A stretch of 64,000 bases of DNA. Source: Candidatus Nanopelagicales bacterium (GTDB lineage Bacteria > Actinomycetota > Actinomycetes > S36-B12). Position 1 is the stretch's first letter; the number at the start of each line of letters is the position of its first letter. Location of the stretch: assembly GCA_030827125.1 (NCBI GenBank), contig JAURFD010000001.1, positions 19,258-83,257 on the forward strand, in the 5' to 3' direction. Position numbers and translations under genes: made by a program. Shown here piece after piece: positions 1 to 64,000 of the stretch. The notes under the pieces are model-generated. The model was not told where the DNA came from and searched no databases. It saw only the letters and a list, made by a program, of their open reading frames with translations.

Positions 1-114
1 AACCAGGGCCCGCAACTGGTGCAGCCCGTTTCCTTGGGCTGAGGGGCGCGGTCGGATGGGTCGCAAGGTTGGGGCGAGCCGATCCGGCGCGCTGAGTCGC
101 AGTAGCCACCCCCG

Positions 115-140
115 GGAATGAAACGGACCGGGGGAGCGTT
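115..140 (+). promoter_or_regulatory. SigH/SigR-type promoter (autoregulatory)
   Basis: GGAAT(115-119)-N18-GTT(138-140), matching the SigR/SigH consensus, directly upstream of the sigma gene. Confidence 0.8.
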
Positions 141-149
141 CCCACCCCC

Positions 150-857
150 ATGCTCATCGGAACGGCGTCGACCCCCTCGGTGGAGGGCCTGCCCTCGAGC
201 CTGGCGCCGCTCACCGGCGCCGCGGAGCCGACCCCGATACCCTCGACAGTGATGATCGAAGACGCCGTGGAGACCGAGGAGGAGCGCGCCGCCCGTTTTG
301 AGCGTGACGCGCTGCCCTACCTTGACCAGTTGTACGGCGCCGCCCTGCGGATGACCCGCAACCCGGCCGATGCCGAGGACCTCGTCCAGGAGACCTACGT
401 CAAGGCGTTCTCGGCGTTCGCGTCGTACACCGACGGCACCAACCTCAAGGCCTGGCTGTTCCGCATCCTCACCAACGCCTTTATTAATACGTACCGCAAG
501 AAGCAGCGTCAGCCGCTGCAGACGCACACCGACGACCTCGATGACTGGCAGATGCAGCACACCCAGGCGTTCGCCACGGGGCAGTTGCGCAGCGCCGAGG
601 CCGAGGCGCTCGACCGCCTGCCGAACGACATCATCAACAACGCGCTGTCGGAGCTCTCCGAGGACCGGCGCGTGGCTGTCTACCTCGCCGACGTCGAAGG
701 GTTTTCCTACCAGGAGATCGCCGACATCATGGATACGCCGATCGGCACCGTGATGTCGCGCCTGCATCGCGGACGCAAGCAGTTGCGTGGCCTGCTCGAG
801 GAGTACGCCGTCGCCGAGGGTTATCTCCCCGCCCCGGTGGGAGGTGAGGAGTCATGA
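150..857 (+). CDS. sigH: ECF sigma factor SigH/SigR; shorter start probable at 249/252
   Basis: [48 protein letters not shown] and [11 protein letters not shown] motifs; followed by a ZAS anti-sigma gene. Confidence 0.93.
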
Positions 858-1120
858 CCGAGCAGCACGCATGTTCGTGCAACGAGGCCCTCGCCAGCGT
901 CTACGACTACCTCGATTCCGAGATTGAGGCCGAAGCCGCCCAGGCGATCGCCGGGCACCTTCAGGAGTGCCCTCCGTGCGCCGACCAGTACCGCATGGAG
1001 CAGATGGTCAAGGCCTTGGTGCAGCGGACCTGCTGCCAGGAGCGCGCCCCGGAGACCCTGCGGGTTCGGATCGTGGCGCAGATCTCCCAGGTGCGGATCA
1101 CCTACCGCCGCGAGATCTAG
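854..1120 (+). CDS. rshA: Zinc-binding anti-sigma factor RshA/RsrA
   Basis: HLQECPPC (HxxxCxxC); ATGA overlap with sigH. Confidence 0.9.
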
Positions 1121-1247
1121 CCCCCTTTGGGGGATCACCCCCCGATATGCCACGATGGGCGGCCGCTGGACGGCGTACTGTTCGGCGTAGCGGATGAGGC
1201 AACCGGTATGGCCGGGAGCCATCCACCAGGAGCACGAAGGAGTCAGC

Positions 1248-1322
1248 ATGAGCAAGCGTGGCCGCAAGAAGCGCGATCGCAAGAAGAACGGCGCCAACCA
1301 CGGCAAGCGTCCCAACTCCTAA
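1248..1322 (+). CDS. 50S ribosomal protein bL37 (24 aa, not in ORF track)
   Basis: AAGGAG SD, then MSKRGRKKRDRKKNGANHGKRPNS*; closely resembles mycobacterial bL37 and lies at its usual position after rshA. Confidence 0.92.
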   Translation: MSKRGRKKRDRKKNGANHGKRPNS

Positions 1323-1323
1323 C

Positions 1324-1533
1324 GTGGAAATCCGCGCCGAGATGGTGGCGCAGGTGCACTCGGTCCTTGCTGAGCCGGGCACCAAGGTCGCCGTGGGCGA
1401 CACCCTGGTCATCCTGGAGTCCATGAAGATGGAGATCCCCGTCTTCGTCGAGACCCCCGGAACTCTGCGCGAGATCGCCGTCGCACCCGGTGACGTCATC
1501 CAAGAGGGTGACCTCATCGCCGTCATCGACTGA
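1324..1533 (+). CDS. Biotin/lipoyl-binding carrier protein
   Basis: GTG start right after the bL37 stop; LESMKMEIP biotinylation motif. Confidence 0.85.
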   Translation: MEIRAEMVAQVHSVLAEPGTKVAVGDTLVILESMKMEIPVFVETPGTLREIAVAPGDVIQEGDLIAVID

Positions 1534-1594
1534 CCGCCTCCATGTCGAGCGAGCCCTGTGCAGTGACTGACCGCGCTGATTGCGGATGACGTCG

Positions 1595-2020
1595 ATGGCG
1601 AATGACCGGGGCGAGACCGCTCGTTTGACCTACGTCGTCACTGACGACGACACCGCCATCGCCGTTGGCAGCGGAAGCGTGCCCGTGCTGGGCACGCCGC
1701 GCCTCATCGCGTGGTTGGAGGCCGCCACCGTCGCGGCCGCGGTACCGGTCATCGCCGAAGGTTCGGATACGTCGAGCGGCGAGGCCCCGGCGCAGACCTC
1801 GGTGGGCACCCGTATCGACATCGAGCACCTCACCGCCTCACCCGTGGGGGCTGCCGTGGAGGTCACCGCCGAGCTCGCTCACCGCGACGGTCGCCTGCTG
1901 CGCTTCAATGTCGCCGCCCATCACGACGTGGGGGAGGGTCCGGTCCCGATCGCCCGTGGTGAGATCACCCGGGTCGTCGTTCAGGTCGACCGCTTCCTCG
2001 CCCGCCTGCCCCGGCTCTGA
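1595..2020 (+). CDS. Hotdog-fold thioesterase (FlK-like); start uncertain
   Basis: GSGSVPVLGTPRLIAWLEAAT, TSVGTRIDIEH motifs. Confidence 0.8.
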   Translation: MANDRGETARLTYVVTDDDTAIAVGSGSVPVLGTPRLIAWLEAATVAAAVPVIAEGSDTSSGEAPAQTSVGTRIDIEHLTASPVGAAVEVTAELAHRDGRLLRFNVAAHHDVGEGPVPIARGEITRVVVQVDRFLARLPRL

Positions 2021-2072
2021 CCGGCCTTCCGCCGGCCCGCCTGCCTCGGCTCCCACCCGGCCGCCCACCACT

Positions 2073-2127
2073 CTTCCGCCGGAAAACCACGGTTTCGGCG
2101 TCCAAAAGCGGGGTTTTCTGGCGGAAG
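2073..2127. repeat. REP-like imperfect palindrome
   Basis: CTTCCGCCGGAAAACC ... GGTTTTCTGGCGGAAG arms. Confidence 0.65.
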
Positions 2128-2387
2128 TCGGCTGAGGGGGCGTCATTTGGCGCCTGTGCGCTCACATCTGACCCCGCCAGCCGGCGCACACCCAGGCCCT
2201 CGACCACCTGAAGGCCCTCAAGCAATCGCCTCATCAGTCCCACGGGTCGCATACACCTCAAGAGGCTCTTGAGACCCCTTGGAGAGGGGCGCGCGACATT
2301 GTCGTGATCTTTCTGTTATGTTCTTCCGATGGCCAGCCGGGCAACCCGCTGGCCGTGTCCGTATCACCGGCACGCGATGGAGGACCG

Positions 2388-3152
2388 ATGACGACGACGA
2401 TCCGCCGCTTGGCAGCACTAGGTGCCGCCGCTGCGCTCGCCGTCACCACACTGGTCGCGATGCCGACAGCCGCGAACGCCGCCAAGGCCAAGGACAAGCC
2501 GGCCGCCTACGCCGCCGCCGCACCCGTCCTGAAGACCGGCGACCGTGGCGAGGCCGTCAAGGTCCTCCAGCAAGCCCTGAAGATCAAGAAGGCATCCGGC
2601 TACTTCGGCCCGGTGACCCGCATCGCGGTGAAGAAACTGCAGAAGGCCAACGACCTCGGCGCCACCGGCGTCGTCGGTCCGGAGACCTGGACGGTGCTTG
2701 GCCGATCGATCGCACTTGAGGCCGCCAAGGCCGACAGCACCTTCGGCGACGTACAGGTCAATGGCCGCTACTGCCCGGCGGTCGATTTCACCTATGCCGA
2801 CGGTCTCGGCGCGGGCCGCAACCACATGGGCTTCGACCTCATGGGCAAGAGCGGCTCACCCATCTACGCCGTCGACGCGGGCACCGTGACCCGCAGCGGC
2901 TACCAGGGCAACGGCGCCCTCATCCTGGACATCACCGACAGCAAGGGCTCGATGTGGTTCTACGGCCACTTCTCCAAGATCTTCGTCGGCAAGGGTGACA
3001 AGGTGAAAGCCGGCCAGCTCATCGGCTACATGGGCGACACCGGATCACCCGGCGCCGTGCACCTGCACATCGAGTTGCGCCCCAACGGCTGGGGCGGCAG
3101 CGCTCGCGACGCCGAACCGATCATCCGCGAACTCTGCGCCTCCATCAAGTAG
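2388..3152 (+). CDS. Secreted M23 peptidase with peptidoglycan-binding domain
   Basis: GGAGG SD; signal peptide; LKTGDRGEAVKVLQQAL PG-binding domain; HMGFD and HLH zinc motifs. Confidence 0.88.
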   Translation: MTTTIRRLAALGAAAALAVTTLVAMPTAANAAKAKDKPAAYAAAAPVLKTGDRGEAVKVLQQALKIKKASGYFGPVTRIAVKKLQKANDLGATGVVGPETWTVLGRSIALEAAKADSTFGDVQVNGRYCPAVDFTYADGLGAGRNHMGFDLMGKSGSPIYAVDAGTVTRSGYQGNGALILDITDSKGSMWFYGHFSKIFVGKGDKVKAGQLIGYMGDTGSPGAVHLHIELRPNGWGGSARDAEPIIRELCASIK

Positions 3153-3162
3153 CGCACGCTCC

Positions 3163-3231
3163 CTCCGCACGCCGACGGTCTTTCGACGAAAACTGGGTGC
3201 GGAACGTCGACATCGCAGCGGTCTGCGGAAG
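3163..3231. repeat. REP-like imperfect palindrome between convergent genes
   Basis: TCCGCA/TGCGGA outer and TCGACG/CGTCGA inner complementary arms. Confidence 0.5.
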
Positions 3232-3238
3232 TGAGTGC

Positions 3239-4894
3239 CTAAACCCCGGTCGTCGAGCGCGGGTAGGCGATCTCCGGGTCGGTCATCACGTTGACGAGGT
3301 AGGGCACTCCCGACGCAAACGCTCGATCCAACGCCGGCCCGATCTCACCCGGCGACGTCACGGTCTCCCCAGCCCCTCCGAGAGCCGTGACCACCTCGTC
3401 GTACGCCGTCGGGCGCAGGTCGGCGACCACGTCGTACCCGTAGAGGAACCGCATTGGATGGCGCTCGAGGTTCCACCCAGCGTTGTTGCCCACCACCATG
3501 ACGACCGGCAGATCGTGGCGCACCAGCGAGTCCACATCCATCAACGAAAAGCCCGCCGCCCCGTCGCCGAGCAGCAGGACGACTTGCGACGACGGGTGCG
3601 CCAAGCGGGCCGCCATCGCATAGCCCGGTCCGGTTCCGAGACAGCCGTACGGGCCGGGATCGAGCCAGTGCCCAGGCAGCGCGGGTTCGACGTAGCGACC
3701 GGCGAACGACACGAAGTCACCGCCGTCACCGATGACCACGGCATCGTCGGCCAGGCGCGGCAACAACTCGCCGTAGATGCGCGCGGGATGAATCGGATCA
3801 GCGTCGCTGGCGAGGTCGGCGGCATCACCGACGATCGCCGAAAGCGCGCGCTCGCGCAGACCGGTTGACCACTCGGCCTGGGCCACCGGCTCGCCGAAGG
3901 CACCGGCGAGCGTGAGCAGGATCGAACTCAGGTCGCCGGCCGTGCTCGCGGCGAGTTCGCGATGCGTCGCGAGTTGTGAGGGGGAGTCGGCGATGTGCAC
4001 GACGGGTGCGGGCGGATCGCCAAAATTGCCGTAGCCCAAACGGAAATCCAGCGGCGTGCCGACGACGATGACGAGGTCGGCACCACCAAACGCCGCCCCG
4101 CGGGCGCGGGTGACGAGCAGGGGATGATCCGGTGGCAGGATGCCGCGCGCCATGCCGTTCGCGATCGTCGGAATGCCGGTCGCATCGACGAACGCGCGCG
4201 CCGCGGACTCAGCGCCATCGGCCCACACATCGCCACCGAGGATGAGGACGGGCCGCTCCGCTCCGCGCAGCAGGTCGATGATGCGATCAAGGTCACCGGT
4301 ATCCGCGGCGACGACCGGATGCGGTTCGGCCGAGGGTTGCGGCGCATCGCCGGGCGTGAAGAGCACGTCCATCGGCACGTCGACGAACGTGGGTCCGCGG
4401 TGCGCGGTCGCCGCGATGCGGAAGGCGTCATCCACCGCCGGGCCCACGCCCGCCGGATCGTGCACCGTCACCGCGGACTTGGTCACCGGGGCGAGAAGCG
4501 GGACATGATCGATCTCCTGCAGCGCACCGGACCCCCAGCGTCCGTCAGGAGCCCGACCACCGAGGAGCACCAGCGGCGAACCGCCCACGTGAGCCCCTGT
4601 CACCGCGCTGATCGCATTGGTGACGCCGGGGCCCGCGGTCACGACGGCGAAGCCCGGAGTGCGCGTCAGCTTGCCCATGCCCTCCGCGGCGAAGACGGCC
4701 GTTTGCTCGTGGCGCACGTCGATGAGCCGCATCGGTCCGTCGTCACCCGCGGTGACCTGGGCTGCCCCGCCCACGGCTGCGTCGTACAGGGGGAAGACAT
4801 GGGCGCCGGACAGGGTGAAGAGGTGGCGGGCGCCATGATGGACGGCTGCCTGCACCGCCTGGATGCCGCCGTGAACGGGCTGCGCGTCAGGCAT
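3239..4894 (-). CDS. TPP-dependent acetolactate synthase-like enzyme (IlvG-like)
   Basis: DVRHEQTA, TAGPGVTN, GDGAAGFS...GNN TPP-binding motif. Confidence 0.85.
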   Translation of the reverse strand: MPDAQPVHGGIQAVQAAVHHGARHLFTLSGAHVFPLYDAAVGGAAQVTAGDDGPMRLIDVRHEQTAVFAAEGMGKLTRTPGFAVVTAGPGVTNAISAVTGAHVGGSPLVLLGGRAPDGRWGSGALQEIDHVPLLAPVTKSAVTVHDPAGVGPAVDDAFRIAATAHRGPTFVDVPMDVLFTPGDAPQPSAEPHPVVAADTGDLDRIIDLLRGAERPVLILGGDVWADGAESAARAFVDATGIPTIANGMARGILPPDHPLLVTRARGAAFGGADLVIVVGTPLDFRLGYGNFGDPPAPVVHIADSPSQLATHRELAASTAGDLSSILLTLAGAFGEPVAQAEWSTGLRERALSAIVGDAADLASDADPIHPARIYGELLPRLADDAVVIGDGGDFVSFAGRYVEPALPGHWLDPGPYGCLGTGPGYAMAARLAHPSSQVVLLLGDGAAGFSLMDVDSLVRHDLPVVMVVGNNAGWNLERHPMRFLYGYDVVADLRPTAYDEVVTALGGAGETVTSPGEIGPALDRAFASGVPYLVNVMTDPEIAYPRSTTGV

Positions 4895-4903
4895 GCCGAC
4901 CGC

Positions 4904-4990
4904 CTACAGGATGAAGAGGGTCAGGGCCGCACCCACAAGGGCCACGATGGCGATGATCGCCGTGACGGTGATGAGGGTCTTGTTCTGCAC
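4904..4990 (-). CDS. Small hydrophobic 28-aa peptide (not in ORF track)
   Basis: AAGGGA SD, GTG start, (M)QNKTLITVTAIIAIVALVGAALTLFIL*, GC-rich third positions, stop 9 nt before the ilvG-like ATG. Confidence 0.65.
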   Translation of the reverse strand: MQNKTLITVTAIIAIVALVGAALTLFIL

Positions 4991-5088
4991 AGTACGTCCC
5001 TTCACGTGCTCCGGTGGTGTCGGACGGGTGGCCCGGCAGGTAGCCTGCGCCACCCCCGTAGGTCCCTCCGACGATAGCCTCAGCGGTT

Positions 5089-6501
5089 ATGAGCAGCCTC
5101 GAGCGTATCGCCGAGGAGCGCACCGATCTCGATGCCGACGAACTCGACCGGCTGCGCTCCCTCGTCGGTGCCTGGGCGCTCGTCGCCGATCTGGCGGTGT
5201 CAGACCTCGTGCTGTGGCTGCCGACGTGGAACGGCGCCGGCTGGATCGCGGCCGCGTTGGTCCGTCCCGCGACCGCGCCCACATCGGTCCCGGTCGATCT
5301 CGTCGGCAGTTTCGTGCCCAAGGGGCGCGAGGTGGCGCTCGATCGTGCGCTCGCCACCGGCCGCATCTCGCGGAGCGGGGTCGGGGCCGGTGTCGAAGCC
5401 GTGCCGGTGCGCGGACCCCGACGGGTGGTCGGCGTGCTCGCGCGCCATGCGGTGTCGCGTGCCCCGGGTCACCTCGATGAGTCCTATCGCGAAATCGCCG
5501 AGATGCTCTTGCAGATGATCGCCGAAGGATCCTTCCCGCCGCCGGGGTACGGCGTCGATCCGGGTTCGGCGCCGCCGCGAGTCGGTGACGGCATCATCCG
5601 CCTGGACCCCGAAGGGCGCGTGATCTTCGCCAGCCCCAACGCGATGTCCGCGTTCCGACGGCTGGGCCTGGCCCCCGCTCTCGAAGGGAGCGACCTCGCA
5701 CACGTCGCGACGCGACTGTGGCGTCGCCCCGGTCCGCTCGATGAGCGCATCGCCCTCGTGGCGGGAGGTCGTGTGAGCGGCTACACGGAGATCGACAATG
5801 CTTCGGGCAGTGTCACCGTGCACTCGGTGCGGCTCAACCCGGGAGGCGTGAACCGCGGCGCCGTCGTTCTCACTCGCGATGTCACCGACCTGCGTCGTCG
5901 CGAGCGCGCGCTGATCAGCAAGGATGCGACGATCCGTGAAGTCCATCACCGGGTGAAGAACAACCTGCAGACGGTGAGTGCATTGCTGCGCCTGCAGTCA
6001 CGACGGGTGAATGCCGAGGAAGCTCGCGAGGCACTCGCCGAGGCCGGTCGCCGCGTATCGGCGATCGCGGCGGTGCACGAGATCCTGGCGCAGGATCCGG
6101 GGGACAGCATCGACTTCGACGCCGTCGTTGACCGACTGCTCGTGCTCGCGCGCGATCTGGCACCGGCTTTCGGGGCGGGTGCCCTCGCCATCACGCGAGA
6201 GGGATCGCTCGGGGAGGTGTCCACCGACGTCGCCAGTCCCATGGCGATGGCGGTGTCGGAGTTGGTGCACAACGCCGTCGAACATGCCGGTGCGAGCACT
6301 GTCACGGTGGCGTTGACGCGCGACCTGGAGCGGCTCCACATCGAAGTCGTGGACAACGGCGGCGGTGTGCCAGATCCGCTCGTCGAGGGGCTCGGGCTCC
6401 AGATCGTGCGCTCGCTCATCGAGGAGGACCTCGAGGGATCGTTCGCGCTGGCCGTGGCCGTCCCCCAGGGCACCCGAGCCAGTCTGGAAGTCAGCGCGTA
6501 G
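5089..6501 (+). CDS. pdtaS: Cytoplasmic sensor histidine kinase PdtaS
   Basis: N-terminal ADLAVSDLVLW GAF-like domain, PAS, KDATIREVHHRVKNNLQTV H-box, ELVHNAVEH; conserved position next to whiB1. Confidence 0.88.
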   Translation: MSSLERIAEERTDLDADELDRLRSLVGAWALVADLAVSDLVLWLPTWNGAGWIAAALVRPATAPTSVPVDLVGSFVPKGREVALDRALATGRISRSGVGAGVEAVPVRGPRRVVGVLARHAVSRAPGHLDESYREIAEMLLQMIAEGSFPPPGYGVDPGSAPPRVGDGIIRLDPEGRVIFASPNAMSAFRRLGLAPALEGSDLAHVATRLWRRPGPLDERIALVAGGRVSGYTEIDNASGSVTVHSVRLNPGGVNRGAVVLTRDVTDLRRRERALISKDATIREVHHRVKNNLQTVSALLRLQSRRVNAEEAREALAEAGRRVSAIAAVHEILAQDPGDSIDFDAVVDRLLVLARDLAPAFGAGALAITREGSLGEVSTDVASPMAMAVSELVHNAVEHAGASTVTVALTRDLERLHIEVVDNGGGVPDPLVEGLGLQIVRSLIEEDLEGSFALAVAVPQGTRASLEVSA

Positions 6502-6529
6502 AGCCAGGGACGGCGGAGAGGAGCCGAGG

Positions 6530-6784
6530 TCAGGCGGTGCTACGGGCGCGCAAACGGGCATTGCGGCGCTTTAGCGCGCGGCGCTCGTCCTCGCTCAAGC
6601 CGCCCCACACACCGGCGTCCTGGCCGGTCTCGAGGGCCCAGCGCAGGCACTCGTCGATGACGTCGCAGCGGCGGCAGACGGCCTTGGCCTCCTCGATCTG
6701 GAGCAGGGCGGGGCCGGTGTTGCCGATGGGGAAGAACAGTTCGGGATCCTCGTCACGGCAGGCAGACTCGTGGCGCCAGTCCAT
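6530..6784 (-). CDS. whiB1: WhiB-family Fe-S transcription factor WhiB1/WblE
   Basis: MDWRHESACRDEDPELFFPIGNTGPA, four Cys, GVWGGLSEDERR. Confidence 0.93.
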   Translation of the reverse strand: MDWRHESACRDEDPELFFPIGNTGPALLQIEEAKAVCRRCDVIDECLRWALETGQDAGVWGGLSEDERRALKRRNARLRARSTA

Positions 6785-6811
6785 GCGTCCCTCCTCACGT
6801 CGTCACGGGTT

Positions 6812-6827
6812 TGTGACATCGTTCACC
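6812..6827. promoter_or_regulatory. CRP-like binding site upstream of whiB1
   Basis: TGTGA-catcgt-TCACC; whiB1 is a known CRP target in mycobacteria. Confidence 0.65.
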
Positions 6828-7003
6828 CGATCGACCAAGTCCTTCCGTGCTGGTCTGACCCAACGGCGGGGTGGCTGATCGGTGATACCGATTTCCAAGG
6901 GTCGCAGAGGGCCGGGCATCCCACAAGGCCAATTGCCCAACTCTTGCCTATGTTCACGTGTCGTCTTCGTCACAGGACGGTCACCAAAACGTCCGATAAT
7001 CGG

Positions 7004-7957
7004 CTAACTCACCACGCCCAAGGCGTCCGGCTTGCACTCCAAAGTCACCCGGGACATCGGGTCAAACCCCTCTCCGTCCACCTGCAGGCGGGTCGCGGGA
7101 TCGGCCGAGATCTGGATGCGGGGCTGGTCGTGGAGGACCGTGAGGCTGCGCTTGGTGGACCCGGCCGGGCTTCCGGCCAGCATGCGTCGAGCCAGGCGAA
7201 GGGCGGCCGGGAGTCCGAGCCGGCGTACGGCGAACAGGTCCAGTCCGGCGTCGTAGGAGGCCTGCGGGCAAGGGTTGATCGCCTTGCTGCCGAGGTAGGT
7301 CCACGGGGCGGTGTTTTGCACGATGGCGAGGAAGACTCCGTCGATCGCCTCGTCGCCCGCCTGGACTGTGAGCGCCGGGTGACGGCGGTCGGTCCCGACG
7401 AAGTACTGCCGCAGGGTGGTGCGTAGATAACGCGAGGGAGTCGCGTCGTGCCCGGCCGAGCGCTGCTCCTCCATCGCCGCGATGATCTCCGCGTCGATGC
7501 CAAGTCCGGCATTGGCCAGGAACCAGTGCGGCTCTGCCGTCACGCCCTCGCTATCGGTCATCGTGATGAGGCCCAAGCCGATGCGGCGGCGGCGCCCCTC
7601 GCGAAGCGCCTCGAGAATCTCGCCGGTGGCTTCGACCGGGTCGGGGGAGAGGCCGAGCGATCGCGGAATGACGTTGGCGCTTCCCCCGGGCACCGTGACG
7701 AGGTCGGGTACGTCGTCACCGATGCCGTCCGCGAGTAGCCCGTTCACGGCCTCATTGATGGTGCCGTCGCCACCCAGGGTGCACAGCAGATCCAGGCGCT
7801 CGCGACGGGCGCGCTCCGCGAGATCGCGCGCATGTCCGCGGTGCTCGGTGCGCACGACCTCCAGCTCGATCTCATCGGCGAGGGCATGCACGAGCACATC
7901 CGTGACGCGGGGGGAGGTGGTGGTGGCGTGCAAATTGACGATGAGGAGCCCGCGCAC
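7004..7957 (-). CDS. Diacylglycerol kinase family protein
   Basis: LIVN, GGDGTINEAVNG, PGGSANV, QVDGE motifs. Confidence 0.88.
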   Translation of the reverse strand: MRGLLIVNLHATTTSPRVTDVLVHALADEIELEVVRTEHRGHARDLAERARRERLDLLCTLGGDGTINEAVNGLLADGIGDDVPDLVTVPGGSANVIPRSLGLSPDPVEATGEILEALREGRRRRIGLGLITMTDSEGVTAEPHWFLANAGLGIDAEIIAAMEEQRSAGHDATPSRYLRTTLRQYFVGTDRRHPALTVQAGDEAIDGVFLAIVQNTAPWTYLGSKAINPCPQASYDAGLDLFAVRRLGLPAALRLARRMLAGSPAGSTKRSLTVLHDQPRIQISADPATRLQVDGEGFDPMSRVTLECKPDALGVVS

Positions 7958-8023
7958 ACAGCTACCTTATGCGCCCCCGTCGGCCGATGCGCCCACACGG
8001 GCCGATGCGCCTACGCTGGGAGC

Positions 8024-8449
8024 ATGTCCGACGGCTCCCCGCGCGCTGCGCGACCGGTGACCTCGCTCATGGTGGGGGCGGTCGTTGCCGCCCTTGAGGG
8101 TGTTGCGCTCGTGGCGTACTCCCTCTACATCGTTGTCCAACTCATCCGCCTTGGCATCACCGGGCCGGCCGACGTGTCCAACCCGGTCAGTGTGGGACTC
8201 GAGATCGCGATCTTCGCGCTCTTCGGCGCGGCCATGCTGCTCGGTGCCTACGGTCTGTGGCACGTGCGCGGCTGGGGCCGCAGCCTGTTGGTGCTGGGGC
8301 AGTTGCTCGCGCTCGTGGTCGGCGTACCGCTAGCAACGGCCCAGGGTGGCTGGGATCGCGCCGCCGGTATCGCGATTGTGGTCGCCGCCATCACCGGACT
8401 GGTTGCGGCCTTCTGGCCGACGACGACCGCGGCCATCGCCGACTCCTAA
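8024..8449 (+). CDS. Four-TM membrane protein
   Basis: Hydrophobic segments; TACGCT-6nt-ATG leaderless start. Confidence 0.7.
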   Translation: MSDGSPRAARPVTSLMVGAVVAALEGVALVAYSLYIVVQLIRLGITGPADVSNPVSVGLEIAIFALFGAAMLLGAYGLWHVRGWGRSLLVLGQLLALVVGVPLATAQGGWDRAAGIAIVVAAITGLVAAFWPTTTAAIADS

Positions 8450-8451
8450 TC

Positions 8452-8515
8452 CGCTTTCCGACCGTTGTGGTGGGTTTCTGGCGCGGGGAAGCAACCAAAT
8501 CGGTCGGACATCGGG
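8452..8515. repeat. REP-like palindrome, same family as 45181-45245
   Basis: TTTCCGACCGTTGTGGTGGGTTTC (8455-8478) is the exact reverse complement of 45217-45240. Confidence 0.75.
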
Positions 8516-8539
8516 TGGGTGGGGACCTACTCTGCGGCC

Positions 8540-8983
8540 ATGCAGATGCGCCTCGACGTCATCCCCACGGGCAAGACCACGGCGACCGTGATCATGACCC
8601 AGGATCAGGTGGATGCGATCCGCGGTGAGCCGGGCATGGGTCGCGTCCTGCTGCGCATCGAATACGCCGGTGAGACCTACCGCACGAGCATCTCCCGCTA
8701 CCGCGGTCAGTGGATGATGGTCGTCAATAGGGAGATGCGTGACGGCGGTCTGGCTCCCGGTGCGTGGTACGACGTCGAGATCACTCGCGACGACGAGGTG
8801 CGCACGGTGGAAGTGCCGGACGACCTGGCCCAGGCCCTGGCGGTAGCAGGGCTCACCGAGGCTTTTGACGCTCTTGCCTTCACCCATCGCAAGGAACACG
8901 TGCGGGCGATCGAGGAGGCCAAGAAGGAGGAAACCCGTACACGCCGAATCGAGAAATGCCTCGCAATGCTGCGAGAAAGCTAG
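8540..8983 (+). CDS. DUF1905 / YdeI-OmpD-associated family protein
   Basis: RTVEVPDDLAQAL...FDALAFTHRKEHVRAIEEAKKEETRTRRIEK; TACTCT-6nt-ATG start. Confidence 0.8.
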   Translation: MQMRLDVIPTGKTTATVIMTQDQVDAIRGEPGMGRVLLRIEYAGETYRTSISRYRGQWMMVVNREMRDGGLAPGAWYDVEITRDDEVRTVEVPDDLAQALAVAGLTEAFDALAFTHRKEHVRAIEEAKKEETRTRRIEKCLAMLRES

Positions 8984-9055
8984 CCTGGTGACGGCGCCCA
9001 GAGGGGTGGTTGATTTGGCGCGCACATGCGCGTCGCGGACAGGGGAGGCGAGGTC

Positions 9056-9451
9056 ATGACCGAGACCGCGGGACAACGTCGAGTGATCGGTGTCATCTGG
9101 TTTATCGCCTCGCTTGTCGGATTGGCGGTCGCATTCGTCCTCCAGCCGGTTGCGGACTGGGGGTTCTTCGGCACGGTGATCGGTGTCCTCGTGGCCATCC
9201 TCGGTCTCGTCGGACTCTGGATGGCGGTGACCGGCAAGGGACGGCTATTCAACAGCCGACTGAGCGTCAGCACGCAGAAGGCGATCGCCATCGTCATGGT
9301 CATCCTGGTGACACTCATCATCATCGTGAATGTCGTGTCGGACTGGGCCAACTGGACAGCGCTCGACGTCCTCACCGTCTCCGTCTGGGTGTCTCTAGGC
9401 GCGATGTATGTGATGTCGCTGTCCATCGTGAGTCGCGCGACACCGGAGTAG
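9056..9451 (+). CDS. Hypothetical four-TM membrane protein
   Basis: GAGG SD; four hydrophobic stretches. Confidence 0.65.
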   Translation: MTETAGQRRVIGVIWFIASLVGLAVAFVLQPVADWGFFGTVIGVLVAILGLVGLWMAVTGKGRLFNSRLSVSTQKAIAIVMVILVTLIIIVNVVSDWANWTALDVLTVSVWVSLGAMYVMSLSIVSRATPE

Positions 9452-9454
9452 CAG

Positions 9455-10336
9455 CTAGCTCGCCTCGGCCGGCACCCGTGGCGCACGGACGAGCGCGACA
9501 CCAATCGTTGCGATCGCGAATCCGACCAGCGCCAGCACAGGAAGTCGCTCGCCGAATAGGAGTGCCGCCTCGGCGAGGGTGACGGGTGGCACGAGGAAGT
9601 ACAGGCTGGTGAAGCCCGACGCCGTACCGCGTCGGATGAGCCAGAACATCAGCAGGATCGCACCGACGGACAGCACCAGCACCATGTAGGCCAGGACGGC
9701 GACGAAGGTCGGCGTCCAATCGACCGTGAGTGGTTCGGTGAGTGCGGCGACGGCAAGGAGCACGATTGCGGCCGCGGCATATTGCACGGTCGTGCCGCTG
9801 ACCGGCGGGATGTCATCGCCCCACTTCTTCTGCAGCAGCATCGCAGCGGTGGTGCCGAAGAGTCCGACGATGGCGGCGATCGCGGCGGCTACCGGCGTTT
9901 CGCCCGAGGTCAATCCCGGCGCGAGGACGATCGCGGCGCCGATGAAACCGAGAGCGAAGCCGAGCCACTGTCGGGCGTGCACCTGCTCGCCGAGCACCGG
10001 TCCGGCGAGGATGGCGACGAGGATCGGCTGCAGGCACACAATGAGGGCGGTGACGCTCACGGGGAGGCCGAGGTCGATGGCGACGAAGAGACCCCCGAGA
10101 TAGACCGCGTGCAGCAGGATGCCCACGATCGCGGATCTCGAATACTGGCGGTGGCCGATGAGTCGCGGTGCGCGAAGTGCGAGCACGAGGAGTGCGAAGA
10201 CGGCTGTCGCGATCGTCATGCGGACGCCGAGCAGGGTGAGGGGAGCGGCGTACGGAAGGCCGAAGCGGGCACCGATGAAGCCGGTGCTCCAGATGACGAC
10301 GAAGATGCCGGGTGCCAGTCGTGCCCACAGCGTCAC
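9455..10336 (-). CDS. DMT/EamA family transporter
   Basis: FVVIWSTGFIGARFGLPYAAP; about ten TM segments. Confidence 0.85.
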   Translation of the reverse strand: MTLWARLAPGIFVVIWSTGFIGARFGLPYAAPLTLLGVRMTIATAVFALLVLALRAPRLIGHRQYSRSAIVGILLHAVYLGGLFVAIDLGLPVSVTALIVCLQPILVAILAGPVLGEQVHARQWLGFALGFIGAAIVLAPGLTSGETPVAAAIAAIVGLFGTTAAMLLQKKWGDDIPPVSGTTVQYAAAAIVLLAVAALTEPLTVDWTPTFVAVLAYMVLVLSVGAILLMFWLIRRGTASGFTSLYFLVPPVTLAEAALLFGERLPVLALVGFAIATIGVALVRAPRVPAEAS

Positions 10337-10361
10337 GTGCGCAGGCTACTCGGCGAGGGGG

Positions 10362-10844
10362 TTAGTCCCGGCCAGCAAGGCGGTGGAGTGCATCGCCGCT
10401 GACGCGCTGGACCGTCCACTCGTCCATCGGCTCGGCGCCGATCGATCGGTAGAACTCCAGTGCGGGGGTGTTCCAGTCCAGGACCCACCATTCAAAGCGG
10501 CCGTAGCCGCGGTCGACAGCGATCTGCGCCAACGCCTGCAGCAGGGCCTTGCCGTGACCGGCACCGCGATGAGCGGGTCGCACGTAGAGGTCTTCGAGGT
10601 ATACGCCGTGACGACCCAGCCAGGTGGAGAAGTTGCGGAACCACAGGGCAAAGCCGACCACCTCGTCGGAATCGTCGGATTCGGCGATGAGGGCGAAAAC
10701 GGCTGGATCAGAGCCGAAGAGTGACTCGCGCAGCAACGCCTCGGTCGCCACCACCTCGTGCACCGCGCGTTCATAGTCGGCGAGTTCGCGAATCATGGCG
10801 AGGATCTCGGGTACGTCGTCGGGGGTGGCTTCGCGGATCGACAT
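10362..10844 (-). CDS. GNAT N-acetyltransferase (SSAT-like)
   Basis: NFSTWLGRHGVYLEDLYVRPAHRGAGHGKALL, WVLDWNTPALEFY. Confidence 0.88.
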   Translation of the reverse strand: MSIREATPDDVPEILAMIRELADYERAVHEVVATEALLRESLFGSDPAVFALIAESDDSDEVVGFALWFRNFSTWLGRHGVYLEDLYVRPAHRGAGHGKALLQALAQIAVDRGYGRFEWWVLDWNTPALEFYRSIGAEPMDEWTVQRVSGDALHRLAGRD

Positions 10845-10939
10845 GCGCACGATTGTGCCGGAGGCACCTTGTGCGTCGTCATGCGCTCTGGATGTCGGCA
10901 CGGCGACCGTCACGTGATGGTGAGTGCTGGTCGTCTTGA

Positions 10940-11173
10940 TTGACCGGAATGCAGGGACGCCGTGTGATCGTGAAGGTCAAGCTCACCGTCGCCGGACCTC
11001 CGGAGCCCAAGGTGCCGGCTGTGGTCGGCCTTGATCAAACCTCTGCGGAGAACACCCTCACTGATGCGGGCCTGACCGTCGGCAAGGTGTCGTCGCAGCC
11101 AGACCCGCAGCCGTCGGGCACGCACGTCGTCTCAGTACGTACCGTTTGCGAGCCCCGAAACGGGACGCAGTGA
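10940..11173 (+). pseudogene. Isolated PASTA-domain fragment
   Basis: KVPAVVGLDQTSAENTLTDAGLTVG is PASTA-like; no signal peptide, kinase domain or clear start. Confidence 0.5.
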
Positions 11174-11270
11174 GACGACGTTGCCCATGGAAATGAAACG
11201 GCCCCGGCCCGCAGGCCGTGCTGGAGGGCGCGTGAGTGGGCTAGCCTCAGATCCGTCGCCAGAGCGGGCC

Positions 11271-11717
11271 ATGACATCAGCGAGCGAGGTTGCCGAGATC
11301 GTGACGGTATTGACCGAGTCCCAGCGGGAGACGCTGCGCGCGCTCATCGACCGGATCATCCCCGCGGACGACTTCCCCGGTGGCTGGGACGCTGGCGTCG
11401 GCGACTACCTCGATCGTCAGTTTGCGGCGGATCTGCGGCCTCTCATCGAGATGTACCGCGCCGGGCTCGACGCACTCGGCCATGAGGCGCGCGCGACGAC
11501 GGGGAGCGACTTCGCTCAGGTCGCCCCGGAGGCACAGGATGAGGTGTTGCGCCGGGTTGAAGCGGGCGACGTGGCGACGGACTGGTCCGTGGATCCGGCC
11601 GCGTTCTTCCGCACGGTGGTCGAGCATGCCGCAGAGGGCTACTACGGCGACCCGGGCAACGGCGGCAACCGCGATGGGGTGTCGTGGCAGATGATCGGCT
11701 TCGAGGTGACCGGATGA
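11271..11717 (+). CDS. Gluconate 2-dehydrogenase subunit 3 family protein
   Basis: LIDRIIPADDFPG, EGYYGDPGNGGNRDGVSWQMIGF. Confidence 0.82.
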   Translation: MTSASEVAEIVTVLTESQRETLRALIDRIIPADDFPGGWDAGVGDYLDRQFAADLRPLIEMYRAGLDALGHEARATTGSDFAQVAPEAQDEVLRRVEAGDVATDWSVDPAAFFRTVVEHAAEGYYGDPGNGGNRDGVSWQMIGFEVTG

Positions 11718-13342
11718 GCGCCCACGATGTCATCGTCGTGGGCGCTGGCGCGGGCGGCGGGGTCGCTGCCGGCGTACTGGCCGAAGCCGGCAAGAGCGTC
11801 CTACTGATTGAGCGCGGACGCGAACTCGCCTACGAGGACATCCCGCGCGACCACCTGCGCAACCACCGCTACTCGCGTCACGGCCACAACACGGGCCCGA
11901 GCCTGGACGGCAATCCACGCGTGCTGGTGGACTCGGACGGTCAGGAGTACACGCTGCGCCCGCATGAGGATGCCTACCAAAACAACGCTGCCGTTGTGGG
12001 CGGTGGTGCCCGCGTGTATGGCGCGCAGGCATGGCGCTACCTGCCGGCCGACTTCGAGATGGCCAGTATCTACGGCATCCCGCCCGGGAGTTCACTAGCG
12101 GATTGGCCGATCAGCTACGCCGACGTGGCGCCGTACTACGAGCGAACCGAGTGGGAGATCGGCGTGTCGGGCGATAGTGCGGAGAGCGCCGCGCGCTGGC
12201 CACGCGACAGGGGCTATCCCATGCCCCCGGTACCACTCAATCGCCAGGGAGTTGTGGTGCGCCGCGGCGCCGAAGCCCTCGGCTGGCCGACCGTGGCGGT
12301 GCCCCTGCTCATCAACTCCACGCCCTACGGCGGCAGGCCGGCCTGCATAACCTGCCAGCACTGCATCGGCTTTGCCTGCCCGGTGGACGCCAAGAACGAC
12401 AGTCAGAACACCCTGTTGGCCCGTGGTCGTGCGACCGGTCGGCTCGACCTGGTGACCGAGGCGATGGTTGAGCAGGTCGACACTGTGGGCGGTCGGGTGG
12501 TCGGCGTGACATACGTCGACCACGACGGTCAGCGTCAGAGCGCACGCGCCGAGGTCGTGGTGTTGGCCGCCGGCGCAATCGAGACGGCACGGCTGCTGCT
12601 CAACTCCACCTCGCCAGAGCACCCGCAGGGGCTGGGCAACGCCCACGATCAGGTAGGCCGCAACCTCCAGGGCCACTACTACCCCGGCGCGTTCGGCCTG
12701 ATGTCTGAGCCGGTCCACGACGGCATCGGCCCGGGCGTGACCACCGCGATCACCAAGTTCAATCACGGCAACGCGGACGTCATCGGCGGCGGCATGATCG
12801 CGGACGAGTTCGTGGTGCTGCCCATCATCTTTTGGGCGCGTAACCTGCCGCCGGACTTGCCGCGCTGGGGTGCCGAGGCGAAGCGCTTCATGCGCGACAA
12901 CTACACCCGGGTGGCGCGCGTGATGGGGCCGGTGCAGGAGATTCCTAGCCCGGATGCGCGCGTGACACTGGACCCGAAGGTCCTCGATCGCTGGGGAATC
13001 CCGGTCGCTCGGCTCTCGGGCACCACGCATCCCGAGACCGTGCGCACGTCGGCGTTCATGCACGCGCGCGCACGCGAGTGGCTGGCGGCCTCGGGTGCGC
13101 AGCGGATCTGGGGTTCACCGCCGAGGCTCAAGCTCAGCGGCGGTCAGCACCAGGCGGGCACGGCCCGCATGGGTGATGATCCCGCCAACTCGGTGACTGA
13201 CCGCTGGAGCCGAGTCCACGGCCACGACAACCTCTACGTGGCCGATGGGTCGGTGCACGTGACCAATGGCGGCTTCAACCCCGTGCTCACGATCATGGCG
13301 CTGGCGTTCCGCGCCGCCGAGCATGCCGCCAAGAGCTGGTAG
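11714..13342 (+). CDS. GMC family FAD oxidoreductase
   Basis: GAGAGG FAD motif, CITCQHC..C, HQAGTARMG, GGFNPVLTIMALA; ATGA-coupled to subunit 3. Confidence 0.9.
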   Translation: MSAHDVIVVGAGAGGGVAAGVLAEAGKSVLLIERGRELAYEDIPRDHLRNHRYSRHGHNTGPSLDGNPRVLVDSDGQEYTLRPHEDAYQNNAAVVGGGARVYGAQAWRYLPADFEMASIYGIPPGSSLADWPISYADVAPYYERTEWEIGVSGDSAESAARWPRDRGYPMPPVPLNRQGVVVRRGAEALGWPTVAVPLLINSTPYGGRPACITCQHCIGFACPVDAKNDSQNTLLARGRATGRLDLVTEAMVEQVDTVGGRVVGVTYVDHDGQRQSARAEVVVLAAGAIETARLLLNSTSPEHPQGLGNAHDQVGRNLQGHYYPGAFGLMSEPVHDGIGPGVTTAITKFNHGNADVIGGGMIADEFVVLPIIFWARNLPPDLPRWGAEAKRFMRDNYTRVARVMGPVQEIPSPDARVTLDPKVLDRWGIPVARLSGTTHPETVRTSAFMHARAREWLAASGAQRIWGSPPRLKLSGGQHQAGTARMGDDPANSVTDRWSRVHGHDNLYVADGSVHVTNGGFNPVLTIMALAFRAAEHAAKSW

Positions 13343-13428
13343 CGCTGGTTCGCCGAGGAACGACGCCGAGGTCATGACCAATGGGGTGACGATCGAGCGG
13401 CGAGGAGCGCGACGTGGATCAGGGCAAT

Positions 13429-13463
13429 GAAAAGGGGCCCGGACCGCAGTGGTCCGAACCCCT
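13429..13463 (-). terminator. Intrinsic terminator of sodN
   Basis: AGGGG..CGGACC/GGTCCG..CCCCT hairpin followed by TTTT on the minus strand. Confidence 0.65.
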
Positions 13464-13478
13464 CTCCCTGGTGTGAAA

Positions 13479-13889
13479 TCAGGCCTTCTTGGTCTCCCAG
13501 AAGATCTCGGAGATCTCGTCGATCTTGCCGAGCAACTGATCGGCCACGGCCACGTCGACGGTGCCCTTGGTGCCACCAGCACCCGCGAGCTTGGTCGCCT
13601 CATTGAAGAGCTGGTTGAGCTGCGGGTACTTCTCGAAGTGCGGCGGCTTGAAGTAGTCGGTCCACAGCACCCACAGGTGCTCCTTGACCATGTGCGAGCG
13701 CTCCTCCTTGATGGAGATGGCGCGCTCCTTGAAGATCGGGTCGTCCGACGCGTGATACTTCTCCATGCAGGCCTTCACCGACTCGGCCTCGAGGCGGGCC
13801 TGGGCGGGGTCGTAGACGCCGCAGGGCAGGTCGCAGTGGGCGTGAGCCGTGGTGCGCGGCGCCAGCCACGCGGTCAGGCGATTGAGCAT
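13479..13889 (-). CDS. sodN: Nickel superoxide dismutase
   Basis: Ni-hook HCDLPCGVYDPA after a short leader; GGAGGAG SD. Confidence 0.96.
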   Translation of the reverse strand: MLNRLTAWLAPRTTAHAHCDLPCGVYDPAQARLEAESVKACMEKYHASDDPIFKERAISIKEERSHMVKEHLWVLWTDYFKPPHFEKYPQLNQLFNEATKLAGAGGTKGTVDVAVADQLLGKIDEISEIFWETKKA

Positions 13890-13995
13890 GTCTCCTCCGT
13901 CCGTGGGGCGCGGGACGAGCGCCCGATGCATCTCACCCTAGTCCGGCGGCCGAATCGCGGCACCCGGTGGCCTGCCCAGCACTCAGAGGGTCAAG

Positions 13996-14325
13996 ATGTT
14001 CCCCATGCCCAGTTGGCCGCTGCTCCGGGTCGCCATCGCTGGTGAGTCGATGGCGCCGACCCTGAGCGATGGCGAGTGGTGGATCGCCTGGCGTACGACG
14101 AAGTGCCGACCCGGTGACGTCGTCGTGTTTGACCACCCCACCCGATCCGGAATGCTCGCGGTGAAACGCGTAGTCCGTATCGATGGTGACAGCTGGTGGG
14201 TGGAGGGGGACAACCCCGAGCGCAGTACCGACAGCAGGCACTTCGGTCCGCTCCCGCAGCGACGAGTCCTCGGCCGACTGATGTGGCGTTACTCACCCTG
14301 GCCACCGCGGCAGTTCACTCGATGA
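13996..14325 (+). CDS. sodX: Ni-SOD maturation protease
   Basis: GESMAPTL, AVKRV, GDNPERSTDSRHFG S26-type motifs; divergent from sodN. Confidence 0.88.
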   Translation: MFPMPSWPLLRVAIAGESMAPTLSDGEWWIAWRTTKCRPGDVVVFDHPTRSGMLAVKRVVRIDGDSWWVEGDNPERSTDSRHFGPLPQRRVLGRLMWRYSPWPPRQFTR

Positions 14326-14339
14326 TTGACTGTGCGGCT

Positions 14340-15518
14340 ATGAGCCCCGGAGACGCTGACCCAAATCACATCGACCCTGCCTTCCCGCTGCACAAGGGCG
14401 GCAAGATCGAGGTGCGCCCGACGGTGCGAATCCGGGATCGAGAGGGGCTTGCGCTGGCCTACACCCCTGGCGTTGCGCGCGTTTCCAGCGCAATCGCCGC
14501 CAATCCGGAGTTGGCCCGCGAGTACACCTGGAAGGCCAACACCGTGCTCATCGTCACCGACGGCACCGCGGTTCTCGGGCTCGGCGATATTGGTCCGGAG
14601 GGGGCCTTGCCGGTCATGGAGGGCAAGGCCTTGCTCTTCAAGGAATTCGGCGGCGTCGATGCTGTCCCGATCTGCCTGGACACCAAGGATGTCGACGAGA
14701 TCGTCGATACGGTCATCCGTATCGCCCCGGCCTACGGGGGAGTGAACCTCGAGGACATCAGCGCCCCCCGCTGCTTCGAGATTGAGCGCCGGCTCGATGA
14801 GGCCTTGGACATCCCGGTCTTCCACGACGATCAGCACGGCACCGCGGTCGTGGTCCTCGCGGCGCTCATCAACGCAGCCAAGCTCACCGGTCGCGAGATC
14901 AGCGACCTGCGCGCGGTCGTGTCGGGTGCCGGTGCGGCGGGTGTCGCCGTGACGGACATCCTGCTCGACGCGGGCATCGGCGATATCGCGGTGGCGGACT
15001 CCAAAGGGATTATCTCCGCCGACCGCACCGACCTCAACGACACCAAGGTCGCGCTCCTCGAGCGCACGAATCGGGCCAATCTCTCGGGCACGATCGACGA
15101 CGCCCTTGTGGGTGCCGACGTCTTCATCGGTGTGTCCGCTGGCACCATCCATGACGACACCGTGGCGCGCATGGCCCCGGGCTGCTTCATCTTCGCCCTC
15201 GCCAACCCCGATCCGGAGATCCACCCGGAGGTGGCGCGTCAGCATGCAGCGGTCGTGGCCACCGGGCGCAGCGACTTCCCCAATCAGATCAACAACGTGC
15301 TGGCCTTCCCCGGGATCTTCCGCGGGGCGCTGGATGTGGGTGCTCCGACCATCACGTCGGGGATGAAACTGGCGGCGGCGCACGCGATCGCCGATGTGGT
15401 GGGCGATGAACTCAGCGCCGACTACGTCATCCCCAGCGTCTTCGACCGCCGCGTGTCGGCCGAGGTGCCGCGTGCCGTGGCTGAAGCGGCTCGCCAGGAC
15501 GGCGTCGCCCGCCGCTGA
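14340..15518 (+). CDS. NAD(P)-dependent malic enzyme
   Basis: AYTPGVA, TDGTAVLGLGDIG, NLEDISAPRCF, FHDDQHGTA, GAGAAG. Confidence 0.92.
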   Translation: MSPGDADPNHIDPAFPLHKGGKIEVRPTVRIRDREGLALAYTPGVARVSSAIAANPELAREYTWKANTVLIVTDGTAVLGLGDIGPEGALPVMEGKALLFKEFGGVDAVPICLDTKDVDEIVDTVIRIAPAYGGVNLEDISAPRCFEIERRLDEALDIPVFHDDQHGTAVVVLAALINAAKLTGREISDLRAVVSGAGAAGVAVTDILLDAGIGDIAVADSKGIISADRTDLNDTKVALLERTNRANLSGTIDDALVGADVFIGVSAGTIHDDTVARMAPGCFIFALANPDPEIHPEVARQHAAVVATGRSDFPNQINNVLAFPGIFRGALDVGAPTITSGMKLAAAHAIADVVGDELSADYVIPSVFDRRVSAEVPRAVAEAARQDGVARR

Positions 15519-15521
15519 GGG

Positions 15522-16772
15522 CTACTGCCCGTCCTCGGATCGGGTCAGCATGCGTCGCAGGGTTTGGGCGTAGAGCCCGGCGAGCACACAACCGACTCCC
15601 ACCAGCACGGCCCACAGCGCGCCGCGCCCAGCACCGATGAGGGCTCCGGAAGCCAGCGGCGCACCCATGGCTCCCAGATTCCAGGTGAGGGACTGCGCAG
15701 AGTTGTAGCGCCCACGCAGGTGATCAGGCGCGATCGCATTGACGAGTGCGGGAGCGGTGGGGCTCCACACAGTCTCACCGAGCGCAAAGATGACCGTCGA
15801 CCCCAGCAGCACGATGAATGCCGGCAATCGCGGGATCTCGGGTACGGCGGCCAAGATGAGCCACGACGCGCCCCACAGCAAGCCGACAACACCGATGAGC
15901 CGGGTGCGCGAACGTCCACGCAACAGACGCAGGACGAGAATCTGCCCGATGACGATCGTGAGCGTATTGGTGAGCCACACGAGCCCGATGGCGCTCTCCG
16001 GCAGTCCTGCGGTGTCGGTGATGAAGATGGCGAGGCCAGCCTCGAGCGAGCCGTAGCCACACACGAGCAGCAACAGCGACACCGCGACAAGGCGGCGTAG
16101 TCGGCCGTCGGCGACCGCGGCCGCCCAACCGTCTCGTGAGTCACCGGCTGGCTCATCAGGGTCGCTCATCGGTGTGGGACTTGGCCCCCCGTGCCCGCGC
16201 AGGGCGAGTACGGCGATGAACGAGAAGCCAAAGGTTGCGGCGTCGATGAGGTAGAGCAGGACAAAGGTCTCGGGGCGTGCGATGTCGATGATCAACGCTC
16301 CGATGAGTCCACCGAGACCGAGGCCGAGGTTGAGCAGCATGAAGCCTAGGGCGAACGCCGTGGTGCGCATCTCCTCGGGGACCAGCCGCGCGGTGAAGGT
16401 GCTATCCGGCCCCCAGATCCCTGCGGCGCCGAGCGATATGAGTGAGGCCACGGCAAAGGCGGTGATCAGTGTGGTGACCTGAGACAGCAGGGCCACGCCG
16501 ATCGCCTCCAGCGCAATCGCGATGAGAAGCACAGGACGAGGACCGAAGCGATCGGTAAAGGTCCCGATCATCGGCGTTGCCGCGAGCCCGATCACCGCCA
16601 TCCACGCCAGGACCAGCGAGGCCGTGAAGATGGGGATCCCGCGGACCTGGGAGAGATAGACCACCAGCAAGGACAGGGTCATGCCGTTGCCGATGGCATT
16701 GAGGAACCGTCCGGCGGCGAGGATCCGGAACGGTCCGCGCAGGACCGTGCGAATCTCGCCGAGCGTGTTCAT
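15522..16772 (-). CDS. MFS transporter
   Basis: GTFTDRFGPR motif A; about twelve TM segments. Confidence 0.85.
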   Translation of the reverse strand: MNTLGEIRTVLRGPFRILAAGRFLNAIGNGMTLSLLVVYLSQVRGIPIFTASLVLAWMAVIGLAATPMIGTFTDRFGPRPVLLIAIALEAIGVALLSQVTTLITAFAVASLISLGAAGIWGPDSTFTARLVPEEMRTTAFALGFMLLNLGLGLGGLIGALIIDIARPETFVLLYLIDAATFGFSFIAVLALRGHGGPSPTPMSDPDEPAGDSRDGWAAAVADGRLRRLVAVSLLLLVCGYGSLEAGLAIFITDTAGLPESAIGLVWLTNTLTIVIGQILVLRLLRGRSRTRLIGVVGLLWGASWLILAAVPEIPRLPAFIVLLGSTVIFALGETVWSPTAPALVNAIAPDHLRGRYNSAQSLTWNLGAMGAPLASGALIGAGRGALWAVLVGVGCVLAGLYAQTLRRMLTRSEDGQ

Positions 16773-16878
16773 GTCTGCCTTTCCTGCGCCGCTCCGCGGC
16801 GTACACCATCACCTTGTTTGCAGTGACCGCGGGCAAATCGCCCACACAACCGCGGGAACTGCAAGGAAGGCGGAAGAG

Positions 16879-17055
16879 TTAGTCCTCGTCGTCGTCGAGG
16901 CGGGCGAGCCAGGTGGCCAGCCGCTCGATGGGAGTTTCGAACTCCGGATTGAGGTCGACGAACTCGATGAGCCGCTCGGCCAGCCAGTCCAGGCTGACCT
17001 CCTCCTCGCCGCGGCGGCGTTGGAGTTCCTCGATCCCTCGGTCGGTGAAGTACAT
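16879..17055 (-). CDS. Conserved small actinobacterial protein (DUF6104-like)
   Basis: MYFTDRGIEELQRRRGEEEV...ERLATWLARLDD, directly downstream of kgd. Confidence 0.78.
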   Translation of the reverse strand: MYFTDRGIEELQRRRGEEEVSLDWLAERLIEFVDLNPEFETPIERLATWLARLDDDED

Positions 17056-17059
17056 GGCG

Positions 17060-20000
17060 CTAGTTGAACGCCGCCTGCACGACCCACTTCTGCTCCTCCT
17101 CGTGACGGTGGTGACTACCCACCGCGGGGGAGGATGACGAGGGCCGCGACACGCACTCGAGGGATCGACCAATGATCTCCGGCAGGTTGAGTGCCATGAA
17201 GGACCAGGCACCCTGGTTGGCCGGCTCTTCTTGGACCCAGCGCACGACGGACGCGTTGGGGTAGGCGCTCACCATCGCTGGGAGGGTTCGCCATGGCAGC
17301 GGGTAGAGCCGCTCCAGCCGGATGATGGCCGTCTCCTTGTCGCCGCGCGCCTCACGCTCGGCGACAAGGTCGTAGTAGACCTTGCCGCTGCACAGCAGCA
17401 CCCGACGTACGTCGTCCGGCTCCACCGTGGTGTCGGGAATCGCCGGACGGAACGACCCCTGGGTGAAGTCCTCGAGCGGGGACGTGGCGAACTTCGCACG
17501 CAGGAGGGACTTCGGTGTGAAGATCACCAGCGGTCGAATGAGCGGGGACAGCGCCTGCCAGCGCAGCAGGTGGAAGTACGACGCCGGCGTCGACGGCATC
17601 GCGATCGTCATGTTGTCTTGCGCGCACATCTGGAGGAATCGCTCGATGCGCGCCGACGAGTGATCAGGTCCCTGCCCCTCGTAGCCGTGGGGGAGGAGCA
17701 TGACCAGCGAGGAGCGCTGGTTCCACTTCTGCTCGCCGGAGGAGATGAACTCATCGGTGATGGTCTGCGCCCCGTCGACGAAGTCGCCGAACTGCGCCTC
17801 CCACATCGTCAGGACATCGGGCCGCGCCACCGAGTAGCCGTATTCAAAGCCCACGGCCGCGAACTCACTGAGCATCGAGTCGTAGACCCACAGCTTCGCA
17901 CCGTCGCGGTAGAGCCGCTTGAGCGGCTTGTACTGCCACCCCGTCACCTTGTCGACGATGACCGCGTGCCGGTGGCCGAAGGTGCCGCGGCGGGAGTCCT
18001 GGCCGGACAGGCGCACCGACCGCCCCTCGAGCAGCAGCGAGCCAATGGCGAGGGCCTCAGCCATGCCCCAGTCGATGGTGCCGTCCTCGACCATCTGCGC
18101 ACGACGCTGCAACTGCGGGGCCAGGCGGGGATGCAGGGTGAACCCGTCGGGCATCGTGAGTTGGGACTCGACGACGAGGTCGACCGCGGAGCGCTCGATC
18201 CCGGTGAGAATGTCGCCCGCCGGACCCATGGGAGCAAGTTGCAGTTGTCCCGTGCGCACGACCTCATCGGAGGAGTCACTGAAGGTGTGGGCATCGGAGA
18301 CGTCGGTGCGCGTCTCCTGGAAGACCTTCTCGAGTTGCTCCTGGAAGTGACGCAGCGCCTCCTCGGCCTCCTCGACCGTGATGTCCCCGCGACCAATCAA
18401 GGATTCGGTGTAGTGCTTGCGTACCGATCGCTTGGCATCGATGAGCTCGTACATGAGCGGTTGTGTCAGCGACGGGTCGTCCGCCTCGTTGTGTCCGCGG
18501 CGCCGGTAGGTCACCAGGTCGATGACGACGTCCTTGTGGAAGGCCTGCCGGAACTCGAACGCCAACTTGGCCACGCGTACGACAGCCTCGGGATCATCGC
18601 CGTTCACATGGAAGATCGGCGCCTGCACCATGCGGGCCACATCCGTGGGGTAGACCGACGAACGGCTGTACTTCGGCGACGTGGTGAAGCCGACCTGGTT
18701 GTTGACGACCACATGGACGGTGCCTGCGGTGCGGTAACCCTGCAACTGGGAGAGGTTGAGCGTCTCGGCGACGATGCCCTGACCCGCGAATGCCGCATCA
18801 CCGTGCAACAGCAGCGGCAGGATGCGTGGCACCTCGTCGCGCGGCAGGAGATCCTGCTTCGCCCGCACGATGCCCTCGAGGACGGGATCGACGGCCTCGA
18901 GGTGCGAGGGGTTGGCCGCGACGTATACGAGGGTCTCGTGCCCATCGCGGCTGCGGTAGGTGCCCTGCGTGCCGAGGTGGTACTTCACATCGCCGGAGCC
19001 CTGCACCGACTCCTCGCCATAGTTGCCCTCGAACTCGGCGAAGACCTGGCGGAAGGACTTGCCGGCGATATTGGTGAGGACGTTCAAGCGACCGCGGTGC
19101 GGCATGCCGATGGCGACCTCGATGACATCGTCGTGTGCGGCGCAGTAGAGGATCTCGTCGAGCAGCGGGATGAGCGACTCCGAGCCCTCCAGGGAGAACC
19201 GCTTCTGCCCGACGTACTTCGTCTGCAGGAAAGTCTCGAAAGCCTCGGCCTCATTGAGTTTGTGCAGGATGCGCAACTGCTCCTCGCGGGAGGGCTTGTG
19301 GTGGGGCACCTCCACGCGTTCTTGGATCCACTCGCGCTGCTCGGGATCTTGGATGTGCATGTACTCGATGCCGATACTGCGCGTGTAGGAGTCGCGCAAG
19401 ACGCCGAGGATCTCGCGCAACTTCATCAGCGGCCTGCCGGCGAATCCACCGGTGGCGAACTCGCGGTCAAGGTCCCACAGGGTCAGCTTGTGCGAGAGCA
19501 CGTCAAGATCGGGGTGCATGCGCTGCTCGTACTCGAGCGGATTGGTGTCCGCCATGAGGTGGCCGCGCACACGGTAGGCGTGGATGACCTCCTGCACGCG
19601 CACCGTCTTGTTGAGATCGGTCTCGTGCGACGCAGCGAGATCCTGGGCCCAGCGGATCGGTTCGTAGGGGATGCGCAGGCTGCGGAAGATCTCGTCATAG
19701 AAGTGATCATCGCCAAGCAGCAACTGACTGATGCGGCGCAGGAACTCACCGGACTGAGCGCCCTGGATGATTCGGTGATCGTACGTCGACGTCAGGGTCA
19801 GGGTCTTGGTCACGGCGTTGCGGACCAGCGATTCCTCCGATGCCCCCTGCCACTCGGCGGGGTATTCCATCGCGCCGACGCCGATGATGCAGCCCTGACC
19901 GCTCATCAACCGCGGCACCGAGTGCTCGGTGCCGATGGTGCCCGGGTTGGTCAGGCTCAAGGTTGTCCCGACGAAGTCATCGACGCCGAGTCCGCCGCTG

Positions 20001-20671
20001 CGGGCCCGCCGGATGACGTCTTCGTACGCCGACCAGAAGCCGGCGAAGTCCATATCCTGCGCAGCCTTGATGTTGGGCACGAGCAACTGGCGTGTGCCGT
20101 CTGGCTTGGCGAGGTCAATGGCAACGCCGAGATTGACGTCGGGGTTCTTGACGATCGCCGGTTTGCCGTCCACCTCAGCGAAGGAGGCGTTCATTTCGGG
20201 GACATCGCGGAGCGCACGGACGAGGGCGTAGCCGATGATGTGCGTGAAGGACACCTTGCCGCCGCGACCGCGGGCGAGGTGGTTGTTGATGACGACGCGG
20301 TTGTCCATGAGGAGTTTTGCCGGCACTCCGCGCACGCTCGTCGCCGTGGGGACGGCGAGGCTGGCCTCCATGTTGGCGACCACGCGCGCCGCGGGACCAC
20401 GCAACGTCGTGACCTCACCGGTGGGCGCCGGGGTGGCGGGAGCTGCCTTGGTCTCGGCGGCGGGCTTAGGTGACTCGCCGGGGGCCACTGCGGCGGCGGC
20501 CTCGACCGCTCGCTGATGGGCGACCTGAACCTTGGCGGCGGACCCGTCCGCGGGGGTGTAGTCGGCGAAGAAATCCCACCAGGCGGGGTCGACGCTCGTG
20601 CGATCGGTGAGGTACTGCTGGTAGATCTCGTCGACCAACCACTCATTCGTGCCGAAACTCTCCTGGGCCAC
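17060..20671 (-). CDS. kgd: Multifunctional 2-oxoglutarate decarboxylase/dehydrogenase (E2o-E1o fusion)
   Basis: FGTNEWLVDE, TYDHRIIQGA, GMPHRGRLN, HGDAAFAGQG, WEAQFGDF, GQGPDHSSAR. Confidence 0.95.
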   Translation of the reverse strand: MAQESFGTNEWLVDEIYQQYLTDRTSVDPAWWDFFADYTPADGSAAKVQVAHQRAVEAAAAVAPGESPKPAAETKAAPATPAPTGEVTTLRGPAARVVANMEASLAVPTATSVRGVPAKLLMDNRVVINNHLARGRGGKVSFTHIIGYALVRALRDVPEMNASFAEVDGKPAIVKNPDVNLGVAIDLAKPDGTRQLLVPNIKAAQDMDFAGFWSAYEDVIRRARSGGLGVDDFVGTTLSLTNPGTIGTEHSVPRLMSGQGCIIGVGAMEYPAEWQGASEESLVRNAVTKTLTLTSTYDHRIIQGAQSGEFLRRISQLLLGDDHFYDEIFRSLRIPYEPIRWAQDLAASHETDLNKTVRVQEVIHAYRVRGHLMADTNPLEYEQRMHPDLDVLSHKLTLWDLDREFATGGFAGRPLMKLREILGVLRDSYTRSIGIEYMHIQDPEQREWIQERVEVPHHKPSREEQLRILHKLNEAEAFETFLQTKYVGQKRFSLEGSESLIPLLDEILYCAAHDDVIEVAIGMPHRGRLNVLTNIAGKSFRQVFAEFEGNYGEESVQGSGDVKYHLGTQGTYRSRDGHETLVYVAANPSHLEAVDPVLEGIVRAKQDLLPRDEVPRILPLLLHGDAAFAGQGIVAETLNLSQLQGYRTAGTVHVVVNNQVGFTTSPKYSRSSVYPTDVARMVQAPIFHVNGDDPEAVVRVAKLAFEFRQAFHKDVVIDLVTYRRRGHNEADDPSLTQPLMYELIDAKRSVRKHYTESLIGRGDITVEEAEEALRHFQEQLEKVFQETRTDVSDAHTFSDSSDEVVRTGQLQLAPMGPAGDILTGIERSAVDLVVESQLTMPDGFTLHPRLAPQLQRRAQMVEDGTIDWGMAEALAIGSLLLEGRSVRLSGQDSRRGTFGHRHAVIVDKVTGWQYKPLKRLYRDGAKLWVYDSMLSEFAAVGFEYGYSVARPDVLTMWEAQFGDFVDGAQTITDEFISSGEQKWNQRSSLVMLLPHGYEGQGPDHSSARIERFLQMCAQDNMTIAMPSTPASYFHLLRWQALSPLIRPLVIFTPKSLLRAKFATSPLEDFTQGSFRPAIPDTTVEPDDVRRVLLCSGKVYYDLVAEREARGDKETAIIRLERLYPLPWRTLPAMVSAYPNASVVRWVQEEPANQGAWSFMALNLPEIIGRSLECVSRPSSSSPAVGSHHRHEEEQKWVVQAAFN

Positions 20672-20702
20672 GATGACAGGGTAGTCGCCGAAGGTTGCCC
20701 GA

Positions 20703-21200
20703 CTATGCCCCGGTCGACGGGCGCTGGTGGTCGCCCCCGCCGATTTGGTCGAGCATGTGCGGCAGCAGCGGTCCGAGGACTGCTAGGCCGTCCCGTGCAC
20801 CCCCGGGTGAGCCGGGCAGGTTGACGATCAGCGTTGTCCCCGCGAGTCCGGCGACGCCGCGGCTGAGGACCGCGGTCGGGACGCCGTGGGCCACCCCGTA
20901 TGCGCGAATCGCCTCGGCGAGCCCCGGAGCCGGCCGATCGATCACCCGCATGGTCATCTCCGGGGTCTGGTCCATGGGTGTCATCCCGGTACCCCCGGTG
21001 GTGAGAATGAGATCGAATCCTTCATCGATGCCGGCGCGGAGTGCGGTCACCACCTGCTCGCCGTCCGGGATGACTACGGGATCACCGACTTCGTGCCCCA
21101 ACTCCCGCAGGCCGTCGACGAGTACAGGACCGGATCTGTCCTCCCAGATGCCTCCGGCGGCACGGGTGGAGATGGTGATGACGAGGGCGCGGGAAGCCAT
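20703..21200 (-). CDS. MogA/MoaB molybdopterin adenylyltransferase
   Basis: DRSGP, TTGGTG, DQTPE, NLPGSPGG. Confidence 0.88.
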   Translation of the reverse strand: MASRALVITISTRAAGGIWEDRSGPVLVDGLRELGHEVGDPVVIPDGEQVVTALRAGIDEGFDLILTTGGTGMTPMDQTPEMTMRVIDRPAPGLAEAIRAYGVAHGVPTAVLSRGVAGLAGTTLIVNLPGSPGGARDGLAVLGPLLPHMLDQIGGGDHQRPSTGA

Positions 21201-21204
21201 GTGC

Positions 21205-22404
21205 TCATCCTGCCGCACGGATGGCGTCGAGCAATTCGCGCAGAGCGTCTACGGAGTGCCCGCTGAGGAAGGTGTCGACGTAGGGCAGGGCAGCCGCCAT
21301 GCCGCCGGCGAGAGGCTGGAACTCGCGCGCGGCACTGCGTGGATTGACCCAGATGATGTGGTGGGCCAGGCGGGACAGCCGCTCCATCGCCCGACCCACC
21401 TCTGCCGGATCACCGATCTCCCAGCCGTCGGAGACGATGACGACGACCGCGCCCCGGGCGATGCCGCGGCGGCCGTGCTCGTCGAGGAAGCGGGTGAGCG
21501 CCGTCCCGATTCGGGTCCCTCCGGACCAGTCGGGCGTGGACTCGGACACCTTGGCGTAGGCGTAGTCGGGGCCGCCCTGGGCGAGTTGTCGTGTCAGGCG
21601 GGTGAGCCGCGTGGCGAAGACGAAGGATTCGGCACCGAGTGCGCGGACGGCGCCGCGCATGAGATGGAGATAGATCCGCGCGTAGGGCTCCATCGAGCCG
21701 GAGACGTCGGCGATGAGGACGACGCGTCGCGGGCGCTCGGTATTGCGTCGACGGATGCGGCGTACCGGATCGCCACCCGTGCGGTGCGCGCGCCGAAGCG
21801 TGGCGCGGACGTCCAGTTGCCGTCCGGCAGGATGTCGACGACTGCGGCGGGCACGTCGGGAGGGCGGAACCAGGGGGAGTTCTTCGACCAGGCGGCGCAG
21901 GAGGGCGAGTTCCTCGGGGGAGCACTCGGAGAAGTCCCGATGGCCGAGGATCTCCGACGTGCTCGCCGCGGCGAGGACGGAGGTGTCGTCCGCGTCGGCC
22001 TCGCCCGGCGCATGTGAGCCGGGGGTTGCGGAGGTGATGGGAGCCACGCTGTCGGTCTCGCGGGCGGATGACTGCTCGCTGCCGATGTTGTCATCGGACG
22101 GGGTCGCACGGCTCGGTGCCGGAGCCGTGATCTCGGCGTTCGGATCGGCGAGATCGAGGTATCCGCGGAAGACCTCGTCGAAGAGGGCGTCGTACACGGG
22201 GATCTGCGCCTGGGTGCTCAGCAGCGTTACGCGACCGAGCCAATAGACCTCGGCCGTGGTGGTGGGTTCGGCGAGCAGGACGGCGGCCGCGAATCGCGCG
22301 CTGCGTTCGGGAGTGACCGGCACGCCAGCCGAGTGCAGCCGGTCACCGAAGGCGGCGGCGACGGCCGCGAGGTCGGTGCGGGTTACCGCGGGTGCGTCAG
22401 GCAC
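21205..22404 (-). CDS. CoxE-like VWA-domain protein
   Basis: DVSGSM MIDAS, WSGGTRIG, SDGWE, WVNP. Confidence 0.85.
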   Translation of the reverse strand: MPDAPAVTRTDLAAVAAAFGDRLHSAGVPVTPERSARFAAAVLLAEPTTTAEVYWLGRVTLLSTQAQIPVYDALFDEVFRGYLDLADPNAEITAPAPSRATPSDDNIGSEQSSARETDSVAPITSATPGSHAPGEADADDTSVLAAASTSEILGHRDFSECSPEELALLRRLVEELPLVPPSRRARRSRRHPAGRQLDVRATLRRAHRTGGDPVRRIRRRNTERPRRVVLIADVSGSMEPYARIYLHLMRGAVRALGAESFVFATRLTRLTRQLAQGGPDYAYAKVSESTPDWSGGTRIGTALTRFLDEHGRRGIARGAVVVIVSDGWEIGDPAEVGRAMERLSRLAHHIIWVNPRSAAREFQPLAGGMAAALPYVDTFLSGHSVDALRELLDAIRAAG

Positions 22405-23308
22405 CCGCGACCCATGCGAGGCCGGCCTCCTCGGCCACGGCGTGATCCTCGCGGTATTTCAACACCGAACCGAGGGTGCGGGCGACGGCATCAGCATCAA
22501 GACGTTGTACGCCGAGCAGGATTGCCGCGCTCACCCAGTCGATGGCCTCGGCGATGCCCGGCGGCTTCTGCAGATCCAGGGTGCGCAGGCGCGACACGGC
22601 CGCGGCAATGTCCTGGACCAGCGTCGACTCGGCCTGGGGTACCCGGGCGCGCACGATCTGTGTCGCGTGCTCAAGGGAGGGGTAGTCGATCCAGTGGTAG
22701 AGGCAGCGACGCTTCAGGGCGTCGTGCAGATCGCGGGTGCGGTTGGAGGTCAGCAGGACGATGGGCTTGCGCTTCGCGTGCACGGTCCCGATCTCCGGGA
22801 TGGTCACCGATGACTCGGCGAGCAATTCGAAGAGGAAAGCCTCGAACTCTTCGTCGGCGCGGTCGACCTCGTCGATGAGGAGGACGGCCGGCCGGGGGCC
22901 GTCGTGCTCGATGGCCTGCAGCAGCGGACGTTCGATGAGGTAGTCCCGACTGAAGAGGGAATCCTCCGCGACCGCGGTGCCCTGGGCTTCGGCGACACGG
23001 ATCCCTAGGAGCTGCCGGGGGTAGTTCCACTCGTAGAGGGCTTCGGCTGCATCGATGCCCTCAAAGCACTGTAGTCGGATGAGGGGCGTGTCGAGGATCT
23101 CGGCGAGGGCCTTGGCGGCCTGGGTCTTGCCCACTCCGGCTTCACCCTCCAAGAGCAAGGGCTGGGGGAGACGGACGGCGCAGAAGAGTGCGGTGGCGAG
23201 GCCGGATTCGGCAAGGTAGCCGGTCGCCGCGAGGTGTTCGGCGAGTGCGGGAATGTCCGGGATCAGGGCGGCCACCTCGTCGGTGGACGTGGCGTCCGCC
23301 ACGATCAC
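22397..23308 (-). CDS. CoxD-like MoxR AAA+ ATPase
   Basis: GEAGVGKT, LYEWNYPRQLL, LLIDEVD, HDALKRRC; GTGA overlap with upstream gene. Confidence 0.88.
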   Translation of the reverse strand: MIVADATSTDEVAALIPDIPALAEHLAATGYLAESGLATALFCAVRLPQPLLLEGEAGVGKTQAAKALAEILDTPLIRLQCFEGIDAAEALYEWNYPRQLLGIRVAEAQGTAVAEDSLFSRDYLIERPLLQAIEHDGPRPAVLLIDEVDRADEEFEAFLFELLAESSVTIPEIGTVHAKRKPIVLLTSNRTRDLHDALKRRCLYHWIDYPSLEHATQIVRARVPQAESTLVQDIAAAVSRLRTLDLQKPPGIAEAIDWVSAAILLGVQRLDADAVARTLGSVLKYREDHAVAEEAGLAWVAGA

Positions 23309-24207
23309 ACGCCGGCGTAGGCCGCCGGGTTGGCGACGAACTTGTCCAGGCAGCCCTGGCAGCAGAACCACCAGGTCTTGCCGTCTACCTCCGCGTGCAA
23401 GGAACTCGGGACCATGACGACCTCCATGTGACAGATCGGGTCGATGGCCTTCTCGAGCGCCGGGGCTGCCGCCTCGGGTGTGCGAAGTGTGGCGCCGCGG
23501 TTTGCCACGATCTCGGCGAGGATCGACAGCGCGACCTCCTGGGGAGTGCGGGCACCGATGTCGAGTCCGGCGGGCGTGTGCACCTGCGCTCGCTCTTCAT
23601 CGGTGAGATCCAGTGAGCCGAGGACGGCTGCGCCACGCTTGCGGCTAGCTACGAGTCCGACGTAGGGGACACCGCTGCGGAGCGCTTGCTCCAGTGCCGC
23701 TTCTTCGCCATTGCCGTGTGATGCCACGACGACGGCGTCGGTCGTGGCGAGGTCCGGGGCTGATCCGCAGCAGCTGTCCTCATAGGGGAAGACGTCGTAG
23801 CCCATCGCGGTGCCAACTTCGGCGAGAGCCACCGCGATGGGTGTGGTGCCGAGGACCCGGACGAGTGGAGCGGGAAGGACAGCCTGCATGAAGATCTCCA
23901 GGGTTCCACCGGACTGGCAGGGATTGTGAACGACGACGCGGCCCGGCTGGTCGGGCTCGGGTACGGGCGCGATGCGGACAAGGGTGCTCTCGCGACGCTC
24001 GAGTACAGCGAGGCCCTGGGCCCGCAGAGTGGCCAGGGCGCACTGCCCGCCCACGAAACCTTCGACGGTGCCATCGGCAAGAACAATGGCCTCATCTCCG
24101 GGCTTGGCCGAGGTGGGGCGCTCGGCGAGTACCACGCGTGCGTGGACGTAGGGGACACGTTGGGCTTGCAGTTGCTCGACGCGCTCGCGCCAGGTGGCTC
24201 CGGTCAT
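23305..24207 (-). CDS. XdhC/CoxF family protein with C-terminal YHS domain
   Basis: PTSAKPGD, GFVGGQC, PAGLDIGARTP, DPICHMEV...FCCQGC. Confidence 0.85.
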   Translation of the reverse strand: MTGATWRERVEQLQAQRVPYVHARVVLAERPTSAKPGDEAIVLADGTVEGFVGGQCALATLRAQGLAVLERRESTLVRIAPVPEPDQPGRVVVHNPCQSGGTLEIFMQAVLPAPLVRVLGTTPIAVALAEVGTAMGYDVFPYEDSCCGSAPDLATTDAVVVASHGNGEEAALEQALRSGVPYVGLVASRKRGAAVLGSLDLTDEERAQVHTPAGLDIGARTPQEVALSILAEIVANRGATLRTPEAAAPALEKAIDPICHMEVVMVPSSLHAEVDGKTWWFCCQGCLDKFVANPAAYAGV

Positions 24208-24218
24208 GGCCGCTCCCG

Positions 24219-24866
24219 TTACTTCCGCTTCCGGGCGATGAGCCAGATGATTCCGACGATGGCGATCAGGCCCAGGACCGCGGGGATGGCTCGCTTGAGG
24301 ACTGGCGCCCCGGCGGTGCCGAGCAGGTCGATGCTGTCGGCGGAGTGCGGCAGGACCGGCGCGGCGGCAGGGGTTGGTCCGGGGGTCTCGCCGTCGGCGG
24401 TCGCGGGAGCCGGAGCCGAGTCCGCAGCGATGAGCGCCTCAAGGTTTGCGGCGAACTGGTCGATGAGACGGGTGGCGACGTCCTGCATGACGCCTCGACC
24501 GAACTGGGCCGGCTTGCCGGTGATGGACAGGTCGGTGGTGACCTCGACCCGTGTGCGATCGGGGCCCTCAGAAATCATCTGAGCGGTGATAAGGGCGGAT
24601 GCCGTGCCCGAGCCTCGAGTCTCCTTGCCGTTGCCCTCGATGATGGCCTTGTGGGCGTCCTCGTCGACCTCGACGAAGCGGGCCTTGCCCCCGTAGGTCA
24701 TGTTGACCGGACCCAACTTGACCTTCACCGTGCCCGTGAAGGTTTCACCCTCGACCGCGTCAAGCTTGGCTCCGGGCAGGCAGGGGGCAACCTTCTCGAG
24801 ATCGAGGAGGGTCGCCCAGGCCTTGTCGATGCCGGTTGGTACGACAAAGGAGTTCTGCAGATCCAT
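24219..24866 (-). CDS. CoxG / SRPBCC protein with C-terminal membrane anchor
   Basis: APCLPGA, VKVKLGP, AQFGRG; C-terminal TM segment plus RKRK. Confidence 0.85.
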   Translation of the reverse strand: MDLQNSFVVPTGIDKAWATLLDLEKVAPCLPGAKLDAVEGETFTGTVKVKLGPVNMTYGGKARFVEVDEDAHKAIIEGNGKETRGSGTASALITAQMISEGPDRTRVEVTTDLSITGKPAQFGRGVMQDVATRLIDQFAANLEALIAADSAPAPATADGETPGPTPAAAPVLPHSADSIDLLGTAGAPVLKRAIPAVLGLIAIVGIIWLIARKRK

Positions 24867-24927
24867 AGGTGCGCTCCCGAGGCGGACTGGAGTTGGCGGC
24901 CGGTCGGCTACCCGTGACACTAGTGCC

Positions 24928-25182
24928 ATGGTAGGTGAAGCGCGACCGGTCGAGGTCCATCTGTTTGCTGCTGCACGGGCGGCAGCCGGGGTGCCCATGG
25001 TTCAGGTCGCGGCTGGTCCGCTGGCCGAGGTCCTCGCTCAGGTGGTGAGGGAATATCCCGACTTGGGCGCGGTCCTGCCGCGCTGCTCCACCCTCGTGGA
25101 CGGGCTAGCGGCAACCGAGGACGACGTGGTCGTGCCCGGGGGCGGCCGCGTTGACGTCCTCCCGCCCTTCGCCGGCGGCTGA
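24928..25182 (+). CDS. moaD: Molybdopterin synthase sulfur carrier
   Basis: LFAAARAAAG, C-terminal VLPPFAGG. Confidence 0.88.
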   Translation: MVGEARPVEVHLFAAARAAAGVPMVQVAAGPLAEVLAQVVREYPDLGAVLPRCSTLVDGLAATEDDVVVPGGGRVDVLPPFAGG

Positions 25183-25192
25183 CCGAGCGGGT

Positions 25193-26209
25193 CTAGCCGC
25201 CGATGGCGCTCATCGGCCGCGGCGGCTGGATGAAGGACGGGTCGTTGATGCCGTGGCCGGGCAGCTTGGCCCCCACGCTGACGTGAAGGCGCCGACTGAT
25301 CTCCGCGCGCTGGGCCTCCTCATCAAGGCTCTCGTCGCGCAGCACCGCACGCAGGTCGGTCTCATCACGCGCGAAGAGGCAGTTGCGCAGTTGGCCATCG
25401 GCGGTGATCCGCAGCCGATCGCAGGTGCCGCAGAAGGGGCGAGTGACGCTCGCGATGATCCCGACCGTGGCCGGACCGCCATTGACGCGGAACTCCTCCG
25501 CGGGTGCGGTGCCCCGCTCCTCGAGCGGCTGCAGGTCGAACTCCTCCGACAGCATCGCCAGGATGTCTTCAGCGGTAATCATGCGGTCGCGTGCCCACAG
25601 GCCGCCGGCGTCCAGCGGCATCTGTTCGATGAAGCGCAACTGCCAGCCTTCGTCCAGCGCGCGGCGCAGCATGGGGATGGCCTCGTCGTCGTTGATCCCA
25701 GGCATGAGCACGGTGTTGACCTTGACCGGGGCGAGGCCGGCGACCTGTGCGGCGGCCAGCCCCGCGAGTACATCGTCGAGCCGATCGCGGTGGGTCAGCT
25801 TCTTGAAGCGCTCGCGATCAAGGGTGTCGAGGCTGACATTGACGCGCTCAAGGCCGGCGTCCCGCAGGTGAGCCGCCTGCGCAGCAAGGCGCAGCGCATT
25901 GGTGGTGATGGAGAGCTTGGGGGCCTTGGGCAGCGAGGCGATGCGCTGGACGACGTCGACGACATCGGGGCGCAGGAGCGGCTCACCGCCGGTGAGTCGA
26001 ACCTCGTCGATGCCGTCTTGGGTGGCCACCTCGAGGATGGTCATGAGTTCATCGGTGGTGAGCAACTCGGCACTCGGGATCCAGTCCGCGAAATCGGCCG
26101 GCATGCAGTAGGTGCACCGCAGTGAACAGCGGTCGGTGAGGGAGACGCGCATATCGCGGTGCCCGCGACCAAAACTGTCGACGAGCGTCGTCGGGTTGTC
26201 ATGGCTCAT
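25193..26209 (-). CDS. moaA: GTP 3',8-cyclase
   Basis: CSLRCTYC, TGGEPLLR, FCGTCDRLR, C-terminal MSAIGG. Confidence 0.95.
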   Translation of the reverse strand: MSHDNPTTLVDSFGRGHRDMRVSLTDRCSLRCTYCMPADFADWIPSAELLTTDELMTILEVATQDGIDEVRLTGGEPLLRPDVVDVVQRIASLPKAPKLSITTNALRLAAQAAHLRDAGLERVNVSLDTLDRERFKKLTHRDRLDDVLAGLAAAQVAGLAPVKVNTVLMPGINDDEAIPMLRRALDEGWQLRFIEQMPLDAGGLWARDRMITAEDILAMLSEEFDLQPLEERGTAPAEEFRVNGGPATVGIIASVTRPFCGTCDRLRITADGQLRNCLFARDETDLRAVLRDESLDEEAQRAEISRRLHVSVGAKLPGHGINDPSFIQPPRPMSAIGG

Positions 26210-26646
26210 GCGCAGTTCACCCATTCGTCGGTGCCGTCGGCGAAGTACTGATGCTTCCACACGGGGATGCGCGCCTTGGTCTCATCCACGAGCGCCTGGC
26301 ATGCCGCGAAGGCCTCGCCACGATGCGCCGCGCTCGCCGCCGCCGCGAGAGCGCAGTCGCCGATCTCGAGCGGGCCGACGCGGTGAACGACGGCGACGGC
26401 GATGACGTCGAAACGCGCCGCCACGTCGGCAGCGACCTCGGCGAGGAGATCAGCCGCGGAGGGGTGGGCCTCGTAGTCCAGCCGCAGGACCGTGCGGCCA
26501 TGGTCGTGGTCCCGCACATCGCCGGAGAAGGTCACGACCGCGCCTGCGGCGGGGTCGTCGACCTGCTCGGCCAGTTGGAGGGCGTCGATGTGGTGGGTAA
26601 CGACATCGGCTGCGCGCACACGCGTCGACTCGCCGGTAGCCGTCAT
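26206..26646 (-). CDS. moaE: Molybdopterin synthase catalytic subunit
   Basis: GAVVTFSGDVRDHD, LDYEAHP, PVWKHQ. Confidence 0.92.
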   Translation of the reverse strand: MTATGESTRVRAADVVTHHIDALQLAEQVDDPAAGAVVTFSGDVRDHDHGRTVLRLDYEAHPSAADLLAEVAADVAARFDVIAVAVVHRVGPLEIGDCALAAAASAAHRGEAFAACQALVDETKARIPVWKHQYFADGTDEWVNCA

Positions 26647-26721
26647 TCGGCCATTATTAGGGGAGGCGTAGCGTCACGCCACACAGGATCGGGAATCCGA
26701 CGAACGGGCGAAGGGAAGCCG

Positions 26722-27834
26722 ATGCGCGAAATCCTGGCCGAGATGATGGCTGCCTACGAGGCTGGCGAGTCCGTCGCCATGGCGACGGTCGTGCGCACCT
26801 GGCGTTCCGCGCCCCGCCCCGCAGGCGCCTCCATGATCGTCACCGAGGGCGGCGAGGCGGTCGGCTCGGTCAGTGGGGGTTGCGTCGAAGGAGCCCTCTA
26901 TGACGTGGGCCAGGAGATCCTCGCGGGAGGCGCCACGCGACTGGAGACCTACGGTGTCAGTGATGACGATGCCTTCGCTGTGGGCTTGACCTGCGGAGGC
27001 ATCCTCGATGTCTTCGTCGAGCCGGTCTCGCCACAGACATGGCCGGAACTCCCCGGGATCGTGGCCAGTGTCGAGCGGGAGGAGCCCGTCGCGGTGGCGA
27101 CGATCGTGCGCGCTCCCGACGAGGCCGCTCTCGGCAAGCACATCGTCGTACGTCCGGATTACGTCGAGGGATCGCTCGGGACCGAGCGTCTCGATGACAC
27201 GGTGTCGGCCGATGTGCGCGGCATGCTCGAGTCGGGCACCACCGGCTTCCTGCGCTACGGGCCGCAGGGTGAGCGCCTTGGGGACGGGCTGGAAATCTTC
27301 GTGGGCAGCATGGCGCCGCCGCCGCGGATGTACATCTTCGGCGCGATCGACTTCTCGGCGGCGCTGTGCCGCGTCGGCAAACTCCTCGGCTTCCGGGTGA
27401 CGGTGTGCGATGCCCGCGAAATCTTTGCCACGCCGCGCCGCTTCCCCGAAGCCGACGAGGTTGTCGTGGACTGGCCGCACCGTTGGCTTGCGGGGCAGCC
27501 GGTGGACTCGCGCACGGTGATCTGCGTGCTCACGCACGATCCGAAGTTCGACGTGCCGGCCCTGCAGATCGCCCTGCGGACCAACGCGGGATACGTCGGC
27601 GCGATGGGATCGCGGCGCACGCATGAAGATCGATTGGAGCGGCTGCGCGAGGTTGGCATGACCGAGGACGAGTTGGCACGACTGCATTCGCCCATCGGCC
27701 TCGACCTGGGCGCGCGCACCCCGGAAGAAACCGCGATCTCCATTGCCGCGGAAATCGTCCAGGGCCGGTGGGGTGGCTCGGGGTCGCATCTGGCAGCGAC
27801 GTCGGGCCCGATTCATCCGGGAGCCCCGCGCTGA
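26722..27834 (+). CDS. XdhC/CoxI family maturation factor
   Basis: SAPRPAGA, GSVSGGCVE, GLTCGG, THDPKFD, GAMGSRRT. Confidence 0.9.
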   Translation: MREILAEMMAAYEAGESVAMATVVRTWRSAPRPAGASMIVTEGGEAVGSVSGGCVEGALYDVGQEILAGGATRLETYGVSDDDAFAVGLTCGGILDVFVEPVSPQTWPELPGIVASVEREEPVAVATIVRAPDEAALGKHIVVRPDYVEGSLGTERLDDTVSADVRGMLESGTTGFLRYGPQGERLGDGLEIFVGSMAPPPRMYIFGAIDFSAALCRVGKLLGFRVTVCDAREIFATPRRFPEADEVVVDWPHRWLAGQPVDSRTVICVLTHDPKFDVPALQIALRTNAGYVGAMGSRRTHEDRLERLREVGMTEDELARLHSPIGLDLGARTPEETAISIAAEIVQGRWGGSGSHLAATSGPIHPGAPR

Positions 27835-28373
27835 CCGTCGCCGGTGTGGTGCTCGCGGGCGGTGAAGGCCGTCGCTTTGGCGGTCCGAAGGCCCCCGTCG
27901 TCGTGCAGGGTGAGCGCCTCGTTGATCGCGCTGTGCGTGTGTTGCGTGACGGCGGTTGCGATCCCGTGTACGTCGTTCTCGGCGCCTGGCAGGGCGAGGT
28001 CCCTCATGCGACGGTAATCGTGAATGAGCAGTGGAACGAAGGCATGGGGTCGTCTCTGCGCGCGGCGCTGTCAGCAGTGGCCGATGCTCCCGCGGACGCG
28101 GTGCTCGTCACGCTTGTCGACCTCCCAGGTCTCACGACCGAGGCGGTGCGACGCATCATTGCGACTGATGCCGAACTCGTGGCGGCGGCGTACGACGGTG
28201 AGCGGGGACATCCGGTGCTCTTCGCGCGGCGGCATTGGTCCGGCGTGATTGAACGAGCACACGGTGATGTCGGTGCCCGCGACTACCTGCTCGAGCATCG
28301 CGATGAATTGCACATCGTCGAGGTGGGCGACATCGCGACCGGCGAGGACATGGATGTGCCGCCGACCGCGTGA
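27831..28373 (+). CDS. MocA-like molybdenum cofactor cytidylyltransferase; start uncertain (CTG 27831 or GTG 27768)
   Basis: VLAGGEGRRFGGPK, GMGSSL, GHPVLF, GDVGAR. Confidence 0.8.
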   Translation: MTVAGVVLAGGEGRRFGGPKAPVVVQGERLVDRAVRVLRDGGCDPVYVVLGAWQGEVPHATVIVNEQWNEGMGSSLRAALSAVADAPADAVLVTLVDLPGLTTEAVRRIIATDAELVAAAYDGERGHPVLFARRHWSGVIERAHGDVGARDYLLEHRDELHIVEVGDIATGEDMDVPPTA

Positions 28374-28402
28374 ACGGCTGTCGACCGCCTGAGCGGCGAG
28401 GA

Positions 28403-29575
28403 CTACAGGCCGAGGGTGCGCGCGATGACGAGCAGTTGCACCTCGCTCGCACCCTCGACTACCCGCAGCATGCGCAGGTGCCGCAACACGCGCTCGACCG
28501 GACCTTCGCGCATGAGGCCCATGCCTCCCATGGCCTGGACCGCGCGATCCGCCACCTCGTAGGCGTGCTCGGTGGCGGAGTACTTCACGATCGAGGCGTC
28601 GCCCATGATCGCGAGGGGATCGCCTTCGGTGTCCACGCGCCAGGCAAGGTGGTAGACCAGCCAGCGAATCGCCTCGATGTCGGCCTTGCTGCGCGCCAGC
28701 GGGAACGAGACCCCCTGGAACTTCGCGAGTGGCTTGCCGAACGCCGTGCGGGCCTGCGCATGCGCGACGGAACTCGACAGTGCGAACTCAGCAAGTCCGA
28801 GAGCTTGAGCGCCGATGTAGGCGCGGCCCGCGTTGAGGAAGGCCATGGCCTCCAGGAAGCCCATGCCTTCGGTACCGACCACATGGTCTGCGGGGATGCG
28901 GGCGTCGTCGAAGAAGAGTTCGGCGGGATGCGAGTCAGAGATGTTGTATTGCGTCTTGCCCACGCGGTATTGATCGCGCGGGACGACAAAAGCGGTGATG
29001 CCACCGGCCGCCCGCTTCTGCGGATCCGTGAGGGCGAAGACGAGCGCGAAGTCTGCATCGGCACCGTTGGTGATGTAGTGCTTGTGCCCGTTGATGACCC
29101 AGGAGTCGCCGTCGCGCACGGCGCGGGTGCGGATCGCTTGAGCGTCGCTGCCGGCCTCGGGTTCGGTAAGAGCGAAGCACATTGTGCGTTCGGCCCGGGC
29201 GACCGGGATGAGGTAGTCGGGCCACAGGTGTTCGGGGAGTTTGAGTAGCAGCGTCGACGGCCCCGCTGGGTTCGGCGGGGCGACCGCGGTCATGGCCAGG
29301 CGCATGCCGCTCGCCGCGGCGTCCTCGACCAGCAGTGTCGTCCCGAGGACGCTGAGGTCCTGTCCGCCGACGGATTCGGGGAGATAGGGGGCGTAGAACC
29401 CGGCCGCGGCGCTGAGTTGCCGGACCTCGTCCACCGCAGCGCGCGCCGCACCCTCCGATCCTGGCTCGGCGAAGGTGGGTGCCCATCGCTCCTCCAGAGG
29501 GCGTACCTCGCGCTGGAGGAACGACGCGAAGGACTCACGCAGGGCGGTGAGTTCGGCAGGAACGGCGAAGTCCAT
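28403..29575 (-). CDS. Acyl-CoA dehydrogenase
   Basis: FALTEPEAGSDA, NGHKHYITNG, EGASEVQ. Confidence 0.9.
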   Translation of the reverse strand: MDFAVPAELTALRESFASFLQREVRPLEERWAPTFAEPGSEGAARAAVDEVRQLSAAAGFYAPYLPESVGGQDLSVLGTTLLVEDAAASGMRLAMTAVAPPNPAGPSTLLLKLPEHLWPDYLIPVARAERTMCFALTEPEAGSDAQAIRTRAVRDGDSWVINGHKHYITNGADADFALVFALTDPQKRAAGGITAFVVPRDQYRVGKTQYNISDSHPAELFFDDARIPADHVVGTEGMGFLEAMAFLNAGRAYIGAQALGLAEFALSSSVAHAQARTAFGKPLAKFQGVSFPLARSKADIEAIRWLVYHLAWRVDTEGDPLAIMGDASIVKYSATEHAYEVADRAVQAMGGMGLMREGPVERVLRHLRMLRVVEGASEVQLLVIARTLGL

Positions 29576-29626
29576 GGGTCGATCCTGCCCTAGGGCGCAG
29601 GCCCCTGCTCGCGATACCGTCCGCCC

Positions 29627-31084
29627 ATGAGCCAGTCCCTGATCCCGGGTATCGACCCGAATGCCGTGACGCCTGTTCCGTTCCTGGGTGGCTGGACCAC
29701 CGGGGAGGCCTCCTCACCCGTGAATGCACCGTACGACGGGGCCCTCATCGGAAGTGTTCCGGCCCTCACCGCGGCTGACGTCGACGCCGCGGCGGCCTAC
29801 GCAAAAGAGGCGCTGCACCACCATCCGCTGCCGCAGTGGAAGCGCGCCGAGATCCTCGACCGTGCCGCCGAGCGGCTCGCGGCGCACCGGGAGACGTTCG
29901 CCCGGTGCATTGCGCTGGAGGCGGCCAAGCCGATTCGGACCGCGCGCGGTGAGGTCGATCGGGCGGTCAGCACCTTCCAGTTCTCCGCCGCGGTGGCGCG
30001 CACTCTCACGGGGGAGACCGTGCCGCTCGAGGCGGCCTCGGCCGGCGAAGGCAAGCTCGGATTCGTCATGCGCGTGCCGATCGGCGTCGTGGGGGCGATT
30101 GCGCCGTTCAATTTCCCGCTCAATCTCGTCGTGCACAAGGTCGGACCTGCGATCGCGGCGGGCTGCCCGGTGGTCATCAAGCCGGCCTCGCAGACGCCGT
30201 TCTCCACCATCCTCCTTGCGCGCATGCTGCTCGAAGAGTGCGAGCTGCCGGCGGGCTTCTTGCAGGTGACGACGGGTGGCGGTTCGACGGTCGGCAATGC
30301 GCTGGTCGACAACCCGGACATCGCGCTCATCACGTTTACCGGCTCGCCGCCGGTTGGTTGGGCTATCCGGTCGCGGGCACCGCACAAGCGAGTCGGCCTC
30401 GAACTCGGCAACAATGCGCCGGTCATCATCGACGCCGATGGTGATTGGGAGACGGCGGTGGCCAAGATTCGTCTCGCCGGTTTCGCGCATGCCGGCCAGT
30501 CATGCATCTCGACGCAGCGCGTGTTGGTCCACGAGTCGCTCGTGCAGCAGGTGGGCGCTGCGCTCAGCGAGGCGGTGGCGACGCTGGTCGTCGGCGATCC
30601 GCTGGACGAGGCCACCGAGGTGTCCTCCCTCATCTCCACGTCGGAGCGGGATCGCGTGAAGTCCTGGATCGATGAGGCCGTGGCGGACGGCGCCACGGTC
30701 TCATGCGGCGGCGACATTGGTGCGGACGGCGTTCTCCGACCGACGGTGATCGTTGATGCCAAGCCCGAGATGAATGTGTGCGCCCTCGAGGTGTTCGGTC
30801 CCGTCGTGGCGGTGCAAGGTTTCACCGACTTCGACGAGGCACTTCGCCTAGCGAACGACACGCGCTACGGCCTGCAGGCCGGTGTCTTCACGCGCGACAT
30901 CGACAAGGCGCTGCGCGCCGTGCGCACCCTGGACTTCGGTGGTGTGACCGTCAACGAGGTGCCGACCTGGCGTGCCGATCAAATGCCCTACGGCGGCCTC
31001 CGTGACTCGGGCAATACCCGGGAGGGTCCGGCGTACTCGGTGCGCGAGATGACCGAGGAGCGACTGGTCATCCTCAACGGCTGA
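29627..31084 (+). CDS. Aldehyde dehydrogenase
   Basis: PFNFP, FTGS, LELGNN, GQSCIS, EVFGPV. Confidence 0.9.
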   Translation: MSQSLIPGIDPNAVTPVPFLGGWTTGEASSPVNAPYDGALIGSVPALTAADVDAAAAYAKEALHHHPLPQWKRAEILDRAAERLAAHRETFARCIALEAAKPIRTARGEVDRAVSTFQFSAAVARTLTGETVPLEAASAGEGKLGFVMRVPIGVVGAIAPFNFPLNLVVHKVGPAIAAGCPVVIKPASQTPFSTILLARMLLEECELPAGFLQVTTGGGSTVGNALVDNPDIALITFTGSPPVGWAIRSRAPHKRVGLELGNNAPVIIDADGDWETAVAKIRLAGFAHAGQSCISTQRVLVHESLVQQVGAALSEAVATLVVGDPLDEATEVSSLISTSERDRVKSWIDEAVADGATVSCGGDIGADGVLRPTVIVDAKPEMNVCALEVFGPVVAVQGFTDFDEALRLANDTRYGLQAGVFTRDIDKALRAVRTLDFGGVTVNEVPTWRADQMPYGGLRDSGNTREGPAYSVREMTEERLVILNG

Positions 31085-31168
31085 CCGGGATCGCCCACGT
31101 TGTCTGGCACCTATGCGGGCTCGTGGCATGTCATGGCGGCGGATGCGGGAGACGCGTCCGCGGATGAA

Positions 31169-31489
31169 TCAGGCGTACGACGGTGCGCCCGCCTCGAGGG
31201 GGAGTCCGGCCACGCGCCAGGCCCCGGTGCCGCCCTCGACATTGGTCACGGTGATGCCGCGCTGGGCGAGGAACGCCGCGACCTGCCATGAGCGGGCGCC
31301 GCTCTCGCAGATGACAAAGACGTCACCCTTGGGAAGGTCCTGGATGCGGATCGGGATGGTCGCCATGGGGATGTTGATGGCCCCCGGGACGTGGCCCGCG
31401 GCGTACTCGTAGGGTTCGCGCACGTCGATGACGGCACCCTGGCTCAGTCGGCTGTGGAGATCGGCCACGGTCGTGGTCGTGATCTGCAT
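31169..31489 (-). CDS. Single-domain rhodanese
   Basis: IDVREPYEYAAGHVPGA, ICESGARS. Confidence 0.88.
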   Translation of the reverse strand: MQITTTTVADLHSRLSQGAVIDVREPYEYAAGHVPGAINIPMATIPIRIQDLPKGDVFVICESGARSWQVAAFLAQRGITVTNVEGGTGAWRVAGLPLEAGAPSYA

Positions 31490-31520
31490 CGTTGTCCTCC
31501 TCGTCGGTGAGGAGAGCAGC

Positions 31521-31536
31521 ATACCCCGGGGGGTAT
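31521..31536. promoter_or_regulatory. CsoR/CstR-family operator
   Basis: Palindrome ATACCCC-GG-GGGGTAT about 30 nt upstream of the rhodanese start. Confidence 0.7.
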
Positions 31537-31576
31537 ATAGATCGCCACTCGGGCCGACGCCGAAGCGCGGCCGAGC

Positions 31577-32992
31577 CTAGACGCTGGCGGCCTCGAGTTT
31601 GCCCATGTTTTCCAGCGTGACGCCCTTGGTCTCGCGGATGTATTTCATGACGAACGGGATGGACAAGATCGCGAAGACGGTGAAGATGCCGTAGGCCAGC
31701 CCGAGCGAGGTGCCGGCCAGTTCGGGGAAGGTCGTGGAGACGACGAAGTTCGCCATCCACTGGGCCGACGCTGCGACGGCGAGTGCGGCGGCGCGGAGGC
31801 GGTTGGGGAACATCTCGCCGAGGAGCACCCACACGACAGGCCCCCACGTCGCGGCGAAGAACGCGACGTAGAGGTTGAACGATATGAGCGCGACGACGTC
31901 GGGTCCATCGGCGAGCGTGGGCTGGCCGTCACTACCCACCGGGGCGGTGCCGAAGACGTAGGTGAGCGTGGCGAGTGTGAGCACCATGCCCGCGGAGCCA
32001 ACCAGGAGCAGTGGCTTGCGGCCGACGCGGTCGACCAGTGCGATCGCGACGATGGTGAAGATGACGTTGATGGCCGTCGTGATGAGCGAAGTCTGGAAGG
32101 CCTGCGATTCGGAGAATCCGACGGATTCCCAAATGGTGTTGGAGTAGTAGAAGACCGCGTTGATGCCGACGAACTGCTGGAAGACGCTCAGCAGGATGCC
32201 GATCCAGACGATCGGCATGAGCCCGAGCGAGCGACCGCGCAGGTCACTGAACCGCGGCTTGTGATCACCGGCGAGCGAGGTCTCGATGTCCTTGACGATC
32301 GGGGCCGGATCAATGGTGTAAATCGTTGCGAGCACGCGCGATGCCTTGGCCGGTTCGCCGATGGCGACGAGATAGCGGGGGGACTCGGGGATCCTCAGGA
32401 CGAGCAGCGCATAGACGATCGCGGGGATGATCATCGATAGGAACATCCACTGCCAGGCTTCGAGACCGAGGAGCCACTCGTTTCGGGCGTTGCCGCCCGC
32501 GGCCTGCAGGACGAGGTAGTTGACCAGGCTGGTCGCGAAGATGCCGATGACGATGGCGAACTGCTGCAGCGCACCCATGCGCCCGCGAATCTCCGCGGGA
32601 GCGATCTCGGCGATGTACATGGGTGCCATGACGCTGGCGACGCCGATGCCGGCGCCACCGAGGAAGCGCCAGAACATCAGGTCGGCGACGGCGAAGGGGA
32701 AGGCCTGCCCGATGGCGGCGATGAGGAAGAGGGCTGCGGCGATGAGCATGACGCGCTTGCGACCGAATCGGTCCGCCAGACTGCCGGAGAACCAGGCGCC
32801 GACTGCTGAGCCGATGAGCGCGATCGCGACGACGAAACCGATCATGAGATCGCTCAGACCGAAGATTGCCTTGATCGCCGAGGTGGCGCCGTTGATGACC
32901 GCGGAGTCATATCCGAAGAGGAAGCCGCCTAACGCGGCCGTGGCCGCGAGACCGACGACACGGCCGGTCCGATAGTCCTTCACGGTGCTCAT
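31577..32992 (-). CDS. Sugar porter family MFS transporter (GlcP-like)
   Basis: GGFLFGYDSAVING, DRFGRK, PESPRYL, QQFVGINAVFYY, ETKG. Confidence 0.92.
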   Translation of the reverse strand: MSTVKDYRTGRVVGLAATAALGGFLFGYDSAVINGATSAIKAIFGLSDLMIGFVVAIALIGSAVGAWFSGSLADRFGRKRVMLIAAALFLIAAIGQAFPFAVADLMFWRFLGGAGIGVASVMAPMYIAEIAPAEIRGRMGALQQFAIVIGIFATSLVNYLVLQAAGGNARNEWLLGLEAWQWMFLSMIIPAIVYALLVLRIPESPRYLVAIGEPAKASRVLATIYTIDPAPIVKDIETSLAGDHKPRFSDLRGRSLGLMPIVWIGILLSVFQQFVGINAVFYYSNTIWESVGFSESQAFQTSLITTAINVIFTIVAIALVDRVGRKPLLLVGSAGMVLTLATLTYVFGTAPVGSDGQPTLADGPDVVALISFNLYVAFFAATWGPVVWVLLGEMFPNRLRAAALAVAASAQWMANFVVSTTFPELAGTSLGLAYGIFTVFAILSIPFVMKYIRETKGVTLENMGKLEAASV

Positions 32993-33090
32993 GGGCCCTC
33001 CTCAGCGTGGTGAGGTGAACGTTACGACCGTGATGGGCGTGACGGAGGGGTTTTGCTGGCTCTCGTCACGGGAGCGGAGAGTGCCGCCGG

Positions 33091-35802
33091 CTATCGGCCG
33101 GTCTGCGTGATCGTGCTGCCCTCACCGGGCCGACCTGGGATGACGTCGATCCGGTCATGTACCCATTCCTTCATCTCGGTGACGTGGCTGATTACGCCGA
33201 CGGTGCGCCCCCGCGAGCGAAGGGCATCGAGCTGGTCGAGGACGACCGACAAGGTTTCCTGGTCGAGGGAGCCGAACCCCTCATCGACGAACAGGGTCTC
33301 CAGCGTCAGGCCACCGGACTCCTCGCGGACGACGTCAGCGAGGCCGAGGGCCAACGACAGGGAGGCGTAGAAGGTTTCGCCTCCGGACAGGCTCGATGGG
33401 TCCTGAGGCCGGCCGCTCCAGGCGTCGACCACGTCGATGCCGAGTCCGGTCTTGGCGCCGTGCGAAGCGGTCTCGTCGAGGGTGAACGTGAACTTGCCGC
33501 TGCTCATGCGCTCAAGGTGCGCAGAGGCCGCGTCGAGCACCGCCGCGAATCGGCGTTGTACGGCGTAGGCCTTGAGCATGAGATTGCGATCGTTGGCCGA
33601 GCCCTTTGCCGCGGTGACGAGCGCGCTGAGGTTGATGATGGGCGTGGTGCGCTGGACGACAGCCTCGGCCGCGGTGCGGGCATCGTGCCATCGCTGGACG
33701 AGGACGTCGATCGCCGCACAGGCGGACGTGACCTGGTGGTGGCGTGCCTGGAGGTCCTTCAGGGCGTCATCGGCCTGCCGGCGAATCTGCACTGCCTCAG
33801 CCACTCGAGCCTGCGCGGTCGACACGTCGATGGTTGCGGAGGAGGCTGCGCTGAACTCGTGCGCCGCGAGCAACTCCTCCAACACCACGGCCGCGCGCTC
33901 CAGTGCAGTCAGCGCGGCGGTCGCCGTCGTGTCCGGACCAACGGCGGCGATGACGGCGACCTGCTCGGCGGCCACACGCTCGGCGGATTCCTGCTCACGT
34001 GTCAAAGCGACGGCCTCGACCGTCACCGCTGACTCCACCGCTGCGGTAAGCGTCTCTCCTTCTTTTTCGAGGGCAGCTCGGGCGAGTTCGGCGGCCGTCA
34101 GCCCGGCCGCCTGAGCTGTCACCGCCGTGAGGTGATCGAGTGCCTGGCGCAGCTCGCTCTCGATGGTCGCCGGATCGACGTCACCAAGTTTGGCCCGCGC
34201 CGCGGCCTCCTGGGTGTTGGCATCCTGAACTCGCCGTTGGGCCTCGGCGTGATGCGCGGCCGCGGCCGCCTCGCGACCTTCCGCTGCATCGACCGCGGCT
34301 TCGCTCTGCGCGACCTGGTCGTCGGTGATCAGGCCTTCGTCCGGTGCCCGGGCCGGCTGGGGATGGTGTGTCGAGCCGCAGACCGGGCACGGTTGATCGT
34401 TGTGGAGGAGACCGGCCAGATGCGCAGCGCGTTGTTCGAGTTGACTGCGCAGCAGTGAGCTGGCTTCCTGCCGGGAGGCATACAACGCCTTGCGCTCCGC
34501 CTCAAGCGCGGTGCCCGCGGCCGCTTCGCTCCGGCGGGCGGCGTCGAGAGCGGTCCGTGCCTGCTCGAGTTCAGTGGCGGCCGCGCGGAGGGCGGTGAGC
34601 GCGTCGACGGCCGTCTGAGCCAAGGGTGCCGCTGCGGCCGAGCGGGCAGCAACGTCGACGGCTTCGTCGGCTGCAATGCGGCGCGCGGGCAGGGTGGCAC
34701 TCTGCTCGCGCAGGTCGGCAAGGGTCGCCCGGGCGCTGCGCACGGCTTCGGCGAGGGTCGCCGCGTGTGCCCGGCGTTCGGGCTCGGCCGCTTCCCAGTC
34801 GGCGAGCGGTATCAATCGCTCCCGCTGAGCAGTGAGTTCCTGCTGCTTGGCGCGCAGTGCCTCGGGGTTCAGGGTCGCCCAGGTGGGATCGAAGGCCGCT
34901 GCCGCCTCCCGCGCAGAGGTCAGTCGGGCGAGGGCACCCACATAGTCACGGGCTGCCGTGAGCGACTGTTCGGCAAGTGTCGCCGCGGTGCGGGCGGCTT
35001 CGGCTCGCTGCTCACATGTGGCGACCTCCTGGCTGAGAAGGGCGGCGCGCTCGGCCAGCGTGGTCTGGAGGGTCGTGATCGCCTCGGCGTCGAGCGGCAT
35101 CACGCTGTCGTCGTCAATGAGGTCGGCATCGGCTTCGCGGATGCGTTCGCGCAGAACGCCCAGAATGTCGTTGGCGTCCCGCAGTGCCGCGGCACGAGCC
35201 TCAGCGGCCGCATCAGCGTTTTGCTTCAACTCGTCTTGCACGCGGGCCAGGAAACCGTCGTCGATGAGACTGGCCAGGGCGTCGTAACGATCGCTGGGCT
35301 TGGCGCGCAGCAGGGCGGCAAATTCACCCTGGGGCAGCACCACCAGGCGACGGAACTGGTGGACGTCGAGCCCGGTGCGTTCGGCGATATAGGCGCCGAT
35401 CTCTTTGGCTTCGCGCATGGGGGGTGTCATGCCGTCGTCATGGACGAGAAGGGTCTGGGCGGCCCGCTCCTGTGTCGTGCCTTCACCGCGGGCCTTGGCT
35501 CGCTCGTAGGGCGGATTGCGGGTGATGGTGTGCCGCACCCCAGCGACGCTGAACTCCAGCACAACCTCGGTCGGTTCGTTGGGCTCGCAGAGCAGGCTGC
35601 GCATGCGTCCGTGATCGACCCCGGTCTGACCGGTCAGGGAGCCATAGAGCGCGAACACGATCGCGTCGATGATCGTGCTCTTCCCGGCTCCTGTCGGACC
35701 TTCGATCAGGAACAGACCCGAGGCGGACACGGCGTCGAAGTCGATCTGCTGCGTATGCCGGAAGGGTCCGACACCGGTCAACGTCAGTGCATGGAACCTC
35801 AC
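33091..35802 (-). CDS. sbcC: SbcC / Rad50-like SMC ATPase
   Basis: GPTGAGKST, LPQGEF, CPVCG hook, LSGGE, FVDEGFGSLD. Confidence 0.9.
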   Translation of the reverse strand: MRFHALTLTGVGPFRHTQQIDFDAVSASGLFLIEGPTGAGKSTIIDAIVFALYGSLTGQTGVDHGRMRSLLCEPNEPTEVVLEFSVAGVRHTITRNPPYERAKARGEGTTQERAAQTLLVHDDGMTPPMREAKEIGAYIAERTGLDVHQFRRLVVLPQGEFAALLRAKPSDRYDALASLIDDGFLARVQDELKQNADAAAEARAAALRDANDILGVLRERIREADADLIDDDSVMPLDAEAITTLQTTLAERAALLSQEVATCEQRAEAARTAATLAEQSLTAARDYVGALARLTSAREAAAAFDPTWATLNPEALRAKQQELTAQRERLIPLADWEAAEPERRAHAATLAEAVRSARATLADLREQSATLPARRIAADEAVDVAARSAAAAPLAQTAVDALTALRAAATELEQARTALDAARRSEAAAGTALEAERKALYASRQEASSLLRSQLEQRAAHLAGLLHNDQPCPVCGSTHHPQPARAPDEGLITDDQVAQSEAAVDAAEGREAAAAAHHAEAQRRVQDANTQEAAARAKLGDVDPATIESELRQALDHLTAVTAQAAGLTAAELARAALEKEGETLTAAVESAVTVEAVALTREQESAERVAAEQVAVIAAVGPDTTATAALTALERAAVVLEELLAAHEFSAASSATIDVSTAQARVAEAVQIRRQADDALKDLQARHHQVTSACAAIDVLVQRWHDARTAAEAVVQRTTPIINLSALVTAAKGSANDRNLMLKAYAVQRRFAAVLDAASAHLERMSSGKFTFTLDETASHGAKTGLGIDVVDAWSGRPQDPSSLSGGETFYASLSLALGLADVVREESGGLTLETLFVDEGFGSLDQETLSVVLDQLDALRSRGRTVGVISHVTEMKEWVHDRIDVIPGRPGEGSTITQTGR

Positions 35803-36965
35803 GACGAGATCTCCGCGATGCGCACGTGCTCGATGGCCTCGCGCAGTAGTGCCTGATCGGTCGGCAGGGCGGCGCTCCCCGTGACGTGCTCGATGAAGGA
35901 CTCGGCAATGGCGAGTGGATCACTGGTGGGTCGGCCGTCGGGGTCCAGCGCTTCAACGCGGCTCGACGCACGATGCTCGAAGGTCAACTCGACGAGGTAG
36001 GGCAGATGAGCATGTAGTCGGTCGAAAGAGTTGTCGGGGCGGCGCTCGTCGATGAGGTGCACGCGCACCCAGGAGTCGGCACTGGCCTCCAGTCGCGGAT
36101 CGACGAGCAGCTCCGCCAAGGTCCCGGTCAGGCTGACAAGGGGGCGAGGGACGGGCGCCTCAATGCGTTCAACCATCACCGGTCCGTCGGGCGGGATCTG
36201 CAGGATGCTGACTGACTTGCGGTGCTTCTCCTCGGAAAACGAATAGGCCAGGGGGGAGCCGCTATAGGTAACGACGTCCTCGCTCGTGCCGGTCGAGAGT
36301 TGTTGGGCCCCATGCAAGTGCCCCAGCGTGACCACGTCGACCCCTTTCAGAACCGACCACGGGGCATCGCCGACGCCGCCGACGCGCAGATCCCGCTCCG
36401 AATCGCTGACGAGGGTGTCGCCGCCGCCGGTGATGAACGCATGGGCAGCGACCAGGGATCGCACGCCCGGCCGCTCGGCCAGGTCTGCGCGTACGCGATC
36501 CATGGCGGCCCCGAGCACGGCGGCGTGCGAGCGTTCTGCTCCCAGCGCCTCCCGGTGAAGGTCCGGCTCAAGGTAGGGGATGCCGTATGCCGCCAGCTCT
36601 ACCCCGTCGCGACCGTGCACCAGAACCGGGTCGGCGATGGTGTCGAGCGCGGTGCGCAGGTGCAGACCGGACCGCGCCAGAAGTGAACCGGCGAAGCCGA
36701 GCCTGGTCGGCGAGTCATGGTTGCCGGAGGTGACGAGGAGCGGACAGGTGCGCGTCAGCCCGATGACGGCTTCCTCCCACAGGGCGACCGCCGGCAGGGG
36801 AGGGACCGCTCGGTCGTAGACATCGCCGGCGACGACCACAAGTTCGATCTCCTGTGTCGCGACGAGGTCAACCAACCACTGCACGAAGGCGCGCTGATGA
36901 TCAAGGACATCGGATCCGTGAAAGGAACGGCCCAGGTGCCAATCGGAGGTGTGGAGAACGCGCAC
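35799..36965 (-). CDS. sbcD: SbcD / Mre11-like nuclease
   Basis: HTSDWHLG, AGDVYD, GNHD, LGHLH, YSGSP. Confidence 0.92.
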   Translation of the reverse strand: MRVLHTSDWHLGRSFHGSDVLDHQRAFVQWLVDLVATQEIELVVVAGDVYDRAVPPLPAVALWEEAVIGLTRTCPLLVTSGNHDSPTRLGFAGSLLARSGLHLRTALDTIADPVLVHGRDGVELAAYGIPYLEPDLHREALGAERSHAAVLGAAMDRVRADLAERPGVRSLVAAHAFITGGGDTLVSDSERDLRVGGVGDAPWSVLKGVDVVTLGHLHGAQQLSTGTSEDVVTYSGSPLAYSFSEEKHRKSVSILQIPPDGPVMVERIEAPVPRPLVSLTGTLAELLVDPRLEASADSWVRVHLIDERRPDNSFDRLHAHLPYLVELTFEHRASSRVEALDPDGRPTSDPLAIAESFIEHVTGSAALPTDQALLREAIEHVRIAEISS

Positions 36966-37012
36966 CCCGGCAGGCTAACGCGGTTCCCTGACAGCGCCGA
37001 TACGCTCGCCGG

Positions 37013-37789
37013 GTGACCACGTATGACGAGGCGGTTGATGTCCGTGATGGCTCCTGGGAGGTGCCGGAGGGCTGGCTCCAGGGCCGCGGAACCTGGGGTG
37101 GCCTGCTCGCGGCGGGGATCATTCGCGCGGCGGCGGCCGCCGAGGGGCGTGGCTTGCCGCTTCGGGAGGTCTCCGTGCACATGGTGGGCCCGCTGCCGGC
37201 TGGCCCGGCAGGGGTCTCGACGACCCTGGTTCGCCAAGGCTCAGCGACGTCCGTCTGGCAGGTCGCGGTCGCTGGGGAGGAGACCTGGGCCGTCGGCACG
37301 GCGGTCTTCGGTGGGCCGCGCGCTGCCAACTTCACGCCGACGGTGGACCTGGTGATGCCGAAGGCGCCGGAGTGGGCCGCCTGTGATGTGGTCGCCATCG
37401 GTCCGCCGATCGCTCCGGAGTTCTTGCAGCACCTGGCACTGCGGCCCATCTCCGGCTTGCCATATTCGGGCGGCGCCGATCCGGTGATGGCGTGGCTGGC
37501 GCCCGCGAAGCCGCCGACGACGTACGACGAGGGCCTCCTCGTCGGGCTCATCGATGCGATGTGGCCCGCGTCCTTGGTGCAGGTGTCGACTCCGCGGCCC
37601 ATGGCCACGTTGAGTTTCAGTGCCACGCTTTTGGTCGACCCGGCCACCGTGGACCCGCAGGTGCCGCTGCTGCATCACGGACGCTTGCTCGGCTACGCCG
37701 ATGGCTACGCGACGGAAACGCGAGAATTATGGACCGCTGACGGGCGACTTGCGGTCCACAACACCCAGGTCATCACCGTCATCAAATAA
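37013..37789 (+). CDS. TesB-like double-hotdog thioesterase
   Basis: WLQGRGTWGG, DAMWP, ELWTADGRL. Confidence 0.78.
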   Translation: MTTYDEAVDVRDGSWEVPEGWLQGRGTWGGLLAAGIIRAAAAAEGRGLPLREVSVHMVGPLPAGPAGVSTTLVRQGSATSVWQVAVAGEETWAVGTAVFGGPRAANFTPTVDLVMPKAPEWAACDVVAIGPPIAPEFLQHLALRPISGLPYSGGADPVMAWLAPAKPPTTYDEGLLVGLIDAMWPASLVQVSTPRPMATLSFSATLLVDPATVDPQVPLLHHGRLLGYADGYATETRELWTADGRLAVHNTQVITVIK

Positions 37790-37816
37790 CGGCGGGCATC
37801 ACGTCAGGGCGAGGGG

Positions 37817-38965
37817 ATGGGCATGGCAACAGGCACAGGACCGCTGGCAGGACTGCGCTTCGTTGAGATGGCGGGGATTGGACCGGCGCCGTTCGCCGCC
37901 ATGGTGCTTGCTGATTTGGGAGCCCAGGGTGTGCGCATCGAATCCCCTCGACCCGGACTGACCCTCGGTGATCCGGCGCGTGACATCACCCGCCGGGGGC
38001 GCGACGTCGTCGTGGTGGACGTACGGCACGACGACGGACGCGAACTCGTGCTCAGCCTTATCGAGTCCGCCGACCTGCTCATCGAGGGCTTCCGCCCCGG
38101 CGTGATGGAGCGGCTCGGACTGGCGCCGCGGGCGTGCCTGGAACGTCGTCCGTCCCTGGTCTTCGGGCGGATGACGGGCTGGGGCCAGGACGGTCCGTGG
38201 GCCCGGACGGCGGGGCACGACCTCGATTACGTCGCGATTGCCGGCGTGCTTGCGCACATCGCGCGTCGGGGGCAGACGCCGACACCCCCGCTCAATCTCG
38301 TGGGTGACTATGGGGGCGGGGCCATGCTGCTCCTCGTCGGGGTCCTCGCGGCACTGTGGGAGGCACAGCGCTCCGGAGTGGGTCAGGTGGTCGATGCCGC
38401 CATGGTCGATGGCGCCGCACTGCTCATGTCGCTGTTTCATTCGATGACTGCGCAGGGCATGTGGCAGTTAGAGGCCGGTGTCAACCTGCTGGATTCCGGA
38501 GCGCCGTTCTATGACGTCTACAGAACGGCCGATGACGGCTATCTCGCGGTGGGCTGCCTCGAGCCAGCCTTCTACGCCGAATGGCTGCGTATTGCGGATC
38601 TGGCTAATGCGGACCTGCCGCCGCAGTATGACGTGACGCAGTGGCCGAGATTGCGGGAGGAGTTTGCGCGCGTTGTTGCGATGCGCACACGTGAGGAATG
38701 GGCGACCATCGCCGACGGCACCGATGCGTGCGTTGCACCTGTACTCACGATGGCGGAGGCGCCGATGCACAAGCACCTGGCGTCGCGTGGCACCTTCGTC
38801 GAGGTCGATGGTCTGGTCCAGGCGGCGCCTGCACCGCGCTTCGATCGGACAACGGTCGGCGCGGTGGCGTCTATCCCGGCGACGTCATCGCCGGTGTCGC
38901 TGACCGCCTGGGGCATCGACGAGACACGCATCGCTGACCTGACCCAACGCAGCATCCTGTCCTGA
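37817..38965 (+). CDS. CaiB/BaiF CoA-transferase (alpha-methylacyl-CoA racemase-like)
   Basis: GIGPAPF, EGFRPGVMERLGL, GHDLDY, NLVGDYGGG. Confidence 0.9.
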   Translation: MGMATGTGPLAGLRFVEMAGIGPAPFAAMVLADLGAQGVRIESPRPGLTLGDPARDITRRGRDVVVVDVRHDDGRELVLSLIESADLLIEGFRPGVMERLGLAPRACLERRPSLVFGRMTGWGQDGPWARTAGHDLDYVAIAGVLAHIARRGQTPTPPLNLVGDYGGGAMLLLVGVLAALWEAQRSGVGQVVDAAMVDGAALLMSLFHSMTAQGMWQLEAGVNLLDSGAPFYDVYRTADDGYLAVGCLEPAFYAEWLRIADLANADLPPQYDVTQWPRLREEFARVVAMRTREEWATIADGTDACVAPVLTMAEAPMHKHLASRGTFVEVDGLVQAAPAPRFDRTTVGAVASIPATSSPVSLTAWGIDETRIADLTQRSILS

Positions 38966-38968
38966 CCC

Positions 38969-39036
38969 TCCCGCGAGTGCGCACCTGCGCACGGGTTTTG
39001 CCCGGCATGGGCGTCCACAAGTGAGCACTCGCGGGG
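38969..39036. repeat. REP-like imperfect palindrome
   Basis: CCCGCGAGTGC ... GCACTCGCGGG arms directly after the stop codon. Confidence 0.65.
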
Positions 39037-39063
39037 GGATGACGGCGCTAGGGTGATGAGGCC

Positions 39064-40011
39064 GTGCTGCTGGGGGCGAGCCGCGGTCACGACTCGATTC
39101 CGGGAGGCGCCATCAAGACCGAGAACATCAATCACGAGTTCCTCGACGCCGTCCTCGAGGGTCGCCAGGTGGACGTCTACTACCACTTTGGTGTCGCCAG
39201 CGACGATCCGATTCTGGAGAAGCTACGTGGTGTCCGTGCGGTGATTTTGGCCGGCTCTGGTGAGCGCATCACTGACTTCGCTGAGCGCTGGAGCGCGCTG
39301 AGCGGCGACCCAGAGATCATCGCCTTCCCCAAGGAGGAACGCTTCGTCACGCGCTACACGGGCGGGGTGCTCTTCTCTTCGCATGGCATGGGCATGCCGA
39401 GTGCCTCGATCGCCGTCCAGGAGCTCATGCGGATGGTCTACTTCCTCAAGCGAGGCGATCTCGAGGCACTCGACGATGTCTTTTGGGCTCGTGTGGGGAC
39501 CAGCGGCGGTGTCGGTCTGCCGGGAGGCACCATCGTGGTGTCCGAGGCCGGCCTCATGGCGGACCTTAAGCCGTTCCGGCTGCTCCAGGGCGGGATCGGC
39601 ACCTACTGGTTCGATGGTGAGTTCCCGGCGGCGACCCGTGCGGCGATCATGGCGGCCAACGCCGACTCGGGTCTGCCGATCGTCGAAGGCAAGACCATCG
39701 CGACGAATGAATTCTTCCTTGAACAGTTCCGACTCGATGGCGCCATCCGACGGGAGACTGCGCAGACGAAGCACGAGTTTCTCGAATGGCTCCACGCCAA
39801 CGGAGTGCGCAATATCGAGATGGAGGGCGCCATGCTCGCCGCCTACTGGAACTCGTGGGGCTTTCCGTCCTTCGCCATGATCTGCGCGGTGCTCCTCAAC
39901 CGCCTCGAGGGTGACCAGGTCACGTCAACCCCGGAGCAGTTGCATGACTTCAGTGAGCAATCCGGCGATGTGCTCTTCAACTACCTGCAGCAGCGCCTGC
40001 TGACGTCCTGA
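39064..40011 (+). CDS. Uridine phosphorylase, eukaryotic UPP-like type; start uncertain
   Basis: DVYYHFG, SHGMGMPS, RVGTSGGVG, EQFRLDGA, NIEME, LLNRLEGDQV. Confidence 0.78.
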   Translation: MLLGASRGHDSIPGGAIKTENINHEFLDAVLEGRQVDVYYHFGVASDDPILEKLRGVRAVILAGSGERITDFAERWSALSGDPEIIAFPKEERFVTRYTGGVLFSSHGMGMPSASIAVQELMRMVYFLKRGDLEALDDVFWARVGTSGGVGLPGGTIVVSEAGLMADLKPFRLLQGGIGTYWFDGEFPAATRAAIMAANADSGLPIVEGKTIATNEFFLEQFRLDGAIRRETAQTKHEFLEWLHANGVRNIEMEGAMLAAYWNSWGFPSFAMICAVLLNRLEGDQVTSTPEQLHDFSEQSGDVLFNYLQQRLLTS

Positions 40012-40100
40012 AACCTAGTCGACCGACGAGACAAGGTGGTTCCCATGTTCGATCGCGACGCCTGCGTCCTCGCGGTCATGGCGACGAGGGGAGAATCACG

Positions 40101-41762
40101 ATGAGCCTGACGGCCGCGTTGCGATCGGCGCAGCAGTGGATCGCCACCGATCCAGATGAGCAGACTCGCACCGAACTTCAGCAACTCGTCAGGCGTGCTG
40201 AATCGGGGGATCAGGAAGCCGTCGATGAACTGGCGGATGCCTTCGACGGCACCTTGTCGTTCGGTACCGCGGGGCTGCGGGGTCGGCTCGGACCGGGGTC
40301 GAACCGCATGAATCGAGTCGTCGTCATGCGCGCCGCTGCCGGACTGGCCGCCTACCTCCGAGATACAGGCGGCCGCTCCATTGTCATCGGCTACGACGCG
40401 CGTCGAAACTCTGATGTCTTCGCCCACGACACGGCACGCATCATGGCCGGTGCCGGCATTGCCGCGATGGTGCTCCCGCACCCGCTGCCCACTCCGGTGA
40501 CGGCGTTCGCCATCGGGTTCCTCGGCACGAGCGGAGCCGTGATGGTCACCGCATCTCACAATCCGCCCGAGGACAATGGCTACAAGGTCTATCTGGGCGA
40601 TGGCAGCCAGATCGTCCCTCCTGCGGATGCTCAAATCTCCGAACGTATTGCCGCCGTCGGACCCGTCGCGGACATCCCCACGTCCGACGACTACGTCACG
40701 CTCGGCAGTGAAGTTCTCGATGCCTACGTTGCCCGCGCGGTGAACCTGCTGTCCCCTGGACCGCGGCAGATCCGTGCCGTTTACACCGCGTTGCACGGTG
40801 TCGGGGGCGAAGTGTTCATGCGGGCGGCCGCCGATGCGGGATTCCCTGCCCCGGTGCCGGTGGCCGCGCAGTTCGAGCCCGATGGTCACTTCCCCACGGT
40901 GAACTTCCCCAACCCCGAGGAGCCGGGGGCCATGGATCTCGCATTCGCCGAAGCAGCCGCGGTGGACGCCGACATCATCATCGCCAACGATCCTGACGCG
41001 GACCGAGCAGCGGCGGGTATCCGGACCGCAGACGGCGGCTACCGAATGTTGACCGGCGATGAGATTGGGTCCCTGCTGGCGTGGTGGACCGTCGAGCGCA
41101 TGCGACGCTCCGGTGCGCCGATGATGGGCACCATGGCCGAGTCGATCGTCTCCGGCACTCTGTTGCGCGGCATCGCCGAGGATGCCGGTCTGGACTATGC
41201 CGCCACGCTCACCGGCTTCAAGTGGATCTCGAAGGTGCCCGGGCTGATCTTTGGCTACGAAGAGGCCCTGGGCTATTGCTGTGACCCGGCGTACGTCAAG
41301 GACAAGGACGGCATCACCGCGTTGCTGCTGACGCTCGAAATGGCTGCGCACCTTGCGGTGGAGGGTGGTTCGTTACAGGACGTCCTCGACGATCTGGCGC
41401 TCCGTTTCGGTCTCCACGTGACGTCGCAGGTGTCGGTTCGAGTGAGTGACCTGCATCTGATTCGCGACGCCATGGCACGACTTCGGACGTCGCCGCCCCG
41501 TGTCCTCGGAGGTCGTCCAGTGAGTGCGGTCGTCGATCTCGAAGAGGGTGCAGACGGCCTACCGCCGACCGACGGTCTGCGCTTCACCTTGGCGGGTGCG
41601 CGCGTCATCATTCGGCCGAGCGGTACCGAGCCAAAGCTGAAGTGTTACCTGCAGATTGTCGTTCCCGTCCTCGGCGAGGATCTCGTGGCCGCCCGCGCGC
41701 TCGCGGATGCCGAGATGGCCTCGCTCCGATCAAGCGTCACCGACATTCTCGGTCTTCCCTAG
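40101..41762 (+). CDS. Phospho-sugar mutase (PGM/PMM family)
   Basis: FGTAGLRG, TASHNP, DPDADR, GYEEA, RPSGTEPKLK. Confidence 0.92.
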   Translation: MSLTAALRSAQQWIATDPDEQTRTELQQLVRRAESGDQEAVDELADAFDGTLSFGTAGLRGRLGPGSNRMNRVVVMRAAAGLAAYLRDTGGRSIVIGYDARRNSDVFAHDTARIMAGAGIAAMVLPHPLPTPVTAFAIGFLGTSGAVMVTASHNPPEDNGYKVYLGDGSQIVPPADAQISERIAAVGPVADIPTSDDYVTLGSEVLDAYVARAVNLLSPGPRQIRAVYTALHGVGGEVFMRAAADAGFPAPVPVAAQFEPDGHFPTVNFPNPEEPGAMDLAFAEAAAVDADIIIANDPDADRAAAGIRTADGGYRMLTGDEIGSLLAWWTVERMRRSGAPMMGTMAESIVSGTLLRGIAEDAGLDYAATLTGFKWISKVPGLIFGYEEALGYCCDPAYVKDKDGITALLLTLEMAAHLAVEGGSLQDVLDDLALRFGLHVTSQVSVRVSDLHLIRDAMARLRTSPPRVLGGRPVSAVVDLEEGADGLPPTDGLRFTLAGARVIIRPSGTEPKLKCYLQIVVPVLGEDLVAARALADAEMASLRSSVTDILGLP

Positions 41763-41856
41763 CCCATTGCCATCACACGGTCGACGGGCAAGGTTCACCT
41801 GATGGCCAAGACTCCTCGCCGATGTCCCCGTCGGGCAGGCAGCATCATCGACCGGC

Positions 41857-42270
41857 CTAGCCCTCCTCGATCGCCGCCGCGATCTCAAGATCGTGGGGGC
41901 CGAAAGCCTGCGGCAGGATCTGGTCCATGGATTGGACGCCCTGCGGCGTCATCATGAGCATGTGTGGCCCCCCGTGCTCGTACAGCAGTTGGCGGCAGCG
42001 GCCGCACGGCATGAGAGGTTCGCCGCGCCCATCGACGCAGTACGCCGCGGTGAGCTTGCCGCCACCTGTCGCGAAGAGCATGGAGACCATGGAGCATTCG
42101 GCGCACAGGGTGATGCCGTAGCTGGCATTCTCGATATTCGCGCCCCACACGATCCGACCGTCCTCGGCGAAGCCGGCTACTCCCACGGGGTATTTGGAGT
42201 ACGGCGAATACGAGTGCGCCAGCGCCGCCACAGCGGCCGCGCGGAGTTGCTCCCAGTCGGTATCCGTCAT
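41857..42270 (-). CDS. cdd: Cytidine deaminase
   Basis: NIENASYG, CAE, PCGRCRQ. Confidence 0.92.
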   Translation of the reverse strand: MTDTDWEQLRAAAVAALAHSYSPYSKYPVGVAGFAEDGRIVWGANIENASYGITLCAECSMVSMLFATGGGKLTAAYCVDGRGEPLMPCGRCRQLLYEHGGPHMLMMTPQGVQSMDQILPQAFGPHDLEIAAAIEEG

Positions 42271-42442
42271 CGCCGTTGACCTCCGTCGCATCATGGCTAC
42301 ACCCGTATGTCTGCGCGAAGTTAGCACCGCGGACGGTGCCCGCGTGGGTGGTTGGTGCGCAGAGCACTAGCCTTCGTAGGGAGCAGTTTCCGCGGCCGAT
42401 GTGGATCACGTGCGCCAGCGGCCCAGCGATCGGGAGGTAGCC

Positions 42443-43372
42443 ATGCCAGGCATCTGCGACGGACGGATCGTCGTCATCACTGGAGCCGGACGGGGGATCG
42501 GTCGCGAACATGCCCTGGCCTTCGCCCGCGAAGGGGCCAAGATCGTGGTCAACGACCGCGGTGGAGCCGTTGACGGAGGTGGCTCCGATGTGAGTCCGGC
42601 GCAGCAGGTCGTCGAGGAGATTCAGGCGATGGGCGGCGAGGCCGTGGCCAATGCCGATGATGTCACCGATTTCGCCGGGGCCGGGCGCATCATCCAGGCG
42701 GCGATCGATGCCTTCGGTGGACTCGATGTCGTCGTGAACAACGCCGGCATCCTGCGGGACCGCATGTTCGTCAACATGACCCCGGAGGAGTTCGACTCCG
42801 TGATCGCCGTGCACTTGCGCGGAACCTTCGCGGTGTCGCGGCACGCGGCCGACTACTGGCGTGCACGATCAAAGGCCGGGGAATCCAATGATGCGCGGAT
42901 CATCAACACGTCGTCCCCGAGTGGCATCTTCGGCAATATCGGCCAGGCCAACTACGGATCTGCCAAGGCCGCCATCGCCGCAATGACGGTGATCTTGGCC
43001 GATGAGCTCGCACGCATCGGGGTGACTGTCAATGCGATCGCGCCGGTCGCGCTCACGCGGATGACCGAGGGACTGCCGATGTTCGCTGAACTCGCGAAGT
43101 TGGAGCCCGATGCCAGCGGCTATCACCCCCTGGATCCGGCGAACATCTCGCCGCTGGTGGTGTGGCTCGGCTCCGCTGAGTCGGCCGGTGTCACCGGTCG
43201 GGTCTTCACCATCACCGGCAACGAGATCGGGGTGGCTGAGCCGTGGGTTAAGGGACCGACAGCGGCCAAGGAGTCGGGCGGCTGGGCGCCCGCCGAACTC
43301 GGTGCTGTGATTCCCGAACTCGTCGGCGACGCACGTGGCTCCAGCGACATGTTCGGCAATCCTCGGACCTAG
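42443..43372 (+). CDS. SDR family oxidoreductase
   Basis: TGAGRGIG, NNAGILRD, YGSAK. Confidence 0.9.
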   Translation: MPGICDGRIVVITGAGRGIGREHALAFAREGAKIVVNDRGGAVDGGGSDVSPAQQVVEEIQAMGGEAVANADDVTDFAGAGRIIQAAIDAFGGLDVVVNNAGILRDRMFVNMTPEEFDSVIAVHLRGTFAVSRHAADYWRARSKAGESNDARIINTSSPSGIFGNIGQANYGSAKAAIAAMTVILADELARIGVTVNAIAPVALTRMTEGLPMFAELAKLEPDASGYHPLDPANISPLVVWLGSAESAGVTGRVFTITGNEIGVAEPWVKGPTAAKESGGWAPAELGAVIPELVGDARGSSDMFGNPRT

Positions 43373-43395
43373 CGCTCACCCGGAGGCCGTCTGAG

Positions 43396-43938
43396 TTACA
43401 GCTGGACGCGTTCGGCCCGAGTGAGGATGCGATCGACGTAGGCCTGCGTCTCCGGGAACGGCGGCACACCCTCGTACTTGACCACCTGGTTGAAGCCGGC
43501 GTTGTACGCCGCGAGGATGTTCTTCAGCGAATTGCCGGGTACGTCGGCCACCAGGGCGGCGTTCACGCAGTTGAGTTCAGCAGCGGAGTGGATCGCGTCC
43601 ACCGGATTCCACACGTCGATATCGCCATCGCCATCGCCGTCGACGGCGTACTGCTCCCACACGGCCGGCATGAATTGAGCAATACCCTGGGCGCCGGCGG
43701 GACTGACGGCGTACGGATCCCAACTGCTCTCCGACGCGATCTGCGCGGCGAGAACCTGGGGCGGAACCACGGGGCACCGCTCGGCCGCGGCCACGATCAC
43801 GGGTCGGTACTGCTCGGGGACGACAATCGCTTGGCGATCGCGGAGCCAGTCGACTCCGCCGAGGGCGACAAAGGCCCCCGCGAGGGTCACCCCCGCGAGG
43901 ACGAGGACCGCGGCGACCACGGCCAGGACCTTCCCCAT
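43396..43938 (-). CDS. Membrane-anchored lytic transglycosylase (SLT)
   Basis: N-terminal TM, ESSW, GAQGIAQFMP, AAYNAG, ETQAYV. Confidence 0.85.
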   Translation of the reverse strand: MGKVLAVVAAVLVLAGVTLAGAFVALGGVDWLRDRQAIVVPEQYRPVIVAAAERCPVVPPQVLAAQIASESSWDPYAVSPAGAQGIAQFMPAVWEQYAVDGDGDGDIDVWNPVDAIHSAAELNCVNAALVADVPGNSLKNILAAYNAGFNQVVKYEGVPPFPETQAYVDRILTRAERVQL

Positions 43939-44035
43939 CAGACCACGGTAACCCGGCAGATCCTCGGATCCTTCCCCCTGAGGCCTCTTGCCCCACGAGC
44001 CGACGTCGCGGCGGTCCGGGCTCTACCGTGGACCC

Positions 44036-45175
44036 ATGGGTGATGAGGTGGCCGGCCGCGATATCGACCGCACGGAGGTGGAGCGCCTCTTCGGAGCCCG
44101 CCTTGGGGAGGCGTTCGACGCGCTGGGGTGCTTCAACCTCGCGGTCTTCGGCAAGACGGGGGTGGGCAAGTCCACGCTGGTTAACGCGATCTTTGGCGCC
44201 CAGGTCGCCCAGACCGGCGTCGGTCGCCCCGTTACCCGGGGCCTGGTCTACTACCGTCACCCCGGCGGCCTGCTAGGCCTGTACGACTCCGAGGGCTTTG
44301 AGACCGGTCACTCGGGGGACGAGATCCTCGCGGCTTTGCGCGAACGGGTCGAGGGCACCCGTGGACTGCCGGTCGATCAGCGGATTCACGCCGCCTGGTA
44401 CCTCGTGCGGTGGTCCGATCGCCGGTTCGAGGATCGGCAGGCGGACTTCGTCCGTGCCCTGTCCGACCTAGGTCTGCCGGTCGTTCTTGTGGTGACGCAG
44501 GTACCCACGCGCGACGGCGTTCCGCACCCGGAGGCCCTGGAGTTGGCGGCGTACATCGAGAGCCTCGGGCTGCCGCTGCGCCCCGGGGGCAAGGTCGTGC
44601 TCACCAACGCTCTCGACGATCCCTTCACCGGCGCGCCCGTCTTCGGGCTGCAGGAGTTGCTCGATGCGACGTACCTGGTCGTCCCCGAGGTGGCGACGGC
44701 GGCGCTGACGGCCGCTCAGATCCTCGACTGGGAGCGTAAAAGACAGGCGGCGAAGAAGATCATCAATCAGTCGGTGGCGGTCGCGGCTGGCGTCGGTGCC
44801 ACTCCCATCCCCTTCTCAGATGCGGCCATCCTGGTTCCGGCGCAGGTGACGATGATCGCCCGGCTCACGGCCGCCTACGGTCTGCCGGCGGATCGGTCAC
44901 GCGCCCTCGCCGCGGCAGGTGCCCTCGTCCTCACCGGCGGCGCAACGATGGCAGGCCGCTACCTGGTGACGAGCCTGCTGAAGTTCATCCCCGGGGGTCA
45001 GGTGGCAACGTCGGCAATCTCGGCGACGGTCGCCGGATCGCTCACTCGGGGGGTGGGCATGGCGTGGGCGCGGGTGTGCGAGCACGCCCTCGCGCTCCCC
45101 GATGCCGAGCGGGACCGGTTCCTCGCGGGGAATGCCCCGCTGGAGCTGTTCCGGGCCTACCTCAAGGGCCGCTAA
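44036..45175 (+). CDS. P-loop GTPase with DUF697/YcjF-like C-terminus
   Basis: GKTGVGKS, DSEG, TPIPFSDA. Confidence 0.8.
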   Translation: MGDEVAGRDIDRTEVERLFGARLGEAFDALGCFNLAVFGKTGVGKSTLVNAIFGAQVAQTGVGRPVTRGLVYYRHPGGLLGLYDSEGFETGHSGDEILAALRERVEGTRGLPVDQRIHAAWYLVRWSDRRFEDRQADFVRALSDLGLPVVLVVTQVPTRDGVPHPEALELAAYIESLGLPLRPGGKVVLTNALDDPFTGAPVFGLQELLDATYLVVPEVATAALTAAQILDWERKRQAAKKIINQSVAVAAGVGATPIPFSDAAILVPAQVTMIARLTAAYGLPADRSRALAAAGALVLTGGATMAGRYLVTSLLKFIPGGQVATSAISATVAGSLTRGVGMAWARVCEHALALPDAERDRFLAGNAPLELFRAYLKGR

Positions 45176-45180
45176 ACCCG

Positions 45181-45245
45181 CCCGGTTCCGACCGTCATGG
45201 TGGGTTTCGCGCACGGGAAACCCACCACAACGGTCGGAAACCGGG
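45181..45245. repeat. REP-like palindrome, same family as 8452-8515
   Basis: Near-perfect inverted repeat CCCGGTTCCGACCGT..TGGTGGGTTTC / GAAACCCACCA..ACGGTCGGAAACCGGG. Confidence 0.8.
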
Positions 45246-45298
45246 AGGGGTTGGGCGGACCTTGCTACGGTCGGGGCTGGTCACGAAGGGAGTCCGCC

Positions 45299-46084
45299 AT
45301 GCGCAAGGTCTTCGTCCTCGCCGCTGCCGCGGCCGGAGCGGTCGCAGGAGTAGCCGCCTGGAAGAAGTATCGAGACACCAGTCCGGTTGCGGAGCGGGCC
45401 GACGCCTGGGCCGGTGCCGTGTCGTCGTACGCCGACCGTGCCTCGGCCGGTGTCGCGGGTGCCGCGGGGCTGGCCGCGGGAGTCGCCGATACCGCTGCCC
45501 GGACCGTGTCCGACGCCGCGCACGCCGCCCGCTTGCCCGGCTCCGTCGCCGACTCGGTGTCTGCCGGCGCGGCTCAGGCCGGTGCCGCGGCCTCTACGGC
45601 GGCGGACACCACGAGCCTCGTGGCCGGTACCGCCGCTCATGCGGCCGCCAGCGCTGCGTCGGAGACCGCCGAGACGGTGAAGGGAGCCGCCGCCGCGGCC
45701 GCTGCGGATCTCGCCGCGAGTGAAGCGGCGGAGTCAAGTGCACAGGAGCAGGTCGAGCCACCCGCCGGAACGGAGGGCGCTGAAGCTCCCGAGGTGGACG
45801 CCCCTAAGGCCGCGCCCAAGGCAAACGCGCCCAAGGCAAACGCGCCCAAGGCCGCACCCAAGCCGCATCCCACCCCGACATCGGTCGGCAACCCGGGGGC
45901 GAAGAAGGCGGGCAAGAAGGCGGCGAAAAAACCTGCGGCCAAGAAGGCGGCCGCCCCGAAGCCAAAACCACCGGCCGAGTCCGCCTCCGGTGCGGCGGCG
46001 ACCTCGCCCAAGCGCAGCCGCAACCGCACCAAGGGTGGGGTCCCGGTCGACCGGGAGGCGTCGGAGGGCGCCCCCGACGCCTAG
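45299..46084 (+). CDS. Hypothetical Ala-rich protein with histone H1-like Lys/Ala/Pro tail
   Basis: GGGAG SD, hydrophobic N-terminus, APKAN repeats, KKAGKKAAKKPAAKKAAAPK. Confidence 0.65.
   Translation: MRKVFVLAAAAAGAVAGVAAWKKYRDTSPVAERADAWAGAVSSYADRASAGVAGAAGLAAGVADTAARTVSDAAHAARLPGSVADSVSAGAAQAGAAASTAADTTSLVAGTAAHAAASAASETAETVKGAAAAAAADLAASEAAESSAQEQVEPPAGTEGAEAPEVDAPKAAPKANAPKANAPKAAPKPHPTPTSVGNPGAKKAGKKAAKKPAAKKAAAPKPKPPAESASGAAATSPKRSRNRTKGGVPVDREASEGAPDA
45812..45852 (+). repeat. In-frame 15-bp tandem repeat
   Basis: GCGCCCAAGGCAAAC x2 plus a partial third copy. Confidence 0.85.
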
Positions 46085-46139
46085 CTCGCCCATCGCCGCG
46101 CCGCACGCGGACCCCGAGCGCTCCGAAATTACCCTCGCG

Positions 46140-46165
46140 GGAACATCGGGGCACCCTGATGCGTT
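46140..46165 (+). promoter_or_regulatory. SigH/SigR-type promoter of the PAC2 gene
   Basis: GGAAC-N18-GTT. Confidence 0.7.
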
Positions 46166-46196
46166 GCGAAGGTCAGCACCTATGAGGAGGACACCC

Positions 46197-47129
46197 ATGC
46201 GCGAACCCGCTGACCTGATCACCTGGCACAGCGAGCCGACCCCGGTCGAGGGGCGCTCGGTGCTCGTGCACGCCTTCACCGGATTCCTCGACGCCGGCGG
46301 GGCCACGGCGACCGCCGCCCGCCTCCTGCAGTCCCGCGACCACCGGCTCCTCGCGACCTTCGACGTCGATGAAGTGCTGGATTACCGCGCCCGACGTCCG
46401 GTGCTCACCTTCGTCACCGACCACTTCGCCGCCGTCGACATGCCGCAGATCGCCCTGCATGAGGTGCTAGACGACGAGGGAACGCCGTTCCTCCTCCTCA
46501 CCGGTCCCGAACCGGACTATCAGTGGCAGCGCTTCGCGGCCGCGATCGTCGAACTCACCCGACGGACCGGTACGACGCTCACCGTGGGTCTGTCGGCGAT
46601 TCCGTGGCCCGCGCCGCACACCCGGCCGCTGGGCATCACCATCCACGGCAATGTCCCGTCCTTGGTCCAGGCGCCCCACACCGCGGGCAATATCCAGGTC
46701 CCCGGTCACATCGGAGGACTCCTCGAACTGTCCTTGAGTGAGGCCGGTGAAAAAGCGATCGGGATCGCCACCCACGTGCCCCACTACCTGGGCCAGTTCG
46801 ACTACCCCGCTGCCGCCATCGCGATGGTGGAGGCGTTGGCGCAGGCCACCGGTCTCGTGCTCCCGGTCGACGAGTTGCGCGCCCCGGCCTCGCGCGCCGA
46901 GGGTGAGATCGCGCAGCAACTGCAGAACAATGAGGAGTTCGTCACCATCGTTCGTGCCCTCGAGCAGCAGTACGACCAGATGGCCGCGCTGCGCACCGGC
47001 ACTGCATCGGCGGGCTCCTCGGAGTTGGCCCCGGAGGGCCGAGTGGCCTCGGGGGATGAGATCGCGGCGCAGGTGGAGCAGTTCCTCGCCGATATGCACG
47101 GCCGCGAGTCCGGCGACGACCTCGACTGA
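46197..47129 (+). CDS. PAC2 family (proteasome assembly chaperone-like) protein
   Basis: FTGFLDAG, DYRARRP, GPEPDYQW, PHTRP, VPHYL, LEQQYD. Confidence 0.88.
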   Translation: MREPADLITWHSEPTPVEGRSVLVHAFTGFLDAGGATATAARLLQSRDHRLLATFDVDEVLDYRARRPVLTFVTDHFAAVDMPQIALHEVLDDEGTPFLLLTGPEPDYQWQRFAAAIVELTRRTGTTLTVGLSAIPWPAPHTRPLGITIHGNVPSLVQAPHTAGNIQVPGHIGGLLELSLSEAGEKAIGIATHVPHYLGQFDYPAAAIAMVEALAQATGLVLPVDELRAPASRAEGEIAQQLQNNEEFVTIVRALEQQYDQMAALRTGTASAGSSELAPEGRVASGDEIAAQVEQFLADMHGRESGDDLD

Positions 47130-47158
47130 CGGCATTGAGCCGGCAACGCCAGGGCTGA

Positions 47159-47172
47159 CGAAAACGGTGCCA
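47159..47172. promoter_or_regulatory. Putative LacI-family operator
   Basis: CGAAAACGGTGCCA, similar to the boxes at 53615 and 53740. Confidence 0.5.
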
Positions 47173-47233
47173 CTCCTACACACCGCGACCGGTCTGTATG
47201 ACAGGATTTCCCCAATTCCGTGGGAGGAAACCT

Positions 47234-48718
47234 GTGCGAAACCGTGTTCAGCTGATCGCCTACGCCGACCGACTCGGTGGTGATATTTCGGCGCTCACAA
47301 ACATCGTGCGCGGTCCGCTCGCAGGCGCCTACGGCGGCGTTCACCTCCTGCCGTTCTTCACCCCATTCGACGGCGCCGACGCGGGGTTTGACCCGGTCGA
47401 TCACACCGAGGTCGACCCCCGACTCGGCGGTTGGGGGGACCTCGCCGCGCTGGCAGCCGACCACGAGGTTGTCGTCGATGTGATCGTCAATCACGTCTCG
47501 GCAGACTCCGCTGCCTTCATCGATGTGCTTGCCCACGGTGACGCGTCGACCTACGCCCCGATGTTCCTCACGATGTCGAGCGTCTTCCCTGACGGCGCCA
47601 CCGAGGCTGACCTGGCGAAGATCTACCGGCCACGGCCCGGCCTCCCCTTCACGCCGTACACCCTCGGCGGTGAGCGGCGACTGGTGTGGACGACGTTCAC
47701 TCCGCAGCAGGTCGACATCGACGTTCGGTCAGAGCAGGGGCGGGCCTATCTCATCTCGATCCTCGACCGCCTGCGCGATGTGGGCGTCTCGCTCGTGCGC
47801 ATGGATGCGGTCGGTTACGCCATCAAGACCGCGGGGACCTCCTGCTTCATGACTCCGGACACCTTTGACTTCATCGACGAGTTCACCGCGTTGGCGCATG
47901 CGCGAGGCCTCGACATCCTGGTGGAAATCCACTCCTACTACCGCGACCAGATCGATATCGCGGCGCGGGTGGACTGGGTCTACGACTTCGCCCTTCCGCC
48001 GCTCGTCTTGTACGCCGCCTACACCGGTGACCACGCGCCGCTCCACCGTTGGTGCGACATGCGCCCGGCCAATGCCATCACGGTTCTCGACACTCACGAC
48101 GGGATCGGCATCGTTGATGTCGGACCGGATCAGAAGGTATCGGGGCGCCCCGGATTGTTGACGCCCGAGCAGTTGGATGTCGTGGTCGAAGGAATCCATG
48201 AGAGCACGGCGGGGGAGAGCCGGAAGTCCACCGGGCAGGCCGCTTCTAATCTGGACGTCTACCAGGTCAACTCGACGTTCTATTCGGCTCTCGGCGCCGA
48301 TGATCGACGCTATCTCGCGGCCCGTGCCGTGCAGTTCATGCTTCCGGGCATCCCGCAGGTGTATTACGTCGGCGCGCTCGCTGGCGCCAACGACATGGAC
48401 TTTCTGGCCCGCTCTGGGGTTGGACGCGACATCAACCGGCACGCCTACTCCGACGACGACCTCGCCGCGGATCTTGAACGCCCGGTCGTGCAATCGCTGC
48501 TGGCCCTCGCTCGGTGGCGCAACGAACTGCCCGTCTTTGAGGGTGAGGCGATCGTGGAGGGGAAGGACGAGGGAATCCGAATCACACGCCGACAAGGCGA
48601 GGTGTGGGCGGCCCTGGTCACCGATCTGTCGCAAGGAGAGGTGCACCTGAGTTGGTCGGGGCCCGACGGCGAAGGCGAGACGACCGATCTGCTGACGTCG
48701 CCACCGCGCGTGGGCTGA
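47234..48718 (+). CDS. gtfA: Sucrose phosphorylase (GH13_18)
   Basis: VQLIAYADRLG, GADAGFDP, IYRPRP, RMDAVGYA, VEIH, TVLDTHDGIG, NLDVYQVN. Confidence 0.9.
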   Translation: MRNRVQLIAYADRLGGDISALTNIVRGPLAGAYGGVHLLPFFTPFDGADAGFDPVDHTEVDPRLGGWGDLAALAADHEVVVDVIVNHVSADSAAFIDVLAHGDASTYAPMFLTMSSVFPDGATEADLAKIYRPRPGLPFTPYTLGGERRLVWTTFTPQQVDIDVRSEQGRAYLISILDRLRDVGVSLVRMDAVGYAIKTAGTSCFMTPDTFDFIDEFTALAHARGLDILVEIHSYYRDQIDIAARVDWVYDFALPPLVLYAAYTGDHAPLHRWCDMRPANAITVLDTHDGIGIVDVGPDQKVSGRPGLLTPEQLDVVVEGIHESTAGESRKSTGQAASNLDVYQVNSTFYSALGADDRRYLAARAVQFMLPGIPQVYYVGALAGANDMDFLARSGVGRDINRHAYSDDDLAADLERPVVQSLLALARWRNELPVFEGEAIVEGKDEGIRITRRQGEVWAALVTDLSQGEVHLSWSGPDGEGETTDLLTSPPRVG

Positions 48719-48739
48719 CCTCCTGCCACGATGGTGGCC

Positions 48740-50104
48740 ATGAGTGACGCCGTGAAACCAGAGCCCGCCCTCCCGGCCGATATGACGTTCGGCACCGCAA
48801 CCGCGTCGTGGCAGGTGGAAGGAGATGTGGCGGGACGTGGCCACTGCATCTGGGATGACTTCGCGGCGACCCCCGGTGCCATCGTGGACGGCACTACGGG
48901 GGAGCCAGCGTGCGATCACCTCACGCGATTCGACGAGGATCTCGATCTGCTGACCTGGCTTGGCGTCGATGCCTACCGCATGTCCATCAGTTGGCCGCGG
49001 GTGCAGCCCACCGGCATGGGACCGGTGAGCGAAGCAGGGCTCGCGACGTACGACCGCATGATCGATGGTCTGCTCGAACGGGGGATCGATCCGGTGGTGA
49101 CGCTCTATCACTGGGATCTGCCCTCGGAGTTGCCCGGCTGGACCTCGCGGGAGACCGCCGAGCGTTTTGCCGACTACGCCGAGGCAGTCGGTGCGCGGCT
49201 CGGCGATCGAGTGAGTCACTGGGCCACCTTGAATGAGCCCTGGGTGTCCGCCTACCTCGGCTACGCCGCCGGTGTGCATGCCCCTGGACGCCGTGCGCCC
49301 GCCGAGGCATTGTCGGCCGCCTACCACCTCATGCTCGGTCACGGCCTCGCGCTCGAACGACTGCGGGCACAGGGGTTGATCAACCTGGGGATTGTGCTCA
49401 ACCTCATCCCGGTCTACGCCGACGATCCCGGCGCGCAGGCTGCGGCGACCCACATCGACGGCCTGCACAATCGGTTCTTCCTCGACCTACTTGCCGGTCG
49501 CGGTATCCCGGCCGACGTCGTGGCCGGGACGACCCAGTTCACCGACTGGTCGTTCGTTCAGGAGTCTGACCTGCCGATCATTGCGGCACCCATCGATTGG
49601 TTGGGCGAGAATTACTACACCGTCAATCGGGTCAGCAGTGTCGCGTCGGACGTAACGGCGGTCGGGCAGGATCTCGCGGCCTATCCGGGTAGCCCACCGG
49701 CGACCTTCGCACCGCGTGAGCCGGTGACAGCGATGGGTTGGGAGGTGTATCCCGAGGGGATCGTTGATGCGCTCCGGTTGGCTGCAACGGCGTTGCCCGG
49801 CGTGCCGCTGTGGATCGCGGAGAACGGCGCCGCGTACGCCGACGTCGTCAGTCCCGACGGTATCCACGACATCGACCGCGTTGACTACTACCGGCAGCAC
49901 GTGGCGCAGGTGCTGCGCGCTCGCGCCGAGGGCATCGACGTGCAGGGCTATCTCGCGTGGTCGCTGCTCGACAACATCGAGTGGGCCGAAGGGTTCACCA
50001 AGCGGTTCGGCATCGTGCGGGTCGAGCCGGGGACCTTGACGCGGACGCCGAAGGACAGTGCCCTGTGGTGGCGGGACCGATTGGCGACGCGCGTCAGCCC
50101 TTGA
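48740..50104 (+). CDS. GH1 beta-glucosidase
   Basis: TLYHWDLP, TLNEP, AENG, WSLLDNIEW. Confidence 0.92.
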   Translation: MSDAVKPEPALPADMTFGTATASWQVEGDVAGRGHCIWDDFAATPGAIVDGTTGEPACDHLTRFDEDLDLLTWLGVDAYRMSISWPRVQPTGMGPVSEAGLATYDRMIDGLLERGIDPVVTLYHWDLPSELPGWTSRETAERFADYAEAVGARLGDRVSHWATLNEPWVSAYLGYAAGVHAPGRRAPAEALSAAYHLMLGHGLALERLRAQGLINLGIVLNLIPVYADDPGAQAAATHIDGLHNRFFLDLLAGRGIPADVVAGTTQFTDWSFVQESDLPIIAAPIDWLGENYYTVNRVSSVASDVTAVGQDLAAYPGSPPATFAPREPVTAMGWEVYPEGIVDALRLAATALPGVPLWIAENGAAYADVVSPDGIHDIDRVDYYRQHVAQVLRARAEGIDVQGYLAWSLLDNIEWAEGFTKRFGIVRVEPGTLTRTPKDSALWWRDRLATRVSP

Positions 50105-51053
50105 CCGAGCCGGCGAGCAGGCCGCGCACGAAGAACCGCTGCAGTGCGAAGAACACGATCAGCGGAACCACGATGGCGATGAACGCTCCCGCGGTGATGA
50201 GGTGGGTCTTGGCGCCGTAGCTGCCCACGATATTGGCGAGGTACGCCGTGATGGGTGCCACATCGGGTGTGCCACCGGCGAAGGTCAGCGCCACGAGAAG
50301 GTCGTTCCACACCCAGAGGAACTGGAAGATCGCGAACGAGGCGATCGCGGGCACCGAGAGTGGCAACACGATCTTGCGGAAGATCATGAAGTGGCTCGCG
50401 CCATCAACGACCGCGGCTTCCATGAGGTCTCGAGGCAACTGCGCCATGAAGTTGTGCAGCAGGAAGACGGCGAGCGGGAGCGCGAACATCGTGTGCGCCA
50501 CCCACAGCGGGATGTAGGTGCCGCCGAGGTTGAGGTCGGGGATGATCGGCACCGGCCCGATGCTCCAGCCCAGGTTGAACAACTGGAGCAGGGGCAGCAG
50601 GGCCATCTGCAGCGGCACGATCTGCAGGGCGAAGATCATGAAGAACAGCACGGTGGCTCCCTTGAAGGGGATCCAGGCGAGGGCGTAGGCGCACATGGTG
50701 GCGATGACGAGCGGGAAGATCGCGGCCGGGATCGCGATGGCAAAGGAGTTGAAGAAGTAGGGGAGGATGCCGCCGGACACGATCTCGCCACCGCCGAGCA
50801 CCTCCGCGTAGTTCTGGAGAGTGAGCTCTGGATCGGTGAAGACGGTCCACCAGCCAGAGTTGGTGGCCGGTCCCGAAGGCCGCAGCGAGGTGACCAGTAG
50901 CCCGAAGGTGGGGATCGTCCACAACACGGTGATGACGATGACCACGGCAGAGGCCCAGGGGCTGCTCAGGGTGCGGCGCGCGGTGCCGCCAATGGTGACG
51001 TCGTCCTTGGGTGGTTGCGGAATCGGGATGATCTCATGTGCTTCGACGCTCAT
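50094..51053 (-). CDS. Carbohydrate ABC transporter permease
   Basis: EAAVVDGA EAA loop, FLWVWNDLL. Confidence 0.9.
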   Translation of the reverse strand: MSVEAHEIIPIPQPPKDDVTIGGTARRTLSSPWASAVVIVITVLWTIPTFGLLVTSLRPSGPATNSGWWTVFTDPELTLQNYAEVLGGGEIVSGGILPYFFNSFAIAIPAAIFPLVIATMCAYALAWIPFKGATVLFFMIFALQIVPLQMALLPLLQLFNLGWSIGPVPIIPDLNLGGTYIPLWVAHTMFALPLAVFLLHNFMAQLPRDLMEAAVVDGASHFMIFRKIVLPLSVPAIASFAIFQFLWVWNDLLVALTFAGGTPDVAPITAYLANIVGSYGAKTHLITAGAFIAIVVPLIVFFALQRFFVRGLLAGSVKG

Positions 51054-52033
51054 CGGACCGCACGCTCCTTCCGCAGTTGCACAATGTTGTAGGAGACGAT
51101 CGGGATAACGCCGAGGAACAGGATGACGGCGAGCGCGGATCCGCGCCCGACGTCAAATTGAACGAAGGCCTGGCTGTACATCTCGTTAGCGACGATCTGT
51201 GTGCCGAAGTTGCCGTTGGTCATGACGCGCACGATGTCGAAGATCTTGAGGGTGGCGATGAGAATGGTGGTGAACACGACGATCAACGTCGTGCGCACCA
51301 TGGGGACAGTGACCCGGCTGAAGAGGCGCCAGCCGCGGGCGCCATCGAGTGTCGCCGCTTCGATGACGTCGTGCGGAATAGCCTTAATGGCCGCGGAAAG
51401 CACGACCATGGCGAAGCCGGTCTGGATCCAGATCATGATGACCATGAGCAGGAAGTTGTTCCACGGCTGCAGCAGCAGCCAATTCGGCGGCTCCATGCCG
51501 AGCCACAGGACCACTTGGCTCAACAGGCCCACCTGCTCCTGGGAGGGATCCCGGTAGGCGTAGACGAGTCCCCAGATGATGCTGGCGCCGACGAAGGAGA
51601 TCGCCATCGGCATGAAGATGAGGGACTTGGGGATGGACTCACGCTTCATCTTGTCCAGGAGCAGGGCGAGGAGCAGACCTACGCCGGTGGAGAAGATGGG
51701 CGCGACGATGATCCAGAGCGCCGTGTTGATGAGGACTTTTTGATTGTTCTCGGTGGTGAAGATCCAGCCGTAGTTCGCCAGTCCGATGAACTTCTGCCCA
51801 CTGGCGTTGTAGAAGCTCTTGGAGATTGTCTGAATGGTCGGGACGACCAGGCCGATGATCAGGAGCAGGATTGCGGGCCCGAGGAACATGATGCCGGCGA
51901 GCGGATTGGCGAATTTGCCGCGGATTCGGCCAAGGACGAAGAAGAGGATGAGGAGGATCCCGAGGAACGCGGCAACAGCCGCGAGGGCAATGCCGATTTT
52001 CGGTAGTCCCGCGATGATGTTGTCCCAGATCAT
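51050..52033 (-). CDS. Carbohydrate ABC transporter permease
   Basis: PMAISFVGASIIW, EAATLDGA. Confidence 0.9.
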   Translation of the reverse strand: MIWDNIIAGLPKIGIALAAVAAFLGILLILFFVLGRIRGKFANPLAGIMFLGPAILLLIIGLVVPTIQTISKSFYNASGQKFIGLANYGWIFTTENNQKVLINTALWIIVAPIFSTGVGLLLALLLDKMKRESIPKSLIFMPMAISFVGASIIWGLVYAYRDPSQEQVGLLSQVVLWLGMEPPNWLLLQPWNNFLLMVIMIWIQTGFAMVVLSAAIKAIPHDVIEAATLDGARGWRLFSRVTVPMVRTTLIVVFTTILIATLKIFDIVRVMTNGNFGTQIVANEMYSQAFVQFDVGRGSALAVILFLGVIPIVSYNIVQLRKERAVR

Positions 52034-52067
52034 CGATACCTCTCGTCGCTTGAAACTGTCACCAGAC

Positions 52068-52114
52068 ACGAATCGGGGCCCGAGGTGTGTCTACACCGTC
52101 GGGCCCCGATTCGT
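52068..52114. other. Intercistronic hairpin after the solute-binding protein gene (mRNA stabiliser or partial terminator)
   Basis: ACGAATCGGGGCCCGA / TCGGGCCCCGATTCGT 16-bp perfect arms. Confidence 0.75.
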
Positions 52115-52152
52115 CAGTCGTCTGACCTAACTGCTAATCGGTTGCGAAGTGA

Positions 52153-53574
52153 CTACTCGGCCGGCCAGCAAGCGTCGATCGCCTTGAGGACGTCAGCCGT
52201 CGGCTTGTCCTCGGCGAACCACGCCGTCATCTCGGTCCACTCGCAGCCTGCGCCGACAGCGGCCGGCATCAGATCGGAGGCGTCAAACCGGAAGGTGCCC
52301 TGCGGATCAGTGAGGTACTGAGCCGACAGCTGATCAATCGAGCCGGGGGTGTAAGCGTCCAGCGGCACACCGGAGTTCGCCGACACCCAAGTGCCGAGTT
52401 TGACCTTGTTGGTCGCGAACGTCGGCGAGGCCAGGAAAGTCTGCGCCGCAGCAACCTCGGGACGATCGGAGAACGCGGTGACGAACTCGCCACCACCGAC
52501 GACGGGGTTCGGCACATCGGCGTTCATCGCTGGCAGGTAGAACGCGTAGGCGTCGCCGTCCTCAGCCACGGTCGCGTCCGGGTTGAATTCCTTCCAGAAG
52601 TTCGCGTAGAAGGAGGCCTGCTGCAGCATGCCGCACTCACCCTTGAGGATCGGCTCACCGGCCTGCTGGAAGCCGGTCGTCGCGATCGTCTGGACGTTGC
52701 CGAAGCCGCCATTGACGTAATCGGGGTTCTTCATCCAGCCCGCGAGCACGTCCATGGCCGCGGTGACCTCGGGGGAGTCGAACGGAATCGTGTGGTTGAC
52801 CCACTGGTCGTAGACGTCGCCGCCATACATGCGCAGCATGATCTGCTCCAGCCAGTCAGTGGCCGGCCAGCCAGTGGCGCCACCGGACTCGATGCCACCG
52901 CACCAAGGCTTCACGCCATCGGCGACCATCTGATCGGACAGGGACCACAACTCATCCCAGGTGGTCGGGACGGTGTAGCCCTTCTCCGCGAAGACCTTGG
53001 GCGAGTACCACACGAACGACTTCATGTTCGAGCCGAGCGGAGCGGCGTAGAAGGTGCCATCGACGGTGCCGTAGGCCTTCCAAGCCGGGTTCCAGTACTC
53101 GTCAACGAGTGAGCCCACCGACGCGGGAGCGGCGATTGGGCCGCCGGTCTCGACGAGCTTGGCCAGCAGGCCGGGCTGTGGGATGAAGGCGATGTCAGGG
53201 GCGTTACCACCGGCGATGCGGGTGGGCAGTTGCGCCTCGAACTGATCGGAGCCCTCGTACACGATGTCGATGCCCGTGCAGGACTCGAACTGAGCCCAGG
53301 ACTCCTCAAATAGGCCCTGCTCGGGCGGCAGGATGGAGGTGAAGATGGTGACGGATGCTCCGTCGAAGGTGCCGTAGTCGGCGTACTCCTCGCAGCCGGC
53401 CGCGGGTGCGTCGCCGGAACTCGAGCTCTCCGAGGACGACGCCGACGAGTTGTCGGGGGCCGCGGACGATGAATCGCCGGAGGTGTCCGAGCCACCGCAG
53501 GCGGCGAGCAGGAGTGCTGCTGCGCTCGCGCCGACGATGAGGGCGACCCCACGACGGCGATTGGGTGATGACAT
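52153..53574 (-). CDS. Sugar ABC solute-binding lipoprotein (alpha-glucoside AglE-like)
   Basis: Lipobox LAAC, PQPG, ESGGATGWPATDW, FRFDASDLMP. Confidence 0.88.
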   Translation of the reverse strand: MSSPNRRRGVALIVGASAAALLLAACGGSDTSGDSSSAAPDNSSASSSESSSSGDAPAAGCEEYADYGTFDGASVTIFTSILPPEQGLFEESWAQFESCTGIDIVYEGSDQFEAQLPTRIAGGNAPDIAFIPQPGLLAKLVETGGPIAAPASVGSLVDEYWNPAWKAYGTVDGTFYAAPLGSNMKSFVWYSPKVFAEKGYTVPTTWDELWSLSDQMVADGVKPWCGGIESGGATGWPATDWLEQIMLRMYGGDVYDQWVNHTIPFDSPEVTAAMDVLAGWMKNPDYVNGGFGNVQTIATTGFQQAGEPILKGECGMLQQASFYANFWKEFNPDATVAEDGDAYAFYLPAMNADVPNPVVGGGEFVTAFSDRPEVAAAQTFLASPTFATNKVKLGTWVSANSGVPLDAYTPGSIDQLSAQYLTDPQGTFRFDASDLMPAAVGAGCEWTEMTAWFAEDKPTADVLKAIDACWPAE

Positions 53575-53614
53575 GCCGTCTCCTTGTCATTGATGTGCCC
53601 GGGAGTTCATGGGC

Positions 53615-53753
53615 TGAAAACGTGTCCATCCTTTCTCGCCGGTAGCGGGCTCGCAAGGCCCATGAGGCGTGGCTGACGGTAACGAAACCGCAACGTTTTT
53701 ATGGGGAGGTGCACTCTCACGAGTGTTTCGCAAACACCATGAAAACGTTTCCG
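53615..53753. promoter_or_regulatory. Two LacI-family operator-like boxes upstream of the ABC operon
   Basis: TGAAAACGTGTCCA (53615-53628) and TGAAAACGTTTCCG (53740-53753). Confidence 0.65.
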
Positions 53754-53871
53754 CGATTCGCGTCCGATCTGCACCTTTGGCCGTTTTCGCCATGGTCCCC
53801 TGTGAGGGGACATCGGTCTGGCGATCGGCGGACAGCGGCGCCAGCGTTCCTCGTCCTTCTCGAACCAGGTC

Positions 53872-55491
53872 CTACGTCTGGAACCAGGCGGTGGTGTCGG
53901 GAGGGATGGACCCGTCCGCGAGCAGCGGTGCCGAACTCAACAGCACCATGCCATCCGGAGCCGGGATGGGCCCGGCCGAACAATTGCTCACGCAGACGAA
54001 GCCGGCTCCACGCTCAAGCACGATGACGTCATCGCGGTCCGTGGTGATGCGCCACGGCGCGTCCCCCGCCAAGCCCGGGTGGGTGCGCCGCAGGAGGATA
54101 GACGCGCGGTAGAGCGCCAGAGTGCTCGCGGGGTCGTCCTGCTGAGCCGCGACGGTGAGTCCACCCCAACCATCCGGCTGCGGCAACCACGTGTGCTGAC
54201 CGCCGAAGCCGTATGGTGGCGCGTCTCCCGACCACGGTAGGGGTGCCCGAGCGCCGTCGCGACCGAGTTGTTCGCCCTTGGATCGGAAGAACACCGGATC
54301 CTCGCGGCGTTCATTGGGGATCTCGGCATCCTGCAGGCCCAACTCCTCGCCCTGGAATATGTAGAGGCTGCCGGGCAGTGCATGGGCGAGCATCGCGAGG
54401 GCGCGCGCCCGTCGCACCCCGACGTCGCCACCTCCGAGCCGAGTCGCCACGCGGGCGGTGTCGTGGTTGTTCAGCGCCCAGGTCACCGGCGCGGGCGCGA
54501 GACCGTCGATCGTGGAGGTGATGACGCGCGCGAGTGCGCCAGCGTCCCAGGGCGCCATGAGGAAGTCGAAGTTGAAGATCTGGTGCAGCGTGTCGCCTGC
54601 GACGTAGCGCCGCGCTCGCGCCGGCGGGAGCCAGGCTTCGGCAACAGCCATCCGATCGCCCTCGTAGGAATCGAGGATCGCGCGCCAGCCGCGGTAGATG
54701 TCCTGTACCTCGTCGCGATCCATGTACGGCGAGCCAGCGACGAGGTCACGGCGCCGCTGTGATTCCTCGCTTCCGGTGTCCAGGTCGAGGCGCACTCCTT
54801 CGACCAGACCCACGGGATCGGGGACGTCGGGGTAGGTCATGTCCTTGGCGAGGCCGAAGGCGACGTCGACGCGGAAGCCGTCCACACCCATGTCCAGCCA
54901 GAAGCGAAGCGTCGTGTGGAAGTCCTCGACGACGTCGGGGTTCGTCCAATTCAGGTCGGCCTGCGACGAATCGAACATGTTCATGTACCACTGACCGGGG
55001 AGTCCGTCTGCTTCTGTCACTCGCGTCCAGGATGGGCCGGTGAACAGGCTGGCCCAGTTGTTCGGTGGCTCATCCCCGTTGGGTCCGCGACCCTCACGGA
55101 AGTGGAAGCGGGCGCGTTCGGGTGACCCGGGTGGAGATGCAAGGGCTTCCTGGAACCATTCATGAGCAGTCGAGAAGTGGTTGGGGACGAGGTCGACAAT
55201 CACGCGCAACCCACGCGCATGCGCTTCGTTGATCATGCGCTGCGCGTCCTCCAGGGTCCCGAAGCGAGGATCAACGGCGCGTGGATCGCTCACGTCGTAC
55301 CCGGCGTCGAGTTGGGGTGAGGGGTAGAAGGGCGAGAGCCAGATGGCATCGACGCCGAGGGAGGCCAGGTAGGGCAATCGCGAGATCACGCCGGCCAGAT
55401 CGCCCTCGCCATCCCCCGACTCGTCAGCGAAGGAGCGCGGATAGACCTGGTAGACCACCGCGTCGCGCCACCACGGCTCGGATGTCGTCAT
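53872..55491 (-). CDS. GH13 alpha-glucosidase
   Basis: YQVYPRSFAD, DAGYDV, DLVPNH, GFRVDVA, AEAW, NNHD, RDGARAPLPW. Confidence 0.92.
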   Translation of the reverse strand: MTTSEPWWRDAVVYQVYPRSFADESGDGEGDLAGVISRLPYLASLGVDAIWLSPFYPSPQLDAGYDVSDPRAVDPRFGTLEDAQRMINEAHARGLRVIVDLVPNHFSTAHEWFQEALASPPGSPERARFHFREGRGPNGDEPPNNWASLFTGPSWTRVTEADGLPGQWYMNMFDSSQADLNWTNPDVVEDFHTTLRFWLDMGVDGFRVDVAFGLAKDMTYPDVPDPVGLVEGVRLDLDTGSEESQRRRDLVAGSPYMDRDEVQDIYRGWRAILDSYEGDRMAVAEAWLPPARARRYVAGDTLHQIFNFDFLMAPWDAGALARVITSTIDGLAPAPVTWALNNHDTARVATRLGGGDVGVRRARALAMLAHALPGSLYIFQGEELGLQDAEIPNERREDPVFFRSKGEQLGRDGARAPLPWSGDAPPYGFGGQHTWLPQPDGWGGLTVAAQQDDPASTLALYRASILLRRTHPGLAGDAPWRITTDRDDVIVLERGAGFVCVSNCSAGPIPAPDGMVLLSSAPLLADGSIPPDTTAWFQT

Positions 55492-55656
55492 GGCTCCAGA
55501 CTAGGGCGCCCCGGTGTGCGCCTTGTGCATCCGGGCGCGCCTTGCCGAGGGGCCCGTGACAGACTCTTTCCTTGCGTGGAAGCCGCCGCCCGTCCGTCTG
55601 TGGAAGGGTCCGTCCTTCCGTGCAAGCAAGGCGCACGAAGCGCCGGGAAGGGACCC

Positions 55657-56691
55657 ATGACGCAGCCGCAGGCCCGCAACGCCACCTTTCGGTTCGGGGA
55701 TACCGCCATCCTCTCGGTTGAGCAGGTCGAAGCTCCCGAGGTCGTGACGTCTGCGTGGATCGATGAGCAACTCGCCGACACCTATGCGCGCCTGGATGTG
55801 CGGCCCGGCCTCCTTGAAGGACTCGCCGGGATCAAGGAACGTCGTTGGTGGCCCGAGGGCGTGTCGTTTGCCGACGCCGCCGCGATGGCTGGCCGCAAGG
55901 CACTGGACGCCGCTGGAGTTGAGCCGGGAGCCATTGGGCTCCTCATCGACACCGCCGTGTCGAGGGCCCATCTCGAACCCTCCGCGGCCGTCGACGTGCA
56001 CCACCAACTCGGCTTGCCACCGCACTGCATCAACTTCGATCTGTCCAACGCGTGTCTTGGCTTCGTCAACGGCATGCACCTCGCGGGCATGATGATCGAC
56101 TCGGGACAGATCGACTACGCGCTCATCGTCGACGGCGAGGGGTCCCGCGAATTGCAGGAGCGCACGATCGCGCGACTGCAGGGGCCGGACTCCGTCGCAG
56201 CGGACATCTTCGAAGATTTCGCGTCGCTCACCCTGGGTTCGGGTGGAGCCGCCATGGTTCTTGGTCGCGCGTCCACACATCCCGAGGGCCACCGCCTGGT
56301 CGGTGGTGCTTCCCGGGCCGCGACCGAGCACCACCGCATCTGCGTCGGCGACATGAACCGCATGGTCACCGACTCCCGGGCACTGTTGGAGGCGGGACTA
56401 CAACTGTCTGGAGAGTTGTGGAAGGAAGCGGCGGAGGATTTCGACTGGGCGGACCTGGACTGCTACGTCATCCACCAGGTGTCGAACGTCCACACCCAGG
56501 CCGTCTGCGCGGCTCTCGGCATTGACTCGAACCGCGTCCCGCTCACCTTCCCGATGTTCGGCAACATCGGACCTGCGTCGATCCCGGTGACGCTCGCTCT
56601 CCAAACCCAGGACTTGGTCCCCGGTCAGCGCATCGGCTGCCTCGGTATCGGCTCCGGTCTGAACGCCAGCGTCATCGAGATCGTCTGGTAG
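55657..56691 (+). CDS. oleA: OleA, head-to-head condensing thiolase-fold enzyme
   Basis: LEPS, NACLGF, TLGSG, HQVS, GNIGPAS, GIGSGLN; first gene of an ole-type operon. Confidence 0.85.
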   Translation: MTQPQARNATFRFGDTAILSVEQVEAPEVVTSAWIDEQLADTYARLDVRPGLLEGLAGIKERRWWPEGVSFADAAAMAGRKALDAAGVEPGAIGLLIDTAVSRAHLEPSAAVDVHHQLGLPPHCINFDLSNACLGFVNGMHLAGMMIDSGQIDYALIVDGEGSRELQERTIARLQGPDSVAADIFEDFASLTLGSGGAAMVLGRASTHPEGHRLVGGASRAATEHHRICVGDMNRMVTDSRALLEAGLQLSGELWKEAAEDFDWADLDCYVIHQVSNVHTQAVCAALGIDSNRVPLTFPMFGNIGPASIPVTLALQTQDLVPGQRIGCLGIGSGLNASVIEIVW

Positions 56692-59240
56692 TGGCGATGA
56701 CGGCTGCGCACCTGCCGCCCGCCCTCCCCGGACTTCGCCCCGAATGGTCGCGGCTCGTCGACCTGCCGGGACGCGGCACGATGCACGTCCTCGAACGACC
56801 CGCGCAGGGCGATCCCGAGATCACTGTGCTTGCCGTTCACGGCAATCCCACCTGGTCCTACCTGTGGCGCGCTCTCCTCGAGAACGCACCCGCCACGTGG
56901 CGGGTCATTGCGGTCGACCAGTTGGGCATGGGCTACTCCTCCCGGGGCGAGACGCGACGGCTCGCCGATCGGGTGGACGATCTGGGCGCACTCACGGAGG
57001 CGCTCAGTGTCGGCGGCCCGGTGGTGACGGTGGCGCACGACTGGGGTGGACCGGTCTCCCTCGGGTGGGTGCTCGACCATCGAGAACTCGTGGTGGGTGT
57101 GGTGCTCACGAACACTGCGGTGCATCAGCCCGAAGGGGCGCGCACCCCGGGGTTGATCCGGTTGGCGCGTTCACGGGCACTGCTGCCCTGGGTCACTCGC
57201 GGGAGTCGTGCCTTCGTTCGTGGCACCACAGCGCTGTCGCGACAGTTGCCGCGCGAGGTCATCGACGCGTACGGCGCTCCGTATGCCACGGCGGAGCAAC
57301 GCGGAGCCGTCATGGACTTCGTCGCTGACATCCCCCTCGAAGCCACCCACCCCAGCGCACCCACCCTCGACGCCATCGCCGAAGGTGTGACGCACTTCGA
57401 TGATCTGCCGGTGTTCTTGGCGTGGGGTTCCGACGACCCGGTGTTTTCTGATCGGTACCTACGCGATCTCGTTGCTCGGATGCCGCACGCCGACGTACAT
57501 CGCTACGAGGGAGCACGGCACCTTGTTACTGAAGACGACGCACGCTGCATCCCGGACATCATCACGTGGATCCAACGACTCCGTGATGGTCGGCGGCCGG
57601 TGCCGGCGTCGATCGGAGTTGACCTCCCGGACATGAATTCCGGTCTGCGGCAGCGAACGCACGACACCGGTGTGGCGATCGCGGACATGCGCTCGGAACT
57701 GCGGGTGAGTTGGGAGCGGCTTGCGACGCGCACCGAGGAGATCGCGTCCGGTCTGGTGGCGTGGGGGGTGCGTCCAGGGGACCGCATCGCCCTCCTGGTG
57801 ACGCCGGGTCCGGACCTCATCGCGTCGGTCTACGCGGCGTGGCGTATCGGTGCCGTCGTCGTCGTGGCTGACTCGGGTTTGGGTTTGCGTGGCATGCGCC
57901 GTGCATTGCGATCCGCCGAGCCGACTCACGTCATCGGTATCCCGGCCGGGCTCGGACTCGCTCGCACGTTGGAGATTCCGGGGCGGCGGTTCTTGGTCGG
58001 TCGACCGGGTGCGGCCGCACGTCTCCTCGGCGCCGATGCCACCTTGTCCGAGGTCGCGCGTCGCGGACGCGAGGAGTCCGGTGTCGTACCGACCACGGCG
58101 CAGTCCGACCCGGATGCGGATGCCCTTGTCGCGTTCACCTCCGGTGCCACAGGGCCGGCCAAGGGCGTCGTCTACACCGAGGGTCGACTGCGGGCCTTGC
58201 GTGAGGCCTTGCGCGATGCTTACTCAATCACTGAGTCCGACGCGCTCGTGGCCGCCTTCGCGCCGTGGGCTGTGCTCGGTCCCGCGCTGGGGATTCCCTC
58301 CGCCATTCCCGATATGGACCTCACCGATGCCTCGACGTTGACGTCGGCATCCTTCGCGGACGCAACGGCGGCGGTGGCCGGAACCCTCATGTGGGTTTCA
58401 CCGACCGGGCTGCGCGGAATTGTGTCCACGGCGGACTTCCTGACGTCGCCCCAGCGGTCTGCACTGCAGACCCTCCGCGAGATCCTCGTCGCGGGTGCGC
58501 CCGTGCCGGTGGAACTGCTCCAGCGCATGTCGGACATGGTTCCGGGTGCTCGCTGCAGTACGCCGTACGGCATGACGGAGGCACTCCCGCTCACTGAGAC
58601 CGACCTCGGTGAACTCGCCAGCGCCGAAGGCTCCGGGGTGTTGGTGGGTCGTCCACTCGACGGGGTGTCCATCGCCATCGCCCCGCTCGATTCCATGGGT
58701 GCCTCGGCTGATGACGCCACGGAGGAGGCGGACGTCACCGGCGAGATCATTGTGCGAGCGCCGTGGATGAGAGACCGCTATGACCGGCGTTGGGGCGTCC
58801 AGGACCGGGCCGACACCCCGCGCGGCTGGCATCGCACGGGGGATGTGGGCCACCTCGACCGAGACGGACGGTTGTGGGTGGAAGGTCGATTGGCCCACGT
58901 GGTCACGACGGCTGACGGTCCCGTGACACCGGTGGCGGTCGAACTCGCGGCCCAGCGTCGCGCCGGTGCGGACCTCGCGGCCTGTGTCGGCATAGGGCCC
59001 GTAGGGGCGCAGGCGGTGGCCGTCGCTGTCCAACTGCCCGGTCCGTCAATGGCCATTGCTGACGTCGAACTGTCCATGCGGGTCCGTGACGCGGTACGCG
59101 CGGCTACGGGAGTGGAGGTGGCCGCTGTCCTCACCATGCGCGAGATTCCCGTGGATGTGCGCCATCGGTCCAAGGTAAATCGCACGGCCGTCGCCGAGGA
59201 GGCTGCCGCGTTGTTATCCGGTGACGGAGACGATGACTGA
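56691..59240 (+). CDS. oleBC: OleBC fusion (beta-lactone decarboxylase plus beta-lactone synthetase)
   Basis: HGNPTWS and HDWGG (HLD-like hydrolase), then FTSGATGPAKG, YGMTE, HRTGDVG (ANL ligase). Confidence 0.85.
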   Translation: MAMTAAHLPPALPGLRPEWSRLVDLPGRGTMHVLERPAQGDPEITVLAVHGNPTWSYLWRALLENAPATWRVIAVDQLGMGYSSRGETRRLADRVDDLGALTEALSVGGPVVTVAHDWGGPVSLGWVLDHRELVVGVVLTNTAVHQPEGARTPGLIRLARSRALLPWVTRGSRAFVRGTTALSRQLPREVIDAYGAPYATAEQRGAVMDFVADIPLEATHPSAPTLDAIAEGVTHFDDLPVFLAWGSDDPVFSDRYLRDLVARMPHADVHRYEGARHLVTEDDARCIPDIITWIQRLRDGRRPVPASIGVDLPDMNSGLRQRTHDTGVAIADMRSELRVSWERLATRTEEIASGLVAWGVRPGDRIALLVTPGPDLIASVYAAWRIGAVVVVADSGLGLRGMRRALRSAEPTHVIGIPAGLGLARTLEIPGRRFLVGRPGAAARLLGADATLSEVARRGREESGVVPTTAQSDPDADALVAFTSGATGPAKGVVYTEGRLRALREALRDAYSITESDALVAAFAPWAVLGPALGIPSAIPDMDLTDASTLTSASFADATAAVAGTLMWVSPTGLRGIVSTADFLTSPQRSALQTLREILVAGAPVPVELLQRMSDMVPGARCSTPYGMTEALPLTETDLGELASAEGSGVLVGRPLDGVSIAIAPLDSMGASADDATEEADVTGEIIVRAPWMRDRYDRRWGVQDRADTPRGWHRTGDVGHLDRDGRLWVEGRLAHVVTTADGPVTPVAVELAAQRRAGADLAACVGIGPVGAQAVAVAVQLPGPSMAIADVELSMRVRDAVRAATGVEVAAVLTMREIPVDVRHRSKVNRTAVAEEAAALLSGDGDDD

Positions 59241-60231
59241 CCGGGTCGTCGTCACCGGGGGAGCCGGCGTCGTGGGGGGAGCCGCCGCGCGTGCCCTCGC
59301 GGCGAGCGGTTTTGACGTGGTCAGTGTGCAGCGGGGACCCATCAGTGACGAGATGCGCACGCTCGGGATCCAGGAGTATCGCGCTGACATCACAGGCGGC
59401 GCCGCTGGACTGGTGGACGCTCTGCGCGGAGCGAGCGCCGTCGTGCACGCAGCCGCGCGCGTGGACATCATCGGTCCCTGGGAAGAGTTCGAACGCATCA
59501 ACGTTCACGGCACGGCCGCGGTTGTCGAGGCGGCGCAAATCGCTGGAATTGAGCGCCTTGTCATGGTGTCGTCACCGTCCGTTGCGCACGCGGGCCGGTC
59601 CCTGGTCGGGGCACCCGCCGGAACTGCTGACCCGGACGCCGCACGCGGCAACTACGCCCGAAGCAAGGCCATGGCCGAGTTGGTGGCCCTCGAGGCGGAC
59701 TCCGGTGATCTGGCAGTGATCGTGCTGCGGCCCCATCTCGTCTGGGGGCCGGGTGACCGACAGCTGACGGAGCGCATCGTCGAGCGCGCCCGCGCGGGGC
59801 GCCTGGTCACGATCGGCTCTGGTGCGGCTCTCATCGATACGACCTACATCGACAACGCGGGTGACGCCATCGTCGCGGCCGTTCGCCGCGCGCAACTTCC
59901 GCAGGTGCGGGGTCGGTCGTTCGTCGTCTCCAACGGCGAACCCAGAACTGTCGTCGAGATGCTCACGCGGATCGCGTGGGCCGGTGGCGCGGATGGCCCC
60001 GCGCGGTCCATCCCCTTCCCGGTGGCCAAGGCGGGCGGGCGCGTGGTGGAGCAGTGGTGGGAGCGGACAGGGCGGGCCGGCGAGCCTCCGGTGACGTCGT
60101 TCCTCGCCGAGCAGCTCGCCACCGCGCACTGGTTCGACCAGCGTGAGGTCCGCACAGCCCTGCAATGGCACCCGCGGGTGTCGATCGAGGAGGGCTTCGG
60201 GCGCCTGGCGGCGCATCTCGGCGGTCGGTAG
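59233..60231 (+). CDS. oleD: OleD, 2-alkyl-3-oxoalkanoate reductase (extended SDR)
   Basis: TGGAGVVG, SSPSV, YARSK, RPHLVWGPGD. Confidence 0.83.
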   Translation: MTDRVVVTGGAGVVGGAAARALAASGFDVVSVQRGPISDEMRTLGIQEYRADITGGAAGLVDALRGASAVVHAAARVDIIGPWEEFERINVHGTAAVVEAAQIAGIERLVMVSSPSVAHAGRSLVGAPAGTADPDAARGNYARSKAMAELVALEADSGDLAVIVLRPHLVWGPGDRQLTERIVERARAGRLVTIGSGAALIDTTYIDNAGDAIVAAVRRAQLPQVRGRSFVVSNGEPRTVVEMLTRIAWAGGADGPARSIPFPVAKAGGRVVEQWWERTGRAGEPPVTSFLAEQLATAHWFDQREVRTALQWHPRVSIEEGFGRLAAHLGGR

Positions 60232-60328
60232 CCCGCGACGACCCATCGCGCCAGGAGCGAAATCTTCCGGATGCCCAACCGCCGTTCGGCGTGGCACCAC
60301 GATCTCGAGGCACATATGCAGTAGACAA

Positions 60329-60365
60329 GGAAAAGGCCCCTCGAAGTATGAGTTCGAGGGGCCTT
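60329..60365 (-). terminator. Strong intrinsic terminator, U-tract on the minus strand
   Basis: 13-bp perfect stem AAGGCCCCTCGAA/TTCGAGGGGCCTT followed by TTCC on the minus strand. Confidence 0.8.
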
Positions 60366-60606
60366 GCCCTTGGATCGGCGCGTTCTGCGGCTCTCCTTGC
60401 GGAGGAACGCCGGCGTGCCTGCCTGCGCCCGTCGCACCCGTTGCCGGGGCGCCGCCGCGATGGCCCGAAAGCCATCCGCCTGCCTATCCGCGTCGAGCCT
60501 CAAGGTCCGGGTCACGGCACATGCCCCGGACGGTTGCCCGTGACCAGGTTTGCACCCGGTCACCTCTTCGGCTTCCCGCACCTTCCGGTTGCCCGGTCGG
60601 TGGGAT
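60329..60606 (-). ncRNA. Candidate structured non-coding RNA (~280 nt), family unassigned
   Basis: Five GCAA-loop hairpins and one UUCG hairpin on the minus strand, upstream promoter-like sequence, downstream terminator, no credible CDS. Confidence 0.65.
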
Positions 60607-60608
60607 AG

Positions 60609-60660
60609 TTCTACTCCCGACAGCAAGCACCGACAAGGGGTTTTCTCCAATTTTTTGAAC
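60609..60660 (-). promoter_or_regulatory. Putative sigma-A promoter with A-rich upstream tract for the candidate ncRNA
   Basis: Minus strand: AAAAAATTGGAGAAAACCCC-TTGTCG-N17-TAGAAC(T); the -10 is imperfect. Confidence 0.5.
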
Positions 60661-60738
60661 AACTTTGGCCACCTTCGTCACACCGATTTCACTGTGTCCC
60701 AGCAGCCGCGTGGGTTGCGCGAATCTGGGGGGAGCGCG

Positions 60739-61674
60739 ATGCCGGAAGAGCCGACGTACCCTGACGTCATGGGTTCGGTCGGCTCCATCATTTTCCTGCA
60801 CGGAGTGGGGGGCGTGCGCGCCGATTGGGCTCGGCCGCTGGCCGATGTCGAGGCCGGTGTGGCTCTCACCGCGCCGACATACGCCGACCTTCTGAGGCCC
60901 GATGCCCTCGTCCGGCATCGCCGCCCCCGGTGGAGTGCTCCGGTGCACCGTGACCTGGCTGATGCGCCAGGTCAGGCCGACCCACCGGATGACCGCGACG
61001 TCGCGCGGTTGACCTATCTCGAGCGGCAGCGCCTGCTGGCCGAGCACGTGCGCGCGAGCGGAGACGCCCTGCCGGAGGGGATGTCGTGGCCCTCGGGGCT
61101 CCCGCGTCCCGGCGATCTCTCGGCGCGCCTGCCCCTGGCGCGCATCGTGCGCAGCTCCCTGTTTGGCTTAGACCAGGTAGGCCGCTACCTCGACGACGAC
61201 GAACGCCGCGATGCCGTGGCGCATCGGGTGTTGCCATCGGTCCTCATCGCCCCCGCGCCGCGGGTGATCATCGCGCACTCGTTGGGCTCGATCGTGGCCC
61301 TCGACCTGCTCGCCGACCCGCGAGTCGAAGTCGATCTGCTCATCACCGTCGGCAGCCCCCTCGGTCATGAGGCGGTCCATGGTGATCTCGCCGTCGCCGA
61401 CACCTTCCCCTACGACCGCGTGGGGGGTTGGCTCAATGTCGTCCACCTCCTCGATCCCGTCCCACTCGGTCGAGGGCTTCATCCGAGATTCCCCGCGGCG
61501 CACGACGCCTTCGTGCCCATGGTCGGCGGCGAGACATCGGCGGCGGAGACTCTCCCCAAACTCGTGAGCACCGCCGGACGTGCGCTCACCGCCCACCTCG
61601 ATTCGACGTACCTCGCGACCGGTACCGTCCGAAGTGCTATCGCCCACGTCTGGCAGTCGGGAGTCACAGCATGA
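60739..61674 (+). CDS. Alpha/beta-hydrolase-fold protein
   Basis: IFLHGVG, AHSLGS nucleophile elbow, ITVGSPL, LDPV, late His. Confidence 0.72.
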   Translation: MPEEPTYPDVMGSVGSIIFLHGVGGVRADWARPLADVEAGVALTAPTYADLLRPDALVRHRRPRWSAPVHRDLADAPGQADPPDDRDVARLTYLERQRLLAEHVRASGDALPEGMSWPSGLPRPGDLSARLPLARIVRSSLFGLDQVGRYLDDDERRDAVAHRVLPSVLIAPAPRVIIAHSLGSIVALDLLADPRVEVDLLITVGSPLGHEAVHGDLAVADTFPYDRVGGWLNVVHLLDPVPLGRGLHPRFPAAHDAFVPMVGGETSAAETLPKLVSTAGRALTAHLDSTYLATGTVRSAIAHVWQSGVTA

Positions 61675-62768
61675 GTGAGACGTCGTCGAGCATTCCCCCG
61701 CGCGACTACGCCGATCCGCCTCGTGTGCCCACTTCTCCCTCATCGGCGGAGCGCGAGTACCTCGGTCGTCTCCGTCGCAAAGAGGTGGGTTTCGCCGAAG
61801 CACTCGCATCGGTGACGCCTGATCGTGGCGGCGAGACCGACTCGCCGGGACCGACGGGTATCGACGTCTGGCTGGTCGGCGAAGCGGGGGTGGCCTCCCT
61901 CATGCCGGTGGACGGGAGCGGGGAGTCGTCCATTCTCGACTTCACCAACGTCGATGATGCGCTGCCTGGTCCGTGGGAGTTGGACGTCGTGGCCCTCGCT
62001 AGGCACGTCGCGAAGAATGACGGAGGTCGTGTCGTGCCGGACATGGCCGAGGGATACCGCCGTGCCGTGACGTCGCTGGCGCACGCACCCCTGCATGCGC
62101 GCACCGAACGAGCGGTCGCACTCGCGACGCGCTCGACACGCGATTCGTTGGGCGCGAGTGCGGAGGCCGCGCTGGAGCGGTTGGTGAAGTCGGGTGATGA
62201 ACCGCTGCTGCGCCGTGATCGGGTGGCGAAGCGGTGGGATGCCCCCGTCGTGGATGCCGAGGGTGTCGAACGCGAGCTCGCGCACTATCGCGAGACGGTG
62301 GCGGAGCCCGTAGCCGCATTGATCTCGCACTACTCCGTGGCCGACGCGGTGAGCCACGAGTCGGGTCGATTGCTCGTGCTCCTCGCGCGACAGGCCGATG
62401 ACGTCATCCTTCTTGAGGCCATACCCGCGGGACCCACGCCGTTGGAAGAGTCCGTTGGCGCCTGGCGGCACGGTTCGGACCTCCAGCGGGTGCTGCTTGT
62501 GCGCGAGTCATTGCCGCTAGTGCCGCCGGAAATGCTCGGGTGGACGACGAGCCCGGAGGGCAACGTGGCCCGGGCATGGGCGCGTGCTCGCGCATTGCCG
62601 AAGGGTGCCAAGGTCGATCTCGGCGGCCGTCGACGTCGTGCCCGCGCGTACGGAACTGTGCTCGGACTGCTGCACGCGCGGTCCGGTGATGCGGCCATGT
62701 TGGCCGGCTACTTGGGATTGACGCCGAAGTTCGGTGCCGCGCTGGCCGCCGCGGTCAAGCGCTCCTAG
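61671..62768 (+). CDS. Divergent DUF2252-like protein
   Basis: DDALPGPWELDV and LHARSGDAAMLAGYLG resemble DUF2252; ATGA overlap with the upstream gene. Confidence 0.62.
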   Translation: MSETSSSIPPRDYADPPRVPTSPSSAEREYLGRLRRKEVGFAEALASVTPDRGGETDSPGPTGIDVWLVGEAGVASLMPVDGSGESSILDFTNVDDALPGPWELDVVALARHVAKNDGGRVVPDMAEGYRRAVTSLAHAPLHARTERAVALATRSTRDSLGASAEAALERLVKSGDEPLLRRDRVAKRWDAPVVDAEGVERELAHYRETVAEPVAALISHYSVADAVSHESGRLLVLLARQADDVILLEAIPAGPTPLEESVGAWRHGSDLQRVLLVRESLPLVPPEMLGWTTSPEGNVARAWARARALPKGAKVDLGGRRRRARAYGTVLGLLHARSGDAAMLAGYLGLTPKFGAALAAAVKRS

Positions 62769-62806
62769 GTCGGACCTGCCCTGCTGGGGTCACTGCCGCC
62801 CGACAC

Positions 62807-63718
62807 TTATTGCCGGCCGACGACGAAGGCGTCCATGCCCCACGCCATGGTCAGGTGGGCGACGACGCCAGCAGCGATCGATCGCAGGCGGAGAGCGACG
62901 TAGCCGAGGATCAGTCCGCCGATGAGACTGGACGCGCATTCGGGCATCGGCTTGCCGAGGTGCAGCAGGCAATAGCCAAAGGCCATCACCGGTACGGCGT
63001 GCACGCCCAGGATGGGCAGACCCGCGAATACGAGGAATCCCCGGAAGAAGAACTCAAGGGCGACGAAGGTCGCACCATAGGCCACCTCGAACACGAGCAG
63101 TTTGACAAGGGCGTTGTCGCCACCGGATTCGTAGTCGTAGAACGGATACGTGCGCAGGAATCGCTCGTCCGACGAGACGAGCCAGACGAGGACCACGATG
63201 GCCGGCGCGAGGAGCGCAATGAACGCCGCTTCGGAGCGGATGAAGCCGAGGGACAGACCGTAGGACCGGATCGCTTGACCGGTGAATAGCGCGTAGGCGA
63301 CCGGGACGGCGATGTAGATCGTGAGGGTGACGGCGGCCCACCAGAGGGAATGTGCGAAGGACGGGTCGGCCGCACTGTCGAAGAGGCGCAGTTGACTGAG
63401 GTGAAGCAGAAGCGCGGGCGTCGCCCACAGCGCTACGAGGAAGCCGATCGCCGAACGAGACAGGGCACCCCTCCGCCAGGCGATGATCACGCCCGCGAGC
63501 GCCGGAAGGGCGAAGATTGCAAGCCCCACCGCGAGGTTGCCGCGCCGCCACTGTTCAATCGGCCAGACCTCGTAGGCGATCCACACCACGGTGAGGGAGG
63601 CCACCGCGAGCGCCAGCATGACGAGGGCCGCGCGCGGACCATAGGTACGTCGTACAAATTCGCCGATGAGGAGAATCGCCACGACCGCGATGGCCATGAC
63701 CTCCCAGGCGGCGAGCAC
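62807..63718 (-). CDS. CPBP (Abi/CAAX) family intramembrane protease
   Basis: EFFFRGFL, LLHLGKP, AH; many TM segments; TAGCAT-6nt-GTG start. Confidence 0.82.
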   Translation of the reverse strand: MLAAWEVMAIAVVAILLIGEFVRRTYGPRAALVMLALAVASLTVVWIAYEVWPIEQWRRGNLAVGLAIFALPALAGVIIAWRRGALSRSAIGFLVALWATPALLLHLSQLRLFDSAADPSFAHSLWWAAVTLTIYIAVPVAYALFTGQAIRSYGLSLGFIRSEAAFIALLAPAIVVLVWLVSSDERFLRTYPFYDYESGGDNALVKLLVFEVAYGATFVALEFFFRGFLVFAGLPILGVHAVPVMAFGYCLLHLGKPMPECASSLIGGLILGYVALRLRSIAAGVVAHLTMAWGMDAFVVGRQ

Positions 63719-63781
63719 CTCGCGATGCTACTCGGGTGACGGCGAGCACCCGGCGCGCTCGCGGAAGTCGCGCACCGTTGA

Positions 63782-64000
63782 TTATCCGTGCAGCGCTCGA
63801 CGCAAAGCGGCAATCCGTGTCTCGATGATCCGTCCGCTCAACTCCGCATTGGGGGCGAAAACCTCGGAAGCGTGAAAGGCGCCGGGATACACATGGAACT
63901 CGATGGGGACACCGGCCTGGGCGAGTCGGCCGACGAACGCAATGTCCTCGTCGCGGAAGGCGTCGAGCGTGCCAACGTCGATGAAGGTCGGCGGCAATCC
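63782..64000 (-). CDS. Alpha/beta hydrolase (esterase/lipase), C-terminal part; truncated by window edge
   Basis: LPPTFIDVGTLDAFRDE, YPGAFHA. Confidence 0.8.
   Translation of the reverse strand, partial: GLPPTFIDVGTLDAFRDEDIAFVGRLAQAGVPIEFHVYPGAFHASEVFAPNAELSGRIIETRIAALRRALHG

Follow-up and report, generated by a model that had tools for sequence, protein, structure and literature searches.

Actinomycetota were, to our knowledge, long held to be without 6S RNA; Ms1 and CoRP then revealed that RNA-polymerase-binding RNAs native to this phylum exist. For several orders, including that of the genome studied here, we still know of no assigned RNA-polymerase-binding RNA. Ms1 (RF02566; MTS2823 / scr3559) is a free-standing, highly expressed actinobacterial RNA of about 230-300 nt with an intrinsic terminator that sits between the genes for HAD-IB (or Ssd/6C) and Fic, and 6S RNA (RF00013), which is comparable in size, is a structured RNA that acts in trans and is both abundant and stable. 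According to PMC4191392, Ms1 folds into one long hairpin that has a central bubble, and the rod with a central bubble, formed by both 6S RNA and Ms1, mimics open (promoter) DNA. As described in PMC11077062, CoRP RNA is a lineage-restricted, abundant structured RNA of 516 nt that is encoded between tRNA genes, has been reported from Corynebacterium only, and binds RNA polymerase in this actinobacterial host without Ms1 and 6S. By this description, it is a precedent for new types of RNA-polymerase-binding RNAs in the phylum.

The window analyzed here, a stretch of 64,000 nucleotides (64 kb) of actinobacterial DNA, contains on its minus strand (60601-60329) a free-standing RNA gene with its own promoter, eight hairpins (five with GCAA and one with UUCG loops), and a 13-bp intrinsic terminator. 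Unlike Ms1, it is located between oleD, with which it is convergent, and a divergent gene for a 313-aa protein of no family. An A/T-rich, UP-element-like tract (60641-60667, minus strand) is found just 5' of the -35-like hexamer TTGTCG (60631-60636), which is directly preceded by CCCC and separated by a 17-nt spacer from the -10-like hexamer TAGAAC (60608-60613). A generic sigma-70 scan called 0 sites in this region, and we call the promoter because it is conserved across relatives: CCCTTG(C/T) at the -35 position is found in 21 of 21 genus loci, the -10 hexamer is likewise supported by conservation, and an A/T-rich block at the UP-element-like position is kept in the genus alignment as well as in other families. 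The TTGTCG-N17-TAGAAC arrangement with its A-rich tract, which had been noted by a sequence-only reading of this DNA, thus stands as a conserved sequence, but not as a promoter that a simple scan would call. The position of the -10 hexamer suggests a start near 60601, and the predicted primary transcript of about 273 nt (60329-60601, minus strand) would end in the U-run that follows the terminator. A terminator scan found a single site at 60365-60333 of the minus strand, with 13 pairs (8 G-C) and the 7-nt loop CUCAUAC at 60352-60346, in agreement with the 13-bp terminator seen by the same reading.

The hairpins of this stretch are more clustered than expected by chance. If strict 4-bp Watson-Crick stems are required, the minus strand of the 64 kb contains seven GCAA hairpins, four of which fall into these 278 nt; the plus strand has none, and no 278-nt stretch elsewhere in the window reaches four GNRA/UUCG hairpins. 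The calculated folding energy was -158.9 kcal/mol for the minus strand (z = -5.5) and -141.1 kcal/mol for the plus strand (z = -3.2). The own genome, which is 97% complete, contains one full copy and one different-bodied relative on another contig; dispersed repeats of the element, which would have indicated a MITE or REP, were not found in it.

RNA-library data were available for the same stretch. Nineteen of the 20 runs listed as holding part of it are RNA libraries, from 12 studies, and short contigs of 170-256 nt from RNA libraries of four studies lie within 60369-60588 with 0-1 differences and at least 99% identity (X1, 60375-60588; X5, 60369-60588; X7, 60377-60587; X9, 60376-60545). The word depths of these contigs, which give no strand, ends, or level, were 14-130 in four runs of four studies, and RNA libraries may contain some DNA. 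Environmental RNA libraries contain this RNA in abundance. The transcript for which the sequence-only reading had suggested a search is represented by contigs, although its minus-strand origin does not follow from them. Adapter-like letters abut X1 and X5 at both ends. The contig end at 60588/60587 falls into the loop of H1, 12-13 nt inside the predicted start, and could be a processed 5' end or an effect of library or assembly. No contig of the four RNA runs covered the flanks (59800-60368 and 60589-61200), which carries no evidential weight.

The element is situated directly downstream of oleD, which might also use the element's terminator. In principle, it need not be an RNA gene of its own but could belong to the 3' UTR or terminator of oleD, be a repeat of the REP/MITE type, or consist of hairpins assembled by chance. 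This reading is barely conceivable and already contradicted, as the element is on the strand opposite to oleD with its own conserved promoter, occurs as one copy per genome, shows covariation and G-U pairs that fit the minus strand, and is itself matched by the RNA-library contigs. It is almost certain that the stretch is a real, structured, and undescribed small RNA gene. The inference of the sequence-only reading, a free-standing minus-strand structured RNA, is supported, as none of the outcomes that it had named as contrary was obtained.

The predicted fold, which is based on energy minimization and covariation, starts with a 5' hairpin, followed by two multi-branched domains whose hairpins are capped by GNRA or UUCG loops; a covarying contact of the H4 and H7 loops probably clasps the two domains. 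The 5' hairpin H1 (60576-60604, minus strand as all following) contains CCGG-GCAA-CCGG at 60596-60585 with the GCAA loop at 60592-60589. Domain 1 (60505-60563; helices 4, 5, and 7 of our covariation count) comprises H2, GTGACCGGGT-GCAA-ACCTGGTCAC (60563-60540), H3, ACGG-GCAA-CCGT (60541-60530; 60539-60532 in the fold listing), and H4 (60531-60505), whose loop carries GUGCC. Domain 2 (60393-60476; helices 11-15) comprises H5, GATGGCT-TTCG-GGCCATC with a UUCG loop (60476-60459), H6 (60451-60433), which includes CCCG-GCAA-CGGG at 60448-60437 and is nearly invariant in the genus, H7 (60430-60405), and H8, CTCC-GCAA-GGAG (60404-60393). All six hairpins that had been listed from the sequence alone were recovered at their minus-strand coordinates, and so was the repeated AGGCAGGC at 60486-60479 and 60424-60417. 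Only the GCGTTC/GAACGC helix, which had been thought to enclose the last GCAA hairpin, is absent from the conserved fold, in which GCGUUC instead has its partner upstream and forms the outer stem of H7. The block GGCGCCCCGGCAACGGGUGCGACGG in domain 2 shows no or almost no variation among 21 sequences.

Homologues with compensatory changes, which the sequence-only reading had named as a check, were found. In the proposed structure, 87.8% of the cells were paired, compared to 79.8% in shuffles, and slid controls reached 36-46%. Changes on both sides were seen in 47 of 93 pairs versus 23.6 in shuffles, with 0 of 500 shuffles reaching 47; these pair counts understate or misstate the G000 clade, the domain 1 of which is misaligned by MAFFT and by the body-only covariance model, and the hairpin-by-hairpin correspondence of domain 1 for this clade was taken from a separate segmented alignment. 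Helix 1, the H1 homologue with a GAAA or GCAA loop, was 95% paired with 3 of 7 pairs changing on both sides, and the terminator stem was 99.4% paired with 9 of 15 such pairs, its loop being invariant. Numerous switches from G-U to G-C or A-U are compatible with the minus strand alone. The hairpin caps vary, with GAAA/GCAA in H1, GCAA/GAAA/UUCG/UUAA in H5, and GCAA/GAAA/UCAC in H8.

The H4 loop GUGCC (60516-60520, minus strand) is complementary to the H7 loop GGCAC (60415-60419), and this kissing contact (60520-60516 with 60419-60415; helix 8) covaries through four sequence variants. Over 21 species, the H4:H7 loop pairs were GUGUCG:CGACAC or CGACGC, GUGUCU:AGACAC or AGACGC, AUGUCG:CGACAU, and GUGCCU:AGGCAC, with compensatory variants at 3 of 6 positions. 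In the helix 8 count, three rows of the G000 clade are paired through a misaligned stretch, and the true loop pairing was taken from the loop comparison. An intramolecular and an intermolecular contact are both compatible with these data. The two loops could therefore join molecules into dimers or larger assemblies, or the GNRA-rich two-domain fold, abundant as it is in environmental RNA libraries, could be a ribozyme or an RNP scaffold. We regard such a self-assembling or catalytic RNA as very unlikely, as there is no conserved unpaired core of the ribozyme kind and known cage-forming RNAs are larger than the RNA of the window.

BLAST detected homologues in 21 of 24 other genomes of the genus, where they occupy the same locus convergent with oleD. 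R1, a covariance model of the window's form that covers only the RNA body and not the full length, matched the window at 60590-60369 (86.5 bits, E = 4e-22), 20 further loci over the full model length, and one truncated locus. In a family sample of 81 genomes, R1 matched 6 of 7 congeners; weak matches were also obtained in two sister genera, in 2 of 4 genomes of one and 2 of 6 of the other. The two-domain form is thus restricted to this genus and a small number of sister genera.

Rfam 15 gave no match in the whole 64-kb window at gathering thresholds, and only chance-level matches were obtained for 60200-60760 at E <= 10, in line with the earlier suspicion that this is not a known RNA family. 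The sRNA positions of the wider group described below were also without Rfam matches (18 loci at gathering thresholds and 10 loci at E <= 0.5). The raiA motif, an orphan structured RNA of about 200 nt, resembles our RNA in being highly structured and abundant and in having pseudoknots or tertiary contacts, but no Rfam model, raiA included, matched the window or 28 group loci, and our group has no fixed gene association. 6S RNA was found neither in the window nor, at E <= 1, in the own genome, and its rod with a central bubble differs from the two multi-branched domains and the kissing loop proposed here; by analogy, the RNA of the window is possibly a functional analogue of 6S in a genome without detectable 6S. 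We found no description of this RNA in print, and the Ms1 candidate list of PMC9130861 (824 species, supplementary tables) might include some group loci.

Since size and promoter type are similar and the canonical Ms1 locus of the own genome is without Ms1, a relocated Ms1 orthologue was considered. The Ms1 promoters (8 canonical and 20 further loci) have a C/T-rich TT(G/C)C at -35 and TA(G/C)A(A/C)N, usually without the final T, at -10, as does the RNA of the window. However, RF02566, which scores 235 bits on a mycobacterial locus, did not match 60200-60760 even at E <= 10, and its best score in the whole own genome was 13.4 bits, elsewhere, against a gathering threshold of 162 bits. The Ms1 core CCCACGCG ... 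CACGCYUGGUARCC, which we derived from canonical loci, was present in 6 of 8 of these and in 81 of 401 class genomes (4 of the 81 being unpublished); neither of its two motifs occurs in the RNA of the window or elsewhere in the own genome. The own genome has its Ssd/HAD-IB/Fic locus on contig C44, and this locus has no room for Ms1. None of 30 group loci from other taxa, nor 2 loci of family f10, had HAD-IB, Ssd, or Fic within 1.5 kb, and group members are far from Ssd and dnaA in five genomes. The fold of the window's RNA, as predicted by energy minimization and supported by covariation, has no rod or bubble. Orthology to Ms1 was therefore rejected as highly improbable and already contradicted by core motifs, fold, locus, and the co-occurrence of the group with true Ms1, and the body is not homologous even though the promoter type resembles that of Ms1. 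The sequence-only reading had come to the same view of Ms1.

A wider actinobacterial group, which was beyond the view of that reading, shares the promoter and the terminator. We defined it by a promoter TTGNNN-N16-18-TA[GC]A[AC]N that is located 140-450 nt upstream of a terminator with the motif CCCY-NNN-ACUCAURCU-NNN-RGGG and the invariant loop ACUCAURC. The window has this promoter (TTGTCG-N17-TAGAAC) 247 nt before the terminator motif at 60365-60333. The terminator motif was present in 61 of 401 class genomes, covering 37 of 175 genera, with one match for the reversed control, and the promoter signature was upstream of 78 of 116 examined terminator-motif sites. Both signals recur in many actinobacterial families, including the cultured genera Kribbella, Nocardioides, and Phycicoccus, around dissimilar GNRA-rich bodies of 150-450 nt. 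Body homology across lineages was not detected: R1 does not match the family f10 loci, and R2, a body model of the short form built from 26 sequences, does not match the RNA of the window even at E <= 1. An analogous long-range GGUGNC/GNCACC pairing is found in the window form and the short form. No neighbor gene is conserved over 84 loci, the largest cluster being 15 of 84.

A base-pairing (antisense-type) sRNA would use exposed conserved loops, chiefly the invariant terminator loop ACUCAUAC, to pair with mRNAs in trans. The loop contains CUCA, presumably a YUNR-like turn, and its invariance over 37 of 175 sampled genera while the stem covaries is unusual for a mere terminator; a free-standing gene without a fixed neighbor is also what one finds with trans-acting sRNAs. 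However, the own genome has no excess of the complement GTATGAGT (10 sites versus 26 expected), two of the 10 sites are the opposite strand of the hairpins themselves, and none has an obvious ribosome-binding context. Covarying helices and the kissing loop take up most of the RNA and leave little conserved single-stranded sequence, and we consider antisense action unlikely. Even an ordinary base-pairing sRNA would still constitute a widespread family that is missing from Rfam.

The number of G-GNRA-C hairpins varies among the bodies of 150-450 nt, and some genomes have tandem gene pairs (L043, L044, L141), three terminator motifs inside 1.1 kb (G044), or a long variant with internally duplicated hairpin modules (L078). 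Constant expression signals around a variable body are typical of sponge RNAs, and many similar GNRA-capped hairpins might titrate an RNA-binding protein in the manner of CsrB/RsmZ, with a hairpin number that differs by lineage. Such a sponge is quite improbable here, as sponge sites keep their loop sequence (GGA in CsrB/RsmZ), whereas GNRA, UUCG, or UCAC caps are interchangeable in H1, H5, and H8, and the covarying multi-branch fold with its kissing loop points to one defined architecture. We know of no actinobacterial CsrA protein.

We tentatively favor an abundant, trans-acting, protein-binding RNA that possibly acts on the transcription machinery, a reading by analogy that we hold to be plausible but somewhat short of probable. 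The defined fold, and not a linear seed, would be the functional unit, and the RNA would act in trans by binding a protein, with which its free-standing gene, its one full copy, and the lack of a conserved neighbor over 84 loci are consistent. The likeliest partner would be the transcription machinery, with 6S, Ms1, and CoRP RNAs as models, because the RNA has an Ms1-type promoter and its genome yielded neither Ms1 nor 6S; promoter likeness and Ms1/6S absence make for a weak link by analogy. Some observations do not sit easily with this mechanism. The fold departs from the 6S/Ms1 rod with a central bubble, and the bodies are too unlike between lineages, with R2 missing the window's RNA, which would be odd for a conserved protein interface. 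The Ms1-like promoter could also merely reflect a common class of strong actinobacterial promoters. The group terminator motif and the Ms1 core motifs co-occur in 19 of the 61 motif-carrying genomes, including G118, G360, and G376, three genomes that were likewise seen to have the promoter, and the RNA is therefore not simply a replacement of Ms1. With its abundance in environmental RNA libraries and with a fold and a tertiary contact that are backed by covariation, the RNA of the window is a concrete candidate for the orders that have no assigned RNA-polymerase-binding RNA.

At least two DnaA-box-like GTGGAY motifs were present within 200 nt upstream of 74 of 122 group members, compared to 1 of 118 downstream controls. 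These clusters before most members and the class-wide invariant terminator loop over a changing body are hard to explain by chance and suggest an unrecognized link between replication status and RNA-based regulation. One could thus imagine a new class of growth- or replication-coupled regulatory RNAs of Actinomycetota, in which Ms1-type promoters flanked by DnaA boxes drive a kissing-loop-clasped particle that would bind RNA polymerase, or else some other core machine, and occupy the niche of 6S and Ms1 in lineages without either, or would form multimers via the H4 and H7 loops; we consider this larger picture doubtful, albeit conceivable. A location at oriC, which the boxes had brought to mind, was rejected, as the RNA was 90 kb to 1.4 Mb away from dnaA or on another contig in five genomes. 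The boxes are also not a feature in common with Ms1, as the sequences upstream of 20 Ms1 genes had 0.55 boxes per 420 nt. The 200 nt upstream of the window's RNA have no GTGGAY box, as a mere 95 nt separate the -35 hexamer from the start of the divergent gene, and the genus alignment shows that the congeners carry GTGAC repeats upstream instead.

On the minus strand, the element lies in the gap that separates oleD (59221-60231, plus strand) from a 313-aa gene (60733-61674, plus strand) whose protein has no Pfam or NCBIfam family. All hairpins proposed in the sequence-only reading were found in this gap at their positions on the minus strand, with GCAA loops in five cases and a UUCG loop in one. 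The proposed signals were likewise present: TTGTCG (60636-60631), a 17-nt spacer, and TAGAAC (60613-60608) form the promoter-like sequence on the minus strand, preceded by an A/T-rich tract (60667-60641, minus strand), and the 13-bp terminator with its 7-nt loop (60365-60333, minus strand) was the single site in a terminator scan. When strict 4-bp stems were required, four of the seven minus-strand GCAA hairpins of the 64-kb window fell within the 278-nt element and none occurred on the plus strand, and no 278-nt stretch of the window outside the element had as many as four GNRA or UUCG hairpins. The minus-strand fold reached -158.9 kcal/mol (z = -5.5), the plus-strand fold -141.1 kcal/mol (z = -3.2).

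The OleD model NF042422 matched the oleD product with E = 2.5e-88 and 296.6 bits, which is under the model's 580-bit cut-off. An 849-aa ORF (56691-59240) that fuses an alpha/beta-hydrolase to an AMP-binding part shares 20 nt with the start of oleD and looks like a fused OleB-OleC, and a DUF2252 protein is also encoded among the flanking genes. After its stop (60229-60231), the oleD frame continues (60232-60324) up to a second stop at 60322-60324, next to the sRNA terminator. In the congeners, the stretch adjoining the terminator is kept in a coding-like manner (GGAGCCACGCCG), and OleD of the own genome may be shortened at its C-terminus.

Independent folding of eight species yielded one common architecture, which consists of a first hairpin H1, a domain 1 whose closing stem encloses H2, H3, and H4, a domain 2 whose closing stem encloses H5 and an inner stem around H6, H7, and H8, and finally the terminator. 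In the G000 clade (three species), domain 1 was misaligned by MAFFT and the covariance model, and segmented alignment and direct reading were used instead. With the two-domain structure, 87.8% of the cells of alignment A1 were paired, compared to 79.8% in shuffles, and 47 of the 93 pairs had changes on both sides, compared to 23.6 in shuffles, none of the 500 of which reached 47. Sliding the partners by 1-3 columns as a control lowered the paired cells to 36-46%. Switches between G-U and G-C or A-U were frequent, and these are compatible with the minus strand only. The loops of H4 and H7 are mutually complementary and co-vary, with GUGUCG facing CGACAC or CGACGC, GUGUCU facing AGACAC or AGACGC, AUGUCG facing CGACAU, and GUGCCU facing AGGCAC. 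In the window, GUGCC (60520-60516) pairs with GGCAC (60419-60415), and the contact has compensatory changes at three of six positions. These analyses demonstrate a free-standing gene with a conserved, covarying two-domain fold and a tertiary contact. The fold itself would be the functional unit, and the RNA would act in trans on a putative protein partner; a self-assembling or catalytic RNA is a rival candidate. A CsrB-like sponge, which we considered as another alternative, is disfavored by the finding that the loops of the element are interchangeable caps.

One full copy is present in the own genome, an assembly of 82 contigs (2.6 Mb) that is 97% complete. BLAST matched the element in 21 of the 24 other genomes of the genus, nearly full-length in two (93% and 87% identity) and only with the 3' half in the remainder, and alignment of the whole gap revealed that all 21 congeners have the promoter block in common, along with the series of hairpins and the terminator. 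The locus is constant in the genus, with OleD at 23 and the 313-aa gene at 22 of 25 loci. Among 81 genomes sampled from the family, the covariance model R1 of the window's RNA form matched six of seven congeners and, weakly, two sister genera.

RNA libraries also contain the element, in the form of a discrete short contig. Such libraries make up 19 of the 20 runs listed with part of the stretch; these metatranscriptomes, from 12 studies, sampled estuary, sediment, fresh water, and sea water. Four of the runs, each from a different study, were compared with 59800-61200; their contigs give neither strand nor level, DNA can occur in an RNA library, and missing cover of the flanks carries no weight as evidence. 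The contigs covered 60375-60588 (X1, 256 nt, no difference), 60369-60588 (X5, 254 nt, one difference), 60377-60587 (X7, 211 nt, one difference), and 60376-60545 (X9, 170 nt, no difference), and a second X7 contig of 124 nt matched at 60425-60457 with three differences. The letters just outside both contig ends in X1 and X5 are presumably library adapter. At one end the contigs stop 12-13 nt short of the predicted start, at the other 4-12 nt ahead of the terminator stem, which could reflect processing but could equally be an effect of how libraries are made from an RNA this short and stable.

In agreement with the sequence-only reading, which had not recognized tmRNA, RNase P RNA, SRP RNA, or a riboswitch, no Rfam 15 family was found in the window, and none in the gap at E <= 10; 28 loci of relatives were also without a family match. 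A literature search that included the terminator-loop strings, with the supplementary lists of PMC9130861 outside its scope, found no description of the RNA, and we rate it as a new family within the known kind of abundant structured bacterial sRNAs. In a mycobacterial genome, true Ms1 (RF02566) was found with 235 bits between HAD-IB and Fic, adjoining Ssd and 6C RNA, and its cores CCCACGCG and CACGCYTGGTARCC were seen when the HAD-IB/Fic gap was read in seven other lineages. At strict spacing, the cores occurred in 81 of 401 class genomes, including four unpublished ones (G401, G070, G062, G333), or in 77 of 397 without these. The own genome has the canonical Ms1 neighborhood of CpaF-type ATPase, Ssd, HAD-IB, and Fic (contig C44:60147-65985, locus L033), but there HAD-IB is directly followed by an FUSC_2 gene and 0.9 kb of coding-looking sequence, and the FUSC_2 gene and a 307-aa ORF without a family stand where Ms1 would be. 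The own genome has no Ms1 model match (best 13.4 bits) and no Ms1 core motif, and 6C RNA and 6S were not found anywhere in it. The absence of Ms1 agrees with PMC9130861, which reports that Actinomyces, Bifidobacterium, Corynebacterium, and Brevibacterium have Ms1-syntenic gaps too short for Ms1. The suspicion that the window's RNA is not Ms1 was borne out, and Ms1 was rejected as its identity: cores, locus, and fold all differ, the Ms1 fold being a rod-with-bubble (PMC4191392).

The RNA belongs to a wider group. Two loci in another family of the order matched at the terminator only (100% over 31 nt and 91% over 32 nt), and their promoter block is the same as that of the element. The terminator motif CCCY-NNN-ACTCATRCT-NNN-RGGG occurred in 61 of 401 class genomes and 37 of 175 genera, usually with one to three sites per genome, and the reversed motif gave one match as a control. 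Among the matches listed for named genomes were Kribbella, Nocardioides, Phycicoccus, Propionibacteriaceae, Nanopelagicales, Frankiaceae, Jatrophihabitantaceae, and others, and the few listed outside the phylum were taken as chance. Sites complementary to the terminator loop were not enriched, which speaks against a base-pairing sRNA that acts through this invariant loop. At 78 of 116 motif sites, a promoter TTGNNN-N16-18-TA[GC]A[AC]N was located 140-450 nt upstream. This promoter type is the same as that of Ms1 genes (L066-L073 and L208-L227, many lineages), which have a C/T-rich TT(G/C)C -35, a spacer of about 17 nt, and a -10 of TA(G/C)A(A/C)N, in which the closing T expected of a sigma-A promoter is usually missing. 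The 123 distinct group RNAs have main sizes of about 185-200 nt and 245-290 nt, with outliers to about 470 nt. The short form covaries in a fold of its own, with both-side changes in 22 of 23 predicted pairs, and has a long-range GGUGACG/CGUCACC complementarity analogous to the window's form. Homology between the two bodies is not demonstrable: R1 left the neighboring family unmatched, and R2, modeled on 26 short-form bodies, did not find the window's RNA. Common to the group are the promoter, the invariant-loop terminator, and a GNRA-rich, loop-loop-clasped style. No neighbor gene is conserved over 84 loci (largest cluster 15), and in five genomes the group RNA is distant from Ssd and dnaA.

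Upstream of the group promoters, GTGGAY/RTCCAC hexamers averaged 1.87 per 200 nt, compared to 0.15 downstream, and at least two were present in 74 of 122 members but only 1 of 118 controls. DnaA-box-like clusters of these hexamers, often complete TGTGGACAA-type matches, lie ahead of most group members (loci L036-L193; e.g., L044, L039, L065, and L036). These clusters are not at oriC, and unlike the promoter, they are not an Ms1 feature (0.55 per 420 nt at 20 Ms1 loci). The window has no such hexamer upstream of its promoter; its -35 is 95 nt away from the start of the divergent gene, and the congeners have GTGAC repeats in this place instead.

As the first candidate for the putative partner we consider the transcription machinery, because the promoter resembles that of Ms1, because neither 6S nor Ms1 is detectable in the own genome, and because CoRP (PMC11077062) shows that new RNA-polymerase-binding RNAs evolve in this phylum. 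Points against it are that the fold is no mimic of open DNA, that the bodies of the group diverge fast, and that the group and Ms1 co-occur in other genomes; a cross-tabulation found Ms1 cores in 19 of the 61 terminator-motif genomes, with the promoter also present in G118, G360, and G376. With its reach over tens of genera and several features still to be explained, the RNA is worth bench work.

A second gene of the own genome, outside the window (C64:8578-8845, minus strand; L228:1565-1850), is alike in promoter type and terminator but differs in its body, which is about 230 nt long (MFE -125.7 kcal/mol, z = -7.0). It occurs with 99-100% identity in only two of 24 congeners (G012 and G019), whereas the window's RNA is just 87% identical in G012. 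Two MAGs, one of Micrococcales and one of Bifidobacteriaceae, have similar bodies (L111, L090), and recent transfer or mis-binning of contig C64 is possible. Family f25 (L052-L060, L062, L063) has the terminator hairpin with the loop ACUCAUGC without a TAGAAA-type promoter, and at the two loci read (L053, L057) the hairpin adjoins coding-looking sequence; it may be a remnant, have another promoter type, or represent independent use of the hairpin. Finally, the Phycicoccus record L078 has a long variant, about 560 nt ahead of its terminator motif, in whose body UUCG-capped hairpin modules are duplicated internally, with a repeated module of about 40 nt.
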